Positions 1 through 64,000 of a DNA stretch of 64,000 nucleotides are shown here, one piece after another. Made by a program: the position numbers and the translations under genes. The notes under the pieces are model-generated. The model ran no database searches. It had not been told where the DNA came from and worked only from the letters and a program-made list of their open reading frames with translations. Numbering within the stretch: the first letter of the stretch is position 1; each line of letters starts with the position of its first letter. Source of the DNA: Vulcanimicrobiota bacterium (GTDB lineage: Bacteria > Vulcanimicrobiota > Xenobia > Xenobiales > JADMJV01); assembly GCA_050250895.1 (NCBI GenBank), contig JBFWNU010000002.1:503659-567658 (forward strand), read 5' to 3'.

Positions 1-483
1 GCTCTGGAGCGCGACGCCTACAACTATCCTATTTTCTACTACGACATTTCCAACCATTACCAGCATCAGGGCAAGCGGGACGAGGCCTTCGAATGGCTCC
101 AAAAGGCGGTCGAGCGTTTTCCCCTCGAGGCCCTCGAGGCAGTTCACCAGGCGCGCCGCCCCACCGTCGAATACCAGCTCTCGCGCGTCTACTCTTCGCT
201 GGGCGAGATGCACGGCCCCACCCTTGCCCCGGTAGAAGCCGAGCGAGCTTTTCGCACCTCGCTCTCGCTGCAAGAATCAGACACCGCGACCCTGGGGTTG
301 GCCTTTAGCCTCTACTCGCAGCAGCGCTATCAAGAGGCGTTGTCCCGGCTGCGCCACCTCGAACAGAAAAGGCCCGACTTCGAACCGGCCCTGCAGTTGC
401 AACTGGCCTGCCATCAGGCCCTGGGCGACGCCGCTCAGGTGGCCCGCCTGCGCCGGCGCCTGGCCGGGCTGCGCCCTAAGTGA
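1..483 (+). CDS. TPR-like helical repeat protein, 5'-truncated by window edge
   Basis: Frame 1 is open from base 1 (ALERDAYNYPIFYYDISNHYQHQGKRDEAFEWLQKAVERFP...) into the 208..483 ORF; TPR-like patterns LAFSLYSQQRYQEALSRL and LACHQALGD. Confidence 0.7.
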   Translation, partial: ALERDAYNYPIFYYDISNHYQHQGKRDEAFEWLQKAVERFPLEALEAVHQARRPTVEYQLSRVYSSLGEMHGPTLAPVEAERAFRTSLSLQESDTATLGLAFSLYSQQRYQEALSRLRHLEQKRPDFEPALQLQLACHQALGDAAQVARLRRRLAGLRPK

Positions 484-495
484 GTCGTGAACGGC

Positions 496-687
496 TTAGC
501 GAAACCCGTGTTCGCGGAAATGGCGCATCAGTTGCTTGCCCAGCTGCACCTCGTCGGCGTGGTCGGGGCTGTGCTGGGCTAGCGCCAGCCGCCCTTCGGG
601 TTTTTTCAGCCAGTCTGAAAAGGACTTCAGAAACTGGATGGTGTCGCGTGGAGAGATGTCTCTGTTGTCTCGTTCAGGATGAGTCAT
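496..687 (-). CDS. small hypothetical protein (63 aa)
   Basis: ATG ORF with protein-like composition filling the intergenic gap. Confidence 0.55.
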   Translation of the reverse strand: MTHPERDNRDISPRDTIQFLKSFSDWLKKPEGRLALAQHSPDHADEVQLGKQLMRHFREHGFR

Positions 688-725
688 GGTCCGAATTTAG
701 GCCACCACTCTGAAAAAGTCCTGAT

Positions 726-752
726 AAAAAGAGGGGTCGCAGCGCGACCCCT
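726..752 (-). terminator. Rho-independent terminator after sdpI
   Basis: Stem AGGGGTCGC/GCGACCCCT (732-752) followed on the minus strand by CTTTTT, 5 bp after the sdpI stop. Confidence 0.8.
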
Positions 753-757
753 GGTGG

Positions 758-1423
758 CTACTTGCCTGGCTCGATCTTGTCGGGATCTTCTTTCCAGATC
801 TTGTAACCATAGTAGAAGGTGAAGCCGAGGCTGAAGAACAGCCCAACCACGAAGTAGCCGGTGGCCAGGCCATAAAGGCCCAGCAGCCCGAAAAGCGATG
901 TGCCCAGACCCAGGGCTACGAACATCCGGCCCCCCAGCCGATGGCTCAGCGCCCAGGCTCGCTCGCTGGAGAGCGTCCAGGGGGTGCGAAAGCCAGCGAA
1001 GAAGTTACTGCGGGTTTTGCCCAGCACGTTGCCCAAGCCGGCAAAGAGCAGCCCCATGGCTACCAGCACCACCTGGCTGATGTCGACGGGGTGTCCGGTG
1101 GCCGCCCACAGCACCGCCCAGTGGATGACCAGCATGAACAGCACCAGGATGACCATGATGGCATCGATGGCTTTGCGAGACTGCTCGACGTGTTCCTTGC
1201 GCGGATCAAAGCGGGCGGCCAGCATGATGGTGGCCAGCACGAACAGGGTCATTCCGGGTCCGCCCCACAAGACCTGATCGCGAGATCCCCATCCGTTGGG
1301 GTTGCCGTGCAGATCCCAATGCATGGGCACGTGGGCGCCGGCCGGGATGATGGTCCAGGCCCAAAGGCTGAGAGCCACCATGGCCAGCCATACGACGACG
1401 ACGACGATACGATTGTTATTCAT
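758..1423 (-). CDS. sdpI: SdpI/YhfL family immunity membrane protein (DUF1648 + SdpI)
   Basis: VPMHWDLHGNPNGWG, NFFAGFRTPWTLSSERAWALSHRLGG; ATG at 1423 with GGAGG RBS, overlapping sdpR end. Confidence 0.9.
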   Translation of the reverse strand: MNNNRIVVVVVWLAMVALSLWAWTIIPAGAHVPMHWDLHGNPNGWGSRDQVLWGGPGMTLFVLATIMLAARFDPRKEHVEQSRKAIDAIMVILVLFMLVIHWAVLWAATGHPVDISQVVLVAMGLLFAGLGNVLGKTRSNFFAGFRTPWTLSSERAWALSHRLGGRMFVALGLGTSLFGLLGLYGLATGYFVVGLFFSLGFTFYYGYKIWKEDPDKIEPGK

Positions 1424-1703
1424 GGGTTCCTCCGCCACCGTTGCTCGAGATGCCGAGCCGGTTCATCAATCCCAGAAGGGCATCTTCCAGGACACTCACG
1501 TTGAGACTGTAGACGATAGTCGTGCCCTTGCGGTCGCGCCAGACCAGATCCGCCTGGCTAAGCACGTTGAAGTGCTTAGACAGCGTGGGCTTGGAGAGGT
1601 CGAAGTGTTCAGCCAATTCGCCAGCCGACATGTCGCCCTCTTTCAACAGTTCGAGGATCTTGCGACGGGTCGGATCGGAGAGGGCTTTGAAGACATCATT
1701 CAT
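1416..1703 (-). CDS. sdpR: ArsR/SmtB family autorepressor SdpR
   Basis: FKALSDPTRRKILELLKEGDMSAGELAEHF...SKHF; directly upstream of sdpI. Confidence 0.92.
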   Translation of the reverse strand: MNDVFKALSDPTRRKILELLKEGDMSAGELAEHFDLSKPTLSKHFNVLSQADLVWRDRKGTTIVYSLNVSVLEDALLGLMNRLGISSNGGGGTHE

Positions 1704-1713
1704 GTTAATTCGC

Positions 1714-1735
1714 TATTTAGCTAAACGGCAAAATA
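1714..1735. promoter_or_regulatory. probable SdpR operator
   Basis: AT-rich imperfect inverted repeat TATTTAGC-N6-GCAAAATA immediately upstream of sdpR. Confidence 0.6.
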
Positions 1736-1761
1736 AGCATAGCATGTCCGGTGTCGGCTGT

Positions 1762-2469
1762 CTAGAGGGTGAGTGGCGGACCGCGGCCTTCCAATACGAT
1801 GCTCGTGATCTTGCGGCGATGGGTGTCCAGGCTCAGGGTGCCGAGCGTCGTATCATGCACGGTCTGTCCGGGTTCATTGGGAAAGAGGATGTCGATCCTC
1901 GCTTTGGGTTCGCCCAGGCGTAAGACGACCACCCCAGAAGGCTTTAGCAACTGGCTGCCAGCCAGGCCGTCGACCGTGTCGTTGCGGTAGCGGACCTTCA
2001 CCCACTCATCACCGCGACGATACTCGCACAGGCCTTCTTCTTCACTTACCGGTGGTCCCCAGGTCCTCTCGACGCTGGTGCGCATCATTCCGGTGCGCAG
2101 GCCGTTGACCACATAGGTCCACCTGGGAAACTCGACCTGGCCAGGGGGGCTCACCAGGCCGGTGACCAGCAGCGTGCCGGTGAGAATGCTGATGGGCATC
2201 CAGGGGGCTCGCGGGCTGTCGTAAAAGGCCGAACCTCGCAAGCTCGTCAGCTTGTAGACCACGAACATGGTGATGAGGGTGGGCCACCACAGGCTGACCT
2301 CGGGGATGTCGCGCACGGCCAGATAGGCGCCTGTGGTCCACAGGGCAAGGGTGGCGAGCAAGACCGGGACCTGCAGCCTGGTGTAGTCTCGCTGGTGGCG
2401 GAATTCGTGGCCGCACTCACAGCGACGTGCCTGGTCTGATAGCAAGCTCTGGCAAGAGGGGCATCTCAT
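1762..2469 (-). CDS. zinc-ribbon membrane protein, unknown function
   Basis: N-terminal CPSC...CECG, about three hydrophobic segments; ATGA overlap with the upstream pilin gene. Confidence 0.7.
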   Translation of the reverse strand: MRCPSCQSLLSDQARRCECGHEFRHQRDYTRLQVPVLLATLALWTTGAYLAVRDIPEVSLWWPTLITMFVVYKLTSLRGSAFYDSPRAPWMPISILTGTLLVTGLVSPPGQVEFPRWTYVVNGLRTGMMRTSVERTWGPPVSEEEGLCEYRRGDEWVKVRYRNDTVDGLAGSQLLKPSGVVVLRLGEPKARIDILFPNEPGQTVHDTTLGTLSLDTHRRKITSIVLEGRGPPLTL

Positions 2470-2858
2470 GGGCGTTTTTGCACTCCTCGTTGGCTGCCGG
2501 CGCGGGGAAAGCCGTCGTCCAGCAGAGGGTGGTTAGAGCCCGAGCAAAAGACCGTGTAGCGGTCGGGAGCGATGGTGGTTTGATACTCATAAGTGACCTG
2601 TCCACTGGCGGGACAGGTGGGCAGCGCTTTGAGGTAAGGTCCGACCAGCCTTTGCAGGTTGGGTGGATAGAGGCCATCGTTGTCGCCGGCATACATCTCG
2701 GCCGCGATGGCGAAGTTCTTGGCATTACCGGTGCAGGCCCTGGCCTGTCCCTCGATTCGCGCGCGGAGAAAATTGGGCACCAGTGTGGCCGCAAGGATGG
2801 CGAAAATCGCGATCACGATCATGAACTCGATATTGGCGAAGGCTCGCTTTATCCCCAT
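2466..2858 (-). CDS. type IV pilin / type II secretion pseudopilin-like protein
   Basis: KRA|FANIEFMIVIAIFAILAATLVPNF prepilin-like N-terminus with Glu+5; ACxxNxKN...EMYxxD..G.YP. Confidence 0.85.
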   Translation of the reverse strand: MGIKRAFANIEFMIVIAIFAILAATLVPNFLRARIEGQARACTGNAKNFAIAAEMYAGDNDGLYPPNLQRLVGPYLKALPTCPASGQVTYEYQTTIAPDRYTVFCSGSNHPLLDDGFPRAGSQRGVQKRP

Positions 2859-4027
2859 AAGACCTCAGCCTCCTGGCGCAGGCGCTCGCGCAGGCTGGCT
2901 CGCCAGAGATTCGAGGCGGCGATCTGGTCGAGCAGGTCTTGCAGATGGGATTTGATGGTAGCGGCCATCTCGTGTCCAATCGAGGTACACCACTCGATGG
3001 CCCGTTCGAAAGCCTCGTCGCGCACCAATCGATAGCCCCAAACATCGCGCTTGAGGCCGGGCCAGACTACTCGGCCCGCCAGGCCTGGCGGGCCCTCGAG
3101 GGGAGAGGACTCGCTGAAGTAATCCCCGGGAGAAAGCGCCACTTCGGCAGGCCGGCGGGTCATCGCCACCCAAAAGACCGCGCGACAGCGGCGTTGTCCG
3201 AAGGGCTGGCCATCGAATTGCTGTAGCCAGGCGGGTCTTCCGTAGTCAGGGCGCCAACGCAAAAAGAAGAACTGGCGTTCTGGTTTGGGATGGAGGGAAT
3301 ATAGTCCAGGTCGCAGAGCCTGATAGGTGTCGCCCTGGATATTCACCGCCAGGCCCTCGCCCTCAAAGAAAGTCTGCAACAGGTTGCAGGGGCGAGCCCC
3401 CACCGCCAGGCTGCTGCTCGCGGCTCCCGGCGGCCGCAGCGATTCTCCCGGCCACAGACTCACTGGTTCGTGGCAGAGCCATTCGGCGTTGGTCACCAGC
3501 CGGGAGAGGGGAGCGTAGTCGGGTAGAGGATGGGGGGAGAGTTCGATGCGGACCTCGTCGGCCTGGTTAGGCAGGGGACAGGTCTTGGACGGGGCGTCTC
3601 CGCCCAGAGCCAGCAAGCTGAACTCGCCCCGGCCTTCAGGGCCACGAAACTCGTAGCGCAGGTTGCCTCCCAACCCCACTGCCCAGAAGGCAAAGCGGGT
3701 GAACTGGTTGAGGGCGGGTTCGGGACGGCTGAACGGCGCCTCGAGGGCTCGATAGACCACCGACGGCTGATTGAGCAAAGCCGGCCCACCCGAAAGAGCC
3801 AGGCGGACCCCGATCAAGCGGCCCTGTTCGGCCTGGGTGATCATGACATGGCCTGGCTCGAAACCGGCCTGGCGAAGGGCATCCCGAAGTAGGACCAGAT
3901 AACCACCGGCGGGGGTTGGCGGAGCAGAGTCGAGCAGCTTGCGACGGGCCTCTCCTCCAGTGACCGTGAATTCACCTCCCGACTCGGCGCGCCCGCCCCG
4001 ACGGGCTTCTTTCAGGAAGCTGTCCAC
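2849..4027 (-). CDS. hypothetical protein, paralog of 36510..37823
   Basis: GTG start at 4027 (VDSFLKEARRGGRAESGGEFTVTGGEARRKL); the upstream ORF extension overlaps the real + strand gene. Confidence 0.7.
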   Translation of the reverse strand: MDSFLKEARRGGRAESGGEFTVTGGEARRKLLDSAPPTPAGGYLVLLRDALRQAGFEPGHVMITQAEQGRLIGVRLALSGGPALLNQPSVVYRALEAPFSRPEPALNQFTRFAFWAVGLGGNLRYEFRGPEGRGEFSLLALGGDAPSKTCPLPNQADEVRIELSPHPLPDYAPLSRLVTNAEWLCHEPVSLWPGESLRPPGAASSSLAVGARPCNLLQTFFEGEGLAVNIQGDTYQALRPGLYSLHPKPERQFFFLRWRPDYGRPAWLQQFDGQPFGQRRCRAVFWVAMTRRPAEVALSPGDYFSESSPLEGPPGLAGRVVWPGLKRDVWGYRLVRDEAFERAIEWCTSIGHEMAATIKSHLQDLLDQIAASNLWRASLRERLRQEAEVLWG

Positions 4028-4099
4028 CGAGATTTCTTCGGGGGGGAGGAACTCTTTCCTGGGAGTCAAACGGGCGCCAGCAATAGTTTCGAGGAGTGC

Positions 4100-5281
4100 A
4101 TGATGAGGAATTCGACGATCGGTCTGGCTTTGGTGACTACCTTGCTGATGGGATGTGGTCAGCCGCCGGCGACTACGGAAACGCCCGTCGCCCAGGCCAC
4201 CAGTCTGGCCGAGACGCCGGCCGAGGTGGGCACCCCCGAGGCGGCCCCCGCCGCCGACGAGGCCACCGTCAAGCTGGCCGAGCAATTGGGTCAGAAGATC
4301 GCCGACGGCAAGCTGGAGTATAAGGAAAAAAACGAGAAGAGCAACGGACCCGGCTTTCTTTACCTGGCCTCGACGTCGGAGGATCCCAAGGTCCTGGCCG
4401 AAGCCCTCGACGGCATGAGCAAGACCTATTCGAGTTACACTCGCTCCGATAAGCGCAATCCCGTCGATGAGGCCTACGTCGCCACGGTCTCGAAGCACCT
4501 GGCCAGTGAGGATAAAGCGGTGAGATACTGGGCGCTGCAGGCCGCCGGCCAGGCCCTGATCGAGAATCCCGACTCGGGCCCGATCGCCTCCCTCAATAAG
4601 ATCGCTAGCGACGACAAAGAGTTGGGTGCTCGCTATGAGGCTCTCGAGTCGCTGGCCAAGAACCGTGATTGGGACAAGAGTGACGAGACGGTCCAGGTCT
4701 TTCTGAAGGCGTTAGAGGACGAGCCGGCCGTGATCAGTATCGCCCTCTTTCGGCTCGAGGGTAAGGTCCGCTCCATCAGCTCCAAGGAGGAGTTCGCCAG
4801 CCGCACGCGAGCCTTGCTCAAGCACCAGGACCCGGGCGTGCGCGGACGAGCCACCAAGATTTCCACCCAGGTGGTAGCCGATGACGGCCAGGCTGAACTG
4901 GCAAGCGAACTCGAGGGGATGCTCAAGGATGAGAACGCCTTTGTTCGCTCCGAGGCGGCCGAAGCGCTCGCCCACCTGCGCCATCTTTCCTCCACCGAGA
5001 AGATCGTGGCTCTGCTCGATGATCATGAAAAGAACACCTACGATATCAAGTTCGACAACCTGCTGGGACGCAAAGACACGGTGCACCACGACGGAAGCGC
5101 CTGGTCTCGGGTCGATGACTCGGCCCTGCACGCTCTCGAGACCATGAGCGTTCGCCTGGGTGACAAGAAGTTCACCTACGCCAAGATCGACTACAAGAAG
5201 GTGGATGAGGACATCGCCCGCGAGGTGAAGCGAGCCAAAGATTGGTTCAAGGCCAACCAGGCTGAGCTGGCCAAAGGCTAA
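4100..5281 (+). CDS. HEAT-repeat lipoprotein
   Basis: Lipobox LLMG-C; HEAT motifs LLKHQDPGVRGRA and LKDENAFVRSEAAEALAHL; GAGGAG RBS. Confidence 0.88.
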   Translation: MMRNSTIGLALVTTLLMGCGQPPATTETPVAQATSLAETPAEVGTPEAAPAADEATVKLAEQLGQKIADGKLEYKEKNEKSNGPGFLYLASTSEDPKVLAEALDGMSKTYSSYTRSDKRNPVDEAYVATVSKHLASEDKAVRYWALQAAGQALIENPDSGPIASLNKIASDDKELGARYEALESLAKNRDWDKSDETVQVFLKALEDEPAVISIALFRLEGKVRSISSKEEFASRTRALLKHQDPGVRGRATKISTQVVADDGQAELASELEGMLKDENAFVRSEAAEALAHLRHLSSTEKIVALLDDHEKNTYDIKFDNLLGRKDTVHHDGSAWSRVDDSALHALETMSVRLGDKKFTYAKIDYKKVDEDIAREVKRAKDWFKANQAELAKG

Positions 5282-6549
5282 CCCGCGTCGAGAAAAGTCG
5301 CCTCGTCGGCCATCTGTTGGCGGCGCGATTGCCAAATGGCCCCCGCCCCAACCAGCACGTACAGCAAAAACGCTCCGCCGCAGGTGATGACTCCGATCAG
5401 GGTCAGCAGCAGCAAAGCCATGAAGGCCACCGGAATCAGCTTGACCAGCGAATAGGGCACGTTCGAGCCCACCTGGCCAGTTTCGCCGTTGACCACCACC
5501 TGCATCGGGCCCCACACCGTTCTGGTCGAGAAAATATAGAGCGGCAGGGCCACGCTCTTGCCCAACGGCTCTTCGAACTCGACCGCGCCGGCCACCCGGA
5601 GGTCGCCGTCGTGTTCAATCCGCTCGCGGGCTTTGATGTCGTCGCGGCAACAAACATATTCGTTGCGGCGGATGCCGGCCTGAGCCAGGGGCCAGGCCTG
5701 GCGAGGGCCCAGGGTGCCCAGTTCGAGGGCGCCGTCGACCGGACCCTCGTGGGCCGCCTGGGTGTGGAAGGGCTCGAGTTGGCGCACCACCTGTTCGGGC
5801 ACACCCTGCGATGCGCACACCAGCCAGTCGTCGTAGCGATGGCTGCGCTGACCACTCATGCCTTGCTGGCGCCAGACCTTTTCTTGACCCCAGAGTCGTT
5901 GCCACCAGTTTCGTTCGACTTCGACCAGGGCGTTGGCATTCCAATCGGTGGTGACCTTGACATCGTAGGCCCAGAAGGGCACGTGCACCTGGCGGACAGC
6001 CCGCTGACCAATCTGGATGGTGGGCCTGAGCCAGAGAGTCTTGAGGTGCTCGCGCATGGCTTTGAGAGCAGCCTCGGGGGGGACGCTGAAGTCGATAACC
6101 CACTGGTCGACCCAGGCCTTGGATGGTTCGTGCTGACTTTGAGCCCGGCGCCCGCAGAAAAGACAGTCGGCCGCGTGCTCGTCAGAAGCGACCTCGACCT
6201 GGGCGCCGCAGCCTTTACACGACTGCGTGAAAACCTGGCGGGTTTGTTTGGTCTGGCAGCGCCGCTCGAGTTCGGCCAGGCTTACCTCGGGCCCGCGCGG
6301 CCCGACCGGCTTGGGCCCGCTGCACTTTGGGCAGCGGTAGCTTCCTCGGTCGGCGTCGAACTCGGCCGGGCCCGAACATTTCGGGCAGGTCATGGAAGGA
6401 TCGTCTTGGGCTCGGACCACGGTCGGTCCCGGCTTGGGCGTGGTCTTCTTGCCATAGCAATTGGGGCAGCGGTAACAGCCACGGTTGATGTCATACTCGG
6501 CAACGCCTGAACATTTGGGGCAAGTCAAGGTTGGAGTCAGCCTGGCCAT
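5278..6549 (-). CDS. multi-zinc-ribbon membrane-anchored protein
   Basis: Duplicated CPKC..CPxC ribbons, CKGC..CLFC, VPFWAYD, VNGETGQV, C-terminal TM helices. Confidence 0.8.
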   Translation of the reverse strand: MARLTPTLTCPKCSGVAEYDINRGCYRCPNCYGKKTTPKPGPTVVRAQDDPSMTCPKCSGPAEFDADRGSYRCPKCSGPKPVGPRGPEVSLAELERRCQTKQTRQVFTQSCKGCGAQVEVASDEHAADCLFCGRRAQSQHEPSKAWVDQWVIDFSVPPEAALKAMREHLKTLWLRPTIQIGQRAVRQVHVPFWAYDVKVTTDWNANALVEVERNWWQRLWGQEKVWRQQGMSGQRSHRYDDWLVCASQGVPEQVVRQLEPFHTQAAHEGPVDGALELGTLGPRQAWPLAQAGIRRNEYVCCRDDIKARERIEHDGDLRVAGAVEFEEPLGKSVALPLYIFSTRTVWGPMQVVVNGETGQVGSNVPYSLVKLIPVAFMALLLLTLIGVITCGGAFLLYVLVGAGAIWQSRRQQMADEATFLDAG

Positions 6550-6646
6550 CCTCTGAACTTCTCTAGGAAAAAGGCTGCCCCTGCATTTTTTCCGATCGAG
6601 ACAGCTTTCGGAAGGTGTTTTGGCGACCGTTTGCAATTCACCAGGG

Positions 6647-7471
6647 ATGAACTTGCGTATCCTGGTGCCGGTCGATGGCTCCGCCCTCAGCGAGGTCTCG
6701 CTGGAATATGCGGCCTACGTGGCCGAGTTGCGCCAGGGCCAGTTGCTGCTTTTGCGTAGCGGCCCCGAGGCTGGCTATCGAGAGTATCTAGAAAACCATG
6801 CCGAGAAGCTTCGCCAGCGGGGCTTGCAGGTCAGCGTCAGCGAGGACCAGCAGCGGGCGGAAGAAGCTATCCTGGCGCTTTCAGACCAGGTCGACCTGGT
6901 GGTAATGTCGAGCCACGGTGAGGGGGGGCTGGGTCGCTGGCTCATGGGCAGCACCACCACCCGGGTGGTGCAGGCTTGTTCCAAGCCGGTGCTGGTGGTG
7001 GGTGGTCAAGCCCTCGAGAGGGTCGAGTTCAGACCGTTCCGCCGCTTGATGGTCCCGCTCGACGGCTCGGAGATCTGTATGGCGGCCGTAGCTCCGGCCG
7101 TCGCTATGGCCCGAGCGGCCCGGGCCGAACTGCTTCTCTTTCGCTCTCTGGTCACCTCGGATCTAGATCACGCATTGCCGAGCGTGGCCGCGGCCCACGC
7201 CGCCGAAGAGGCCATGGCGAGCGAATACCTCGAGGGAGTGAGAACCGGCATCGAGGGGGTCGAGACGCGCCTTTTGATGCACGCCGCTACTCCCACCCGC
7301 GGCATCGTGGCGGTAGCCGAATCCGAAGAGATTGACCTCATCGTCATGACGACCCACGGCCGGAGTGGCTTTGTTCGCTGGATCTGCGGCAGCGTCACTG
7401 AAGCCGTTCTCTATCAGGCCCCCTGTCCGGTGTTGGTGGTGAACCCCCGCTATGCCCCCAAAGTTACCTGA
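6647..7471 (+). CDS. tandem-domain universal stress protein
   Basis: ILVPVDGS...DLVVMSSHG..G...MGS and MVPLDGS...DLIVMTTHGRSG...GSVTE. Confidence 0.95.
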   Translation: MNLRILVPVDGSALSEVSLEYAAYVAELRQGQLLLLRSGPEAGYREYLENHAEKLRQRGLQVSVSEDQQRAEEAILALSDQVDLVVMSSHGEGGLGRWLMGSTTTRVVQACSKPVLVVGGQALERVEFRPFRRLMVPLDGSEICMAAVAPAVAMARAARAELLLFRSLVTSDLDHALPSVAAAHAAEEAMASEYLEGVRTGIEGVETRLLMHAATPTRGIVAVAESEEIDLIVMTTHGRSGFVRWICGSVTEAVLYQAPCPVLVVNPRYAPKVT

Positions 7472-10190
7472 GCATCCGCACAGCCTGGCCGTCGAGGACC
7501 TGATCGGTCAACTCGAGGTCACGGCCGAGCACGGTTTGAGCGCCGCCGAAGTGGACCGGCGCCTGGACCACTTTGGGCCGAACCGATTCGCCGAAGAGAG
7601 CAAGATATCACCATTTTCCATTCTGTTAGGCCAGTTTAAGGACACCATGGTGCTGATCTTGCTGGCCGCCACCGTGGTGGCCTTCGGCGCGTGGTATACC
7701 GAAGGGGCTCACGGGGTCCCCTACGACGCCCTGATCATTCTGGCCATCGTGGTGGCCAACGCCTTGCTCGGCTTTACCCAGGAATACCAGGCCGAGCGCA
7801 CTCTAGAGGCCCTGCAGCAGGCCACCGAGGTCAAGACCCGGGTCTTGCGAGAGGGGGCTCAACAGGCCGTGACCCACGAGCAACTGGTACCCGGCGACAT
7901 CTTGTATCTGAGCGAAGGGGATCGCATTCCTGCCGACGGAGTCTTGCTCAAAGCCTCTCACTTTCAGTCCGATGAAAGCCCGCTGACGGGCGAGAGTCTG
8001 CCGGTCAGCAAGAGGGTGGGCCTGGTCGAGCCGGATACCCCGGTAGCCGATCGCACCAACTCGGTCTTCGCCGGTTCGGTGGTCACGGCTGGTGAAGCCA
8101 CGGCTGTGGTCGTATCGACCGGTAAAGAAACCCAACTTGGCCGCATCGCCGAGCGATTGTCGACTACCGAAGCCGTGAAGACTCCGCTGCAGAATCGTCT
8201 CGACGGGCTGGGCAAACAGATCGGTTGGGGCGTGGCGGTGTTGACCGTCATTATCGGAGCCACCGTGCTGCTGGTCGAAGGCAAGACCGATACCGACACG
8301 CTCCTGAGAGTAGCCATGTTCAGCGTGGCCCTGGCCGTAGCCGCGGTGCCCGAGGGACTGCCGGCCGTGCTCACCGTATCGCTCTCGGCCGGGGCCCGCC
8401 GGTTGGCCCAGCGCAATGCCGTGGCCCGCAAGATGGCCGCGGTCGAGACGCTGGGGTCGGTGACCGTCATCATGACCGACAAAACAGGGACTCTGACTCA
8501 CAACCAGATGACGGTCAAGTCCATCGCGCTGGCGGCCGGTGTGCTCGGCGTCAGTGGCGACGGTTACGGTCGCGAAGGGGTGATCGATGAGGTCGGCCCG
8601 GCGGTGGTGCAGTTGGCCCGCTGCGGACTGTTGGCCAGTGGCTCGGAATTGGCCGAGGAGAACGGCCAGCGCACGGCGGTCGGCGATCCGATGGATGCAG
8701 CCTTACTGGTCCTGGCCGAAAAGGCCGGCCTCGATTGGCGAGCCGAGCGCCAGCAGCGCGAGAAGGTCGACGAAGCTCCCTTCTCGTCAGACCGGGCCAT
8801 GGTCAGCTACCTCTGGCGCCAGGGGGAAGAGCTGACCCTGCATTGCAAAGGCAGCCTCGAGAAAATTCTGTCGCTGGCCACCCATTTCGACCACGGCGAG
8901 GGCCCGCAGCCGCTCGATGAAGACCTGATCAAGAAGCTGCGCGACAGCGAGAGCGAGTTTGGCCGGCGGGCCTGGCGCACCCTGGCCATCGCCTACCGGA
9001 AGGTTGCGGCCGTGGCCGAGGTCCACGAACTCGAGAACGAGCTGGTGTTAGTGGGTTTGGCGGCCTTCGCCGACCCCCCACGCGAGACGGTCGCGCCGGC
9101 TATCGAACGCTGTCGGGCGGCCGGCATCCGGGTGGTCATGCTGACCGGAGATCATCCCGCCACGGCCACCGCGATCGCCCACGAGGTGGGTATCGGCGAG
9201 GGTCAGCCGGCCATCTCGGGTCGCGAACTGGCAGCCATGAGTGACTCCGAGTTCGAAGAGTCGGTCAAGACCCACGACATCTTTGCCAGGGTCACTCCCG
9301 ACCAGAAGCTTCATCTGGCCGAGTGCCTGTTGCGCCAGGGTGAGGTGGTGGCCATGACCGGCGACGGTGTCAACGACGCACCTGCCCTCAAGAAGGTCCA
9401 CGTTGGGGTGGCCATGGGTCGGTCCGGCACGGCTGTGGCCGTCGAGGCGTCGGACCTGGTCTTGATGCAAGACGATTTCTCGACTATCGTCGAGGCCGTG
9501 GCCGAAGGCCGCTCGATCTATGCCAATGTCCAGCGGTTTATCGCCTTCCTCTTCTCGGGTAATTTCGGCGTGGTGGTGGCCATGTTCGTGGGCACTCTGA
9601 TTGCCGGCCTGATGGGGCTGCGTTATGACGGCGAGCTACTGCTACCGCTGACGGCCGCTCAGATTCTCTGGATGAACCTGGTGACCGATGGAGCGCCGGC
9701 CGTCGCCTTCGCCCTGGGCGCGGGCGACGAGAGCTTCATGAAGAGCCCGCCCCGCGACCCGCGCTCGCCCATTTTAACACGCCGGCTTTTCATGATGATT
9801 GCGGTAACGGGCACTACGCTGGCCGCGTTCTTCCTGCTCGTGCTCGACCTGCTCTATGTCGACGGTCTGTTCACCGCCCCCACGCATCTGCACGATCACG
9901 TCTATGCCCGCACCGCCGCCTTCTATACCCTGGTGACGGCCCGTCTCGTCAACGCCCTCAACTTCTTGCATTTAGACTTCGGGGTAACCTCAGCCGTGAG
10001 CTGGAACAACAAAGCCGTCCCGGCGGCCTGTCTCTTCTCGTGGTTGCTGACGGTGGGGCTGCTCTTTTTCGCCCCGGCTGCCAAGGCTTTCAATCTGGCC
10101 ACCATCGACCCCGCCACCCTGGCCGTGCTCACGATGGTGGCCGTTCCCCTGGTGCTGATTCCGGCCGAGATCTTCAAGCGATTGCGCTAA
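7452..10190 (+). CDS. P-type II cation-transporting ATPase (Ca2+/CtpF-like)
   Basis: TGES, PEGL, DKTGT, MLTGD and [13 protein letters not shown] motifs. Confidence 0.96.
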
Positions 10191-10992
10191 AGCATTCGGC
10201 CACCTGGCTCAAGCCGTCGACGGCATCGGTCCTGAGCCATAGCCCGCCGCAAGCCTCGGCCATGCGGGCGAAAGGATTGGCTTCGGGGTTGATATCGATC
10301 ATCACGCCCCCACGTCCACTCACCATCACGGCCATCTGCATGGGCAGGTTGGTAGCTCCTGAGCTGCCCGCGACCACCAGGGCTCCGCAGGTGAGAGTCG
10401 CCTCGAGCGAGGAGTGAAAGCGAAAGTGCGCCTCGTCGTAGCACTCGTCAAACCAGAGCACGTGAGGCCGGGCCAGCCCTCCGCACTTCGGGCAAACCAG
10501 CAGGCGGCGGTCGTGGTCGTCGAGGCTCTCCCCTCGTTGCTTGAACGGAACCCCTTCAGGAATGGGTACAAACCCGGGCGTGCAGTCGTTCCAACACCGC
10601 ATGAAGTCGATGTTGCCATGCACCTGGTAGGTGCGCTCCAGGCTGTTGCCGGCCCGCAGGTGCAGGCCGTCAACGTTCTGGGTCACTAACAGAAATCGGT
10701 CCCCCAGGGCTTGCTCGAGAGCGACGCAAGCCAGGTGGGCCGAGTTGGGCTCGGCTTGCCGGCAGACGCCGCGCCGATACAGATACCACGACCAGACATC
10801 ATCTGGCATCTGGCTGAAAGCCTGGTTGGTGGCCAACTCGGTCGGGTGATAGTGCTGAGAACCAACCGTCCAATAGCCCTCTTCGCCTCGAAAGGTGGGA
10901 ACACCGCTGGCGGCTGACACGCCGGCCCCGGTCAAGACCACGATGCGCTCGCCGCCGGCGCGAGCAAGCAAGTCTTTGAGTGCCTGGTGCAT
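10174..10992 (-). CDS. cobB: Sir2 family NAD-dependent protein deacylase
   Basis: LTGAGVSAASGVPTFRG, TQNVDGLH, HG, zinc Cys pairs, RPHVLWFDE; start position approximate. Confidence 0.92.
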   Translation of the reverse strand: MHQALKDLLARAGGERIVVLTGAGVSAASGVPTFRGEEGYWTVGSQHYHPTELATNQAFSQMPDDVWSWYLYRRGVCRQAEPNSAHLACVALEQALGDRFLLVTQNVDGLHLRAGNSLERTYQVHGNIDFMRCWNDCTPGFVPIPEGVPFKQRGESLDDHDRRLLVCPKCGGLARPHVLWFDECYDEAHFRFHSSLEATLTCGALVVAGSSGATNLPMQMAVMVSGRGGVMIDINPEANPFARMAEACGGLWLRTDAVDGLSQVAECFSAIA

Positions 10993-11085
10993 GGGCTTGA
11001 ATTTCCTTTCGAGATCTATCACTCCTCTAACAGATCTCAAGTCATCGGCATCGGACCATCCGCTATCATGGGCCTGGAGGCGGCT

Positions 11086-11526
11086 ATGAGAAGCGGACGT
11101 TACAGAATATTGCTAGTAGAAGAGAACGCGGGTGCTCTGGTTCCGGTGCGGGCACCCCGCCGGCAACGCAATCGCCGGCTCTACGAGCGCACCTTTCAAC
11201 CACCAGATGTCTTTGAGGCTCTACTCCACTCCCTGAGTCGGCTACAGCGCCGCGGGGTGGGACCGTCAGCCTGGGCATCGACCTTCGAAAACGACCCCCT
11301 GGCCTTTCTGCTCGACTCGATGAGCGATGCCTTTCTAATCCGGACCCTCGCAGGCGACGTGCTGTTCGAGAACCGATTCGCCAGAGAGCTAGAACTGGCC
11401 CGCCGGGCCTTTACCGACTATGAAAAATTCGACAATGATGGTGTTCCCTACGAGCGCCGCGGGCTGACCTTCGTTACCCCTCGCGGACGCGTCACGATCA
11501 CCATCGCCAAAAGCCTAAGGAGATAG
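11086..11526 (+). CDS. hypothetical protein with PAS-like segment, upstream of clpB
   Basis: GGAGG RBS before ATG 11086; [28 protein letters not shown] resembles a PAS N-terminus; ends 2 bp before clpB. Confidence 0.65.
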
Positions 11527-11528
11527 CA

Positions 11529-14129
11529 ATGGATCTCAGCAAATTGACAGTCAAAGCTCGCGAAGCGCTCACCTCGGCCGAGACCGTGGCGCGCCGCAGC
11601 CAGCACCAGGAGGTGGGAAGTTTGCACCTTCTGGCCGCCTTGCTCTACCAGGAAGGCGGCATCATTCCCCCGTTGCTCGAAAAGGCCGGCGTGCCCGTGC
11701 GCGAGTTGCATCTACGGTTGCAGCAGAAGCTCGGCTCGGGGCCAAAGGTCGACGGGGCCGACAACTACATCGGTCGCGAGCTCAAGAAGGTGCTCGACGC
11801 ATCTTTTGACGAGAAAGACCGCATGGGTGACGACTATGTTTCGACCGAGCACCTTCTATTGGGGCTGCTCAGGGCCAAGTCTGAAGCCGGCAAGTTGCTT
11901 GGCGAATTTGGACTTAAACCGGACAAGCTTGAAGAGGCTCTACAAGCCATTCGCGGGGGGCAGAAGGTCACCGATACCGAGCCTGAAGGTAAGTATCAGG
12001 CCCTCGAGCGTTATACTACCGACCTGACCGCGCTGGCCCGCGAAGGCAAGCTCGACCCGGTCATCGGTCGCGACGAAGAGATTCGCCGGGCCATGCAAGT
12101 GTTGTCTCGTCGCACCAAGAACAACCCGGTGCTCATCGGTGAGCCCGGCGTGGGTAAGACGGCTATTGTGGAAGGCATTGCCGGCCGTATCGTGGCCGAA
12201 GACGTGCCCGAGAGCCTGCGCCGCAAACGCGTGCTGGCGCTGGATCTGGGAGCGTTGGTGGCCGGAGCCAAATACCGCGGTGAGTTCGAAGAGCGCCTGA
12301 AGGCCGTGCTGCAAGAAGTGACCAAAGCCGAAGGCTCGGTCATCCTCTTCATCGACGAACTTCACACCCTGGTGGGAGCTGGCGCCGCCGAAGGGGCCCA
12401 GGACGCGGCCAACATGCTCAAGCCGGCCTTGGCCCGCGGCCAGCTGCGCTGCATTGGGGCTACTACCCTCGACGAGTATCGCAAACACGTTGAGAAGGAC
12501 AAGGCTTTGGAGCGGCGATTCCAGCCCGTCTATGTGGGCGAACCGAGCCTTGACGATACTATCGCCATCCTGCGTGGCCTAAAAGAGAAGTATGAAGTCC
12601 ACCACGGCCTGCGCATCGAGGATGCGGCCACCGTGGCGGCGGCCAAGCTTTCTCATCGCTATATCGCCGACCGCTTTTTGCCTGACAAGGCCATCGACCT
12701 GATCGACGAAGCGGCCAGTCAGATCAAGATGGAGATCGAGAGCGTACCGGCCGTCATCGACCGAGCCCAGCGAGAGATCACCCGTCTTCAGATCGAAGAG
12801 CAAGCCCTGCAGCTCGAGGACGAAAAGGTAGCCGGCGACCGCCTCAAGGTGCTACGCGGCGAGATTGCCGAGAAGCAAGAGGAGCTTGGAGGGATGAGGG
12901 CTCGCTGGCAGCAGCAGCGCGATCTCGTCCACCAGGCTCGCGACCTCAAAGAGCAGCTCGACCGCCTCAAGACCGAAGCCGAGCAGGCCCAACAGCGCAA
13001 CGAGCTGCAACGCGCGGCCGAGATTATGTATGGCGAAATCCCTCGCCTGCAGAAAGAACTCGACGCCGCCCAGCAGCGTCTGGATGAGGCCCGCGAACAG
13101 GGCAGTTTCTTGCGTGAAGCGGTGACCCCGCAGGACATCGCTGGCATCGTGAGTCGCTGGACGGGTATCCCCGTCGACAAGATGCTCGAGGCCGAAAGCG
13201 AGCGTTTGCTCAAGATGGAGGACCGCCTGCGCCTGCGCGTGGTGGGTCAGGACGAAGCGGTGGTGCGGGTGGCCAAGGCCATTCGCCTGGCCCGGGCGGG
13301 TTTGCAAGACCCCAACCGGCCCATCGGCTCGTTCCTCTTCCTGGGTCCGACCGGCGTAGGTAAGACCGAGCTGGCCAAAGCCCTGGCCGAGTTCCTCTTC
13401 GACGACGAGCGCAATATGGTGCGCATCGATATGTCCGAGTATATGGAAAAGCACGCCGTCTCGCGCTTGATCGGTGCGCCTCCCGGTTACATCGGCTATG
13501 ACGAGGGCGGTCAGTTGACCGAAGCGGTGCGCCGTCGACCCTACTCGGTGGTGCTGCTCGACGAGGTCGAGAAAGCGCACCAGGACGTCTTCAACGTGCT
13601 GTTGCAGGTGATGGACGATGGGCGCCTGACCGATGGTCAGGGGCGCACGGTGGACTTCCGCAACACCATCCTCATCATGACCTCCAACATTGGCTCCACC
13701 CACCTGCTCAACGAGCCCGACGAAGAGCGGGCCACCAGGTTCGTGGAGGCGGCGCTGCGCGAGCACTTCCGGCCCGAGTTCCTCAACCGGATCGACGCCC
13801 GCATCCTGTTCCATCGCCTCGACCAGAAGGTCATCCGCGACATCGTGGACATCCAGGTGCGCAGTATCGAGCACCTGCTGGCCAACCGCGGTCTGACCAT
13901 CGAACTCGACGACGCGGCCCGCGACTACCTGGCCGAAGTCGGCTACGACCCCGCTTTCGGGGCGCGTCCGCTCAAGCGAGCCGTGCGCGAGCACATCCTC
14001 GAGCCTCTCTCCGAGAAGCTCATCGGTGGCGAGATTCGCCCGGATTCGCTGGTGCGCGTGCGCAAGATCGGCGACGGCCTGGAGTTGACCGGAGTGATTC
14101 CCGACGTGGCTGGTGTGAGCCGGAACTAG
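11529..14129 (+). CDS. clpB: ATP-dependent chaperone ClpB
   Basis: [21 protein letters not shown], coiled-coil middle domain, [16 protein letters not shown]. Confidence 0.98.
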
Positions 14130-14210
14130 GAGACGGTAGTCATCCGACGGTAGACGGTAGCATCGAGAGGGTGGCGCCTGGGCGTCACCCTCTTCCTTTC
14201 TCGGACGAAC

Positions 14211-14906
14211 TCAGCATCGACAGCAAGCGTACAGGGTCGAGAAGCTGGTGGCGATGCGGGCGGCGTCGCAGTCCTTCTCGATTGCTCCGAAGTCGGGCAC
14301 GGAACCGCAAGTGCGGCTGTCGAAGAAGTCGGTCGAACCAGCGTGGCAGATGCTGGGGCCCGTGGCAGTATTGCATGGAATAGGATTGATTCCGTCATCG
14401 CTACACCGATAGGCGGCCACGCAAACGCACTTGCCGCAGTCGGCGGGGCAAGCGCAAGTGGGGCTATTGTCGCAACAGTCAACGCAGCCGGTCGGAGCCC
14501 CGGGTGGGCCGGCCGGCTGCGACGAGGTTGCACAACCCGAAAAGCCGCTCATCAAGCAACTACCGCTGGCGGCAAGGGTTGGCTCGGGAGCCAGCACGCT
14601 GGACACCACTGGCAAAAGAGCTACTCGGGTCAGAAAGCGACGGCGGTCAAGCGTGGTCGAGCCCTCGGCCTCGATCAGGCCCTCAGTGGCCAGTCTATCG
14701 AGAGCGGCCTGCAGCAAGTCCCGACCCTCTTTCCCTAACGAGAGTGCCACCTGGGACTGCAACGTCGCTCCGTCGCAAGCCCGATAGACCTGGGCGGCGG
14801 TGGGGCTAAGGCTGTAGGCTCGGCGAGTTTGGGGGTGATAGAGGATGAGTTCGTCGCCGATCGCCTGCTCGATGGCAACGAATTTCTGCTTCGGCATGTG
14901 CATCAT
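14211..14906 (-). CDS. PqqD/RRE domain fused to an RR-leader-like segment and an 18-Cys domain
   Basis: GDELILYHPQTRRAYSLSPTAAQVYRACDG...ALDRLATEGLIE; LDRRRFL..LPVVSSVLAP; Cys-rich tail. Confidence 0.85.
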   Translation of the reverse strand: MMHMPKQKFVAIEQAIGDELILYHPQTRRAYSLSPTAAQVYRACDGATLQSQVALSLGKEGRDLLQAALDRLATEGLIEAEGSTTLDRRRFLTRVALLPVVSSVLAPEPTLAASGSCLMSGFSGCATSSQPAGPPGAPTGCVDCCDNSPTCACPADCGKCVCVAAYRCSDDGINPIPCNTATGPSICHAGSTDFFDSRTCGSVPDFGAIEKDCDAARIATSFSTLYACCRC

Positions 14907-15254
14907 CGTCGGATATTATCTGGACGAAGAGCTGATCCTTCTGAAGGTGTAGAATCTTTTTGAGACGATTTTTGGGCTGGGACAACATTTGGAGTTAGCG
15001 AAAGGTGGCTAGAGATATTTCTTGGGGTCGGTGTGGATTGCTGGAGAGAACTCTCACCTTGGGTCGAACTGGAGCGCGCAAGGTTCAGGGCGTTCGAGGC
15101 CGCTACCAGAAAGCACCAAAGGCCGGAGCCTAGGACTTTGGGCCGTTGGCGCCGGCCATCCTTTCGGGTTTTGTTTAGCCACCTACGATAATCTAAGTGC
15201 AGGTCCACAGACCCGGTCCACCGGGCGCCAAACACACGCAGGAGAATCTCACTA

Positions 15255-16529
15255 ATGTCGTCTATTTGTATTCCTCAGTTCGTCAATGCCCCCGCGGCCA
15301 AGCCTTTGGCCAGCCGACCCGCTGCCCCCGCCAAAGTCGAACAACAGCTCACCCTTCCTTTTGACCAGGTCCAAACAAGTTCTCCGGCCGCCCCCACCCT
15401 GGCCACCTCTTCGGCCCTCAAGACGGCCACTCTGACGGCCTTGCAGACAGCCTCGGCAGCTGCTCCCGGAACCTGGATGCTCTATCCGGCCGAGGATGCC
15501 TATCGCGGTCGGCTGGACCAGGACCTGGCCTTTAAAGACTTGCGCCCCTACGCCCAGCAGAAACTGGGAGAGCTTCCCGAGAACCTTACCCTGGGCCAGG
15601 TGCTGGCCTATACCGGCGCCAGTTCGCTGACCGACGTGACACGTAACCTGGGCAAGTATCGCCAGAGCCTCGACGAATTGGCCGCCCTGGGCCAGAACTT
15701 CCAGGGAAGCCTGGTGGTCAACGCCGACAATCGCCACGGTTCTTTGGTGGTGCTGGCCGAGCAGCCCACCGTCGAGTCGACTCGCGTCGGCACCCTCGAA
15801 GGCGTCTGGCGCAACGAGCGGGCCCGCGCCGGTTTACTCAATCTGCTTGATAATCCCCAGTGGCAGTCGCAGCTTGAGGGGTCGAGGCTGGCCGGTCTGC
15901 GGCCGCAGCTTGAAGACCCTTCGGTCGAGGTCAAGTCGGTCTTGACTCAGGCCCTGGGCGAACTCGAAGGTGGCTACACCGCCGCCCACATGCAGCGGGC
16001 CATCGACCAGATCGGTATTCCGCTGGCCGAGGCTCTGGCCGACGGCAAGCTGGCTGCCGAAGATCGAGCAGCTCTCAAAGAGGCTGGCGGGCTATTCGAC
16101 ATCGGAAAGCTGGCTATCGATGAGAAGATCCTCGACTTCCCCGGCAAATGGCCCGACGATAAGGCCGGCGACTGGTTTGCTAAGATTTCCAACCATGTCC
16201 ACCCGGACATCGTCGGACCGCTACTCGAGGCCTTCAACCCCTCAGAGAAGGCCCGCCAGGCTGTGCTCTTGCATCACGAGCGGCCCAACGGCTGGGCTTA
16301 CTGCAAGACCGCCAGCGCTCCCGGCTGGGATAACGTTCCCAGTCTGGCGCGGGTGGTCGGCATCGCCGACACCATCGACGCGATGCAGTGGAAGAAGGCC
16401 AACCTCAACCGTCCCGTCGAGGCCAAGCTCGACCTGCCCACCATCGCGAAATTTCTGGTCGGCGACGCCGAGAAGGGCAAGGTCGACGGCGAGTTGGTCA
16501 AGCTGGCTTTCGACAAAGTGCTGGCCTGA
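15255..16529 (+). CDS. degenerate HD-GYP domain protein with low-complexity N-terminus
   Basis: YTAAHMQR, LFDIGK, HHERPNG, IADTIDAM; AGGAG RBS. Confidence 0.8.
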   Translation: MSSICIPQFVNAPAAKPLASRPAAPAKVEQQLTLPFDQVQTSSPAAPTLATSSALKTATLTALQTASAAAPGTWMLYPAEDAYRGRLDQDLAFKDLRPYAQQKLGELPENLTLGQVLAYTGASSLTDVTRNLGKYRQSLDELAALGQNFQGSLVVNADNRHGSLVVLAEQPTVESTRVGTLEGVWRNERARAGLLNLLDNPQWQSQLEGSRLAGLRPQLEDPSVEVKSVLTQALGELEGGYTAAHMQRAIDQIGIPLAEALADGKLAAEDRAALKEAGGLFDIGKLAIDEKILDFPGKWPDDKAGDWFAKISNHVHPDIVGPLLEAFNPSEKARQAVLLHHERPNGWAYCKTASAPGWDNVPSLARVVGIADTIDAMQWKKANLNRPVEAKLDLPTIAKFLVGDAEKGKVDGELVKLAFDKVLA

Positions 16530-16552
16530 ACCGCAGGTGGACTATTGACTTA

Positions 16553-16710
16553 GGGCCTGTCAGGAAATAACTCGTGCATTCGGGGCGCCGATCCATCCCC
16601 TGTGGCTGCGTTGCGCTTCCCTTACATATTGCCGATATGCGCGGTCAGACGCGCCTTGCCACAGGGGCGCCTCAGCGCCCGGAATGCTACTCTTAATCCC
16701 TGACAGGCCC
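16553..16710. mobile_element. 158-bp MITE (IS5-like ends)
   Basis: Perfect 12-bp TIRs GGGCCTGTCAGG/CCTGACAGGCCC, TTA direct repeats at 16550-16552 and 16711-16713, nested internal inverted repeats, no ORF. Confidence 0.85.
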
Positions 16711-16738
16711 TTAGGCCAGGTCGTGCTATGATCACCGC

Positions 16739-16897
16739 GTGAAGACCTTCAATGTGCATGAGGCTAAGACTCACTTCTCGGCGATTTTGGCGCTGGTGAC
16801 CGCTGGTGAGGAGGTGACCATCGCAAAGGCCGGTCGCCCTGTGGCCATCATTTCACCTTTTCGTCCGCCGGTAGAGCTCCGGAAAGACTGGCTTTAG
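16739..16897 (+). pseudogene. Phd/YefM antitoxin, short (52 aa), no toxin partner
   Basis: Hand translation MKTFNVHEAKTHFSAILALVTAGEEVTIAKAGRPVAII; TATGAT 6 bp upstream; below the ORF-track length cutoff. Confidence 0.85.
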
Positions 16898-17140
16898 GGC
16901 CAGGGTTCGTATCTCCAGGCCCTCAAGATTGGAGGTCCCGCCGCAGCACAGACCTGGCCAACGAGTCAGCCAGGGCAACGTCCCCGCGGTCAAGGGCGAT
17001 CTGGGCCTGTCGCAAGACTCCGCGGCCCATCTAGAATAACAAGAGCAGGGCGGCAGAGCCCATCACCAGCGTCAGCCAGTAAGGCCAACCGGTCGAGTCT
17101 AGCTCTTTGAGCAACCAGAAGACCAGCAACGACAGCCCGG
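16896..17140 (-). pseudogene. diverged partial copy of 23145..23392 (fragments of two small genes)
   Basis: Colinear similarity including an exact 36-mer CACCAGCGTCAGCCAGTAAGGCCAACCGGTCGAGTC; small indels. Confidence 0.85.
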
Positions 17141-17231
17141 GTTAGCCGCGGGGTCAAGCGAGTTTTGGCCGACCCACTCCAGGACGGCTCCTGGTGCGGG
17201 CGAAGTCTCCCTTTTTCGAAGGGGGATTGGG

Positions 17232-19685
17232 ATGGTTTCCAGGGGATTGCCCCGTCGGGCCTTTTTGCAGTTGCTCGGCGGCACGGGAGCTGGTTTGTTT
17301 CTGGGGGGATGTGACGGCCAATCGGTCGAGGATTTCTTTGCTGGTGGGGGAGGAGGGCAGAACGGGGGGGCGCCGGCCGCCGGGCTTACCACCGGTCGCG
17401 TCGACCTGAGCCAGATCGGTGGCACGGGCCTGCGCGTGCTGTCGGCCTTTCTGGCTCCGGCCAACGTCGACGGCACGGGCCAGTTCGCGACCTCTGTGCT
17501 AAACACCAGGGCCCAGGCCCTGCTTGTTCTCGATGATGCCGGCAAAGTGCGGGCCCTGGGTTTGTCGCTGCCCGGTGCGAACCTCTTGTTCGACGCGGCC
17601 AGCACCGCTCTCACCTGGGTCTTTCTTTCACCTGGTCTGGTGGTGACCGAGCCCAACGCGGCAGCGACCCTGGTGCAACGAATTCGGGCTTTGCCCGAGT
17701 TCCAGCCGGTCGTCGACTATCTGGCCGCCAGACTTCAACAGCTGACGCTATCCGAGCTGGTCGCTGACCCCGGCTTGAACTCGTTGATGCTGGCCCTGGT
17801 CAGAGCCTTGCTGGCCGCTCCAGTTCAGCGAACTCAGGCCGAAGAGGACGCCTTCAACCGGGACGGTCGGGTGGCGGTGGCTCGTAAAGAGCCCAACCCG
17901 GGCAGTCCTAACACTCCTTTTGAGCTCAGCAACGAAGGCTGGCGCTTCGTCAACGTCATTCGGCAGGAGATTTTGCCTAACGGCCAGGAGAACATCACGC
18001 CGTTGACGCCGATTCGCCCTGAACTGGTCGGAGCCGTTCAGGTCGAGCGTAATCTATTGCCCGGAGTGAGCGGTTTCAGTCTGGGCAATCTGTTTACCGC
18101 CCAGACGCTATCACCGGGCACAGCCATCGATTTCGCCAATATCGACACGCCCGCTCTCGGACGCCTGGTATACTGGATCTACGGCCCGGGTTCTGGGCTG
18201 CGATCGTCCGATCCGCTCCCGCCTACCATCGCCCTTGGCGACTTTGGTGGTGCTTCGCTGGGCATGACCGGCCTGTTCTACATGCTTTTTCCCATCGTCG
18301 AAAGCTTCATGGCGGGCTTGGGCAGGCTCAAAGAGGCGCCCACTACGACCGGGGACCTCCAGGCCGGCATCAAGCTCGCCGAGAAGCTTTGGGCCGGAGC
18401 TACTCAGTCTGTCAATCTGACCGGCCTGCAACTGGCCCTGAGCACCGGTCAGGAGGCCAACATCCTGGCCGCCTGGATCGACCTGGTCTCGGCCCTGGCT
18501 CAGCTGGTGGTAGGCGGTCTGGCCGTGGCTCTCGAGGGGACGGTGGCCGGAACCGTCGCCATCGTGCTGGAGTTGCTGTTGGCGGCCATAGGCACCTTCT
18601 TCGCCGGTTGGAACGCTTTGGTGGCCACAGCTCACTTTCTAGGTCTTCCGCAGGTGGCGGCGGTGCAGGTTCCCATCGCCCGGCGCAGCCTGAACCTGGT
18701 GGGTACCAGTCCCTTCACCACGCAAGACCTGGATGCGAACGGACGGGTGCTGTTCTTTACGCCTTCGCCGGCCCGGGTCCAGGTGAAGGACCTGGAAGCC
18801 AATCCCGTCGATCTGACTCCGATCCTCAACGCGACCTTCAACGGCGTCATGGATAATCACGGCCTGGTGGTTGCCAATCGGGGGCCGAACGGGGTCTCCT
18901 TGCTCCAGGTGGATGTCGCGCAGGTCTTTCCGGTGATTCCCCCGGCTCAGGCCGTTGCGGGCAGTCCCGCGGCTCGCCTCATTTCTGATAGCGGCTGGAT
19001 CTATGGGGACTTTAGAATCAGCGATCCACCCAACGTCGACCGGGTCGAAATCTGGGGCAGCGACGGGGGAGTCGACATGGATGGAAACATCCCCAGCCAG
19101 TCGCTGGGTATCATCGCGCAGATCGAGGCCGAGAGTGGCCGCATGGTCTCGCGAGGCACCGGGATTCAGCTCACCGGGGTCAATTCTCTGGGAGAATTTG
19201 TCGGTTTCGCCAGTCTGGTGGGCCCGCCGGCGGGAGTGGTCAACTTCCGCTACAGTCCCAACGTGGGATTGACCAGCTTCGAGGTGACCGATGTGCCGGC
19301 CGGTCTGGTGGGCCCACGCTATCTGGGCATCAATTTGGCCGGGCATATCCTGGTCCAGGAGGATGCCCCGGGCGGGGTCCAGCGCGGCCGCATTATCGGT
19401 GGGCCGACGCTAAGCACGGTGGGCAACCACACCGTCATGGGACTCAACGATGACGATGTGGTGGTCGGATTGATGGAATTTCCCGACGTGCGACCGGTGG
19501 TCTGGCGCAACGGCGGGTTTGAAGAGATCAATCAATTGATCCCACCAGGGCAACGTGACCCTCAATCACCCTTTTACTTCGAGCCAGGACTCTCGGCTGG
19601 AAGGGCCCTATTCAAAGGCAATTTCGTCGTGTTACGTCGGACTCTCCTGGACCGAGACGAGATCTTCGTGCTAGGCCTGGGTTAG
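17232..19685 (+). CDS. Tat-exported lipoprotein with central hydrophobic helices and C-terminal HAF-like beta repeats
   Basis: PRRAFLQLL...LFLGG-C; repeats GVNSLGEFVG, GINLAGHILV, GLNDDDVVVG. Confidence 0.8.
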   Translation: MVSRGLPRRAFLQLLGGTGAGLFLGGCDGQSVEDFFAGGGGGQNGGAPAAGLTTGRVDLSQIGGTGLRVLSAFLAPANVDGTGQFATSVLNTRAQALLVLDDAGKVRALGLSLPGANLLFDAASTALTWVFLSPGLVVTEPNAAATLVQRIRALPEFQPVVDYLAARLQQLTLSELVADPGLNSLMLALVRALLAAPVQRTQAEEDAFNRDGRVAVARKEPNPGSPNTPFELSNEGWRFVNVIRQEILPNGQENITPLTPIRPELVGAVQVERNLLPGVSGFSLGNLFTAQTLSPGTAIDFANIDTPALGRLVYWIYGPGSGLRSSDPLPPTIALGDFGGASLGMTGLFYMLFPIVESFMAGLGRLKEAPTTTGDLQAGIKLAEKLWAGATQSVNLTGLQLALSTGQEANILAAWIDLVSALAQLVVGGLAVALEGTVAGTVAIVLELLLAAIGTFFAGWNALVATAHFLGLPQVAAVQVPIARRSLNLVGTSPFTTQDLDANGRVLFFTPSPARVQVKDLEANPVDLTPILNATFNGVMDNHGLVVANRGPNGVSLLQVDVAQVFPVIPPAQAVAGSPAARLISDSGWIYGDFRISDPPNVDRVEIWGSDGGVDMDGNIPSQSLGIIAQIEAESGRMVSRGTGIQLTGVNSLGEFVGFASLVGPPAGVVNFRYSPNVGLTSFEVTDVPAGLVGPRYLGINLAGHILVQEDAPGGVQRGRIIGGPTLSTVGNHTVMGLNDDDVVVGLMEFPDVRPVVWRNGGFEEINQLIPPGQRDPQSPFYFEPGLSAGRALFKGNFVVLRRTLLDRDEIFVLGLG

Positions 19686-19827
19686 TCGTTTGGCTAGCCC
19701 AGGCTTGGCCGGGCGGCCACCCGTCTTTGGCCTGACCTCGCCAGGGGAGTGCACCCGCGACGGGAACTCTTCCAGCCGATTTGGGGCCTCCAGCCAGGAG
19801 GTATCGACTTACAAGGGGGATTGGGTA

Positions 19828-22104
19828 ATGGGCGTTAGCAAGGCGGCCAGCCTGGTGCTGGCCACGCTGATGGTGCTATTTCTCGGGGGGTGCAACGAAG
19901 ACGGTAGCGTCAACGAGTCTCGTATTTCCGAGGGCCAGGTGGTTCTAACACCGCTGGAGAGCGCGGCCATCTTGCAGCGGTCATTGCTGTTAACGCGCGC
20001 CGTTAACGGCCTTTTCATGCTGAACTCGTTCGTGGTCAACGACCCGCAGCCGCAGCCGCAGCGCAGCTCGGTGGACCCCTTCGATGAAGACATTCGCATT
20101 CCGGGAACCAACTTCATCACCGAGCAACATCTGTTGACCACCACCGAGGCCCAGGATAAAGACCTGCCCGAAGGAACCATCCGCATCCGCGTGAGAGAGG
20201 TCGGCAAAGCCTATGACAGCAATCACGTGCTCTATTGCCTGCCGGCTGTGTTCGCCAACAATCAATTCACTCAAGAGATTCGTCTGGGCAGCAACACCGA
20301 GAGCTTCTTCGGTTGCTTTGGAAGGGCCACGGAAGTATTCGACGCCGGGTTCAACCTGTTGAGCTTGGGATTCACCCAACTCATCCCCTTTAGTGAGCGA
20401 ACCACCGTTTTTGGCGGGCAGGGTCTATTCACTCTTCAGAGCAATGGTCGGTTTATCGGGGATCTCACGGTTCCTCACAAGCTGTATCCGGGGGCCCTTC
20501 AGTCCATTAGCGGAGAAGCTCTGCAAACCAACCGCTCGATGGGTTTCGCCAACGCTGACACCCAGGGCCTGTTCAACTTCCTGGGCGTGCAGGGCCAGGT
20601 GACTCTCAACAACCTCGGCGGCGGTGGACAGATCGCCACCCCCACCAACGGCACCCAGGCCGGTACCGTGACTCCAGGCGGCATTCTCCAGGTCGCCCTC
20701 CCCGACAATTCGCAACTCGCCGACGGCAACATCGATGACGGGGGCGAGTTGTCCGACAACCTGCCGGTGCCGGCCAACGGCTCCCTCACGTTGACTTTCG
20801 ACAACAATGCCATCGAGGTCGGCCAGACGGCGTTCGTCTTCGTCAATGCTTTTGACGGAAACGGCAACCTGGTCCCCTTCACCACCCGGTCCGGTCGTTT
20901 GACGAGCGACGGAACCCATGTGCGCGTGGTGACTTCTCACTCGGTCGTGGGACAGAGCCTCGGGGTCGACACCTTGACCTATCGCGATGATGACACGGGC
21001 AAGGAGGCCACCGGTATGGTCACCGTCTTCCAGGGGACCACGCCACCCACGCCTCCCGCCCCGGGTCCGGTGGGCGGTTACCTCTATGTCTCCGACAGCG
21101 GCAACGATCAGATCGATGTCTTCCCGTTCAATATCACGACCGGAGCCCTCGGCAACTCGAGCCAGGTGGCCAGCACCGGCGCCAATCCCTCGGACCTGCT
21201 GGTGCTGCGCAACGAGCAGTTGTTGCTGGTAGCCGTCGACGGTGGCCTGGATGTGTACTCCATCAGTCAGCAGAACGGCCAGCTCAGCTTGTTGCGCTCC
21301 AACACGCTGGGCTTCACTCCCGCCGATCTCTCTGAAAGTGGTAAGATGGTCACCGCCGGAGCCAATATTCGGCTCTTTGCCACCAAGTCCGGGTCGCCCC
21401 TGTCCGTGCTCGAGCTCAACCCGACCAACGGACAGGTTCAGCAGTTGGCCGAGATTCCGTTCGCCGGTTTCCCTTTCGACTTGACCAACCTGGCGGTTGG
21501 CAGCGACGAGTTTCTCTTTGTCACCAACAACAGTAACGGGGTGGTGGTTTTCCAGGTCCCTGACGCCTTCGGTGGAGCGGTTCCCAACCAGCAGTTCGAC
21601 TTCCCGGTGGCCAGCCAACTGTCCGAGGTTGCCGTCAGCTTCGCCAGCGGACCGGTGCTCGAGATTCTCGACCTCAACGGCTCGGCCTTGCTGAGCGCCA
21701 GCATCAATACAGCCAACGGGTTGTCGAGCATCCTCGACATCGCCAATTCGACCCGCATCGACACGGTGGGGCGTCCGAGGGGCCTGGCCGTAGACGACCT
21801 CTCAGACGTTGCCTACTTTGGCAGCGAGTTCGTGAGCAATAGCCTCGATGGCTTTGGCCTGACCGGGCCGCCCACCGCTCCTGTGCACCTGACGAATGCT
21901 CCCTACGCCGCCTCGGGCAACGCCATCGCGGTGAAGATCACCGGCAGTTCAGCTCAGCTGATCTATGCCTTGACCTCGCCTCAGAACACGTTGGAACTCT
22001 TCTTACAGAATGCAAACCTCTCTTTGATGTCGAATTCTCAAGTGACCCTGCCAGGTGCTAATGCCCAGGCCCAGGACCTGGAAGCGGTCATTCTCAACGA
22101 CTAG
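19828..22104 (+). CDS. lipoprotein with Ig-like domain and lactonase-like beta-propeller
   Basis: ATG 19828 after AAGGGGG; LFLGG-C lipobox; Pro/Thr linker; YLYVSDSGNDQIDVF...TTGAL propeller blades. Confidence 0.8.
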   Translation: MGVSKAASLVLATLMVLFLGGCNEDGSVNESRISEGQVVLTPLESAAILQRSLLLTRAVNGLFMLNSFVVNDPQPQPQRSSVDPFDEDIRIPGTNFITEQHLLTTTEAQDKDLPEGTIRIRVREVGKAYDSNHVLYCLPAVFANNQFTQEIRLGSNTESFFGCFGRATEVFDAGFNLLSLGFTQLIPFSERTTVFGGQGLFTLQSNGRFIGDLTVPHKLYPGALQSISGEALQTNRSMGFANADTQGLFNFLGVQGQVTLNNLGGGGQIATPTNGTQAGTVTPGGILQVALPDNSQLADGNIDDGGELSDNLPVPANGSLTLTFDNNAIEVGQTAFVFVNAFDGNGNLVPFTTRSGRLTSDGTHVRVVTSHSVVGQSLGVDTLTYRDDDTGKEATGMVTVFQGTTPPTPPAPGPVGGYLYVSDSGNDQIDVFPFNITTGALGNSSQVASTGANPSDLLVLRNEQLLLVAVDGGLDVYSISQQNGQLSLLRSNTLGFTPADLSESGKMVTAGANIRLFATKSGSPLSVLELNPTNGQVQQLAEIPFAGFPFDLTNLAVGSDEFLFVTNNSNGVVVFQVPDAFGGAVPNQQFDFPVASQLSEVAVSFASGPVLEILDLNGSALLSASINTANGLSSILDIANSTRIDTVGRPRGLAVDDLSDVAYFGSEFVSNSLDGFGLTGPPTAPVHLTNAPYAASGNAIAVKITGSSAQLIYALTSPQNTLELFLQNANLSLMSNSQVTLPGANAQAQDLEAVILND

Positions 22105-22111
22105 GAAGAGC

Positions 22112-22738
22112 ATGCGTATCACGTTGGTTGACGGCCTGGTCCTGGCACGCCAGGGCCTGCGCCTGCTACTGGAGTCCGAGCCGGGCTTAGAAGTGGTCTA
22201 TGAGTGCAGTCCGAGTGAAGTTTGCTCGGAGGAGTTCGCCCGTTCCGGTTCAGCTCTGGTCTTGCTGGACTTGTTGGACGGTTCTGAACTAGGTTGTCTC
22301 GACTCGTTTTTCGGGGTGCCGCTGCTGGCGGTGGCTTCCCATAACGATGTCGAGTTGGCCGTGCGGGCGTTTCGAGCCGGCGCCAGCGGCTTTGTGGTCA
22401 AATCGGCTCAGCCGGATGAATTGCTGTTGGCCATGCAGATCGTGGCCCAGGGAGGCTGTTACATTCATCCCCGGGTGGCTCAGGCGGTCCTGGCCCAGCT
22501 CCGCGGCGGGGCGTGCAGAGCGAGCGGCTGGGACGGCCTGGGAGGGCGAGAGTTTGCGCTGGTAAGTTTAGTAGCCGAAGGGCTGGCCAATATCCAGATC
22601 GCTCAGCGACTCAATGTCTCGCTGGGCACAGTCAAGAACGACTTGCGCGGCCTCTTTGTCAAACTGGGCGTACGGGATCGCACTCAACTCGCCATCGAAG
22701 CCACCCGCCGCGGTCTCAACGGCGTCTCGCACGCCTGA
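22112..22738 (+). CDS. NarL/LuxR family response regulator
   Basis: REC (LVLLDL, AGASGFVVKS) plus LuxR HTH (GLANIQIAQRLNVSLGTVK). Confidence 0.9.
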   Translation: MRITLVDGLVLARQGLRLLLESEPGLEVVYECSPSEVCSEEFARSGSALVLLDLLDGSELGCLDSFFGVPLLAVASHNDVELAVRAFRAGASGFVVKSAQPDELLLAMQIVAQGGCYIHPRVAQAVLAQLRGGACRASGWDGLGGREFALVSLVAEGLANIQIAQRLNVSLGTVKNDLRGLFVKLGVRDRTQLAIEATRRGLNGVSHA

Positions 22739-22909
22739 ACCGGCGGGCGGCCGGCGGCGTAGAGCGATCGAAGCCCGGCTGCGTCCCTGGCTAGGGCCGG
22801 GCCATTGGTGTGGAGACAGCGAGCGGCTCGAGTGGAGCTATGGGGACCTCACCGTGACTCGGGGATGCTGCGGTTGGGTGTCCAAGCTAGAGCCCCGGAA
22901 AGGCTGGGT

Positions 22910-23281
22910 TTAGTGATTCCCATCCCCCAAGCAACTTGCTCGAGCTTCGGCTGCTCGGGCTTTGTCGGGCAGGGCCGCCTCTCGATAGAGCCCGGCGGCC
23001 TCGCGCAGGCTCCAAGCAGCGGAGTCAAGCTGGTCGAGTCTGATCTGAAACTCTGCGGCTTGCTCGTAGTAGGCTCCATCACCCGAGACCACTCCGGCCT
23101 GGGAGCTGGTAATCGCGGCGTAGCTGAGCTTGCCAAGCGCCTCGAGGGCGAGGGTTCGTATCTTCAACCCTTCAAGATTGGACAGGTCCCACCTGAGCAC
23201 AGACATGGCCAACGAGTCGGCCAGAGCGAAATTCCCGCTATCGAGGGCGATGCGCGCCTGCCGCAAAACGCCACGACTCAT
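22910..23281 (-). CDS. small TPR-like hypothetical protein
   Basis: Helical Ala-rich ORF 1 bp after the upstream gene; partly duplicated at 16896-17030. Confidence 0.6.
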   Translation of the reverse strand: MSRGVLRQARIALDSGNFALADSLAMSVLRWDLSNLEGLKIRTLALEALGKLSYAAITSSQAGVVSGDGAYYEQAAEFQIRLDQLDSAAWSLREAAGLYREAALPDKARAAEARASCLGDGNH

Positions 23282-23282
23282 C

Positions 23283-23567
23283 TTAAAACAAGACGAGCAG
23301 GGCGGCGGAGCCCACCACCAGCGTCAGCCAGTAAGGCCAACCGGTCGAGTCGAGTTCTTTAAGCAGCCAGAAGACCAGCAAGGACAGTCCGGTGGCCCCC
23401 ACCAGAATGACCAGCACCCGGCTCCACTCGCCGGTGAAGGCCACATCGAAGATCAGGCCGTTGGTGAATAAACAAGCCCCGTAGAGGGCGGCGCAAACCT
23501 TGGGCTGGCCGGTCTGGATCAACACCTTGATCAACATTGGGATGAGGAAGAGCTTCAGCAGCAGCAC
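23283..23567 (-). CDS. small membrane protein (94 aa)
   Basis: About four hydrophobic segments; 3' end duplicated at 17031-17140. Confidence 0.7.
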   Translation of the reverse strand: MLLLKLFLIPMLIKVLIQTGQPKVCAALYGACLFTNGLIFDVAFTGEWSRVLVILVGATGLSLLVFWLLKELDSTGWPYWLTLVVGSAALLVLF

Positions 23568-23791
23568 CCTGCTACCTTAGCACACCCCGCCAGGCCCGTC
23601 GAGCAGTCTCTAGGCGCGGTCGGCGGCGACTTCCAGGGTCACACCTGGGCGGGACCGACTTCCCCGCGGAAGTCACCCGGTTTCTCCCCGAAGACCGGAT
23701 GTTAACAAAGTGTGCCTTCGAAGGCGCAGGGCAGTCGGGTAGTTTTAGAAAGTCCCGCACTAGGGTAGCTGTTAACGAAGAGAGGTCGTAA

Positions 23792-24919
23792 GTGCTCGTC
23801 TATCCCAACACCCAACGCTCTCCTCTGGCGGCGCCAAGACGGCGCACTTCGCAGGAGGCTATCGGGATTATCGGGGGGGGAAATTCGGCCCGCGCTCTGG
23901 CCGGTTATCTCTCTCGCCGTGGTCACGAGGTGCGCCTGTTGGTGCGCAGCCCCGAGAAGGTTGCGGGGCTCGATTACCATCGCGCCGTGCGCGTCATTGG
24001 TCATCTTGAGGGATATTATCCGGTCAAGCAGGTCACCACCGAACCGGACCGGTTCTTTGGCGACTGCCGGACGCTGTTTGTCGCCACCACCACCGACGCC
24101 TATCCCGAGCTGTGCCGTCGCTACGGTCCTTACCTCGAGGCCGGTCACCAGGTCATCCTGTTCTCGTCGAAGTTCGGCGGCAGCGCACTGTTCGAACATG
24201 GATTGGCCCAGCAGCGCCGCACCGGCGTACGGGTGATCGAGACCGATGCGCTTTTTGCCTGCCGGGCTCAGGGCGACGACGCCATCTGGATTCGCGGCAT
24301 CAAACGCTGGACCTACTATTCTTGCCCGAGGCAGTCGCAGACCCGCCAGGCGGCCGCTCTGATGGCCAACTTCTTCCCCGGCCTCGAGCCGGCCGAGAAT
24401 CTGGTGCAGCGCGGCCTGACCGACTTTGGAGCCCTGGCCCACGCCCTGACCGTGCTGGTCAATATGAACAGCATCGATCGCGGCAAGCCGTTTCTGTTCT
24501 ATTACGAGGGGTTCACGGAAAACACGGTGGTCTTGCTCGAGTCGATGGAGCGCGAGTTCCAGCGCGTGGCTCAGGCTTACGGCACCAGCCTCATTCCCGC
24601 CGCCGAACTGCTCAACCGTTATTACGGCGGTGGCACCGGCAGCCTGCTCGAGGCTATTCGACAGGTGCCCAACTACCGCCACAGCGTGGCTCCCGACACC
24701 CTGCGCCATCGTTACCTGACCGAGGATGTGCCCTGTACGCTGGTGCCGGTCCAGCAACTGGCCCGCCTGGCTGGCGTAGCCACCCCGATGATCGATTCGG
24801 TCATTAACCTGTCCTCCGTCCTGAGCGGCCGGGACTTTGCTAGCACCGGTCGTAGCCTGTCTCAGTTTGGCTGGTCGGGGCTCAAGCCCCGCCAGATCGT
24901 CGACTGGATGGCCCGATGA
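23792..24919 (+). CDS. NAD(P)-dependent opine (octopine/nopaline) dehydrogenase family protein
   Basis: Rossmann GIIGGGNSA; FLFYYEG; HRYLTEDVPCTLVP; VATPMIDSVI; GRSLSQFG. Confidence 0.9.
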   Translation: MLVYPNTQRSPLAAPRRRTSQEAIGIIGGGNSARALAGYLSRRGHEVRLLVRSPEKVAGLDYHRAVRVIGHLEGYYPVKQVTTEPDRFFGDCRTLFVATTTDAYPELCRRYGPYLEAGHQVILFSSKFGGSALFEHGLAQQRRTGVRVIETDALFACRAQGDDAIWIRGIKRWTYYSCPRQSQTRQAAALMANFFPGLEPAENLVQRGLTDFGALAHALTVLVNMNSIDRGKPFLFYYEGFTENTVVLLESMEREFQRVAQAYGTSLIPAAELLNRYYGGGTGSLLEAIRQVPNYRHSVAPDTLRHRYLTEDVPCTLVPVQQLARLAGVATPMIDSVINLSSVLSGRDFASTGRSLSQFGWSGLKPRQIVDWMAR

Positions 24920-25761
24920 GCAAGTGGACCTCCAGCTGGGTGCTGGTCGCCCTGTTGGCGGCCGCTATCGAACCGATTCTGGCCAAGCTGGGCTATCGGG
25001 GCGCGGCCACTCCGCTGCAGCTGTTGGTCATGAAGAACGTGGTGGCAGCCTGTATGATCCTGCCACTCACTCGCGCCTGGAACTGGGTGGGTTGGTCCGG
25101 CGTGCGCAAGATGGCCTCGGTCAGCCTGCTGTTGTTGTTTACCAACTTCTGCTCGCTGGTGGCCGTCAAGTTCCTGCCGGCCGTCACCGTGATCACTCTG
25201 GTTACCACCACTCCGGCTTTCGTGGCCTTGACCAACCAGCGCAAAGGCCGCGACGTCTTGGGGCGCAAGTATTGGTTCGGCTTCGGGCTGTGCTTTTTGG
25301 GCGTGGCTCTGTCGATCGACGCCCTGCGTAACGGATCGATGGTGTTTCACCCGGTGGGGCTGCTGGCCGTACTGGGCTCGATCGCCAGCTCCACCATTTA
25401 CCGCACGCGTCTTGAGGATGTGACGGCCGAGTTCAAACCGGCCCTGGTCTCGACCTATATCTTCTTGATCAATGCGGTGGTCAGTCTGGTGTTCGTGGCT
25501 CCTTTCATCGACCCCATCCCGATGGCGATGGTTCCGGTCGGACTGTGGATCGGACTGGCGGCCGCCGTGGCCAACGTGGCCTTCCTGTCGGCCGTGCACC
25601 TGGTGGGGGCCACCAACATGTCGATCTTCAACCTGCTGCAGCGGCCTATGGTGCTCATCGCCGCCAGCCTGGTGCTGCACGAGCATCTGGGCTGGATGCA
25701 GTGGGTAGGTATCGCCATGATCTTAGCCGGAGTTCGCATCGCGAAAGTCGTTCGTAAGTGA
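24916..25761 (+). CDS. DMT/EamA family transporter
   Basis: About ten TM segments in two repeats; ATGA overlap with the opine dehydrogenase. Confidence 0.9.
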   Translation: MSKWTSSWVLVALLAAAIEPILAKLGYRGAATPLQLLVMKNVVAACMILPLTRAWNWVGWSGVRKMASVSLLLLFTNFCSLVAVKFLPAVTVITLVTTTPAFVALTNQRKGRDVLGRKYWFGFGLCFLGVALSIDALRNGSMVFHPVGLLAVLGSIASSTIYRTRLEDVTAEFKPALVSTYIFLINAVVSLVFVAPFIDPIPMAMVPVGLWIGLAAAVANVAFLSAVHLVGATNMSIFNLLQRPMVLIAASLVLHEHLGWMQWVGIAMILAGVRIAKVVRK

Positions 25762-27185
25762 GTTTCGACCAGCTGATGGGCTGGGTGGAACAAGAACACG
25801 GTTTTCCCGCCCAGCTCGAAGACTTCCATAACCGCCGTTGCGCCTGGCTCTTCGAGCAAGGTCTAGGCCGCGACTTGACCATGCCGGTGACGGTGGTGGC
25901 CGGGTCCTGCGGCAAGGCTTCGACGGCCCGCTTTCTGGCCTTCATCGTCAGGGCCTTGCTGGATGCCACCGGCGAGACGCGACCGCTGGGACTGGGCACC
26001 AAGCCGCCTCTGCAAGAGACCCTGCAAGGCAATCGCGAGCGCTACCAGTTGTTCGAGGCCGGCCAGCCGGTCCCACGCTGGATCGCTCCCCAGGAGTTTA
26101 CTCGACTGGCTGCTCAGCTCCAGGCCCTGGTCGAAGGGCTGCCCGCCGAGCTGGGGCCTTTGGCCGCTTATGATCTGCGCTACTGGTTGTTGGGGCGATT
26201 TTTCGTCGAACAGCAGGTGGCCTTTGGCATCGTCGAGGCCAACATCGGGTTGCGGCTCGATCCCGCTTCGGTCTTTCCCGAGCCCGCCCTGGCTCTGTTG
26301 ACTCCCATTGGCAACGACCACGGAGCCCAACTCAAACCAGACGGAGCGCCCGATTGGCTGGCCCTGCTGGGAGACCGGGCCGGGCCGACCTGGCACAAGG
26401 CCGGCGGTTTGCCGCCCGGGGCGCCGGTAGTGGTCGGCCGTCAGACGATCGCCGTCGAGCAGGCCATCGCCCGCCTTCACCCCCGCAACCTCACCCTGTG
26501 GGAAAGAGACTACGAGGCGACCGAGGTGGTAGCGGGCACGCGGGGCACCACCATGCGACTGCGACTGGGTGAAGAGAGCTTCGAGGTGAGGTTGTCGGTG
26601 GTGGGTCGCTTTCAGGCCGACAATGCCGCCCAGGCGGCTGCCGGCGCCTGGGTGCTGTGGAAAGAGGGCAAGTTGCCGGGCACTTTCGCCCAATTGCGCC
26701 AGGCCGTGGTGACCGGGTTGGAGCGAGCCGATACTCCCGGCCGCCTGCAACTGTATGCCCAGGAGCCGACCACCTACGTTGCCCTGGCCACCGGGTTCAT
26801 CAAGGTCGACACTTTGATGAAAAGCCTCGAAGAATTGCTCGACAGTCATCATCCCGAATCGCGGCTGGTGGTGTGCCTGACCTTTCTGGATCGCATCTTC
26901 GAAGTGCGGCGCTCGTTCGAGCGGATTCTCGAGAGCCCGCGCCTGGAAGCCGCGGTGGTGACCTCGTTCTTTGACGATGACGAGAACCGCGATCTCGCTC
27001 CCGAGGTGTTGGCCGGCTGGGCCGCAGGCAGCGAGGTGCGCGTTTGCCCCGACCCTGGCCAGGCGGTCGAAACGGCGCGCCGTCTGGCCCACCCCGAACG
27101 CGACCTGGTGCTGTTGTTGGGCAACGGACTGTGCCATAGCCTCGACCTTTCGCCCGAGCCGAAACTTCGCGGTAACAAGCTGTAA
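25758..27185 (+). CDS. divergent FolC/Mur-type ATP-dependent amide ligase
   Basis: VAGSCGKAST, VEANIGLRLD, TPIGNDH, HKAG, GRFQADNAAQA, PGRLQ; GTGA overlap. Confidence 0.85.
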   Translation: MSFDQLMGWVEQEHGFPAQLEDFHNRRCAWLFEQGLGRDLTMPVTVVAGSCGKASTARFLAFIVRALLDATGETRPLGLGTKPPLQETLQGNRERYQLFEAGQPVPRWIAPQEFTRLAAQLQALVEGLPAELGPLAAYDLRYWLLGRFFVEQQVAFGIVEANIGLRLDPASVFPEPALALLTPIGNDHGAQLKPDGAPDWLALLGDRAGPTWHKAGGLPPGAPVVVGRQTIAVEQAIARLHPRNLTLWERDYEATEVVAGTRGTTMRLRLGEESFEVRLSVVGRFQADNAAQAAAGAWVLWKEGKLPGTFAQLRQAVVTGLERADTPGRLQLYAQEPTTYVALATGFIKVDTLMKSLEELLDSHHPESRLVVCLTFLDRIFEVRRSFERILESPRLEAAVVTSFFDDDENRDLAPEVLAGWAAGSEVRVCPDPGQAVETARRLAHPERDLVLLLGNGLCHSLDLSPEPKLRGNKL

Positions 27186-27210
27186 TACCACCAGCTTATA
27201 GTCTGGGGCT

Positions 27211-28122
27211 GTGCAGATCACCAGCCTGACCCGCAGCTACTCCAGGCCCCAACCACCGATGGCTCGAGCCGAGGTGGCCCCGGCGCGCCTGGATGCTAGC
27301 CTGCTTCGGCCCAAGAACGACCCGGTGGCCGCAGCCGTCAACCGCATGCTCGATGACCCGCTCGAGCCCGCTCTGCGTACCCTGCTGGTCGACGGCCTGC
27401 GTCCTTATGGAGCCGATATCCTCAATCGTCTGGCCGACCACGGGCTCAAGCTCAAGACACCCGCGGAAGGCTATGCCCACTACTCGACCACCGAGCGCAC
27501 CATTACCTATCCTTTGCCCGATCTGCGTCGCGATCAGGAGATTCCGTTTCGTGACTACATGATTTTGCACGAGATGGCCCATGCCATGGACTTTCTGCTC
27601 GAGCCCGCGGGGCCACAGCTCTCCAAACGCGAGGACCTGGGCATCTCGGCTCACCGCGATCGGCTGCGTGGTCTGTACCGGCCGGCTCTGGCCGCCTTCC
27701 AGGCGACCGAAGAACGTCTACGCCGGCAGGGAAAGTGGGGACCGCGCCCGGGAATGCCGCTGGCCCGGGTCTATGGTGAGGACTTCATCACCGTGGTCGA
27801 AAAGGTCACCGGTCGCCAGCTCAGTGAGCGCCCCGGCCGTGGGCATCTGACCATTCTCGATGCCGACACCAATCCCACCGAGTATTTCGCCGACGCGGTC
27901 TACTGCTATCTTCATCACGAGCGGGTCGCCACCCACCGCTATCGTCTGCCCGACGGGCAGATGATTGCCCACCAGTATCCGCCGGATCGCAACCTGCTGG
28001 CCCAACGCGACCCCCGCATGTACGAGGCCCTGGACCGCTTCTTTTCCAGGACCACTCCACACGCCCAGGACCTGGCTATTGGCCAGTCCTCATCGGTCGC
28101 TGGAGCGGATCTTGGCCAGTAG
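27211..28122 (+). CDS. zinc metallopeptidase (HEXXH; lethal-factor/PPEP-like motif arrangement)
   Basis: ILHEMAHAMD and NPTEYFADA; TAGTCT 6 bp before the GTG. Confidence 0.75.
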   Translation: MQITSLTRSYSRPQPPMARAEVAPARLDASLLRPKNDPVAAAVNRMLDDPLEPALRTLLVDGLRPYGADILNRLADHGLKLKTPAEGYAHYSTTERTITYPLPDLRRDQEIPFRDYMILHEMAHAMDFLLEPAGPQLSKREDLGISAHRDRLRGLYRPALAAFQATEERLRRQGKWGPRPGMPLARVYGEDFITVVEKVTGRQLSERPGRGHLTILDADTNPTEYFADAVYCYLHHERVATHRYRLPDGQMIAHQYPPDRNLLAQRDPRMYEALDRFFSRTTPHAQDLAIGQSSSVAGADLGQ

Positions 28123-28842
28123 CCGCAGGATTTCTAGATAGAGCCAGATCAGGGTGACTACCAGGCCGAAGGCCGCGTACCACTCCATGTACTTGGGTGC
28201 GCCATGTTCGACGCCTTGCTCGATAAAGTCGAAATCGAGCACCAGGTTCAGAGCTGCGATGACGACCACGAACAGGCTAAAACCGATCCCTGCCGCCCCC
28301 GCGTCGTGAATGAAAGGCACGTCGGTGCCAAAGAATCGCAGGCCGATACTGACCAGATAGACCAGCGCGATGCCGCCGGTCGCAGCCACCACTCCTAACT
28401 TGAAGTTCTCGGTGGGTTTGATCAATCCGGAACGATAAGCCAGCAGCAGGCAAAAGAGGGTGCCGAAGGTCAGGCCCACGGCCTGCAGCACGATACCGGG
28501 ATAGGCTCGCTCGAAGATCGACGAGAGGGTGCCCAGCACCAGGCCCTCGGCCCCGGCATAAAAGGGCGAGGTATAGGGGGACCACTCTTTCTTGAAGATG
28601 GTGACCAGAGCCAGCACGAAGCCGGTGAGTGAACCCCCGATGCAGACGGGGAAGAGCAGGTCGGGATTGCTGTCGATCAACCCCCACACCGAGCCGGCGG
28701 CGGCTACCACCAGGCACAAAAGGAAGAAGGTGCGATGGACTGTCCCGTCCAGGGACATGCGCTGGGGGACCTCCTGGATGGTGGTTTGCCACTGGGCAAA
28801 GGTGCGTTCACTGAGAGTGGGATTTCCGGTTCTTAACGCCAT
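28090..28842 (-). CDS. Bax inhibitor-1/YccA family membrane protein
   Basis: YPGIVLQAVGLTFG, AALNLVLDFDFIEQG..APKYMEWYAAFGL.VTLIWLYLEILRLL. Confidence 0.95.
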   Translation of the reverse strand: MALRTGNPTLSERTFAQWQTTIQEVPQRMSLDGTVHRTFFLLCLVVAAAGSVWGLIDSNPDLLFPVCIGGSLTGFVLALVTIFKKEWSPYTSPFYAGAEGLVLGTLSSIFERAYPGIVLQAVGLTFGTLFCLLLAYRSGLIKPTENFKLGVVAATGGIALVYLVSIGLRFFGTDVPFIHDAGAAGIGFSLFVVVIAALNLVLDFDFIEQGVEHGAPKYMEWYAAFGLVVTLIWLYLEILRLLAKIRSSDR

Positions 28843-28877
28843 AGGGCCAGTATAGCACAGCGCCGAACCCGCTCACG

Positions 28878-29756
28878 ATGAAGATCGCGGCCCGAGTGCT
28901 CATGGGTTGTTTGGTGGCAGCCGTGTTGCTGAGCTACGTTCCCGTCTGGCCGTTGGCCCTGGGCGGCCACTTTCGCGTCCAACAGCTGTTCCTGCTGTTG
29001 GTGCTCACCGGTCTGGTGGCAGCGGCCAAGGAATGGGCCTCGGTGGCGGCCGGCTTGCTGACCAGCCTGCTGGTCTCGGCCAGCTTCCTGCCCTTCTATT
29101 TCGGAGGCCCTCCGGTAGAGGGGCCCACCCGTCGCCTGGTGCTGGTCAACTTTCTTTCAAGTAATCGCAACTACGACATCCTCAAGCAGTTCATCGAGGC
29201 CGAGAATCCAGACTACCTGGCTGTGCTCGAAGTGCGCGAACACCTGGTGCCCACCCTGGAGGGGATGGGATTTCCCTACGGCAAGATTCTGGCCCGCCCC
29301 GATAACTTTGGCATCGCCCTGTTTTCGCGCCACCAGCCGGTCAGCTTCGAGGCCCCAGATTATGGGGCCGGGGTGCCCAGCCTGCTGGCCGACTTCGGTG
29401 ATTTTCGGCTGCTGGCCACCCACCCGCCACCGCCCATCAACTCCACTTATCAGCAGATGGGAGACCGGCACCTGACGGCCCTGGCCGAATGGGTCGAGGG
29501 CACTCCGCTGATTCTGGCTGGAGATCTCAACGCTACCAGCTGGTCGCCCCCTCTGCGTCGCCTCGAGCAAGCCGGTCTGGTCAATTCGCGACGGGGCTTT
29601 GGCGTGCTCACCACCTGGCCCAGCCATCCCCTGTTCTTGCGCATTCCCATTGACCAGGTGCTGGTCAGCCCGACCATCGGCATTGCCGACTGCCGGGTCG
29701 GCCCGGACCTGGGTTCAGACCACCTGCCGCTGGTGGTGGACTTGCGTCTGCCGTAA
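28878..29756 (+). CDS. membrane-anchored endonuclease/exonuclease/phosphatase (EEP) family protein
   Basis: N-terminal TMs; AGDLNA, IPIDQVL, GSDHLPL. Confidence 0.92.
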   Translation: MKIAARVLMGCLVAAVLLSYVPVWPLALGGHFRVQQLFLLLVLTGLVAAAKEWASVAAGLLTSLLVSASFLPFYFGGPPVEGPTRRLVLVNFLSSNRNYDILKQFIEAENPDYLAVLEVREHLVPTLEGMGFPYGKILARPDNFGIALFSRHQPVSFEAPDYGAGVPSLLADFGDFRLLATHPPPPINSTYQQMGDRHLTALAEWVEGTPLILAGDLNATSWSPPLRRLEQAGLVNSRRGFGVLTTWPSHPLFLRIPIDQVLVSPTIGIADCRVGPDLGSDHLPLVVDLRLP

Positions 29757-29833
29757 CCGCAACACTCTGTTCATCCTCGAGCCCTTGGGCCGCGACTAAG
29801 CTAACCTGGCACGCGGAAGACTTGGAGTCTTTC

Positions 29834-30460
29834 ATGTTAGCCTTGAACACCGGGCGCCAGGCCGTCGAACGCGCCCTTTCCCATTTAGCCGAAGCGCGCC
29901 AGTTTAACGACCGCACCACGGAAGAATCGGATCAAGCCAGCCGGGCTGTGGATGGCTATCGTCCGGCTCTCAGGGCCATCGAGTTCGACCGTAACGACCG
30001 CGATGTCTCAGAACACGGAAGGACCATCCGGCGCATCGCTGGCCAGGCGGCCGACCGGGGTGAGGTCGCCGCCGCCGCCCAGGCCCGCTCCGAGAGCTTG
30101 TTAGCCCAGCTCGACGAGGCCCTGGAGGAGGCCCTGGCCGCTACTCAGGGCAACACGCGGGTGCAATCGAGGCTGCTCTCGGCCCGCCACGATATCCTTT
30201 TTGCCATCGATAGCTGCCACACCATCGAAGTTTGTCTTCATCACGGCACGTCTGCCCTCGGCGACCGGCTCGACCCCTATCTAAACGAGGTCGAAGAAGA
30301 CATGCCCGGGCGCGATGTCGGTCGCTTCGCCGAATCGATCGAAGAGCTGTTGCTCGACGGTCGGCAACGTCTGGGCAGCGGCAAGCTCTTCGGCCAGTCG
30401 GTGGCTCGTTCGCTGCTGAGCGCCGAGCAGTACCTGGTGGCCGCCCGCGACGCCCTCTAG
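29834..30460 (+). CDS. helical hypothetical protein with a two-fold internal motif
   Basis: IEFDRNDRDVSEHG / VEEDMPGRDVGRFA; GGAG RBS. Confidence 0.7.
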   Translation: MLALNTGRQAVERALSHLAEARQFNDRTTEESDQASRAVDGYRPALRAIEFDRNDRDVSEHGRTIRRIAGQAADRGEVAAAAQARSESLLAQLDEALEEALAATQGNTRVQSRLLSARHDILFAIDSCHTIEVCLHHGTSALGDRLDPYLNEVEEDMPGRDVGRFAESIEELLLDGRQRLGSGKLFGQSVARSLLSAEQYLVAARDAL

Positions 30461-30499
30461 AGCCAGAGATTTTTCAGGGTGCTGAGTTAGTCTGGTGGG

Positions 30500-33400
30500 G
30501 TGCAGATTCGTCCCTATGGTCAGGTCGGACCACGCCTAACCCGACGCCTGGCTCAGCCGGCCCGGGCTGCCATCGGTTCCAGCGACACCGTCAGCTTGGC
30601 TGTTGGACGGTCAGGCCATGCACCGGTGCCGGTGGCAACGGCCGCGGCGGCGGCCGTGGGGGGACCGGTGGGTCCAACCCTGGCCGAGCGCCTCAAGGAG
30701 CTGCCGGTCGAATACCACCTGAAGAAATGGTTGCGCCTTCCGTTCTGCTCGCCCACCGAGCGGATCACGCCACACCACGCGGCCCAGGCGCTCCAGAACG
30801 TGCCCCACCGTCTGCTGGTCAAAGAGGGTGAGGGCGACCCGGTTCCCCTCAGTAGCCTCGACGACGTGAAGGAACTCGAGGTGTTTTATGGCCTGCGCGA
30901 GCCTTTCGACAAATTGAGCGAGGTTCTTTGCGACACCAGGCTCGAGCCCTATGCCTGGCAAACGCAGGTGACGGCCTACCAGGCCTACAATCTGGCCCAG
31001 AACGGGTGGCCTGAGGCTAAAGTCGAGCCCCAACGCATCACTCTGTTGCGCCAGGGCTTGCCGGTGGCCAACCTCGAGGCCGGTAACCTGGTGCGCGAAC
31101 TGGCCACCGTGCCCTCCAAGAGCCAGGAAATCGACGCCGTTCAGACTCCCGAGCAGCGCCTGACCTATGTGGCCGGCTACAGCAATGACGAGACCATCGC
31201 CGGTCGACTGGGGCAAGCCGGAATGGGTCAGTGGGCTGAGACCATCCAGGAGTTGGCGCGAGACAGCGATCTCGAGACCGCGGCCCGCCTGATGACTACC
31301 ATCGGATTGAGTGACCCTGAGTTTAGCAGCAAGCTCAAGGTAGCCAGTCCGTTCCTCAAAGATCTCGTCTCGGCTCAGAAGTTGCTCGACCTTTATACCA
31401 AAGCACGCCAGGGCGGCGCTTCGGCCGAGCGAGCCAGCCAAACCCTGGCCAGATTTAGCGCCCTGGCAGTTGGCCGCAATTCGGCGGCCCTGGGCTACGC
31501 CGAGGACCTGACCTCGGACCTCGGGTCGTTGGCGGTCTTCAACGACTGTCTCGAGCGACTCTCTGGGGAAGAGGCGGCTCGACTACACCGAGTGCTCGGC
31601 AACAGCAAACTCCAGCCCGGCGACCACTTTCGCCTGCTCGAGCGGACTCCCGCCTTTGGCAAGGAGTATGGCCAGCCGCTGTATACCCGCCCCGAAGCCG
31701 CCTCGGTTTTCGCCCGAGGCCTTACCGGAGTGCTCGAGGCCGGTCGCTCGGCCGATGAAGCGGTGGAGGTTGCCCAGCGTCTTTGGGCCGGAGTGTCGCA
31801 GCTCGACCGCGCTGGTGACTATCTCGAGCCGGCCTGGAACGAGGCAGCCAAACTGGCCGCTGATCCCAAGTCACTCGAACTGTATGCGTCTTTGGTCGAG
31901 GCCAAGTTTCACCCCGAAGCGGCCGCTCACTTGCAAGGGGTGATGAGGGCCACCGGAGCCACCTCGGCCGACTTGAAGTCCATGCAGGCCCTCGATCTGA
32001 TCGAGGGTCCACGGCCTCTCGCCTTCTACACCGTCAAGGAGAAAGCTTGGACCGCCTTCGCCAACTCCAGACGGCCGGACGCCCTCGAGGAGCTGCAGCG
32101 GCTGGGCAAGCACCTGGTTGCCTTGAAACTCGAGGCTCAGCCGGCCGGAGCGGCCTTCGATTACTACGCCGATCACCTGAGTTCCGATGGCCGTAAATTC
32201 GAAGCCTACATGCAGTTGCTCGAAGGAGGCTTTACGCCGGTCGAGGCTCAGCGGACCCAGCAACGGTGGCCCCAGACCGACCTCTCGCAGGTGGCCAGGC
32301 TGGGCGCATCCAGAGCCCCCTCCGAGGTGGTCGACGCCTTCTTGAGCGCCCTCGAGCACCATCCCGCGAATCAAGAACTCAAGCCGCTGGTCGAGGCGGC
32401 CGTGGGGGCCCGATTCGAGTCCAAGTCGCTACTCCAGCTCGCGAACTACTTCGAACAGGCCGGTAACGAGCCGGCCGTGACTCGAACCCTGACCCGGCTG
32501 GTTGGGCATCGCCTGCCCTGCGACCAGGCTATCGCCCTGCTCGAGAAGATGCAGGCGAAGGCCGGCGCGAAAGACCTCGAGCAGCACTTGACCTGGCTCG
32601 AGCAGGCGGGGGCTTTTGTTTCTGACTACGATCATCCTCGCTACCATCAGGCCGAGGCGCCTGCGCACCTTTACTCGGCGCTGTCGGGAATGCTCGAGGC
32701 TGGCATTCCGGCCGGCGAGGCGACAGCGACCATCGTCTCTTGTTGGAGGACGCTGGGCAACGAGCGCAAGTGGAACGACCTGTCCACGGCCTGCGCCCAT
32801 CTCGCCGCTATGGCCTCGGACCGCAAGCAGCTCGAGTCCTACCAGGCCCTTTTGTCCAATCACTTCGACGTACCCCAGGCTCGCCGGGCGGTCGAGCGAC
32901 TGGGGCGTCCCGTAAAGGGCACCGACTTTTCGTTGCGTTGGCAAGACTACCAGGCACTTCAGCTGCATTCGGGGGGCAAACCTCTCAGCTATTACACGGT
33001 CAAGGATGCCTGTCTGACCGCCTACTCGGGGGCGCTCGAGGCCGGTCAAGAAAGGGCCCACACCGTGGCCCAACTGCGGCAGCTCGGCCAGGCACTCGAG
33101 GGCCGCGGGGCCAACGAAGGGCAGCAGGCTTTCGACTTCTATCCTGACTTGATGGCCCATCCGGGTCACTTCGGCACTTACGTCACGTTGCTCAAAGCGG
33201 GTTTTCCGGCCGAACGGGCCATTCAGGCCGTAGGCTCGACCTTCGACTGCGATGCGGATCGTCTGGCCACCGTCCTGACCGGTCTGGGCTCCAGAGGAGA
33301 CCACCTGACCCCCGAGCTGGTCGACAGTTTCCTTAGTGCCTTTCGGGCCACCAACCAGAGCCCGGCCCTGGCTCCGCTGGCCGAGACGGCTGCCCGCCAG

Positions 33401-35251
33401 AAGCTTGAGGGGCCGACTCTGGCTCGGGTGCTCGAACTCTACAGCCAACGGCTGCACTCCCAGCCCCATCCCCTCGGGGCCCTGGTGGCTTTGCTAGAGC
33501 GCGGTCAGGGCCCCCAGGCGCTCCCGGTTCTGGCCGAACTCGAGGCCAATTTGCCAGCCGGTCAATTGCTAGGTCGCATCGACCAGCTCGACCAGCTACA
33601 GGCCTTCTCTAAGGGCTACAGCTCGGCCGGCAACTACGCCACACCGGCCCAGCTCTCGAGCTGTCTCGACCGCCTGGCTGCGGCCGGCCTGAGTCCCAAA
33701 GCTCAGACCTCGACTTGCCAGGCCGTCTGCCAGAAACTGGTCGGCTCGGGCGACCGCCGCGAGGGGCTGCCCCGGGCCCTCCAACACCTGGGTAGCATCG
33801 CCGCCGAGCCGGAGCGCGTCGAAGCCTTCCAGTTGCTGCTCGACCACGATTATCACGCTTCGGGGGCGGCCCAGATCGAGTCACTACTGGCGGAACCCGG
33901 GGCCGGACTGTCGCTCAGCGAGCGGCGCTCGGCCTATGAGAAACTCGGCCTGCTCGAGGCCCCGTCGCCGCTGAGTTTCTATGCCGTGAAGATGGCCAGC
34001 TATAGAACCTGGCGCTCCGTTGCTCAGGCCCGCGATGGCCACACCGCTCTCACCCAGATCGGCAAGCTCAATCAAACGCTGCTTCAGCTCAAGCTCGGCA
34101 GCCCGGACGCCCAGGCCGCCATCGCCGGGGGCGAGAAATACCTGCTGCAGAACGACCAGATTTTTGAGGCTTACCGTGCGCTGCTCGAGGCTGGTTTTGG
34201 CGTTGACGCCTGCCAGCGCGTCCTGGACCAGGCCCATAAGGTTCCGGCCGCAACCACCGCGGCCATCCTGGCCCCCCTGGCCAAGGCGTCTGACCGGGTG
34301 GTCGCGGCCTTTCAGCAATGCGCCGAAGAGACCGCCTCGGCCGGACATGATCCTGCCACTCTCGCTTTCCTGGCGGCCGGCGTTGGGTGTCACGAAGATG
34401 CCGAGGCCGTGAGTCGGGTCAGCTTGAAGCTCTTCAAAGCCCGTCTCGCCGAGCAACCCGAGCTGGCCGAAGCTGCCGGTCGACTGTTGCAGGCCAGAGT
34501 CGGTCCGAAAGCGGTGGCCGAAATCCTGACGGTCTTCGAGTCCAACTCGGCGTCGCCGAATGAGCAATTCGAGGCCCTAGAGGCCTCGGGCGTCTTTCAC
34601 TTCGGTAGCGAGTTGGCCCCTACAATGGCTAAGGGCCTGGCCACTCTGCTGGCCCGAGGACACACCTGCTCGCAGGCGGGCAAGTTGCTGGCGACACGCT
34701 GGCAAAAGGTCAGTCGTTACCAGGACGCCGAGCGCCGCGACGCCCTCGGCTATCTGGCCAGTTCAGAGCACGAAGACCTGTTTTTTGAACTCAGAGACAA
34801 GCATTTCCATAGCCTGCCGGCCGGGCAATTCGCCGACCTGCTCGCCAAGCCCCTGGCCGGTATCGACCTCAAAGCCCGTCTGAGCGCTTTCACCGCTCTG
34901 ACCGAGGGTTCCGAGGTCGGCCGGTTTTACGCCGTCAAAGGCGCGGCCTATCGGCTCTATGCGAAGATGGTCACCGGAGGCGGTAATCCCGACCAGGTGC
35001 CCGGCCTGGTTCGCGACCTGCTCCACCGCATGGACAAGATGGAGCCGGCCAAAGCCCAACGCCTGCTCGACACCCTGCGCCAGCTGCCCAATACCGCTGG
35101 CGCCCTGGCCAACCTTTTGACCCTCGAAGGTGCCGAGGCGATGACCCTGGCCCTACAACAGCTGGAACTACAAGCCGGCGGCGGCAAAAAGCTGGCCATC
35201 GAAGAGGACCTGGTCAACATCGACGGCTTTGAACTAGCCGTGCGAGACTGA
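30500..35251 (+). CDS. 1583-aa alpha-helical protein with four ~320-aa repeats
   Basis: Long ORF; (F/Y)Y(T/A)VK motif at nt 32024, 32990, 33977 and 34925. Confidence 0.88.
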   Translation: MQIRPYGQVGPRLTRRLAQPARAAIGSSDTVSLAVGRSGHAPVPVATAAAAAVGGPVGPTLAERLKELPVEYHLKKWLRLPFCSPTERITPHHAAQALQNVPHRLLVKEGEGDPVPLSSLDDVKELEVFYGLREPFDKLSEVLCDTRLEPYAWQTQVTAYQAYNLAQNGWPEAKVEPQRITLLRQGLPVANLEAGNLVRELATVPSKSQEIDAVQTPEQRLTYVAGYSNDETIAGRLGQAGMGQWAETIQELARDSDLETAARLMTTIGLSDPEFSSKLKVASPFLKDLVSAQKLLDLYTKARQGGASAERASQTLARFSALAVGRNSAALGYAEDLTSDLGSLAVFNDCLERLSGEEAARLHRVLGNSKLQPGDHFRLLERTPAFGKEYGQPLYTRPEAASVFARGLTGVLEAGRSADEAVEVAQRLWAGVSQLDRAGDYLEPAWNEAAKLAADPKSLELYASLVEAKFHPEAAAHLQGVMRATGATSADLKSMQALDLIEGPRPLAFYTVKEKAWTAFANSRRPDALEELQRLGKHLVALKLEAQPAGAAFDYYADHLSSDGRKFEAYMQLLEGGFTPVEAQRTQQRWPQTDLSQVARLGASRAPSEVVDAFLSALEHHPANQELKPLVEAAVGARFESKSLLQLANYFEQAGNEPAVTRTLTRLVGHRLPCDQAIALLEKMQAKAGAKDLEQHLTWLEQAGAFVSDYDHPRYHQAEAPAHLYSALSGMLEAGIPAGEATATIVSCWRTLGNERKWNDLSTACAHLAAMASDRKQLESYQALLSNHFDVPQARRAVERLGRPVKGTDFSLRWQDYQALQLHSGGKPLSYYTVKDACLTAYSGALEAGQERAHTVAQLRQLGQALEGRGANEGQQAFDFYPDLMAHPGHFGTYVTLLKAGFPAERAIQAVGSTFDCDADRLATVLTGLGSRGDHLTPELVDSFLSAFRATNQSPALAPLAETAARQKLEGPTLARVLELYSQRLHSQPHPLGALVALLERGQGPQALPVLAELEANLPAGQLLGRIDQLDQLQAFSKGYSSAGNYATPAQLSSCLDRLAAAGLSPKAQTSTCQAVCQKLVGSGDRREGLPRALQHLGSIAAEPERVEAFQLLLDHDYHASGAAQIESLLAEPGAGLSLSERRSAYEKLGLLEAPSPLSFYAVKMASYRTWRSVAQARDGHTALTQIGKLNQTLLQLKLGSPDAQAAIAGGEKYLLQNDQIFEAYRALLEAGFGVDACQRVLDQAHKVPAATTAAILAPLAKASDRVVAAFQQCAEETASAGHDPATLAFLAAGVGCHEDAEAVSRVSLKLFKARLAEQPELAEAAGRLLQARVGPKAVAEILTVFESNSASPNEQFEALEASGVFHFGSELAPTMAKGLATLLARGHTCSQAGKLLATRWQKVSRYQDAERRDALGYLASSEHEDLFFELRDKHFHSLPAGQFADLLAKPLAGIDLKARLSAFTALTEGSEVGRFYAVKGAAYRLYAKMVTGGGNPDQVPGLVRDLLHRMDKMEPAKAQRLLDTLRQLPNTAGALANLLTLEGAEAMTLALQQLELQAGGGKKLAIEEDLVNIDGFELAVRD

Positions 35252-35358
35252 GCGCTCGCTGCGCTCGCGGGAAAAGGAGCGCTCGCTGCGCTCACGGGAA
35301 AGGAGCGCTCGCTGCGCTCACGGGAAAAGGAGCGAAGCTCGCTGAGTTCGCTCCTTTC
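35250..35358. repeat. three tandem 26-27 bp REP-like units plus terminator-like hairpin
   Basis: GAGCGCTCGCTGCGCTC(G/A)CGGGAAA(A)G x3, then AAAGGAGCGAAGCTC-GCT-GAGTTCGCTCCTTT, between convergent genes. Confidence 0.9.
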
Positions 35359-35426
35359 TAGCGGCGTTAGCGGCTCTCCCTGTCGGCCGCAGGCCGAGGT
35401 CTCCGCGCGAAGCGCCGGCTCCTCGC

Positions 35427-35921
35427 TTAGGAATTCTGGATGATGTTGCCGGTCCAGAGACCGCCGATGCCGCCGCCCAGGGCGCCCCAGAAGATGGCTC
35501 CGCCGGTCAGGGGGTCGGCCGACGCTGCCAGGGCGATTCCGGTGGCGATGCCGGCTACGGCTCCGATGCTGGGAGCGTTCTTCTTCAGGCTGGCCAGGGC
35601 GTTCGGTAGAGCCACGGGCTCGCTTTCGCCGCTGTTGGAAATCAAGTTGCCGACGATGCGGCCGCCCAGGGCGCCGCCGACCGAGCCCCAGAAATAGCTG
35701 CTACCGGTTCCGCCGGTGGTGGCGGCAAAGCCGATGCCGATGGCCGTGCCGGCCAACGAGCCGACGAAGCCGCCGTGGGCCTTGAGAAAGTTGAGAGGAC
35801 CGCCGTTGCCTGAAATCTCGACTTTGTCCTGGGGCGGCTGCGGAGCCGGGCTACCCGGGGTCGGATTGGCGGGCGTGGAGGCTTGATGGACGCGGGGTCC
35901 TTGGATGGCGGTGAGTTTCAT
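35427..35921 (-). CDS. double glycine-zipper protein
   Basis: Two homologous halves ending FWGSVGGALGG..GNLISNS / FWGALGGGIGG..GNIIQNS; AAGGAG RBS. Confidence 0.8.
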   Translation of the reverse strand: MKLTAIQGPRVHQASTPANPTPGSPAPQPPQDKVEISGNGGPLNFLKAHGGFVGSLAGTAIGIGFAATTGGTGSSYFWGSVGGALGGRIVGNLISNSGESEPVALPNALASLKKNAPSIGAVAGIATGIALAASADPLTGGAIFWGALGGGIGGLWTGNIIQNS

Positions 35922-35970
35922 GGGTCGCTCCTTGCTGAATGTAGGTTCAGTCTAGAGCGGCGGCCTCAAA

Positions 35971-36156
35971 CTATGCTGAATCGTCGTCGTCTTGACCCGG
36001 CTTAGGTTTGCAGAACATCGAGATGACCACCAGCGCGGCCAGGGCCAGGTAGGGGCCTCGCTGCAGAGCTATCAAACCGAGGTGGGCCCACGAGAAGGCA
36101 TAGCAGGGAGCCGCCAGCGCGCCGATCAGACCCAGGGATATCAAAATCTTCTTCAT
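35971..36156 (-). CDS. small signal-peptide/TM protein (61 aa)
   Basis: MKKILISLGLIGALAAPCYA, one TM, acidic tail; GAGGAG RBS. Confidence 0.75.
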   Translation of the reverse strand: MKKILISLGLIGALAAPCYAFSWAHLGLIALQRGPYLALAALVVISMFCKPKPGQDDDDSA

Positions 36157-36189
36157 ACCGAAATCTCCTCAAGCGTAGTGCAGTCGTTG

Positions 36190-36480
36190 TCAGCACAGTC
36201 GGGGAGGAGCTCGGCCGAGGCGGCCGCGGCCGTTCGAGGTCTGAGACTTGCGAGGTGGCGCCTCGGGTAGAACCTCGTGGGAAAAAGCACCGGCGGCCGT
36301 GAGCGTGGCCGAGGGGGGCGTGACGGCCAGAGGACCGGGGTCGAGGTCGAGGCTGCACAGCTGTCCGGTCTCGCTGTCGATGGAGGCGGTCTGGCCGTGC
36401 AGGGGAGTGAGGGTAAAACCCACCAGTAGCAAAGCTACCAGGGCGATGAGAGTGGATAGTCTCTTGCTCTTACCGGTCAC
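36190..36480 (-). CDS. small exported protein ending in a RAPP motif (candidate ribosome-arrest leader)
   Basis: Hydrophobic N-terminus; C-terminal RGRLGRAPPRLC; TATACT upstream. Confidence 0.65.
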   Translation of the reverse strand: MTGKSKRLSTLIALVALLLVGFTLTPLHGQTASIDSETGQLCSLDLDPGPLAVTPPSATLTAAGAFSHEVLPEAPPRKSQTSNGRGRLGRAPPRLC

Positions 36481-36509
36481 CGCCTACGAGTATACCACAG
36501 CCGGCGCTG

Positions 36510-37823
36510 TTAGCGTAACCGCTCTTCGACCTTGCGGCGCAATTGCCCGAAGCGAGCCATCTTGGCCCGCTCCGAAAGATTGCCGGCGGCCGAGGTCACC
36601 CCGGCTACCACCAGGCCGACGATGGGGCCTCCGAACAAGCATCCGATACAGCTCAGCAGCTGCCGATTGTCTTCTGACGCATCCTGAAAATGGCAGGGGA
36701 GCCGGTAGATGTTAGAGGTGATGGCTTGGCGCAACGAGGCGGCGCTGCTGCGCAACTCTTCGAGTCGTTGGTCGAAGGCCGGGTCACGAATCACGGCGAA
36801 CTCGGAAAGGTCGGTGCGCAGCCCCTCGGCCTCGGCCAGGCAGATCAGGCCGGGCACCCCCAGGTCGAGCTGGAGCGGGTCCATCGTGACTCCGTCGATG
36901 ACGAAGCGAACCTCGCTCGGCCCCTCCAATCCCAACGGCACGGCCATGGCCTGGCGGCAGGTCAGCGGCATGCCGAGGGGCTGGCGGGGGCCCACCAGCT
37001 GGGTGCAGAAAGTGGGAAAGTTCGAATCCGCGTGGGCGGTGACCGAATGGCATTGATAATAGGCCCCGTCCTCGGGCGTGAGATGGCCGATCTCGGGACT
37101 GGCCACCGCCAGGGTCCCCTCGGCGTCAAGCTCGAGGCGTTGGCCCAGATAGAAGCTCGGGCTCAAGCCCCGGTGCCAGCGGTGCACCAGCGGGCGCGGC
37201 CAGGAGGCCTGTAACCGGTCTTCATTGAGATAGATGGGAACGGCCGAAAAACTACAGCGGGCCAGCACTTTCTGGTGCTCGGCGGCCAGGTTACGGGCCA
37301 GGTTGGTCAGAGTCGAGGGTCGCCGCATGGCGAAGCGAACCCAGCGCTGCTTGCGTCCCGTCGCCCACTCGGGACATTGCTCGAGTCGGACCAGGGCCAG
37401 GTCGTCGGGGGTGATCTCGAGGCCGTAGCCCTGCCCGCTACCCCAGGCCGCCCAGACGATCTTCTCGGGCTTCATGGCCCAGGCAGCGTTGAGGGCCACC
37501 GACAGGTGACGCAAGGCCGGGCTTTCGCCATCGGCCGACGAGAGGGACGAGACGACCTTAGGAGCCTGAAACAAGGGACTGCCTTCCGGCAGAGAACTGG
37601 TGACATCGACCGCCAGGCGATCCAGCCGGATGTCGATCTCTTCGGCCCCCGCCCGGACCAGGCCCTGGACTAGCTTGAGCAGATAAAAACAAGGCTCGGA
37701 GAGCTGGAATTGTCGCAGCTTCTCGCGAGCCTTCTGGAGGTCGACCATGAACTGGCCGCTCGAATCGAGGGTGCCCCCCTGGTCTCTCAGGCTGGATAAC
37801 AGTTGTTCGAGCGAATCGGACAC
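36510..37823 (-). CDS. hypothetical protein (GHKL-like N-terminal family), paralog of 2849..4027
   Basis: DSSGQFMVDLQKAREKLRQFQLSEPCFYLLKLVQ...GLRTDLSEFAVIRD; C-terminal TM. Confidence 0.8.
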   Translation of the reverse strand: MSDSLEQLLSSLRDQGGTLDSSGQFMVDLQKAREKLRQFQLSEPCFYLLKLVQGLVRAGAEEIDIRLDRLAVDVTSSLPEGSPLFQAPKVVSSLSSADGESPALRHLSVALNAAWAMKPEKIVWAAWGSGQGYGLEITPDDLALVRLEQCPEWATGRKQRWVRFAMRRPSTLTNLARNLAAEHQKVLARCSFSAVPIYLNEDRLQASWPRPLVHRWHRGLSPSFYLGQRLELDAEGTLAVASPEIGHLTPEDGAYYQCHSVTAHADSNFPTFCTQLVGPRQPLGMPLTCRQAMAVPLGLEGPSEVRFVIDGVTMDPLQLDLGVPGLICLAEAEGLRTDLSEFAVIRDPAFDQRLEELRSSAASLRQAITSNIYRLPCHFQDASEDNRQLLSCIGCLFGGPIVGLVVAGVTSAAGNLSERAKMARFGQLRRKVEERLR

Positions 37824-37848
37824 CCTCTATTTTTCGGTGTGACTGCGG

Positions 37849-39726
37849 CTAGACCTCGTCTTCTTGTTCGCCCTGGTGCATCCAGTTGGTCAGCAGCTTC
37901 GAGATCATCAGGCAGAAAAGGGCCGAGCCCATGCCACAGGCAGCGATGATGCCGAAGACGTGACCGTAGACTCCCAGCGTTTCGATGGGGGGAGGGATGG
38001 TGGCCGCCTCGGCGCCCTCGCTCACACCGGTGAAGGTGGCGATGATGCCGGCCAGCAGATTCGAGAAGGCGGTGGCCAGGAACCAGGCTCCCATCACGGT
38101 GCTGACGATGGCCTTGGGCGAGAGCTTGGTGACCATCGATAGCCCGACTGGCGACAGGCACAGCTCGCCCGTGGTGTGCAGCAGATAGGCCAGCAGCAAC
38201 CATGAGACGGCTACCATGCCCCGGGCGTCGGCGTGTTGGGCGCCGTACCACAGGGCCCCAAATCCCAGGCCGAGTTGTAGCAGACCCAGCGCGAATTTGA
38301 CCGGAGTGCTGGGCTCGACGCCCTTCTGGCCCAGAAAGGTCCAGAGGGCGCTAAAGACCAGTCCGAAGATCAGGATGAAGGTGGGGTTGGCGGCCTGGAA
38401 GAGCGAGGCCGGCAGCTCGGAGCCTCCCACGCCCATGCCGACATGTTCTTGGGTGATGGGCCACTCGACCGTCTTGTTCTCGCCCTTGCGCAGTTCATCC
38501 AGGTCGGTGAGCACGAACACCTTGTCGTTGAGCTTGTAGCCGAGCTGCTCTTGATTGGGTTCGATGGTAATGGTCTGGCCCACATCGGCCGCGGTGATCT
38601 GGCGCTCTTCGGTGACCCGGTCGATGTTGCGGTCGGTGAAGTTCGAGATGGAGCTTCCGGCCTGTTCGAAGAACGCCCAGAAGAGCATCGAGAAGAACAT
38701 CAGGATGAGCACCACGAAGAGCCGTTCGCGCTCGACCTTCTCGCAGCCAAAGGCCTGGAACAGCAACCATCCGAAGCAGACGATTCCAAACAGAGATAGA
38801 CCTGTTTTGACGATGGGCTGGTTTTGTAGCAGCATCGCGATGACGGGAATGGCGATGAGCACCCCGAGATAGATGACGTACTGAGCCGGAAAGCCGAAGA
38901 CGGGGCGATTGGGAGCCTCGGGGTCGGGGGGTTGGCCGGCCTCATCGGGCAGGCCGCCCCGGCCCAGGGCTATGAAGGCGATAACGCCGGCCGTGACGAG
39001 CGCCACCGCGATGAGGGCGTTGATGGCCAACTGGTAGGGGTTGTTCTGGAGGAAGAAGAGGCTGACTCCGGTGGCCAGAGCGCCGCCCAGGATCATCATC
39101 TGGCAGACCACGGTGGGAGCCACGAAGACGGCCAGGCCGATGAGCATGCCGATGGTGGCCAGGCCGAAGCCGTAGTGCCAGCCGTAGGTCTCGCCCACAT
39201 AGCCGCAGATGAGCGGCGACATGGCCGCACCCAGGTTGATGCCCATGTAGAAGATGGTAAATCCGCTGTCGCGACGGGTGCTTTCGGCGGAATAGAGCGA
39301 GCCCACCACCGTCGAGATGTTGGGCTTGAAGAATCCGTTGCCGACAATCAGTAGGGCCAGAGCCGTGTAGAAGGCGGTGGGCTGCTCCCAGGTCATCAAG
39401 AGGTGGCCGGCGGCCATCAGTAAGCCGCCCATGACGATGGCTCGGCGAGCGCCCAGGATGCGGTCGGCCAGCATGCCGCCGATGAACGGCGTGGCATAGA
39501 CCATGGCGGTGTAGGAGCCATAGACCCCATAAGCCTGGTTGTCGGACATGCCAAGGAAGCCCTTGATCATATAGAGCACGAGCAGGGCGCGCATGCCGTA
39601 GTAGGAGAAGCGCTCCCACATCTCGGCAAAAAACAGGGTGAAAAGGCCTACCGGATGGCCTAGAAGAGTTTGTTGTTGGGGTTCGGGACCCCGGGTGGGA
39701 CTACCGATTGCTCCCGAGTCTGACAT
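37849..39726 (-). CDS. POT/PTR family proton-dependent oligopeptide transporter
   Basis: EMWERFSYYGMR, GNGFFKPNIS, FYMGINLG, GELCLSPVGLS. Confidence 0.97.
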   Translation of the reverse strand: MSDSGAIGSPTRGPEPQQQTLLGHPVGLFTLFFAEMWERFSYYGMRALLVLYMIKGFLGMSDNQAYGVYGSYTAMVYATPFIGGMLADRILGARRAIVMGGLLMAAGHLLMTWEQPTAFYTALALLIVGNGFFKPNISTVVGSLYSAESTRRDSGFTIFYMGINLGAAMSPLICGYVGETYGWHYGFGLATIGMLIGLAVFVAPTVVCQMMILGGALATGVSLFFLQNNPYQLAINALIAVALVTAGVIAFIALGRGGLPDEAGQPPDPEAPNRPVFGFPAQYVIYLGVLIAIPVIAMLLQNQPIVKTGLSLFGIVCFGWLLFQAFGCEKVERERLFVVLILMFFSMLFWAFFEQAGSSISNFTDRNIDRVTEERQITAADVGQTITIEPNQEQLGYKLNDKVFVLTDLDELRKGENKTVEWPITQEHVGMGVGGSELPASLFQAANPTFILIFGLVFSALWTFLGQKGVEPSTPVKFALGLLQLGLGFGALWYGAQHADARGMVAVSWLLLAYLLHTTGELCLSPVGLSMVTKLSPKAIVSTVMGAWFLATAFSNLLAGIIATFTGVSEGAEAATIPPPIETLGVYGHVFGIIAACGMGSALFCLMISKLLTNWMHQGEQEDEV

Positions 39727-39812
39727 CTTTCCTCCTGGGCTTGATCAGCCGGATCAGCCCACGGGTCATCATAGGTAGTCCCTGAGTGAAGAAAATTAAC
39801 GAAGTTTGAACA

Positions 39813-41648
39813 TTAGGCCGCTTCACCGTGGTCAAACTGGCGGCCGAGGGCGGCCCCGGCTTTGGCCAGCACGTAGCTGCCCCCCAGCACGCCCACGGCT
39901 GTCCCCAGGGTGGCGCCGGTGACGCCTCCGGCGGCTCCCGCCAGGGCGGTGCCGATGGCCCGTCCGACAGCCGCGCCGCCCCAACCCCCCGCCACCGAGC
40001 CGACCACTCCGCCAGCGGCTGCGCCGCCGACGACTTTGGCCAGGAAGGCCTTGTCGCCTTTGGTCAGGGCCAGCGGATCGGCCTCGGCCGCGGCGCCTTT
40101 GTTTTTCCAGGCTGCATACAAACCATAGCCACCCAGTCCGACGCCAGCCCCGGCCAGACGACCCCAGAACATTCCCGCCGCCGCCCCCACGGGGCCACCC
40201 AGGGCGGTGCCGATACAGCTGCCGGCGAGGCTGCCCAGGGCCAGGCCGCCGATGGTCGAGAGCACGGCTCCCACCGGGCTGGCCGGAGCTGCCTTGAGGT
40301 CGAATCGGTAGCGGTCATCGTCGAGGTCGACTCCGGCTTTGGCCATCTCGGACTGGGCCGCGCGGCCCACCATTCCGAAGGGACCGGTGGCTAGAGCCAG
40401 GATGGTGTCGGCCTTCTGGTTGGCCTCTTCAATCGTCATGCTGCCGTTGGCTACCTGGCCGCCGAGCACGAACTGCGAGCCCGAGGCCAGCAGGGCCAGG
40501 GGAGCCCCACCGGGCACGAACAGCAGGGCTCCGCTGGCCAGGTTGAGCTTGCCTTCGAACTTCTTGACTTCGTCGTCCTGGCGCAATCCTTCGCTTAGCT
40601 GGGTCGCTCCCCGAAAGAGGGCGGCGGGTGCCAGCAGGGACCCGGCCAGCTCCAGCACGTTGCGGGCATAGGGCACGGCCCCGATGGCCTGGGCCACCGA
40701 CTTGCCAGCGCTGCGAACTGCGGGACGATCCATGGCCACATCTACCACGCCCTGTTGCTGCGAGGCGTCGATGGCCCGAAACTTGTCGGGCGCGACCTGG
40801 CGCAATCCCTCGGGATTGGTGTGGTACTCGAGATAGGACTCGGCATAGTCCTCCATGCGATTGGTGTGGGCATAGTCGCTCACGAAGGGTGTTTTGCCGA
40901 ACCCGCCCGACCACTGGCTGCGGCTGCCGATGGGGCCGAAGCCCTGGGTGAAGTCGAAGGTGTGACCGACCTCGTGGATGGTCACCTTCTCGCCCCAACC
41001 CGGGTACATCATCTCGTCACGGTCCAGGAAGATGCGACTTTGCGAGAACAGGGGAGTGGCCAGCCCGGACGCTCCCACCGCCTGCAGGCCCCGGCCTACG
41101 TCAATGGTGGCCGCGCTGGTGACGCCGCTTAAAGGCAACGAATCGAGCCCTCGATAGATGATCTCTTGCTCGGCGGCGGTGGCTCCCACGATGGTGGGAT
41201 AGAGGAACTTGGGCAGCGACTTCAAGGCCAGACCACCGGCCAGGGCCAGGTCGACCCCTCCCAGTTTGCCGGGCTTGCTGTTGGCCTCTTCGGCCGCTTT
41301 CTTGGCCGTCTTCTGGCTGAGCATGTAGGAGCCGATGGCTCCCAGGCCGCCGGCCAGAGCGGCGCCGCCGGTCAAGAGATAGAGGTTGCCGGCCTGGAGC
41401 GCGATGGGAGCCATGATGAGCGAGCCCACGGTCATCCCCACCAGTTCGCCCGCGTAGGCAGCCGAGAGATCGCGCAGGTAAGAGGTCGCCTGGACCTTGC
41501 CCTGGGCCACGAAGTGATTGATCCGCTGGCTGCGGTCGGGAGGACCGGTCTCGACCTGATCGGCCGGCTCGGCCGGAACGGACGCGGTAGCCGGAGCAGC
41601 CGGTCGAGAGCGCTGGATTTGGGTGGAAGGCAGGGCTTGGATTCTCAT
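39813..41648 (-). CDS. zinc metallopeptidase flanked by multiple glycine zippers
   Basis: IHEVGHTFD, VSDYAHTNRMEDYAESY; GxxxG arrays at both ends. Confidence 0.85.
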   Translation of the reverse strand: MRIQALPSTQIQRSRPAAPATASVPAEPADQVETGPPDRSQRINHFVAQGKVQATSYLRDLSAAYAGELVGMTVGSLIMAPIALQAGNLYLLTGGAALAGGLGAIGSYMLSQKTAKKAAEEANSKPGKLGGVDLALAGGLALKSLPKFLYPTIVGATAAEQEIIYRGLDSLPLSGVTSAATIDVGRGLQAVGASGLATPLFSQSRIFLDRDEMMYPGWGEKVTIHEVGHTFDFTQGFGPIGSRSQWSGGFGKTPFVSDYAHTNRMEDYAESYLEYHTNPEGLRQVAPDKFRAIDASQQQGVVDVAMDRPAVRSAGKSVAQAIGAVPYARNVLELAGSLLAPAALFRGATQLSEGLRQDDEVKKFEGKLNLASGALLFVPGGAPLALLASGSQFVLGGQVANGSMTIEEANQKADTILALATGPFGMVGRAAQSEMAKAGVDLDDDRYRFDLKAAPASPVGAVLSTIGGLALGSLAGSCIGTALGGPVGAAAGMFWGRLAGAGVGLGGYGLYAAWKNKGAAAEADPLALTKGDKAFLAKVVGGAAAGGVVGSVAGGWGGAAVGRAIGTALAGAAGGVTGATLGTAVGVLGGSYVLAKAGAALGRQFDHGEAA

Positions 41649-41738
41649 GACGTTCTCAAGCTAACAAGGCTGCCCGTTCGAGAACCCAACCTTTTGTTAA
41701 CTTCCAGGTTGATCCCGCAGGACGCCGAAGCCCGTTCC

Positions 41739-43871
41739 ATGCTCGAGTGGATCCCTGACCGACCGGCTTTGTGCAGCGATGCCAGTTGCACTCTTGACGT
41801 CTTAATCCGCATCACGCCGCCCCGACCCCAGCACCAGCAAGCGCGGCCCGACCTCAACCTCAATCTGGTCATCGACCGCTCGGGCTCGATGGAAGGGGCC
41901 AAGATCGACCTGACTCGCAAGGCCGCCTCGCTGGCGGTGCGTTACCTTCAGCCGAGCGACTATCTATCCATCGTGATCTTCGACGATCGCGTCGACGTGC
42001 TCATTCCCAGTCAGGCCGTCCGTCGCCCCGAGCAACTGTTGCCGCTCATCGAGGGCATCCAGGTGCGAGGCTCGACGGCCCTCTTTACTGGCTGGGCTCA
42101 GGCCGCCACCGAGGGAGGGCGCAACCTGTCCGCCACCCGCCTCAATCGCGTGGTGCTGCTCACCGATGGCCAGGCCAACGTCGGCCAGACCAACCCCGAC
42201 GTTATTTGCAACGCCGTCCACCAGGCCGCCGTCAACGGCCTGCAAACTACCACCCTGGGTTTCGGAGCCGACTACAACGAGGCGCTGCTTCGTTCCATGG
42301 CGGCCAGTGGGGGAGGCAACCACTTCTTCGTCGAGACACCCGAGCAGTTGACCCAGGTTTTCGAGGTCGAACTGGATGCCCTGGCCTCGACGGTCGGAAG
42401 CCAAACCAGGCTGCGCCTCTTGCCGCTGGCCGAGGGGGTGACCATCGAGCCCCTGGGCGAACTCGAGAGTCGCGACGGAGCCTATCTCCTTTCTGATCTG
42501 ATCGCCGACTTTCGCATCGAGCAGCTTTTCCGGCTGCATCTGCCAGCCGGCGTGGCCGCCCCCGTGACGGCCCGCCTCAGCTGGCACTCGCCCCAGGACG
42601 GCCAGGAGCACGGCCTCGACATCCCGCTCGAGTTGCCCCTGATGACCAGCGCTCAGCGCCTTGCCCTCGAGGCCCATCCCGAGGTGGAACAGAGCCTGGC
42701 CGTGGCCATGGCCGCCCGGGCCCGCCGTGAAGCCATCGCGGCCATGCAGGCCGGACGCCGCGACGACGCCTCGCGCCTGCTCGACCGGGCTCTCCGGACC
42801 CACAAGCTGCCCGAGGGTGAAAAGAGCCGTCTCGAGCGCCTCAAGGGTACCCTCGACCGCGGCGATGTCAACGTGACCAGTAAGATGGCCATGTCTCAGA
42901 GTTATAGCTACAGTCGCGGCAGCGTCAACCTGGGCGGCATCGAAGGCCACATCATCGAAGGTCTGGTGACCAGCGGCACCCTGCCTATTCGCCTGGGCGC
43001 CTTCGTGACCCGGGGCCCGGCCGCCGCGCAGCGCGGCCAGGCCCGGAGCCAGGGCATGCTGCGGGGTCTTTTCGCGGGCGCCGCGGGCAGCGAGGCCGCC
43101 GCTCTCTCGTTAGCCACCCTGCGGGCCCTGGGCTACGATACCAACCCTCTGCAGTTCAACGTGAACCTGGTCGAAACGCTGGCCAAAGCTCCGGTAGCCC
43201 AGCCCTCGGCCTCATTTCTCGAGTTCCAGGAACGCTTCCGCCAGGGGGTCAAGTGGCCCCACACGGGGGTGGCCACTCCCGATGCCGGGGCCTTGCGGCG
43301 CATCGCCCCTCTGACCTTGGGGCGCCTTCGCCAGGGAGGCGTCAAAGCGGTCGCTTTCGTGCTGCTCGGCAGCGCCCTGACTCACAACAACACCGCTTCG
43401 CTGGTGAGCTGCCTGTGGTTCTCGTCGCTGCTGTGGGAGCTGATGGCCCAGCCTTCTCCGCCGGCACCCCACCGCTATCTCGATCACTTTCACCGCCTGG
43501 TGGGCGACCTCGAGACCGACACCACCTATCGCTCCCGCGCTCCCCGCTATGACGGCTGGGAGGGCAAGCTCTCGGAGTACACCGCCCTGGTCATCCCCGA
43601 AGCCCGTGCCCGCGGCCTGACGGTAGCCCAGGCGATGGCCGAGTGGGGCTCGGACGATTACCTCCTGGCCACCGTACCCAGTCTCCTCTATCTGCTCGAG
43701 AGCCACGCCCACCAACCCCAGCGCTGCCTACTCGAGGCCGCCGCTGCCCAGGACCCGGGCACCCTGGCGGCCCTGGCCGGCGCGGTCATGGGGGCTCTGC
43801 ACGGCACGCTACCCGACTGGAAGCTGGCGCCCGGCATCAACCAGGAGATCGAAAGGGTCTGCCGCTCCTAG
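41739..43871 (+). CDS. VWA domain fused to an ADP-ribosylglycohydrolase-like domain
   Basis: MIDAS DRSGSM, GSTAL, LLTDGQAN; C-terminal DAGALRRIAPL, TVPSLLYLL, TLAALAGAVMGALHG; start approximate. Confidence 0.85.
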   Translation: MLEWIPDRPALCSDASCTLDVLIRITPPRPQHQQARPDLNLNLVIDRSGSMEGAKIDLTRKAASLAVRYLQPSDYLSIVIFDDRVDVLIPSQAVRRPEQLLPLIEGIQVRGSTALFTGWAQAATEGGRNLSATRLNRVVLLTDGQANVGQTNPDVICNAVHQAAVNGLQTTTLGFGADYNEALLRSMAASGGGNHFFVETPEQLTQVFEVELDALASTVGSQTRLRLLPLAEGVTIEPLGELESRDGAYLLSDLIADFRIEQLFRLHLPAGVAAPVTARLSWHSPQDGQEHGLDIPLELPLMTSAQRLALEAHPEVEQSLAVAMAARARREAIAAMQAGRRDDASRLLDRALRTHKLPEGEKSRLERLKGTLDRGDVNVTSKMAMSQSYSYSRGSVNLGGIEGHIIEGLVTSGTLPIRLGAFVTRGPAAAQRGQARSQGMLRGLFAGAAGSEAAALSLATLRALGYDTNPLQFNVNLVETLAKAPVAQPSASFLEFQERFRQGVKWPHTGVATPDAGALRRIAPLTLGRLRQGGVKAVAFVLLGSALTHNNTASLVSCLWFSSLLWELMAQPSPPAPHRYLDHFHRLVGDLETDTTYRSRAPRYDGWEGKLSEYTALVIPEARARGLTVAQAMAEWGSDDYLLATVPSLLYLLESHAHQPQRCLLEAAAAQDPGTLAALAGAVMGALHGTLPDWKLAPGINQEIERVCRS

Positions 43872-43884
43872 CGTCGGCTCGCAA

Positions 43885-44733
43885 ATGTATCGTCTAGCCC
43901 TACCTGCACCACCTCTGTCAGCGTTCATCGAGAACTACTGGTCGGTCTCGCCCGAGCCCGGTCAAGAGGTCGACTTGGTGGTGGAGGTCTATGTGGACGG
44001 CCGCGCCGACCTGATCTTCAACTTCGGAGCACCCTACCGGCGCACCCGGCTGGGTGAGAGGCCAGTCAGCCACCACCATTCCAACCTCGATGCCCAACGG
44101 ACCTATCCCATCAAAATCGAACAGAAGGGGCAAGTCGTGGTGACCGGTGTGCGCTTTCACCCGGGAGGGCTGGCTCCGTTCGTGGGCGGCTCGGTGGCGC
44201 GGTGGACCGACAATACCCCCGCCTTGAGCGAGGTGTTCGGCCCCGAGGGCCGACAACTCGAGGCCAGCCTGCGGGATTGTGAGCAGCTCGAGCAGCGCAA
44301 GCAACTCCTCGACACGTTCTTTTTGGACCGCTTGGACTTGACTGTCGGCTATCAGACCTTCAGTCAGATGTTGGTCCGCCTGCACGAGAATCCGACCCTG
44401 CCCCTCAAAACGCTAGCCGAGAGCTTTGGCCTGGCGCCGCGCACGGTCACTCGCAGCTTTCAGCAGCACCTCGGGTTGCTTCCCAGCACCTATGCCCGGG
44501 TGGTGCGTTTTCAACAGGCCATCCGCCGGCTGATGCACGGTCCCCAGGGCACGCTGGGTCAACTGGCTGCCGACTGCGGCTACTTCGATCAGGCTCACTT
44601 CGTGAAGGAATTCAAGCTCTTTGCGGGTGGAATTCCTGGTCGCTTCCGCAGCTATTTTCCGGCCCAGGGCCCCGACGACTTCGCTCCCAATCTTGTCACT
44701 TATTTACAAGACGACCGGGGCGGGCCTGGCTAG
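43885..44733 (+). CDS. AraC family transcriptional regulator
   Basis: LAADCGYFDQAHFVKEFKLFAG; N-terminal PPLSAFIENYW. Confidence 0.93.
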   Translation: MYRLALPAPPLSAFIENYWSVSPEPGQEVDLVVEVYVDGRADLIFNFGAPYRRTRLGERPVSHHHSNLDAQRTYPIKIEQKGQVVVTGVRFHPGGLAPFVGGSVARWTDNTPALSEVFGPEGRQLEASLRDCEQLEQRKQLLDTFFLDRLDLTVGYQTFSQMLVRLHENPTLPLKTLAESFGLAPRTVTRSFQQHLGLLPSTYARVVRFQQAIRRLMHGPQGTLGQLAADCGYFDQAHFVKEFKLFAGGIPGRFRSYFPAQGPDDFAPNLVTYLQDDRGGPG

Positions 44734-44742
44734 ACTGCTTGC

Positions 44743-45138
44743 ATGAGTAACGAAGAAGGCACCCGCGACAACCCCTGGCAGCTCAAGACCCCTCCAGGCA
44801 GCTCGGAATACACCATGTATCGCGATGGAGACCGACTGGTCTGCCAGGTCGGCAAGACCACCCTCTTCTACGACGCCCGCTGCCTCGAGGACCTACCGGC
44901 TATGTTGCGCGAAGCCGGGGATTGGGTTCTGCTCGGGAGCGCCGACGAGAACAAGCCCGCCGCCGCTGGCACGGTCGAGGCCTGGGGCCGCTCACCCGAC
45001 AATCCCATCGGGGGCTGGTATGGCCTCAAGAAAGGCCTGCGTGGCCGGTTCGCCATGTACGTGCCGCCACTGCTCGAGCGGCTCGGCCTGGTTGAACTCG
45101 AGCACCAGGCCCGCAACAATCGGGTGCGCGCACTCTAG
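44743..45138 (+). CDS. conserved hypothetical protein (DUF6855-like)
   Basis: PWQLKTPPGSSEYTMY...LGSADE..VEAWGRS..NPIGGWYGLKKGLRGRF. Confidence 0.8.
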   Translation: MSNEEGTRDNPWQLKTPPGSSEYTMYRDGDRLVCQVGKTTLFYDARCLEDLPAMLREAGDWVLLGSADENKPAAAGTVEAWGRSPDNPIGGWYGLKKGLRGRFAMYVPPLLERLGLVELEHQARNNRVRAL

Positions 45139-45535
45139 AGGTCGATCACGATCGGCGGTCGCGTAGGGCGGTAGTCTTCGTCGCAAATGCAGGCGTTGAC
45201 AAATCGCGTCGGCCCTTCCTGCAGTTGCCCATAGCCCAGATGCACATGGCCGAAGACATGAAGTTGATGCCGTGCTTGACCCACATTTCGGCATAGCGAC
45301 GATGCTTGTAGAACGGCCAGTCGTGGTTGCCGGCGATAAAGAGCTTGTGCCGGTGAGGCTGGCGCCCGAGCCAGGCGTCGAAGGCCTTGACCTCGCCTTT
45401 GGTTCCATGGTTGCAGAGGTCTCCCGCGTGAAGCAAAATATCACCCTCGGGCACTTCCACCTGCTCGTGCAGACTATGGGTGTCAGACAGGCAGACGACT
45501 CTTGGCGAGATCGCGACTTCGTCCACGGTGGGCAT
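45135..45535 (-). pseudogene. metallophosphoesterase with internal deletion and frameshift
   Basis: SDTH, HAGD and GNHD in one frame; C-terminal HVFGHVHLGYG...FVNACICDEDYRP..PIVIDL* in another frame; middle region absent. Confidence 0.88.
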
Positions 45536-45565
45536 CTGGCCATCTTTCCCCGCGCCGCGTCGGCG

Positions 45566-45876
45566 GGTTGCCTGGCAGCCGAGCTGCGGCGAGCCGACTT
45601 CCGCGGACCACGCTGCCGAGTGGCCAAACCCGCCGCGCCCGCCAGCGGCGCCGTCTCTTCCAGCTGGAATATGGGACCGTGGGGCAGGGCGAAGTGGCCA
45701 TTGCGACCGTGGCCAGGCGGCGGTTGCCTGGCAGCCGGGCAGAGGGCCCCCAGGTTTGCCCGGCGCGAGCCGACAACACCGCTGCGGGCGAGCCTAATTC
45801 GGCGGACCACGCTGCCGAGTGGCCAAACCCGCCGCGCCCGCCAGCACCGCCGACTCTTCCAGCTGGAAGATGGGAC
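45566..45876 (+). repeat. two composite repeat units downstream of the HNH gene
   Basis: Exact 44-mer at 45603-45646 and 45802-45845; TTCCAGCTGGAA at 45658 and 45857; GGTTGCCTGGCAGCCG at 45566 and 45722. Confidence 0.9.
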
Positions 45877-45928
45877 TCCACGGGCCCACACGTTCCAGTC
45901 GAGTGAGGCGGCCAATGCCTGGGGTCTC

Positions 45929-47167
45929 TCACGGCGAGAGCGCTCCTGGCACCAGTGGCGGGCCGGCGGCCGGCCAGGGTCCCAGGGCTGACCCGACCGC
46001 CCGGCGTTGCAGAGCGGCATCCCGGGCAGCCCGCCATTCCGGTCGATTCGCGAAGTCTTGGTCGTGCTCAGCAGCGTGGCAACCCGGACACAACAGCTCC
46101 AGGTCCTCCAGTCGATGTCGCCTGGTGTCGGACCAGGCGCGAACGTGATGCACTACCAGGTTACCTCCCGTGCACGAACAACGCTCACAACGGCCCAGAG
46201 CCCGGGCATACACCGCTCGCACCAAGCCAACCGGAAGCCCCGGCCGGGTCTTGGACCGAACCGGTTGCAGCGGCAACTGCTCGGCTTGGCCACTTCCAGC
46301 TGAGAGTCTCGTGTCGGCGCAAGCCACCACGATGCCGGGTTCTTTCATCGCCTCGTCAACGGCCTCCGGCTCGGCCGGTAAGAGTCCGCGGTCGGTATCA
46401 TAAAAGCCCTGGCCGGTCTCGGCGTTCACGTGAACGATGACCTGATGTCGCACTTTGCTGCGATTGTCGGCTGAGGCCAGCACCAATCTAGCCATCTCGG
46501 CCACCGCCGTCTCCTTGCTCACCCGCTTGCCCCGGCGGGCCTCGACCAGACGCTTCGCCTGCTCGTAGCGAGCGTATTGCTCGGGCGTCATCAACAGAGT
46601 GACCTGCCTTAACTTCGGCACTTCGGGGACCGTGGCTGGCTGGATGGTGGGGGTCGAGGCCGGCTTCGCGGGCTCATCTACCGTTAGCTCGGGCTGACTC
46701 TGGCGAGCTTCGAGCGAGGCCTTTAGGGCCTGGCCACGCTTGTGCTGCGTGGGAGTCACAGCGACGGCGCGCTCGACCGCCTGAGCCTTGTTCTTGAGAG
46801 CGAACTCCAGCATTTCGGCCTCGTTCTCAGGCGTCGTGATCCGCTTCAGCGCGCGGACCTTGCTCCAGCAGAGTCTGCCCTCGCGAAAGGCTTCTGAAAG
46901 AAGAGGCAGTTGCTCGAGAGTCTTGGCCAGACTGAGAAGTTCGCCGGCCTTTTGGGGATGCAGATTTAAATGGGTAACGGCGTAACCCACGGCACTGCCG
47001 CTGCCCAGGTGGCGATAGAGGCCGCTGCGCTCGGTGGCCAGCAGATGGGCTGCCAGTTGCCACTCGCAACCAAAGGCCCGCTGGCTCGCCTGGTGATTTC
47101 TTTGATGGAGTTCCTGGTGGGAGAGTTGTTGCAGCGATTGAGAAAACACCGATAAAGTTAAAGACAT
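45929..47167 (-). CDS. DUF222-like / HNH endonuclease (412 aa)
   Basis: ATG 47167 after GGAGGT; LPLLSEAFREGRLCWSKVRAL; RCERC...VHHVRAWS...LELLCPGCHAAEH. Confidence 0.9.
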   Translation of the reverse strand: MSLTLSVFSQSLQQLSHQELHQRNHQASQRAFGCEWQLAAHLLATERSGLYRHLGSGSAVGYAVTHLNLHPQKAGELLSLAKTLEQLPLLSEAFREGRLCWSKVRALKRITTPENEAEMLEFALKNKAQAVERAVAVTPTQHKRGQALKASLEARQSQPELTVDEPAKPASTPTIQPATVPEVPKLRQVTLLMTPEQYARYEQAKRLVEARRGKRVSKETAVAEMARLVLASADNRSKVRHQVIVHVNAETGQGFYDTDRGLLPAEPEAVDEAMKEPGIVVACADTRLSAGSGQAEQLPLQPVRSKTRPGLPVGLVRAVYARALGRCERCSCTGGNLVVHHVRAWSDTRRHRLEDLELLCPGCHAAEHDQDFANRPEWRAARDAALQRRAVGSALGPWPAAGPPLVPGALSP

Positions 47168-47468
47168 AAGACCTCCGGTCGAAGAAGAATCAAGCAGTGA
47201 TCTCATTTTACTCAAGAAAATCACCTTGATCAACGCGTTCAAACGGCTTGGCTGCAGCGTTTTGTTGGCTCTGCGCAGGTTTGCGCGAGAAGGGCTTGCG
47301 GTGGCGAAACGACTTCGCCAGCCCTTGGTGTCGTGGGAGTGGCTGACAGCGCCGGGCAGGGGCTGCTGCGAGGAGTTTGAGGTCGGACCTGTGTTCACTA
47401 GAAAGCTCGTCTCTGCGAATGTTAAGGTTTGATAATATTGTGCGGCGGCATCGGACTCGCCAGGACCG

Positions 47469-47960
47469 CCAACTGGAAGACGGGCTTCGCAGGCCCACCC
47501 CGGCCAGCCCGAGGGCCGCGACCCGCCGGGCAAGACCAGCCAGGTGCCGACGACGGTCGCGGCGTCTGCAAGACGGCCCCGCCCCTTGCCAGCGGCGCCG
47601 GGCTCACCCGCCGCGCCGAGTCCTTCCAGCTGGAAGACGGGCTTCGCCAGCCCACCCCACCCAGGCCCGGTAATTCGGCAGCACCCACTGACGAGTTCGG
47701 CGTACCACGCTGCCGAGTGCCAATCCGCGAGCCCGCTCGCGGAGTCGCCGAGTCCACGCGACTCGCCAGCCCCGAGTACTTCCAGCTGGGGGCCCAACTC
47801 GCCGAGCCCGCCACCCGCCGAGAACACCAAGACAGGGCTCGCCTCGCGGCGCCGACTACTTCCAGCTGGAAGACGGGATACGTCAGGCCCGCCTCCCAGG
47901 CCCGACAGATTCGGCAGCCCACACTGCCGAATTCGGCGTGCCATGCTGCCAAATGGCCTA
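47469..47960 (+). repeat. composite repeat array upstream of the HNH gene
   Basis: TTCCAGCTGGAA at 47624 and 47860, variants at 47469 and 47780; TTCGGCGT(A/G)CCA(C/T)GCTGCC at 47696 and 47932. Confidence 0.88.
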
Positions 47961-48067
47961 CCCGTCGCCCCTCGCCAAGACCCGCCAAGCCCCCCGGGCT
48001 CGCCGAGGCCACAAAAGCTCGCCGAGGCAAGAGCTCGCCGAGCCCATCGGACTCACCGCGCCCACGG

Positions 48068-49003
48068 TTAGCGCAGTGAGGCGGCTAGCGCCTCGAGGAG
48101 AGCGGGGGCGGTGGGGCGGGCGGGACGGGGGGTGAGGCAGAGTAGCTCGAGGTAGCTATCGGCCCAGGGCAGGGAGCGGACGGCGCCGCCCCATTCCTGG
48201 CCCTGCCAGAGGAACTCGGCCTGAGCGCCTTCTTGCCAGAACAGTTCGTCGGCGAGGTCTTCGAGGCGACGGGGCGAAGCGGTGCGGCGTAGCGCTAGCA
48301 GGGTTCGCCAGCCGCCGAAGGTCGGACGGGCATAGCAGTTCTCCAGGGGTGAGTCGGGCAGGGGCGAGAAGCCCTCGGGGATGGTGGCCATGAAGGCGCC
48401 GGAGTGGATGCCGCCGGTGGCGGGAGGGCAGAGCTGGAAGGCGTCCCGGAAGGTCTTGGGCAGAGCGCGCACCCGACTTAGGGGGTGAGCGGGGCAGACT
48501 TTGTCGTGGACAGCCGCATCGCACGGCTCGTAGAGGGTCGGGCGAGGAGGGTAGAGCCAGTGCTTCGGACGTTGCCAGAAGCGCGGCGGCGGAGGATAGC
48601 TGAAGCCGTAAGGGTCGGCCGGGGGTCCGGGAGCAGCTACCAGGCGCGAGCGGGGCTGGCTCTTGACTGACTCGGCCGCCATGAACGTGAATTCGAAGTG
48701 ACCTTCGGCCACCGGCACGAGCTGGTGCAGGCGATAGGCCAGGCCGTGCTCGAGGGGGTATTTGATAGCGCCCGCGAGGCCATGAGAAGTCAGTTCGCAG
48801 CTGAGCAGGCCTCCTCCCAGGGTGGCCGCCAACCAGCGCAGGTCGTGGCGATAGGTGTCCAGCAGGTCGGGAGCCAGCGAAAGGGGGAGCGGACGATAGT
48901 CAACCGCCACTCGGTCGCTGTGGCGGGTGGTCCAGCTGAGGGAAGTGGCCGTCTGCTCGACCGGCCACCAGCCAGGCGGCGCTTTGAAGTCTAGGTGCTT
49001 CAA
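48068..49003 (-). CDS. hypothetical protein
   Basis: 311-aa ORF with a 4-bp overlap to the Clp-like gene; HPLSRVR motif. Confidence 0.7.
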   Translation of the reverse strand: MKHLDFKAPPGWWPVEQTATSLSWTTRHSDRVAVDYRPLPLSLAPDLLDTYRHDLRWLAATLGGGLLSCELTSHGLAGAIKYPLEHGLAYRLHQLVPVAEGHFEFTFMAAESVKSQPRSRLVAAPGPPADPYGFSYPPPPRFWQRPKHWLYPPRPTLYEPCDAAVHDKVCPAHPLSRVRALPKTFRDAFQLCPPATGGIHSGAFMATIPEGFSPLPDSPLENCYARPTFGGWRTLLALRRTASPRRLEDLADELFWQEGAQAEFLWQGQEWGGAVRSLPWADSYLELLCLTPRPARPTAPALLEALAASLR

Positions 49004-51186
49004 AGCGAGATCGTCACCTCCCGGCCGTCATAGTCCAGGCGCAAGGTGGAACCGCGAAGGCCCGGGTGGGTGACCAGAAAGCGGGCCAGCGGCGTAACCA
49101 CCGCCTCTTCCACCAGACGCTGCAGGGGGCGGGCTCCGTAGCGACGGTCGTAGCCCTGGTGGGCCAGAAAGTCGAGCAGGGCCGGCGTATAGCTCAGTCG
49201 CAAGCTGCGGCTGGCCAGTCCCTCGCGAGTGTCCAGGCGAGCCAGTTCGAGCTCGGCGATGTGGCGAACGGTGACAGGCTCGAGGGGGTCGAAGGGAATG
49301 ACCGCGTCGATGCGGTTGAAGAACTCGGGTCGAAAAAAGGCTTTGACCTCGTGCTCAGGGGGAGGCGCCGCTCGATCGGGCGTCAACCCCAGGGCCGGCC
49401 GAGGTGTGCCCAGGTTGCTGGTCATCAAGAGCAGAGCGCTGCGAAAGGTCGTGACCCGGCCCAGGCCATCGAGCAGACGACCTTGATCGAACAAACTCAA
49501 GAGCAGGTCGAAGATTTCCGGGGCGGCTTTTTCGATCTCGTCAAACAAGATCACCGAGAAAGGTTGAGTGCGCAGGCGACGCACCAGCGGTCCGGGCTTC
49601 TGCGAGCTGCCCAGCAAGCGCTCGGCAGCGCCCGGGCCGGAGAACTCGGCCATGTCCAGGCGCAGCAGTCGTTGTTCGTCACCGAAGAAGAAGCGGGCCA
49701 GGGCCTTGGCCATCTCGGTCTTGCCCACTCCCGTGGGTCCCGTGAACAGCAGTACTCCCAACGGGCGTTCAGGGTCGTTGAGGCCCGCTTTGAAGGTCAA
49801 GACCGTCGAGGTGACTCGACGGCAGGCGGCCGGCTGCCCCACCACCTGGGCCTGGAAGGTCTCGAAGACCTCGTCGGGCTCGAGGGTGAGATCATCGCGC
49901 AAGAATACCTCTTGCAGCCCGGTGATGCGCGAGAATTCGTTGACCACTCGAGGTAGGTCAGGGGCGGTGTCCTGGGCCAGCAGGGTGCGGAAGAATTCAG
50001 CGCTCGGTCCGGGAAAGGCCCGGTAGGGAAGGAAGCGCTGGTGAAGCTCGTAGATGGCCGTGACGATCTCGGGATGCACGCTGACGCGAGCACTATCGGC
50101 CATCTGCTGTAGCACGTCCAGAGCTTCCAGCCGGCGAAACTCGGGCATGGGGTGGATCTCGAACAGTTCGGTCAGCCCGGGCATCAGGCGACGGCACACC
50201 TCGAGTTGGGCAGGCGTGCTCTCGGCCACCATTCTAAGTTCACCCCGTTCGAGGTAGGGTCGAAAGAACGAGGCCAGGCTGTAGTCCGTTCCGGAGCTTC
50301 CCACCGTGATCAGGGCTAGCAGGTTGTCGAGGCATAGCCAGCCGTCGCACGCGGTGAGTTCCTCCACCAACCGCTCGCAGCGTTCTTCCCATTGGCCTAG
50401 ATAGCGCATGCCGGCGATGATGCGGGCTGCCCCGGTGTAGTGAAAGCGCGGGCGCCCGCCCCGGCTGCGCCCGATTTTGCGGGCCACTGCGGCAGCCAGA
50501 GTCGTCTTGCCGGCTCCTGGGGGCGCCACCAGCAGCACGTTGCTCTGCCGTTGCGTCAAGGCCGTAACCAGGCTTTCTTGCAGTAGCCTGCGACCATAGG
50601 CTGGGCCGAGCTGGCGACGGTATTCGGGCGAGTCGAGAGGGTCGGCCACCGCCTCTAATTGACCGGCCCTGGCCAACAACGGACCGCTCGAGGCGACCGT
50701 ATTCTTGCTCCGCAAGAAACTCAGCCATAGCTCGTCTGGCGGCAGGTAGGCTCGCAACTGGCGGGGGGTGAGATGGGTCAAGCGCTCACGAACGTAATGA
50801 CGGATCAGTTTTCGCAGCGAGCGCTTTTCTTGGAAGAAGAATTGCAGATTCAACAGGGGCAGCGAGCACAGTCCCAGGCCGGACCGATGGCGCGCGGCCA
50901 CCGCCACCACCGGCACCGGCAACTCCACTGGGTAGGGGTGGAGCCGGCCCTCTTCTTCGAATTCTGGCCGGACTTTGACCTCGAGCCGCAGCAGCTCGGC
51001 CTCGCTCAGGGTCGTGTGAGGGGGCGCCAGGTCCTCGTTCTGGCGCTCGGCCAACTGGCCACGCAGGTGGAGCATGGCCTCCTTTTCGGTCTCTCCCGCT
51101 CCAACCAGGCTGGGGTCCTCGACCAGCATGGCCAGGTGACGTTGCCGGAACTTCCAGACCAGAGTGGGAAACTGCGCGCTCGACAT
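49000..51186 (-). CDS. ClpA/B-like double AAA+ ATPase with atypical N-terminus
   Basis: [45 protein letters not shown]. Confidence 0.9.
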   Translation of the reverse strand: MSSAQFPTLVWKFRQRHLAMLVEDPSLVGAGETEKEAMLHLRGQLAERQNEDLAPPHTTLSEAELLRLEVKVRPEFEEEGRLHPYPVELPVPVVAVAARHRSGLGLCSLPLLNLQFFFQEKRSLRKLIRHYVRERLTHLTPRQLRAYLPPDELWLSFLRSKNTVASSGPLLARAGQLEAVADPLDSPEYRRQLGPAYGRRLLQESLVTALTQRQSNVLLVAPPGAGKTTLAAAVARKIGRSRGGRPRFHYTGAARIIAGMRYLGQWEERCERLVEELTACDGWLCLDNLLALITVGSSGTDYSLASFFRPYLERGELRMVAESTPAQLEVCRRLMPGLTELFEIHPMPEFRRLEALDVLQQMADSARVSVHPEIVTAIYELHQRFLPYRAFPGPSAEFFRTLLAQDTAPDLPRVVNEFSRITGLQEVFLRDDLTLEPDEVFETFQAQVVGQPAACRRVTSTVLTFKAGLNDPERPLGVLLFTGPTGVGKTEMAKALARFFFGDEQRLLRLDMAEFSGPGAAERLLGSSQKPGPLVRRLRTQPFSVILFDEIEKAAPEIFDLLLSLFDQGRLLDGLGRVTTFRSALLLMTSNLGTPRPALGLTPDRAAPPPEHEVKAFFRPEFFNRIDAVIPFDPLEPVTVRHIAELELARLDTREGLASRSLRLSYTPALLDFLAHQGYDRRYGARPLQRLVEEAVVTPLARFLVTHPGLRGSTLRLDYDGREVTISL

Positions 51187-51398
51187 TCGGGGGCATTCTC
51201 ACTCGAGCACGGCTTCTCCCGGGACCTTTCGGTCAAAAAAGTTAACATTGGCGAAACAAAATTGGAGCTCGTTTACAAGCCTTTAAGTTGCAATTCACTT
51301 CTTGTTAACACTCGCGCCCTATGCTGAAAAGGCAGAGGTCGATCCCATGCGTGGCGGCGCGGGTCGACCGGGTCCACAAACGTGAGGAGTGTGCATTG

Positions 51399-52904
51399 AT
51401 GGCCACTGGTATTCATTCTGGCATTCGCAGTAGCAAGACAAACAAGACTGCCCATCCCCCCAAGACTCCCCTGAGCTGGTTGCTCGAACTCGAACCCAGG
51501 TTCAAGAAAGGGCTGTTGCTGTTGCTGGCTCTACTCTTGCTCTCGGGTGTCGCTCTCAAAGGATGGCAACAGGCCCGAAGCCCCAGGCCGCTGTTTCCTT
51601 TCGAACTCTCGGAACAGAGCCAACGCGAAGTCTCGCTCGAGCTGAGCAGGTTCGGCATCACCCACCAGATCGTTCCCGGGCAGGGTGTGGTGGTCGCTCC
51701 TGAGGATCGCGCCCAGGCCAGTTGGAAGCTCTCGCTCGAGGGCCTGCCCAGACTCCACGATCGACCCGCCGAGGCGAGTGGCTATGCCACCAGTGGCGAG
51801 CGAAAGAAGTTGGCCCTCGAGCAATTGCAATGGGATCTGTCGGCGACCTTGCGTCAGATTCCCCAGGTCGTTCAGGCTCGGGTGCAGATCGCCCGCAACG
51901 AGAGCCCGTTCGCGCGTGAGAAGCATCCCACGACCGCCTCGGTCTATGTCGAAACGCAGCCGGGGCAAGACCTCTCTGGCGAGCAGATCCGCGGCATCTT
52001 TCACCTGGTGGCCTTCTCGGTTCCCGACCTCGAACCCGGCAACGTCAGCTTGATGGGTCCCCAGGGTCCTTACGTGCTCGAAACCGAGCCGGAGCGGGTC
52101 AAGAGCGACTTTCAGAAAGAACTCACCGCCGAGACCACCCGTAAGGTGCAGGCTTTGCTCGAGCGCATCGCTCCCGGTCGCAACGCTCTGGTGGTCAACA
52201 TCGAGTTCGATCTTTCCGAAGTCGAGATCAAGCGAAAAGACTATGGCGGGCCGGGCGAATCCAAGGTGGAGGTGCTGCGCAAGGTCCAGCGTGAAAGCGC
52301 CAATCGGACCGGCAATTCTGACGAGCCGGCGACCGCTTTGAGCCACGACGGCAAGAATTGGGAGTATGAGAAGATCGGCGAGGCCACCAAGGTCATGGCC
52401 GACGAGAGTTATATCTGGACCGTTCACAAGATGCCCCGCGTCAAGCGGTTGAGTTGCGCCGTAGCCTTTGATTCGGCCTATCAGGGTCAGAGCGAGCAGC
52501 TCACCCGTCTGGTCAAGGAGGCGGTCGGATTTGACGGTGCTCGCGGCGACGGGATGGCCGTCGAGTTCGTACCCATGCCGATGACTCCCCCCCGGGCTGC
52601 TTTGCCCCCGGTCGAGCCACCGGTGGTGTCCGAGGGTTGGCTGTCGGTGCCCTCGTTGTTGTTGGGCGCGGCTCTGAGCCTGGGGCTGGGGTTGCTGTTC
52701 ATGTTCTGGTCGACGCGCCGGCCTCGGGTCGAGTTCGAACCGACCATCCTCGAATACAACGGGCCGGCCAACCTGCTCGATCTGCTGAGCACCCGCGACG
52801 GCAACGAGACTGAGACCCGCGTCAATCAGGGCGTCGAGGATCTGGCTCGTTCCGAGCCTCAGCAGGTGGCCCGTCTGATTCGTTCCACCTGGCTCGGAAA
52901 CTGA
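51399..52904 (+). CDS. fliF: FliF/YscJ family MS-ring protein
   Basis: N-terminal TM, LSLEGLP, LQWDLSATLRQIPQVVQARVQI, TASVYV, AVGFDGARGD, second TM, PQQVARLIRSTWL; GAGGAG RBS. Confidence 0.82.
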   Translation: MATGIHSGIRSSKTNKTAHPPKTPLSWLLELEPRFKKGLLLLLALLLLSGVALKGWQQARSPRPLFPFELSEQSQREVSLELSRFGITHQIVPGQGVVVAPEDRAQASWKLSLEGLPRLHDRPAEASGYATSGERKKLALEQLQWDLSATLRQIPQVVQARVQIARNESPFAREKHPTTASVYVETQPGQDLSGEQIRGIFHLVAFSVPDLEPGNVSLMGPQGPYVLETEPERVKSDFQKELTAETTRKVQALLERIAPGRNALVVNIEFDLSEVEIKRKDYGGPGESKVEVLRKVQRESANRTGNSDEPATALSHDGKNWEYEKIGEATKVMADESYIWTVHKMPRVKRLSCAVAFDSAYQGQSEQLTRLVKEAVGFDGARGDGMAVEFVPMPMTPPRAALPPVEPPVVSEGWLSVPSLLLGAALSLGLGLLFMFWSTRRPRVEFEPTILEYNGPANLLDLLSTRDGNETETRVNQGVEDLARSEPQQVARLIRSTWLGN

Positions 52905-52914
52905 CCGAGGTCAT
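52901..52914 (+). promoter_or_regulatory. Crp/Fnr-type box
   Basis: CTGACCGAGGTCAT centred 29.5 bp upstream of CATGAT (52937). Confidence 0.6.
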
Positions 52915-52944
52915 TGCGAGCCAGCGCGGCTCACCTCATGATGG

Positions 52945-54129
52945 TTGCATGGGGTGAGCCCGGTGAAACAATTCTACGACGCTTTCTATACTTTCTTTGA
53001 CGGCCTACCGGTGGGGGTTGTATTACTCGATTCCCACTCCAGGATTGTGGCCGTCAATCCGGCCTATCTCGAGCTGTCGGGTTTGTCTCGCGAAGAGGTG
53101 CTCGACCGGCCGTGTGCGGCCGTTCACCACGCCTATCTGTATGGAGAGGCCGAGCAGAGCTGTGGCTGTCGAGCCGGTCAGACCCCTCCCAGTTCGCCTG
53201 TGCTGGCGCTCGATCTTTGTCGCAACAACTGCCCCTTTCGCGACCCGAGCAAGGCCGTGGTCCCGCCGACTCTGATCTGGATGCGTCACGCCGAAGGACC
53301 GCCCAGACCCTACTATCGGACTTACTCACGCTTGGAGGGGGAAGGTTTGCTGCTGTTCCTGCATCCGGTCGAACCGTTGCACGAGTTAGTGATGAAAAGC
53401 CGCGAGGAGTGCTCTCGCCTGAGTATCGAGCTGTCGGCGGCGGCTAATCTGGACCGGCACCTGGTCCCGCCGCGGCGCGACCAGAGCGAGGGATTGGAAT
53501 ACGGGATCTGTTCCTTGCCCTATCGGCCGGTGGGAGGCGACACCGCCGAGGTGATTGCACGCAAGCGAGGTTTGGTGTTTTACGTCGCCGACGTGAGCGG
53601 CAAAAGCCTGCCGGGCGCGGTGGTGCTGCCCTTGCTGCGCCAGTTGTTGCACGAACATCTCGACGGGCCCCAATCGCCTGGCGAAATCATCTCGCGGTGC
53701 AACCAGCAACTCCACCAACTCCTGCCCAGCGATCTCTTCGTGGCCGCTACCTTCCTATTCTTTCAGAACGGGCTGCTCGAGGTGGTCAACGCCGGACAGG
53801 AACCAGTGCTTCTTCGGCGCACCGACGGAAGCTGCCAGCAGCTCGATCTCTCTGGCCCAGTCCTCGGCGTTTTCGAGCAAGCCCGTTTTCCGGCCACTCC
53901 CGTCGAACTCGAGCCGGGCGAGATGGTAGCCACCTGGACCGATGGCTTCGGCGAGGCCCTCGCGGAGGAGGGGCGGTCGCCCCAGAGCCTGCTCGAAGGT
54001 CTGGTTGACCAGACGCTGTCTCTGGCCGTACCCCGCATGGTGGAAGGACTGCATCGTAGTGACGACGCGACTCTGATGGTGGTTCGCAAGCTACCTACTC
54101 ACCCTTCGGCAGCAGCAGCCGAACGGTAG
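52945..54129 (+). CDS. PAS + SpoIIE/PP2C phosphatase
   Basis: PAS (LPVGVVLLD..VNPAY), VGGD, ADVSGK, NAGQ, WTDG, DDAT; start uncertain. Confidence 0.9.
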   Translation: MHGVSPVKQFYDAFYTFFDGLPVGVVLLDSHSRIVAVNPAYLELSGLSREEVLDRPCAAVHHAYLYGEAEQSCGCRAGQTPPSSPVLALDLCRNNCPFRDPSKAVVPPTLIWMRHAEGPPRPYYRTYSRLEGEGLLLFLHPVEPLHELVMKSREECSRLSIELSAAANLDRHLVPPRRDQSEGLEYGICSLPYRPVGGDTAEVIARKRGLVFYVADVSGKSLPGAVVLPLLRQLLHEHLDGPQSPGEIISRCNQQLHQLLPSDLFVAATFLFFQNGLLEVVNAGQEPVLLRRTDGSCQQLDLSGPVLGVFEQARFPATPVELEPGEMVATWTDGFGEALAEEGRSPQSLLEGLVDQTLSLAVPRMVEGLHRSDDATLMVVRKLPTHPSAAAAER

Positions 54130-55975
54130 TTCCGAAGCCCTCTTCCGAGTGCACTTGCAGGTCACCGTTGTGAGCCTCGACCAACCCCATGACCTCGACC
54201 AGACCCAGGCCTCGTCGCGCTTTGCGAGTAGTGAAGAAGGGCTCGAAGGCAAGCTCCCGAGCGGCCGCGTCCATACCGTGCCCGTCGTCCTGAATATCTA
54301 ACACAATTCGACCGTGGACCTGGCTCCAGCCGGTGGTCAGGGTGACCTGACCCTGGCCGTCTACGAAGGCGTCGGCGGCATTGCGGACCAGCTCTTTGAT
54401 GACTTCGAGCAGGGCTGCAGGATCGGCTAGCACCGGCGGTAGACCCACGGCCAGATTCATGACGCAACGAGCCGGCGCGAGCATGGACTCGAGCTCGGGC
54501 AACAGCGAACTCAGGAGTTCGTTGAGGTCCAACGAGCGCGGCTCGACCAGGCCTTCGGCGGCGCTCGATACGAGCTTTCGGCACAGTTCCGTGACCCGCC
54601 CGGCGGCGCTACGGATCTCGGCCACGAGGGCGGGCCGGTCGCTGTCTGGCTGGGAAAGGACGAGCTGGTCGACCCGGGCCAGGATGGTTTGAAGGTGCTT
54701 GTTGAGGATGTGGGCCACCGCTCCGATCAGGCGGCCTTGACCGAGTCGCCGCTCGTTCACCTCGCGGGTCAGGTCCGCTCGCTGATCCAGCAACAGGCGC
54801 AGATTGGTTACGTCGCTGATGAGCACCTGGCGAGCGCCGGTAGGGTCGACCCGCAGGTCGACCAGAGCCAGAAATCCCCTTTCGGTCTCGCCGCGCTGTA
54901 GCCAGATCTCTCGCTCGCCTCCTTCACTCAGAAACGCCTTCAGCTGGGCTTGCTGCTCGAGCCCCGCCAGATCATAGAGCGAGAGGCCCTCGATTTCCTG
55001 GCGTTTGAGACCGAAGAGGCCGCAGGCGGTCAGGTTGGCGCTGGTGACGCGAGCCTCGGCGTCTACGGTCAGGTAGCCGGCCGGGGCATACTCCCAAAGG
55101 TTTCGATAACGGTCCCGTTCATGCTCGAGGGCGAGTTTGGCTTGATGGAGCTCGGTGTTGCGCATCTCGAGCATGACCTTGTGCAGGCGAAGCTCTTTCA
55201 GAGGCTCGCCGGTCTCCTGGTCAGACACCGCTGCCAGGGCCCTTTCCCGTAGCTCGCTCAGATAGCTCGGGCTCAGCTGGCCGCGCTGGGAGAATGGCTC
55301 GAGAAAGCCGGGCGGAGGCCAGGGCAGGTGAATAGCCACGACCGTGCCCTGGCCGGGCCGGCTTTCCAGCTGGCAGCGGCCGCCCAGGAGTTCGGCTCGC
55401 TCAGAAAGGCTGGCCAGACCCAGGTTGGCGCTGCTGGCCTTGACCCGCTCAGGCTCGAATCCGACACCCTGGTCTTCGACCCGCAGCACCAGTTCTCCGG
55501 GCAGGTGACCCAGCCATATCCGAGCTCGATGGATCTGGGCGTGCCGCACCACGTTGTGGACGGCTTCCTGGGTCATGCGGAAGAGATTGCCTTTGAAGAT
55601 GGGAGGCAACTCGGTATCATCGAGCTCGATCTCGAGGTCGAAGGTGACACCGCTATCGGTGCTCATGCGGTCCAGCAGATCCGACAGCATCTCGCCGAGG
55701 CCAAAGTCTTCCAGGCTGGGTGGGCGCAGCTCACCAATTAGACGACGACCTTCCACCACGGCATTCTCCAGGCGCTCCGAGGCCGTGCTCAACAGCCTCG
55801 GGTCGGGTCGGCGGCGAGCCTTGTCGACCAGCAGGCGGGCCCCGATGACGAATTGCAGCAAGCCATCGTGGAGTTCACGCGCCAGCGACAAACGTTCTTG
55901 TTCCTGGGCCTGCAGCAGCCTGTCTACCAGGGTCCTCAGGCGGTCCCTTTCGAGGCGAAGATTGTCGGTTATCAC
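54095..55975 (-). CDS. double histidine kinase: HisKA_3-HATPase, PAS, HisKA-HATPase
   Basis: ERLSLARELHD/QEAVHNVVRHA/DQGVGF and AVAHILN/LVRNAADA/DDGHGM/FEPFFTT. Confidence 0.88.
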   Translation of the reverse strand: MITDNLRLERDRLRTLVDRLLQAQEQERLSLARELHDGLLQFVIGARLLVDKARRRPDPRLLSTASERLENAVVEGRRLIGELRPPSLEDFGLGEMLSDLLDRMSTDSGVTFDLEIELDDTELPPIFKGNLFRMTQEAVHNVVRHAQIHRARIWLGHLPGELVLRVEDQGVGFEPERVKASSANLGLASLSERAELLGGRCQLESRPGQGTVVAIHLPWPPPGFLEPFSQRGQLSPSYLSELRERALAAVSDQETGEPLKELRLHKVMLEMRNTELHQAKLALEHERDRYRNLWEYAPAGYLTVDAEARVTSANLTACGLFGLKRQEIEGLSLYDLAGLEQQAQLKAFLSEGGEREIWLQRGETERGFLALVDLRVDPTGARQVLISDVTNLRLLLDQRADLTREVNERRLGQGRLIGAVAHILNKHLQTILARVDQLVLSQPDSDRPALVAEIRSAAGRVTELCRKLVSSAAEGLVEPRSLDLNELLSSLLPELESMLAPARCVMNLAVGLPPVLADPAALLEVIKELVRNAADAFVDGQGQVTLTTGWSQVHGRIVLDIQDDGHGMDAAARELAFEPFFTTRKARRGLGLVEVMGLVEAHNGDLQVHSEEGFGTTVRLLLPKGE

Positions 55976-56010
55976 GTTGTTCAGTCTAGACCAGGTAGAA
56001 GTTTTTCACT

Positions 56011-56024
56011 ATGACCCGGATCAT
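56011..56024. promoter_or_regulatory. Crp/Fnr-type box serving two divergent promoters
   Basis: ATGACCCGGATCAT with TAGACT 29.5 bp away on both strands (56047 +, 55988 -). Confidence 0.8.
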
Positions 56025-56066
56025 CTCCATGCCTGACAAATTGGGGTAGACTGTGAAAGAGGAACA

Positions 56067-56726
56067 ATGATCGCAGCTACCCATTCTAACCATACGGCTC
56101 TTAGAGTCTTGCTGGTCGACGACCATCCGGTGGTCCGCAACGGCTTGATGTTGACGCTGGCTGACGAGCCAGGTATCGAGATTGCGGGCGCGGTGTCGAC
56201 CGCCGAAGAGGCGCTGCAAATCGCCGGTCAGGAGCGACCGGACGTGGTGGTCATGGATATTCGCTTGCCCGGCCGTAGTGGGCTCGAGGCCGCCCGTGAG
56301 CTGCATCATCGCTATCCGGAGCTCAAGATCGTGATGTTGACGGTGCATGGCGAGCGCATCTATCTCGCCCGCGCGCTGCAGGACGGCGCCGTAGGCTACG
56401 TGCTCAAGGATGCACCCGGCGAGATGATCGTCGAGGCCATCCGGGCCGCGGGTTTGGGCGGCAGTCTGACCCCGACCCACATGTTGCGCGAGCTGGTCAG
56501 TCAGCGAGGCCACCGGGCTCATCCTGAAGGACCGACCCTGACGGCTCGCGAGACGAGCGTGCTACAACTGCTGGCCGAGGGCTTCTCGAATCGCGAGATC
56601 GCCGACCAGATGACGCTGGCCGAGGGAACCATCAAAAAGCACGTGCAGAGTCTGATGAGCAAGCTCGAGGCTCGCAGTCGGGCTCATGTCGCCGCCCGAG
56701 CGGTGCGACTCGGCCTGGTGGATTAG
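56067..56726 (+). CDS. NarL/LuxR family response regulator
   Basis: VLLVDDHPVVR, VVMDIRLPG, GYVLKD, LTARE...GFSNREIA. Confidence 0.96.
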   Translation: MIAATHSNHTALRVLLVDDHPVVRNGLMLTLADEPGIEIAGAVSTAEEALQIAGQERPDVVVMDIRLPGRSGLEAARELHHRYPELKIVMLTVHGERIYLARALQDGAVGYVLKDAPGEMIVEAIRAAGLGGSLTPTHMLRELVSQRGHRAHPEGPTLTARETSVLQLLAEGFSNREIADQMTLAEGTIKKHVQSLMSKLEARSRAHVAARAVRLGLVD

Positions 56727-57403
56727 CCTCCGACTACGGCCAGGGATTGGCGAATGCAATCGGGCCGCAACAGCGTCATTCGCCCGTTGTTTTCCCTGAC
56801 TAATCCGTCTTTACGCATTTCGGACAGGGCTCGTACGGTCGACTCGACGGTGGTGCCGATCAACTCGGCCAGCACCTGGCGGCTGAACGGCAGAGGAAAC
56901 TCGATACAACCTCCCTGAGCGTCGCCAAGTTTGCTGGCGATGGCCAGCAACACCCGCGCCGTTCGTTGACGCACCTTTTCCACCGCCAGCGACGCCAGCA
57001 TCTCTTGCTGCTGGCGAAACTTGGCGCAACAGGTGGCCAACCCGCAGGGCATCATCTGACCGTGCTGGTCGCAAAGTTCGATGAAGTCGGGCCAGCTGAT
57101 CTGGTCCACCCCTCCGTCGAGCATGGCGATGCAACTGGCTCCGTAGGTCTGGCCGCTCAGACCGCAGACCACACCACAGAACTCTCCTGGAAAGAGAATC
57201 TCGGTGACCATCTCCCGTCCCCCGGGGGTAGCCACCGAGACTTTGGCCCAGATGTCTCGCATCAAGAATAGGTGAGTGGGCCTATCGCCTTGAGAGAAGA
57301 GGGCCTGACCAGCCACCACCGCACGGGTCTCTAGCCGTGCCTGGAAATCACGAGCGGCGGCAGGGTCGAGTTTCCCCAGGTATGAAGTGTTAGTCCCCAG
57401 CAT
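56723..57403 (-). CDS. Crp/Fnr family transcriptional regulator (Cys-rich)
   Basis: cNMP-binding fold (LFSQGD, PGEFCG) plus HTH SRQVLAELIGTTVESTVRALSE. Confidence 0.93.
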   Translation of the reverse strand: MLGTNTSYLGKLDPAAARDFQARLETRAVVAGQALFSQGDRPTHLFLMRDIWAKVSVATPGGREMVTEILFPGEFCGVVCGLSGQTYGASCIAMLDGGVDQISWPDFIELCDQHGQMMPCGLATCCAKFRQQQEMLASLAVEKVRQRTARVLLAIASKLGDAQGGCIEFPLPFSRQVLAELIGTTVESTVRALSEMRKDGLVRENNGRMTLLRPDCIRQSLAVVGG

Positions 57404-57496
57404 AGTGCCAATGTATCACCGGGTTTTCGCGCCTCCCAGCCTCATTCGGCCACCCAGGCGTGGCCAAACGAACCACCCCTTTCGGCCCAGGCCCGC

Positions 57497-57510
57497 CTGA
57501 TCAAGGTCAT
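57497..57510 (+). promoter_or_regulatory. Crp/Fnr-type box
   Basis: CTGATCAAGGTCAT centred 29.5 bp upstream of TAAACT (57533). Confidence 0.75.
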
Positions 57511-57558
57511 AGGCTCCTCGGTTCACGTCTGCTAAACTGGTAGCCGGAGGACTTCAAG

Positions 57559-58422
57559 ATGTCATACACGATACTAGTGCCCTTAGACGGCTCGATGACG
57601 GCCGAACGAGCTATCGCTCCCGCCCTAGAACTGGCCCGTCAGCATCAGGGAGCGGTGGTATTCATTCAAGTCTTTCCGGTGGGTGTCGAGCCCCCCGAAT
57701 CCGCCCGCGAGTACCTCGGCGTGCGGGTCGAATCGGCTCGCGCGGCCGGAGTAGAGGCCAGCAGCGAGACTCACGCTGGGGAAGCCCATCAGGTCATCCT
57801 CGAGCGGGCCGCCCAGGTCGACACGGTGGTGATGAGCAGCCACGGGCGCTCGGGATTCAATCGCCTGTTGCTGGGCAGCGTGACCGAGAAGGTCGTGCGC
57901 CAGGCACCCTGCCCGGTGCTGGTGGTGCGCTCGACGCAGCTCCACCTCGATCAGGTCCGGCGAATCCTTGTCCCCCTCGACGGCTCGAAGCTGTGTCGGC
58001 ACGCCTTGCCCGAAGCCGCCCGTCTGGCCACCGCCACCGGTGCCACGCTGGTGCTGGCGCGAGTGGTCGAGCCTCTGCCGATCGATCCGCTTTTCGTGAC
58101 CGTCTGTGATCGCGAGCAAGAGGAGCGGGTGGTGGAGGGGTATCTGAGCAAGTTGGCGGCCGAGCTGCATCCTTCGATTCCCGTCGAGCTGCGGCACGAG
58201 TGGGGGTCGCCGGCCCGCGTGCTTATCGAAATGGTGGAACTGCGCAACATCGACCTGGTGGTCATGACGACTCACGGCCGGAGCGGCTTTGACCGGTTCG
58301 TGTGCGGCAGCGTGGCCGAGAATATGCTGCGGGTCTGCCACGTGCCGGTCTATCTGGTCTCGGCCCGGGCCTGCCACCAGACCCCCGAAGCGGTCCTGGC
58401 CGCTCGCTCGGTGGCCGGATAG
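57559..58422 (+). CDS. tandem-domain universal stress protein
   Basis: ILVPLDGS twice; MSSHGRSG..LLGSV and MTTHGRSG..GSVAE. Confidence 0.95.
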   Translation: MSYTILVPLDGSMTAERAIAPALELARQHQGAVVFIQVFPVGVEPPESAREYLGVRVESARAAGVEASSETHAGEAHQVILERAAQVDTVVMSSHGRSGFNRLLLGSVTEKVVRQAPCPVLVVRSTQLHLDQVRRILVPLDGSKLCRHALPEAARLATATGATLVLARVVEPLPIDPLFVTVCDREQEERVVEGYLSKLAAELHPSIPVELRHEWGSPARVLIEMVELRNIDLVVMTTHGRSGFDRFVCGSVAENMLRVCHVPVYLVSARACHQTPEAVLAARSVAG

Positions 58423-58424
58423 CG

Positions 58425-59969
58425 ATGCCGTTCATTCCTAGCCTCGTCTTGCGCAAGCTCTATCAGCGCTCCAGCCTGCGCAACACCCATCGGGGGGTCG
58501 CTTTCTCGCTCAAGAATCGGCTGGGAGAGGTCATGGTGCTCGGGGTCGAGTCGTTTCGACTCGATGGCGCGCCGGTGGCCTTGAACCGCATTCTGGCCCA
58601 GTTGCCGAAACGCTCCTTCACTCTAGACCGTCTCAACGCCGATGACGCCCTCGAACTGGCCGTGGGCGACCGCCTCTCGCTGGTGCTCGATGTCGAGCCT
58701 CTGGGGGAGGGCGAGCACACCCTTGAAATGGTCTTTGTCACCGCGCCCTTCGGCCGGCTCAGACTCAAAGTGGAAGATACCCTGGCTAGCCGTCAGCATG
58801 ATCCCACCCACATTCCCCGCAGTCTCGACGATGACTACGCTCCGGCCGTGGTGGCTCAACGACAAGGGTTCGTCGAGGAGCGTTGCGGAGTGCGACTCGA
58901 GCACGTCAAGTCGCACTCTTTCGACCCCCAGTGCGTGGCCGGCAACATCGAGAACTTCTTTGGCGTGGCTCAGGTACCGCTGGGCCTGGCCGGCCCGCTC
59001 AAAGTGGACGGTGAGCACGCTCAAGGCGACTTCTATGTGCCCATGGCCACCTCGGAGGGAACCCTGGTGGCTTCTTACGGTCGGGGTATGAAGGTCTTGC
59101 ACCGCTGCGGCGGGGCCCGCTGTTCGGTGGTGGGCGACCAGATGCAGAGAGCGCCGGTGTTTCTCTTCGGCGACGCTCGTCAGGCTCGGCTCTTCGCCGA
59201 CTGGATCAAGACTCACCAGCAGGAGATTGGGCGGGCGGCCGAGGCCACCTCACGAGTGGCCCGCCTCAAGCACATCGAGTACTACCTTGTCAGTCGGTTC
59301 GTCTATCTGCGTTTTGACTATACCACCGGCGATGCGGCCGGCCAGAACATGGTCAGTCGGGCTACCCTGGCAGCCTGCAACTGGATCCTCGAGCATTACG
59401 ACGCGGCAATCGAGGACTTCTATCTAGAATCCAATCTGGCTACCGACAAGAAGTCCTCGATGATCAACATCATCCACAGCCGGGGAAAACGCGTCACCGC
59501 CGAGGTTACCGTCGACCACGAGACCCTCTGGAGCCTGCTGCGTACCACCCCGGAACGTCTTCACCATCACAACGGCGTGGCGAATCTGGGGGCCTTTCTT
59601 TCGGGCGCCAATAACAACGGGCTCCACGCAGCCAACGGCATCACCGCTGTCTTCCTGGCCACCGGTCAGGATGTGGCCAACGTGGCCGAAGCCAGCGCTG
59701 CCATGCTTTACACCGAGATCACCAGAGAGGGCGCTCTCTATCTCTCCATCACTCTTCCCTGCCTGATCGTGGCTACCCATGGCGGCGGGACCGGCTTGCC
59801 CACCCAGCGGGAGTGCCTCGAGATGCTGGGTTGCTATGGAGTGGGCAAGGTCTACAAGTTGGCCGAGATTGTGGCTGCCACGGTATTGGCCGGCGAACTG
59901 TCACTTGCGGCCGCGATCTCGTCTGACGAATGGGTCTCGGCCCACGAAAAACTAGGTCGCCATCGCTAG
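58425..59969 (+). CDS. hmgA: class I HMG-CoA reductase with extra N-terminal domain
   Basis: ENFFG, PMATSEGTLVAS, TGDAAGQNM, TDKK, HAAN, GGGT, GELSL, C-terminal His. Confidence 0.92.
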   Translation: MPFIPSLVLRKLYQRSSLRNTHRGVAFSLKNRLGEVMVLGVESFRLDGAPVALNRILAQLPKRSFTLDRLNADDALELAVGDRLSLVLDVEPLGEGEHTLEMVFVTAPFGRLRLKVEDTLASRQHDPTHIPRSLDDDYAPAVVAQRQGFVEERCGVRLEHVKSHSFDPQCVAGNIENFFGVAQVPLGLAGPLKVDGEHAQGDFYVPMATSEGTLVASYGRGMKVLHRCGGARCSVVGDQMQRAPVFLFGDARQARLFADWIKTHQQEIGRAAEATSRVARLKHIEYYLVSRFVYLRFDYTTGDAAGQNMVSRATLAACNWILEHYDAAIEDFYLESNLATDKKSSMINIIHSRGKRVTAEVTVDHETLWSLLRTTPERLHHHNGVANLGAFLSGANNNGLHAANGITAVFLATGQDVANVAEASAAMLYTEITREGALYLSITLPCLIVATHGGGTGLPTQRECLEMLGCYGVGKVYKLAEIVAATVLAGELSLAAAISSDEWVSAHEKLGRHR

Positions 59970-61169
59970 CTCGGCGAAAGCGCCCTCGAATTCTGCTACC
60001 AAGGCCTGGGGGTCGACGACGCCGGCGTCGCTGGCCACTCCTACCCGCACTTCGCCGGCGTAGCTGATGATGCTGACTCCCAGAGCCAACCGGCCCGATT
60101 GAGGGACCCAGAACATCAACTGGCTGACGGGAACGCCTCCCACGACGAGTCGTTGCTCGGGTCCGTGGACGTTGGTGGACACCAGGCTCGCCCGCGAACC
60201 GAACAGGCGTACCAGGGCCAGTTCCAAACTCACCGGCAGGCAACCGGCCAGGCGCAACACCCCATAGAGAATGGCCGCGTGGGGAGTGTTCTTGAGCTTG
60301 AGCAATCTACGACGGGACTCGCGCAATCGCTCCAGCGGATCGTCGATTCCGACGGGCAAGGCGGCGAAGGCCAGGCCGAATTGATTGCCCAGGGTGAGGT
60401 CGCGGGCCGGCCTCAGATCTACCGGCATGACCGCCCGCAGATTAGCCGGTAGCGATTGGCCGGTCTTTTGCAGATGGCGGCGCAGGGCCCCGGTCAAGGT
60501 GGCCAGGAGCACATCGTTGACGGTCCCCCGGACCTTCTTTTCGATGCGCTTGACCTCGCTCAGAGGGATAGGGCCAGAGACGGCGGCCAGCTTGGTTCGG
60601 CCCAACGAGCCCTTGAGATTCGAGGCCGGTTCAGGCGAGAGCAACACGCCAAAGATCAGCTCGCCCAGGGCCGACAACCATGCGCCCACGCGTCCCAGCC
60701 CCGGGCGGGGCGAGCGGCCCCGAGAGGGCGGGGGCGGGTTGTCGGCCAGGCTGGTGAGGACCTTCATCATGGCAACCCCGTCGCCCATGGCGTGATGCAC
60801 TCGGATGACCAGGGCCGTATCGGCCCCTAACCAGACCGCGTGGATCTGCCAGAGCGGACGCGACCGGTCGAGGGGTTGGCTCATCCACTGACCGACCAGG
60901 TCGAGCAGCCGCTCAGGGGTCGATTCGGTCATGACCAGATGATGGTCGAGTTCAAGCTCGGCGTCTTCGACCCAATGGGGCGGGCCCACGGTTGGATCGA
61001 CCACCTTGCAGCCAAAGCGGTCATGAGACATCAAGGGTGTCACCACGTGGCGCTCGAGCCACGGGCGATCGAGGCGACCCTCGAGCAGAAAGAGCCCGGT
61101 GATGGTCATCAGATTGCTGGGCTCTTCCATGTGCAGCCAGGCTGCGTCGGCCCGGGTGAGCGCAGTCAT
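59952..61169 (-). CDS. wax ester synthase/diacylglycerol acyltransferase (WS/DGAT)
   Basis: HHAMGDG active site, PLDRSRPLWQ, GTVNDVLL, STNVHGP. Confidence 0.95.
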   Translation of the reverse strand: MTALTRADAAWLHMEEPSNLMTITGLFLLEGRLDRPWLERHVVTPLMSHDRFGCKVVDPTVGPPHWVEDAELELDHHLVMTESTPERLLDLVGQWMSQPLDRSRPLWQIHAVWLGADTALVIRVHHAMGDGVAMMKVLTSLADNPPPPSRGRSPRPGLGRVGAWLSALGELIFGVLLSPEPASNLKGSLGRTKLAAVSGPIPLSEVKRIEKKVRGTVNDVLLATLTGALRRHLQKTGQSLPANLRAVMPVDLRPARDLTLGNQFGLAFAALPVGIDDPLERLRESRRRLLKLKNTPHAAILYGVLRLAGCLPVSLELALVRLFGSRASLVSTNVHGPEQRLVVGGVPVSQLMFWVPQSGRLALGVSIISYAGEVRVGVASDAGVVDPQALVAEFEGAFAELAMAT

Positions 61170-62197
61170 TCCAGCACGTCACTGGCCCGCAGACGAGGGG
61201 TCGGCGGTCGCTGGACCTGAAGTGGAGGGCGGCCCATGCGCGCGACCACCTGAGGATACCCGCCGGCTCCTAGGAGTTGGACAAGCTTGGGGCGCAACTC
61301 GGGTCGTTGCAGCGGCTGGTTGAGGGTCGATGCCTGCAGGCCGTGACTGACCCCCGTCAGCAGGACGTTCTGCAGGGCTCGGCCGGCCAACAACCATTGC
61401 AGGGGGTTGTCTTCGTCGGTGAAAATGACGAACAGCAGAGCAGAGCCCCAGATGAGCTCTCGATCCTGTTCGGCATGGCCTGCTCCCAGGTCGAAGTGGC
61501 GCTCCAGGCCGGGAGAGAGCAGTGAAAACAGATTGCCTAGCCCGCGGCTATAGCCGGGGACGCCGGTGCCCTGGCGAGAGTAGTTCGTGCGCATCCACTC
61601 GGCGAACTCGTGACGATAGGCCGGGTCGGCTTCGAGTTCTCGATCGGCCTCTTCCACCAACTCGATCAACTCGACCCGATCGACGTCGTCGACCATCACC
61701 AGTCGGGCCCCCTCCTGGCTGGCCGCTCGACCCAGGTCGCGCAAGACTTCACGGCCCACCGGGTCCTCGTCGAAAGGCAGATAGCAGGTGTGTCGTTTCG
61801 GGATGCAATCGAAGAGCCGGTGCTCCTGACGCGAAGCGTGGGAAGGCACCGCCAGCGACACTCGGGCCAGTAGATCCGAGTCCGGGCCTTCGGGAAACTG
61901 CTCGACCAGGGTTCCCCAGCCGTAGTGATGCAGGGCGATCAAGAGGTTGCACAGGGCCGCCCCACAGGCTATCACCAGGTCTCGGTCCTGGGGATCGATG
62001 ACCGGTAGGGCGCGCCGCCGATCGGCGTAGAGTTCCACCGAGCCGTCCTCGAGGTGAAAGCGCCAGGGCTGGGTGTTGTGGGTAGAGGGCGCCAGAACAG
62101 CGTAGTTGAGCGCGAACTGAAGCCGCTCTTGGTGGCTGCCGTTGATGGGATAGTCGCTGGCTCGAATGTGCCAGGCTTTCAAGTTCGTCTGTGTCAT
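61166..62197 (-). CDS. Acg family FMN-binding nitroreductase-like protein
   Basis: LAPSTHNTQPWRF, IACGAAL, WLLAGRALQNVLL, LNQPL, PQVVARMG. Confidence 0.92.
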   Translation of the reverse strand: MTQTNLKAWHIRASDYPINGSHQERLQFALNYAVLAPSTHNTQPWRFHLEDGSVELYADRRRALPVIDPQDRDLVIACGAALCNLLIALHHYGWGTLVEQFPEGPDSDLLARVSLAVPSHASRQEHRLFDCIPKRHTCYLPFDEDPVGREVLRDLGRAASQEGARLVMVDDVDRVELIELVEEADRELEADPAYRHEFAEWMRTNYSRQGTGVPGYSRGLGNLFSLLSPGLERHFDLGAGHAEQDRELIWGSALLFVIFTDEDNPLQWLLAGRALQNVLLTGVSHGLQASTLNQPLQRPELRPKLVQLLGAGGYPQVVARMGRPPLQVQRPPTPRLRASDVLE

Positions 62198-62232
62198 CGC
62201 TCTCAGTCTAGCAGTGGCCCGGGCGGGTGACG

Positions 62233-62268
62233 ATGATCGGGATCATCTGGGCAGATGACCCAGGTCAT
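62233..62268. promoter_or_regulatory. two tandem Crp/Fnr-type boxes for divergent promoters
   Basis: ATGATCGGGATCAT (62233) and ATGACCCAGGTCAT (62255), each 29.5 bp from a -10 (TAGACT -, TATGCT +). Confidence 0.82.
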
Positions 62269-62302
62269 CGTCCGAATTCTTGCTAGAGGCTATGCTACGG
62301 GT

Positions 62303-64000
62303 ATGACAGGGGCCAAGAAGAATATGGGCTGGTGGTATCTGGCGCTCGGGTTGCTCTTGCTCTGGGTGTGGCAGGGTGCTTTGTTGGAGCGGACCATCCA
62401 GACCTTGACCTATAGTCAGTTCAAAGAGCATGTCCGCCAGAGCCAGGTGCTCGAATGCGAGATTCAGAGCGACCAGATCGTGGGCAAGCTCAAGCCCGAG
62501 AAGCCCGATGACCATCCCACCCTGTTTCGCACCATCCGGGTCGAGGATCCCAACCTGGTGGCCGACCTCGAGAAAACCGGCACCCGGTTTGTGGGCACCA
62601 GGCCGGACGTGTTCGTCACCTTCTTCCTGACCTGGGTCTTGCCGCTCCTGCTGCTGGTGGGGCTGTGGAGCTTTCTGGGCCGCATGGCTTCGCCCGGCAG
62701 CGCCCTGGTAGGAATGGGCAAGAGTCGAGCCCGGGTGGTGGCAGACCGAGCTACCGGCGTGACTTTTGCCGATGTGGCCGGCTGCGAAGAGGCCAAGTCT
62801 GAATTGAGCGAGGTGGTCGACTTCTTGCAGCATCCCGACCGCTACCGTCGCCTGGGGGCGCATATTCCCAAAGGGGTCCTGCTGCTCGGCCCGCCCGGAA
62901 CCGGCAAGACTTTGTTGGCCCGGGCCGTGGCTGGAGAAGCGCGGGTCCCCTTTTATTCGCTCTCGGGCAGCGAGTTCGTCGAGATGTTCGTAGGCGTCGG
63001 CGCCTCGCGCGTGCGCGACCTGTTCGAACAGGCCAAGGCCAATGCGCCCTGTATCGTCTTCATCGACGAACTCGATGCGGTCGGGCGCGAACGCAGCGTG
63101 CGCATCGGGTCGGTCAACGACGAGCGCGAACAGACCCTCAATCAGCTGCTGGTCGAAATGGACGGGTTTGCCCCCAACGCAGGAGTCATCTTGCTGGCCG
63201 CGACCAACCGGCCCGAGGTGCTCGACCGAGCCTTGTTGCGGCCCGGACGGTTCGACCGGCGCGTGGTGCTCGACGCGCCCGACCTGGAGGGTCGGCTGGC
63301 CATCCTTCAGGTCCACTCCCGAGGCAAACCGCTTTCTAAAGAGGTTGATCTTCGCCAACTGGCGCGCTCTACTCCCGGCTTTTCGGGGGCTGACCTGGCC
63401 AATGCCATGAATGAAGCCGCCCTGATCGCGGCCCGCCAGCGCTGTACCGCCATCGAGCAAGCTCATCTGGAGGAGGCGGTCGAGAAGACGGTGGCCGGAC
63501 CCGAGCGAAAGTCTCGTCGCCTTTCTGAAAGCGAGAAAGAGCGGGTGGCCTATCACGAATCGGGCCACGCCCTGGTCGCCTTGCACTGCCCCCACGCCGA
63601 CCCGGTGCACAAGGTCAGCATCGTGCCGCGAGGCCTGAGCGCTCTCGGCTACACCTTGCAACTGCCCCGCGAAGATTCCTACCTGACCACCCGCTGCGAG
63701 CTGGTCGAACGCTTACGGGTTTTGCTGGCGGGACGAGCGGCCGAGGAGCTCGTCTTTGGCGAGGTCAGCACCGGCGCCGAGAACGACCTCGAGCGGGCCA
63801 CGGCGCTGGCTCGCCAGATGGTGTGTCTGTTCGGCATGAGCGATACGCTCGGCCCGGGCCAATGCGCCCGTCGCGACTCGGCTTTTCTCAATCCTGATGG
63901 CACGTTGGCTCGGGATTGTAGCGAGGCTACCGCTGCCCTGGTCGACCTCGAGGTGAAGTCCTGGTTGGTCGAAGCCAGTCGCGAGGCCCGTCATCTGCTC
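62303..64000 (+). CDS. ftsH: ATP-dependent zinc metalloprotease FtsH, 3'-truncated by window edge
   Basis: Hand translation: two TMs, [48 protein letters not shown]; absent from the ORF track because it has no stop. Confidence 0.96.

Follow-up and report, generated by a model that had tools for sequence, protein, structure and literature searches.

The DUF222/13E12 gene family is widespread and multicopy. In the accessible parts of the published reports, 19 DUF222 proteins are counted in Mycobacterium tuberculosis (PMC13157036), and LexA binding peaks are placed at six 13E12-family genes, with DNA-damage induction of others (PMC3381160); the link of the family to LexA and DNA damage is stated likewise in the second source (PMC13157036). 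The same accessible parts describe a phage attachment site in mycobacterial 13E12 copies (PMC3381160) and tie the M. tuberculosis family to large recombination-driven inversions (PMC3381160, PMC13157036). The searchable portions of the literature on DUF222/13E12 yielded no mechanism of spread and no DNA target. Another group of proteins that bears on the locus described here comprises ParB, Noc and SopB, which bind 14-16-bp palindromes as dimers; the sopC sites adjoin sopB.

The gene under study lies at positions 45929-47167 on the minus strand of the window (the whole 64,000-nucleotide stretch of Vulcanimicrobiota DNA that was analysed) and encodes a protein of 412 aa (P0001). A sequence-only reading had called it a DUF222-like/HNH gene, and the translation agreed, with both Pfam domains scoring over their cut-offs. 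HNH (PF01844) reached 35.1 bits against a cut-off of 21.4 (E = 1.5e-8), and DUF222 (PF02720), at N-terminal residues 21-154, reached 26.7 bits against a gathering cut-off of 24.4 (E = 4.4e-6), in a match limited to profile positions 1-136 of 306. AF2 models divided the protein into a helical N-domain with a predicted ParB/Noc-like fold (residues 1-157), a middle domain (residues ~190-276) and an HNH/zinc-finger core (residues ~312-375). A GGAGG ribosome-binding site was read from the sequence at 47172-47176, and the start Met is common to P0001 and its relatives. One promoter-like site (TTGATC-17-TAAAAT, 47205-47233, minus strand), a consensus match only and set against 0.3 expected, precedes the start codon by ~38 nt and sits between it and the right array of the repeats described below.

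Searches for relatives of P0001 returned 29 proteins at E ≤ 0.001, the query included. At least 12 relatives are full length (390-443 aa, 77-83% identity) and further ones are fragments, which supported the earlier placing of the gene in the 13E12 type, described there as multicopy. All 12 full-length relatives are named as Vulcanimicrobiota MAG proteins, and for two members of the family (P0011 and P0017) the longest contig is 984,708, as for P0001. Conservation within the family was 0.90-0.94 in the folded domains versus 0.73-0.81 in the linkers, as expected for proteins kept functional, and the HNH/zinc-motif residues C327, C360, C363, H340, H341, H364 and H368 were invariant in 17 sequences. 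The best reading is that the gene is a single chromosomal member of a selfish-type 13E12 family present in several copies in a Vulcanimicrobiota (Eremiobacterota) genome.

The locus resembles 13E12/REP13E12 of M. tuberculosis and other Actinomycetota in having both Pfam domains, in its probable multicopy state and in lacking a transposase and terminal inverted repeats. The last two absences, claimed earlier from the letters, held: none of the 60 window ORFs scanned gave a transposase, integrase or RAYT, and terminal inverted repeats are absent. An integron cassette array was rejected, no integrase domain having been found among those 60 ORFs, and PADLOC gave no match for P0001 or for a 311-aa neighbour. 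Unlike the Actinomycetota 13E12 genes, the present gene belongs to Vulcanimicrobiota, with pairwise identities of 73-92% among 14 full-length family proteins, and it is flanked on both sides by arrays of composite repeats containing a 16-bp palindrome, a feature for which we found no description in this family.

The two arrays are built from two main modules. Module B, TTCCAGCTGGAA, occurs in exact copies at 45658, 45857, 47624 and 47860. With up to one mismatch, the window held five matches versus 0.17 expected, a count that none of 100 shuffles reached; the fifth, with one mismatch, is at 55364. Module B extends to the 16-bp palindrome TCTTCCAGCTGGAAGA, for which four matches with up to one mismatch were found versus 0.03 expected. 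Variants of module B are present at 47469 and 47780, as is a partial copy inside the HNH gene at 46294, the latter at chance level. Module A, again with up to one mismatch, occurs three times (45599, 45798 and 47696) versus 0.00 expected, and a degenerate fourth copy lies at 47932.

On the left, 96 nt are repeated at 92% identity with a period of 199 nt. Left unit 1 (45583-45677, plus strand) consists of the module A hairpin (45599-45622) and then the 16-bp palindrome (45656-45671, 15/16); unit 2 (45781-45876, plus strand), 92% identical to unit 1, has module A at 45798-45821 and a perfect 16-bp palindrome at 45855-45870. An extra short module, GGTTGCCTGGCAGCCG..., precedes each left unit (45566-45589 and 45722-45745, plus strand, 88%). 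On the right, 216 nt are repeated at 73% identity with a period of 236 nt, and all units again lie on the plus strand. A partial unit, R0 (47456-47510), contains a degenerate module B, CCAACTGGAAGA, at 47469 with a 3' extension. Unit R1 (47600-47809) contains the palindrome (47622-47637, 15/16), an imperfect hairpin A' (47673-47696), module A (47696-47719) and a degenerate module B (47780-47791). Unit R2 (47835-48045), 73% identical to R1, contains the palindrome (47858-47873, 15/16), a perfect hairpin A' (47910-47931), a degenerate module A (47932-47955) and three CTCGCCGAG motifs (47999-48042). The unit architecture is A-59-B on the left versus B-72-A-84-B on the right, and the best matches between the arrays are plus/plus, so the common modules share one orientation. 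The sequence-only reading of the arrays was accurate: its modules A and B on both sides of the HNH gene, its unit spacings of about 199 bp on the left and 236 bp on the right, and its same-orientation arrays were each recovered, the modules far above chance.

Within the 64 kb, the modules occur only in the intergenic gaps on either side of the HNH gene. Profiles built from four A and six B copies (nhmmer) gave no further copy with E < 0.1 outside both flanks, and other long gaps (for example, ~16.5-17.2, 23.4-23.7 and 35.9-36.5 kb) held no modules. The arrays are noncoding, since neither period (199 or 236 nt) is divisible by three and the copies lie in different frames; coding repeats were ruled out on these grounds, and Pfam was empty for four flank ORFs. 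Debris of the HNH gene was ruled out as well: the best array-to-gene matches scored 24.0 and 26.8 bits, near those of 60 random 1,239-nt control segments (means, 22.0 and 23.9 bits; maxima, 25.4 and 32.6 bits). An assembly artefact, raised earlier as a possible refutation, did not materialize. The array copies have diverged (73-92% identity), so they are not the product of a collapsed assembly, and an ORF over the right array is recorded also from a 16,303-nt contig (P0030).

Relatives of the arrays were sought beyond the window. A degenerate 24-nt pattern covering each of the four module A copies in the window matched one stretch in 185,579 species genomes; the window's own locus was not returned either, so the source genome is missing from that collection or masked in it. 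The lone match was rejected as chance because it lies inside a 715-aa ORF of an unrelated MAG (Deltaproteobacteria), and neither an HNH gene nor module B is nearby. Translated flanks were also used as queries. The minus-strand ORF at 47425-48030 had one match among 2,970 candidates, which was the window's own ORF; the plus-strand ORF at 47429-48076 had none among 1.84 billion representatives; and for the upstream ORF at 47211-47498 none of four candidates scored. These blanks are weak evidence, and the searches have low sensitivity, since frames shift quickly in noncoding DNA. A search of plasmids and phages with the 2.5-kb locus (blastn, distant mode) detected no similarity. By protein, P0001 had one distant plasmid match (Rhodococcus) and no phage match, and the flanks of the Rhodococcus homologue, just 111 and 93 nt long, held no such arrays.

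To relate the palindromes to the protein, we considered the predicted structure of P0001. The N-domain model had a pLDDT of 89.6 and a pTM of 0.78. When it was compared with the PDB, all 10 listed matches at probability ≥0.5 were ParB, Noc or Spo0J (ParB-family E values, 0.48-2.7; TM, 0.31-0.49), and SopB-DNA complexes came next at a probability of 0.41. The full-length model matched 6y93_B, the DNA-binding domain of Noc in complex with its site, with a TM of 0.74 by target and an rmsd of 3.0. The fold-match E values were 0.25-2.7 overall, with none ≤0.001. The DNA-binding domains of ParB, Noc and Spo0J are the only credible structural neighbours of the DUF222 N-domain, and these at weak E values. 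By sequence, no ParB was found even at E ≤ 10, nor in Pfam at E ≤ 10. As a homodimer, P0001 is predicted to pair through a symmetric interface formed by residues 2-102 and 184-263. The score was 0.81 versus 0.00 for the best of three controls, the runs agreed in at least 66% of contacts, and the partner pLDDT was at least 61. In a benchmark, 20 of 30 proteins solved as one-chain pairs attained this mark, as did 1 of 23 with single-chain structures, counts that hold just roughly since the analyst's own alignment was used.

The locus recalls ParB/Noc/SopB and their sites parS, NBS and sopC in the predicted, weakly matching fold of its helical N-domain, in a predicted symmetric dimer, and in 16-bp palindromes clustered beside the protein's own gene. 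Unlike those systems, P0001 lacks a sequence match to ParB, shows no Pfam match to the ParB N-terminal CTPase (ParB/Srx) domain, has no ParA partner in the scan of 60 window ORFs, and bears an HNH nuclease. The array palindromes could plausibly be recognized by the predicted two-fold-symmetric domain of P0001; a 16-bp palindrome, a predicted ParB-like fold and a predicted symmetric dimer together favour sites for the protein's own dimer. The sequence-only reading had proposed that the repeats are either protein recognition sites or are transcribed into structured or guide RNAs. The same three features lend its first half indirect support, and the second half gained no support, as set out below.

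A different origin of the arrays, which we judge to be fairly unlikely, is a lineage-specific interspersed or tandem intergenic repeat (REP/BIME-like, MITE-like or a local duplication) that is functionally unrelated to the nuclease, the HNH gene having landed in an array or the array having grown around the gene. The modules (A, A', B, CTCGCCGAG and GGTTGCC) form a mosaic whose order and spacing vary, which recalls mosaic REP clusters; the left and right unit architectures differ; the translated-flank searches gave no relatives beside paralogues; and the distant Rhodococcus homologue has no arrays. Such a repeat would nevertheless have to occur, in 64 kb, just in the two gaps touching the HNH gene. 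Also against it, the window holds no RAYT or Y1 transposase, and the module A pattern found only its one chance match among the species genomes (the window's own locus not being returned). If the repeats are unrelated intergenic debris, the locus would be an unremarkable copy from a known family of selfish genes, in a phylum that has received little study. We regard as improbable a further explanation, in which the palindromes are operators through which a host regulator governs the nuclease gene, as LexA boxes do for most 13E12 genes of M. tuberculosis, and the repeats are regulatory DNA that was duplicated. A perfect palindrome of 12-16 bp is typical of an operator, and the accessible parts of the M. 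tuberculosis reports describe LexA peaks and DNA-damage induction in the 13E12 family (PMC3381160, PMC13157036). The placement of the palindromes argues otherwise: the closest copy on the upstream side (47469) lies ~235 nt before the promoter-like site, the best copies either follow the gene or precede that site by >390 nt, and four to six copies over 2.4 kb are unusual for a simple operator. To our knowledge, the palindrome sequence matches no known LexA box.

It seems very improbable that transcripts of the arrays act as structured or guide RNAs by which the nuclease is programmed, as IscB is by omega-RNA (HEARO). IscB/omega-RNA and RAYT/REP-REPIN resemble the locus in placing a nuclease gene beside repeated, hairpin-forming noncoding DNA, and hairpins do exist here, with 8 pairs in module A and a perfect 8-bp stem in A' at 47910-47931. 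Some folds beat their shuffles, including 45781-45880 on the plus strand (z, −2.6) and 47840-47965 on the minus strand (z, −3.0), but five of eight were no better than shuffles. The left array may be cotranscribed with the HNH gene, because no terminator-like site lies between them, whereas the right array is upstream of the only promoter-like site and outside the likely transcript. Unlike IscB, P0001 scored far under the cut-off of the IscB equivalog NF040563 (27.4 versus 175 bits, over residues 319-378 in the HNH core only), has no RuvC by Pfam and has no HEARO match nearby. Rfam gave no match at gathering score in the window, and at E ≤ 1 over 45400-48200 it gave Ms_IGR-5 noise alone (17.5 bits versus 45). 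In an alignment of only four sequences, compensatory changes were absent from all 8 module A pairs, and 4 of 32 cells were unpaired. P0001 is not a RAYT, since it has no Y1 (HUH) transposase domain, and, unlike in RAYT-REP/REPIN, the flanking modules here have the same orientation and are not inverted.

We return to the reading in which the palindromes are sites of the HNH protein itself. As a whole, our working model of a dimeric nuclease that reads arrays of 16-bp palindromes as its own sites and spreads by homing or gene conversion is tentative, and we put it at somewhat less than an even chance. In this model, the HNH gene, with its own promoter, would lie inside a short noncoding composite repeat that was tandemly duplicated on both sides. 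The protein would form a symmetric dimer whose helical ParB/Noc-like DUF222 domains recognize TCTTCCAGCTGGAAGA as double-stranded DNA, and the HNH domain would then nick or cut close by. The arrays would thus be sites at which the protein itself binds or which it targets. Where such sites elsewhere were broken, repair would draw on a filled locus, with the same-orientation flanks serving as homology arms, so that copying would be homing or gene conversion and not transposition; binding at its own locus might also autoregulate the HNH gene. The repeats, the palindromes, the domain make-up and the multicopy family are established by the sequences, the likeness of fold and the dimer come from predictions, and binding, cutting and copying by the HNH protein are steps that we infer. 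Module A and the remainder of each unit are left unexplained by palindrome binding.

Confirmed binding and cutting would assign DUF222 a function and supply the family with a mechanism. The locus makes such a test cheap and concrete: it offers a candidate 16-bp site beside the gene, a confidently modelled N-domain with a predicted likeness to ParB DNA-binding domains, and a predicted symmetric dimer. A broader generalization, which we consider unlikely, is that DUF222+HNH genes at large encode dimeric, ParB-fold, palindrome-reading nucleases and, together with arrays of their own palindromes, form a new transposase-free mobile unit. The protein would cut array copies elsewhere in the genome, and repair from a filled locus would copy the gene in, with the same-orientation arrays as homology arms. 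If true, this would give a mechanism to a repeat family for which none has been available since the family was described in M. tuberculosis.

Free-standing HNH homing endonuclease genes are a further point of comparison. Like them, the locus is a lone nuclease gene with a promoter-like site, no transposase and flanks that could act as homology arms. Unlike the long asymmetric site of those genes, the candidate site here is palindromic. There is no intron or intein, and whereas homing genes have one site per genome, the present family probably has many copies in one genome.

The gene at 45929 to 47167 on the minus strand encodes the 412-aa DUF222-like/HNH protein (P0001) proposed by the sequence-only reading, and Pfam confirmed both domains: HNH at 35.1 bits (cut-off, 21.4; residues 327 to 370) and DUF222 at 26.7 bits (cut-off, 24.4; residues 21 to 154). 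A homologue search with P0001, in which 8,000 candidates were scored, gave 29 proteins at an E value of ≤0.001, query included. Twelve full-length relatives (390 to 443 aa, 77 to 83% identity) are named as Vulcanimicrobiota MAG proteins, and the start methionine is the same in all relatives, which fixes the P0001 start at 47167. For the relatives P0011 (413 aa) and P0017 (303 aa), the longest contig is 984,708 nt, the same figure as for P0001; the others are on contigs from 122 kb up to 3.9 Mb. Among 14 full-length sequences, pairwise identity was 73 to 92% (mean, 81%). Because folded domains are better kept than linkers in the family alignment (majority fractions of 0.90 to 0.94 versus 0.73 to 0.81), and because no Cys or His residue of the HNH/zinc motif varies across the aligned relatives, the conservation pattern is that of a family of maintained, active proteins rather than of copies in decay. 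The locus belongs to the known multicopy DUF222+HNH (13E12-type) family; in this Vulcanimicrobiota member, the gene is flanked on either side by palindrome-bearing arrays.

These arrays lie past the HNH stop codon (left) and upstream of the gene (right), and the two repeat modules described for them were recovered at their positions. The core of module B, TTCCAGCTGGAA, occurs exactly at 45658, 45857, 47624, and 47860, and the window holds five matches with at most one mismatch against 0.17 expected. The whole module is a 16-bp palindrome, TCTTCCAGCTGGAAGA (four matches against 0.03 expected in the window), which is perfect at 45855 to 45870 and matches at 15 of 16 positions at 45656, 47622, and 47858; degenerate copies are at 47469 and 47780. 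The hairpin-like module A was found with at most one mismatch at 45599, 45798, and 47696 (0.00 expected), with a degenerate copy at 47932. In the right units another hairpin, A' (perfect at 47910 to 47931, imperfect at 47673 to 47696), comes before it, and of the nine CTCGCCGAG motifs in the window, four fall within the right array. Tandem and left-right comparisons upheld the reported recurrence and shared orientation: the left flank repeats every 199 nt (96 nt at 92%), whereas the right one repeats every 236 nt (216 nt at 73%) and has a third, partial unit, and modules A and B with adjoining bases are common to both flanks in the same orientation (74 to 86% over 42 to 70 nt). The module order differs between the flanks: the left reads A-59 nt-B, the right B-72-A-84-B(degenerate)-80-B. 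The arrays are noncoding, as their periods are not divisible by three and copies lie in different frames. The copies have diverged from one another too far for a collapsed assembly, so that this artefact, named earlier as a possible refutation, is excluded. Profiles built from four A and six B copies found no further match at an E value of <0.1 in the 64 kb, and the modules are absent from the window's other intergenic gaps that are several hundred bases long. The partial module B copy claimed inside the gene is present (46293 to 46307, minus strand), but its DNA likeness to the arrays is at chance level; it encodes LSAGS, where nearly all paralogues read LPAGS.

The surrounding genes run in the same direction. 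Upstream are an unknown 311-aa gene (48068 to 49003, minus) and a ClpB-like double-AAA gene (49000 to 51186, minus), which share a 4-nt overlap; a weak terminator-like hairpin (48031 to 48018) follows the former. The ClpB-type gene is atypical (728 aa, without Clp_N, far under the ClpB equivalog score), and its second AAA domain matches PADLOC DolB (3.1e−25); the window's other such gene is at 11529 to 14129 (plus). Directly downstream of the left array is a broken metallophosphoesterase gene (45146 to 45535, minus; seen over 45137 to 45535), whose 129-aa N-terminal ORF covers just positions 2 to 88 of the 191-position profile; sequence typical of the C-terminal end (LHVFGHVHLGYG...PPIVIDL, stop) continues in a different frame, and the central part of the domain is absent. 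No terminator-like site was found between the HNH gene and the left array, so the two could be cotranscribed. A 19-nt direct repeat (84% identical, copies 2,173 nt apart) is found just past the HNH stop codon (45902 to 45920) and at the 3' end of the 311-aa gene (48075 to 48093); it could be due to chance or be a trace of cassette arrival. The 49 further window ORFs scanned are ordinary chromosomal genes (ClpB, P-type ATPase, Usp, FtsH, HMG-CoA reductase, and two-component systems), and none encodes a transposase, integrase, RAYT, or ParA, in agreement with the earlier remark that a transposase is lacking. The window has no tRNA genes, and its G+C content is ∼63%, without a compositional break at the HNH locus.

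A pattern for module A that fits all four local copies was scanned against 185,579 species genomes, among which the source genome was not readable. The sole match fell by chance in coding sequence of an unrelated MAG, so module A is not an element that is both conserved and widespread. Translated-flank searches returned the window's own ORF and no other hit. DNA could be read for just one homologue, a distant one (43% identity over 70 residues) on the Rhodococcus plasmid NZ_CP050126.1, and its flanks of 111 and 93 nt are without such arrays. Directly after the stop codon of this DUF222-like HNH gene, a 26-nt near-palindromic motif (ATTGGTCTAGTCCAAT...) occurs in two copies 64 nt apart (L002, the plasmid stretch, 4066 to 4155).

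Solved structures matched P0001 by sequence in the HNH core only (McrA, IscB HNH, and a group II intron maturase). The AF2 full-length model had a mean pLDDT of 73.6 (>90 for the first 130 residues), and the N-domain alone gave a pLDDT of 89.6 and a pTM of 0.78. In the full-length model the HNH part matched McrA and Cap5, and the N-domain part matched the site-bound Noc DNA-binding domain 6y93_B (TM score by target, 0.74; rmsd, 3.0; E value, 0.25) as well as Spo0J and Noc. With the N-domain model, all 10 listed PDB matches with a probability of at least 0.5 were ParB-family DNA-binding domains, followed by SopB-DNA complexes at 0.41 and unrelated helical proteins at ≤0.30, mostly <0.12. Because no PDB match to the P0001 models reached an E value of ≤0.001 and no sequence-level link to ParB was found, the predicted ParB likeness is a consistent lead and not proof. 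A homodimer prediction passed, with a score of 0.81 against 0.00 for the best of three controls, contact agreement of at least 66%, and partner pLDDT of at least 61. Of proteins solved as same-chain pairs, 20 of 30 reached this mark, versus 1 of 23 among those solved as single chains; the counts hold only roughly, because a custom alignment was used. The predicted interface is symmetric (residues 2 to 102 and 184 to 263), and the model supports, but does not show, pairing of P0001.

Palindromes of 14 to 16 bp are classically read by a symmetric dimer that carries two ParB-like reading heads (ParB/parS, Noc/NBS, and SopB/sopC). Because such a dimer is predicted and four near-perfect 16-bp palindromes adjoin the gene, we favor the palindromes as putative double-stranded DNA sites of P0001 itself; the earlier proposal of repeats as protein recognition sites is plausible, and a structural rationale for it now exists. 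The HNH domain would cut near the palindromes, and the putative self-propagating nuclease-repeat element may spread through break repair, by homing or gene conversion into other arrays, which is the simplest route given the lack of a transposase and the same orientation of the flanks. Two reports on the mycobacterial family (PMC3381160, PMC13157036) describe control by DNA damage and LexA and copies that often undergo homologous recombination with one another. What is described there fits a recombination-based life style, and it also keeps alive a reading of the palindromes as host operators.

The other half of the earlier proposal, that the arrays act as structured or guide RNA for the nuclease, is unlikely. 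Among eight folds computed for units on either strand, three beat shuffles (z ≤ −1.97) and five did not; Rfam had no match in the window at gathering score, and the single promoter-like site (47233 to 47205, minus) sits between the right array and the HNH start codon. In the module A hairpin (four sequences only), none of eight pairs had both partners changed, and 4 of 32 cells were unpaired. P0001 also lacks the IscB architecture: its match to the NCBIfam IscB equivalog is confined to the HNH core and scored 27.4 bits (cut-off, 175), which rules out P0001 as an IscB.

Other repeats were seen in the window. A pair of 43-nt inverted repeats (16549 to 16714; 77% complementary, 80 nt apart) in an intergenic gap of ∼680 nt looks like a small MITE-like element. 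A duplication of ∼250 nt (16896 to 17140 and 23145 to 23392; 78 to 89% identity, 6.25 kb apart) stands upstream of two large genes without a Pfam family. Directly after a 1,583-aa ORF, a 27-nt tandem repeat (35250 to 35334; 3.2 copies, 94% matches) is itself partly palindromic (GAGCGCTCGCTGCGCTC).
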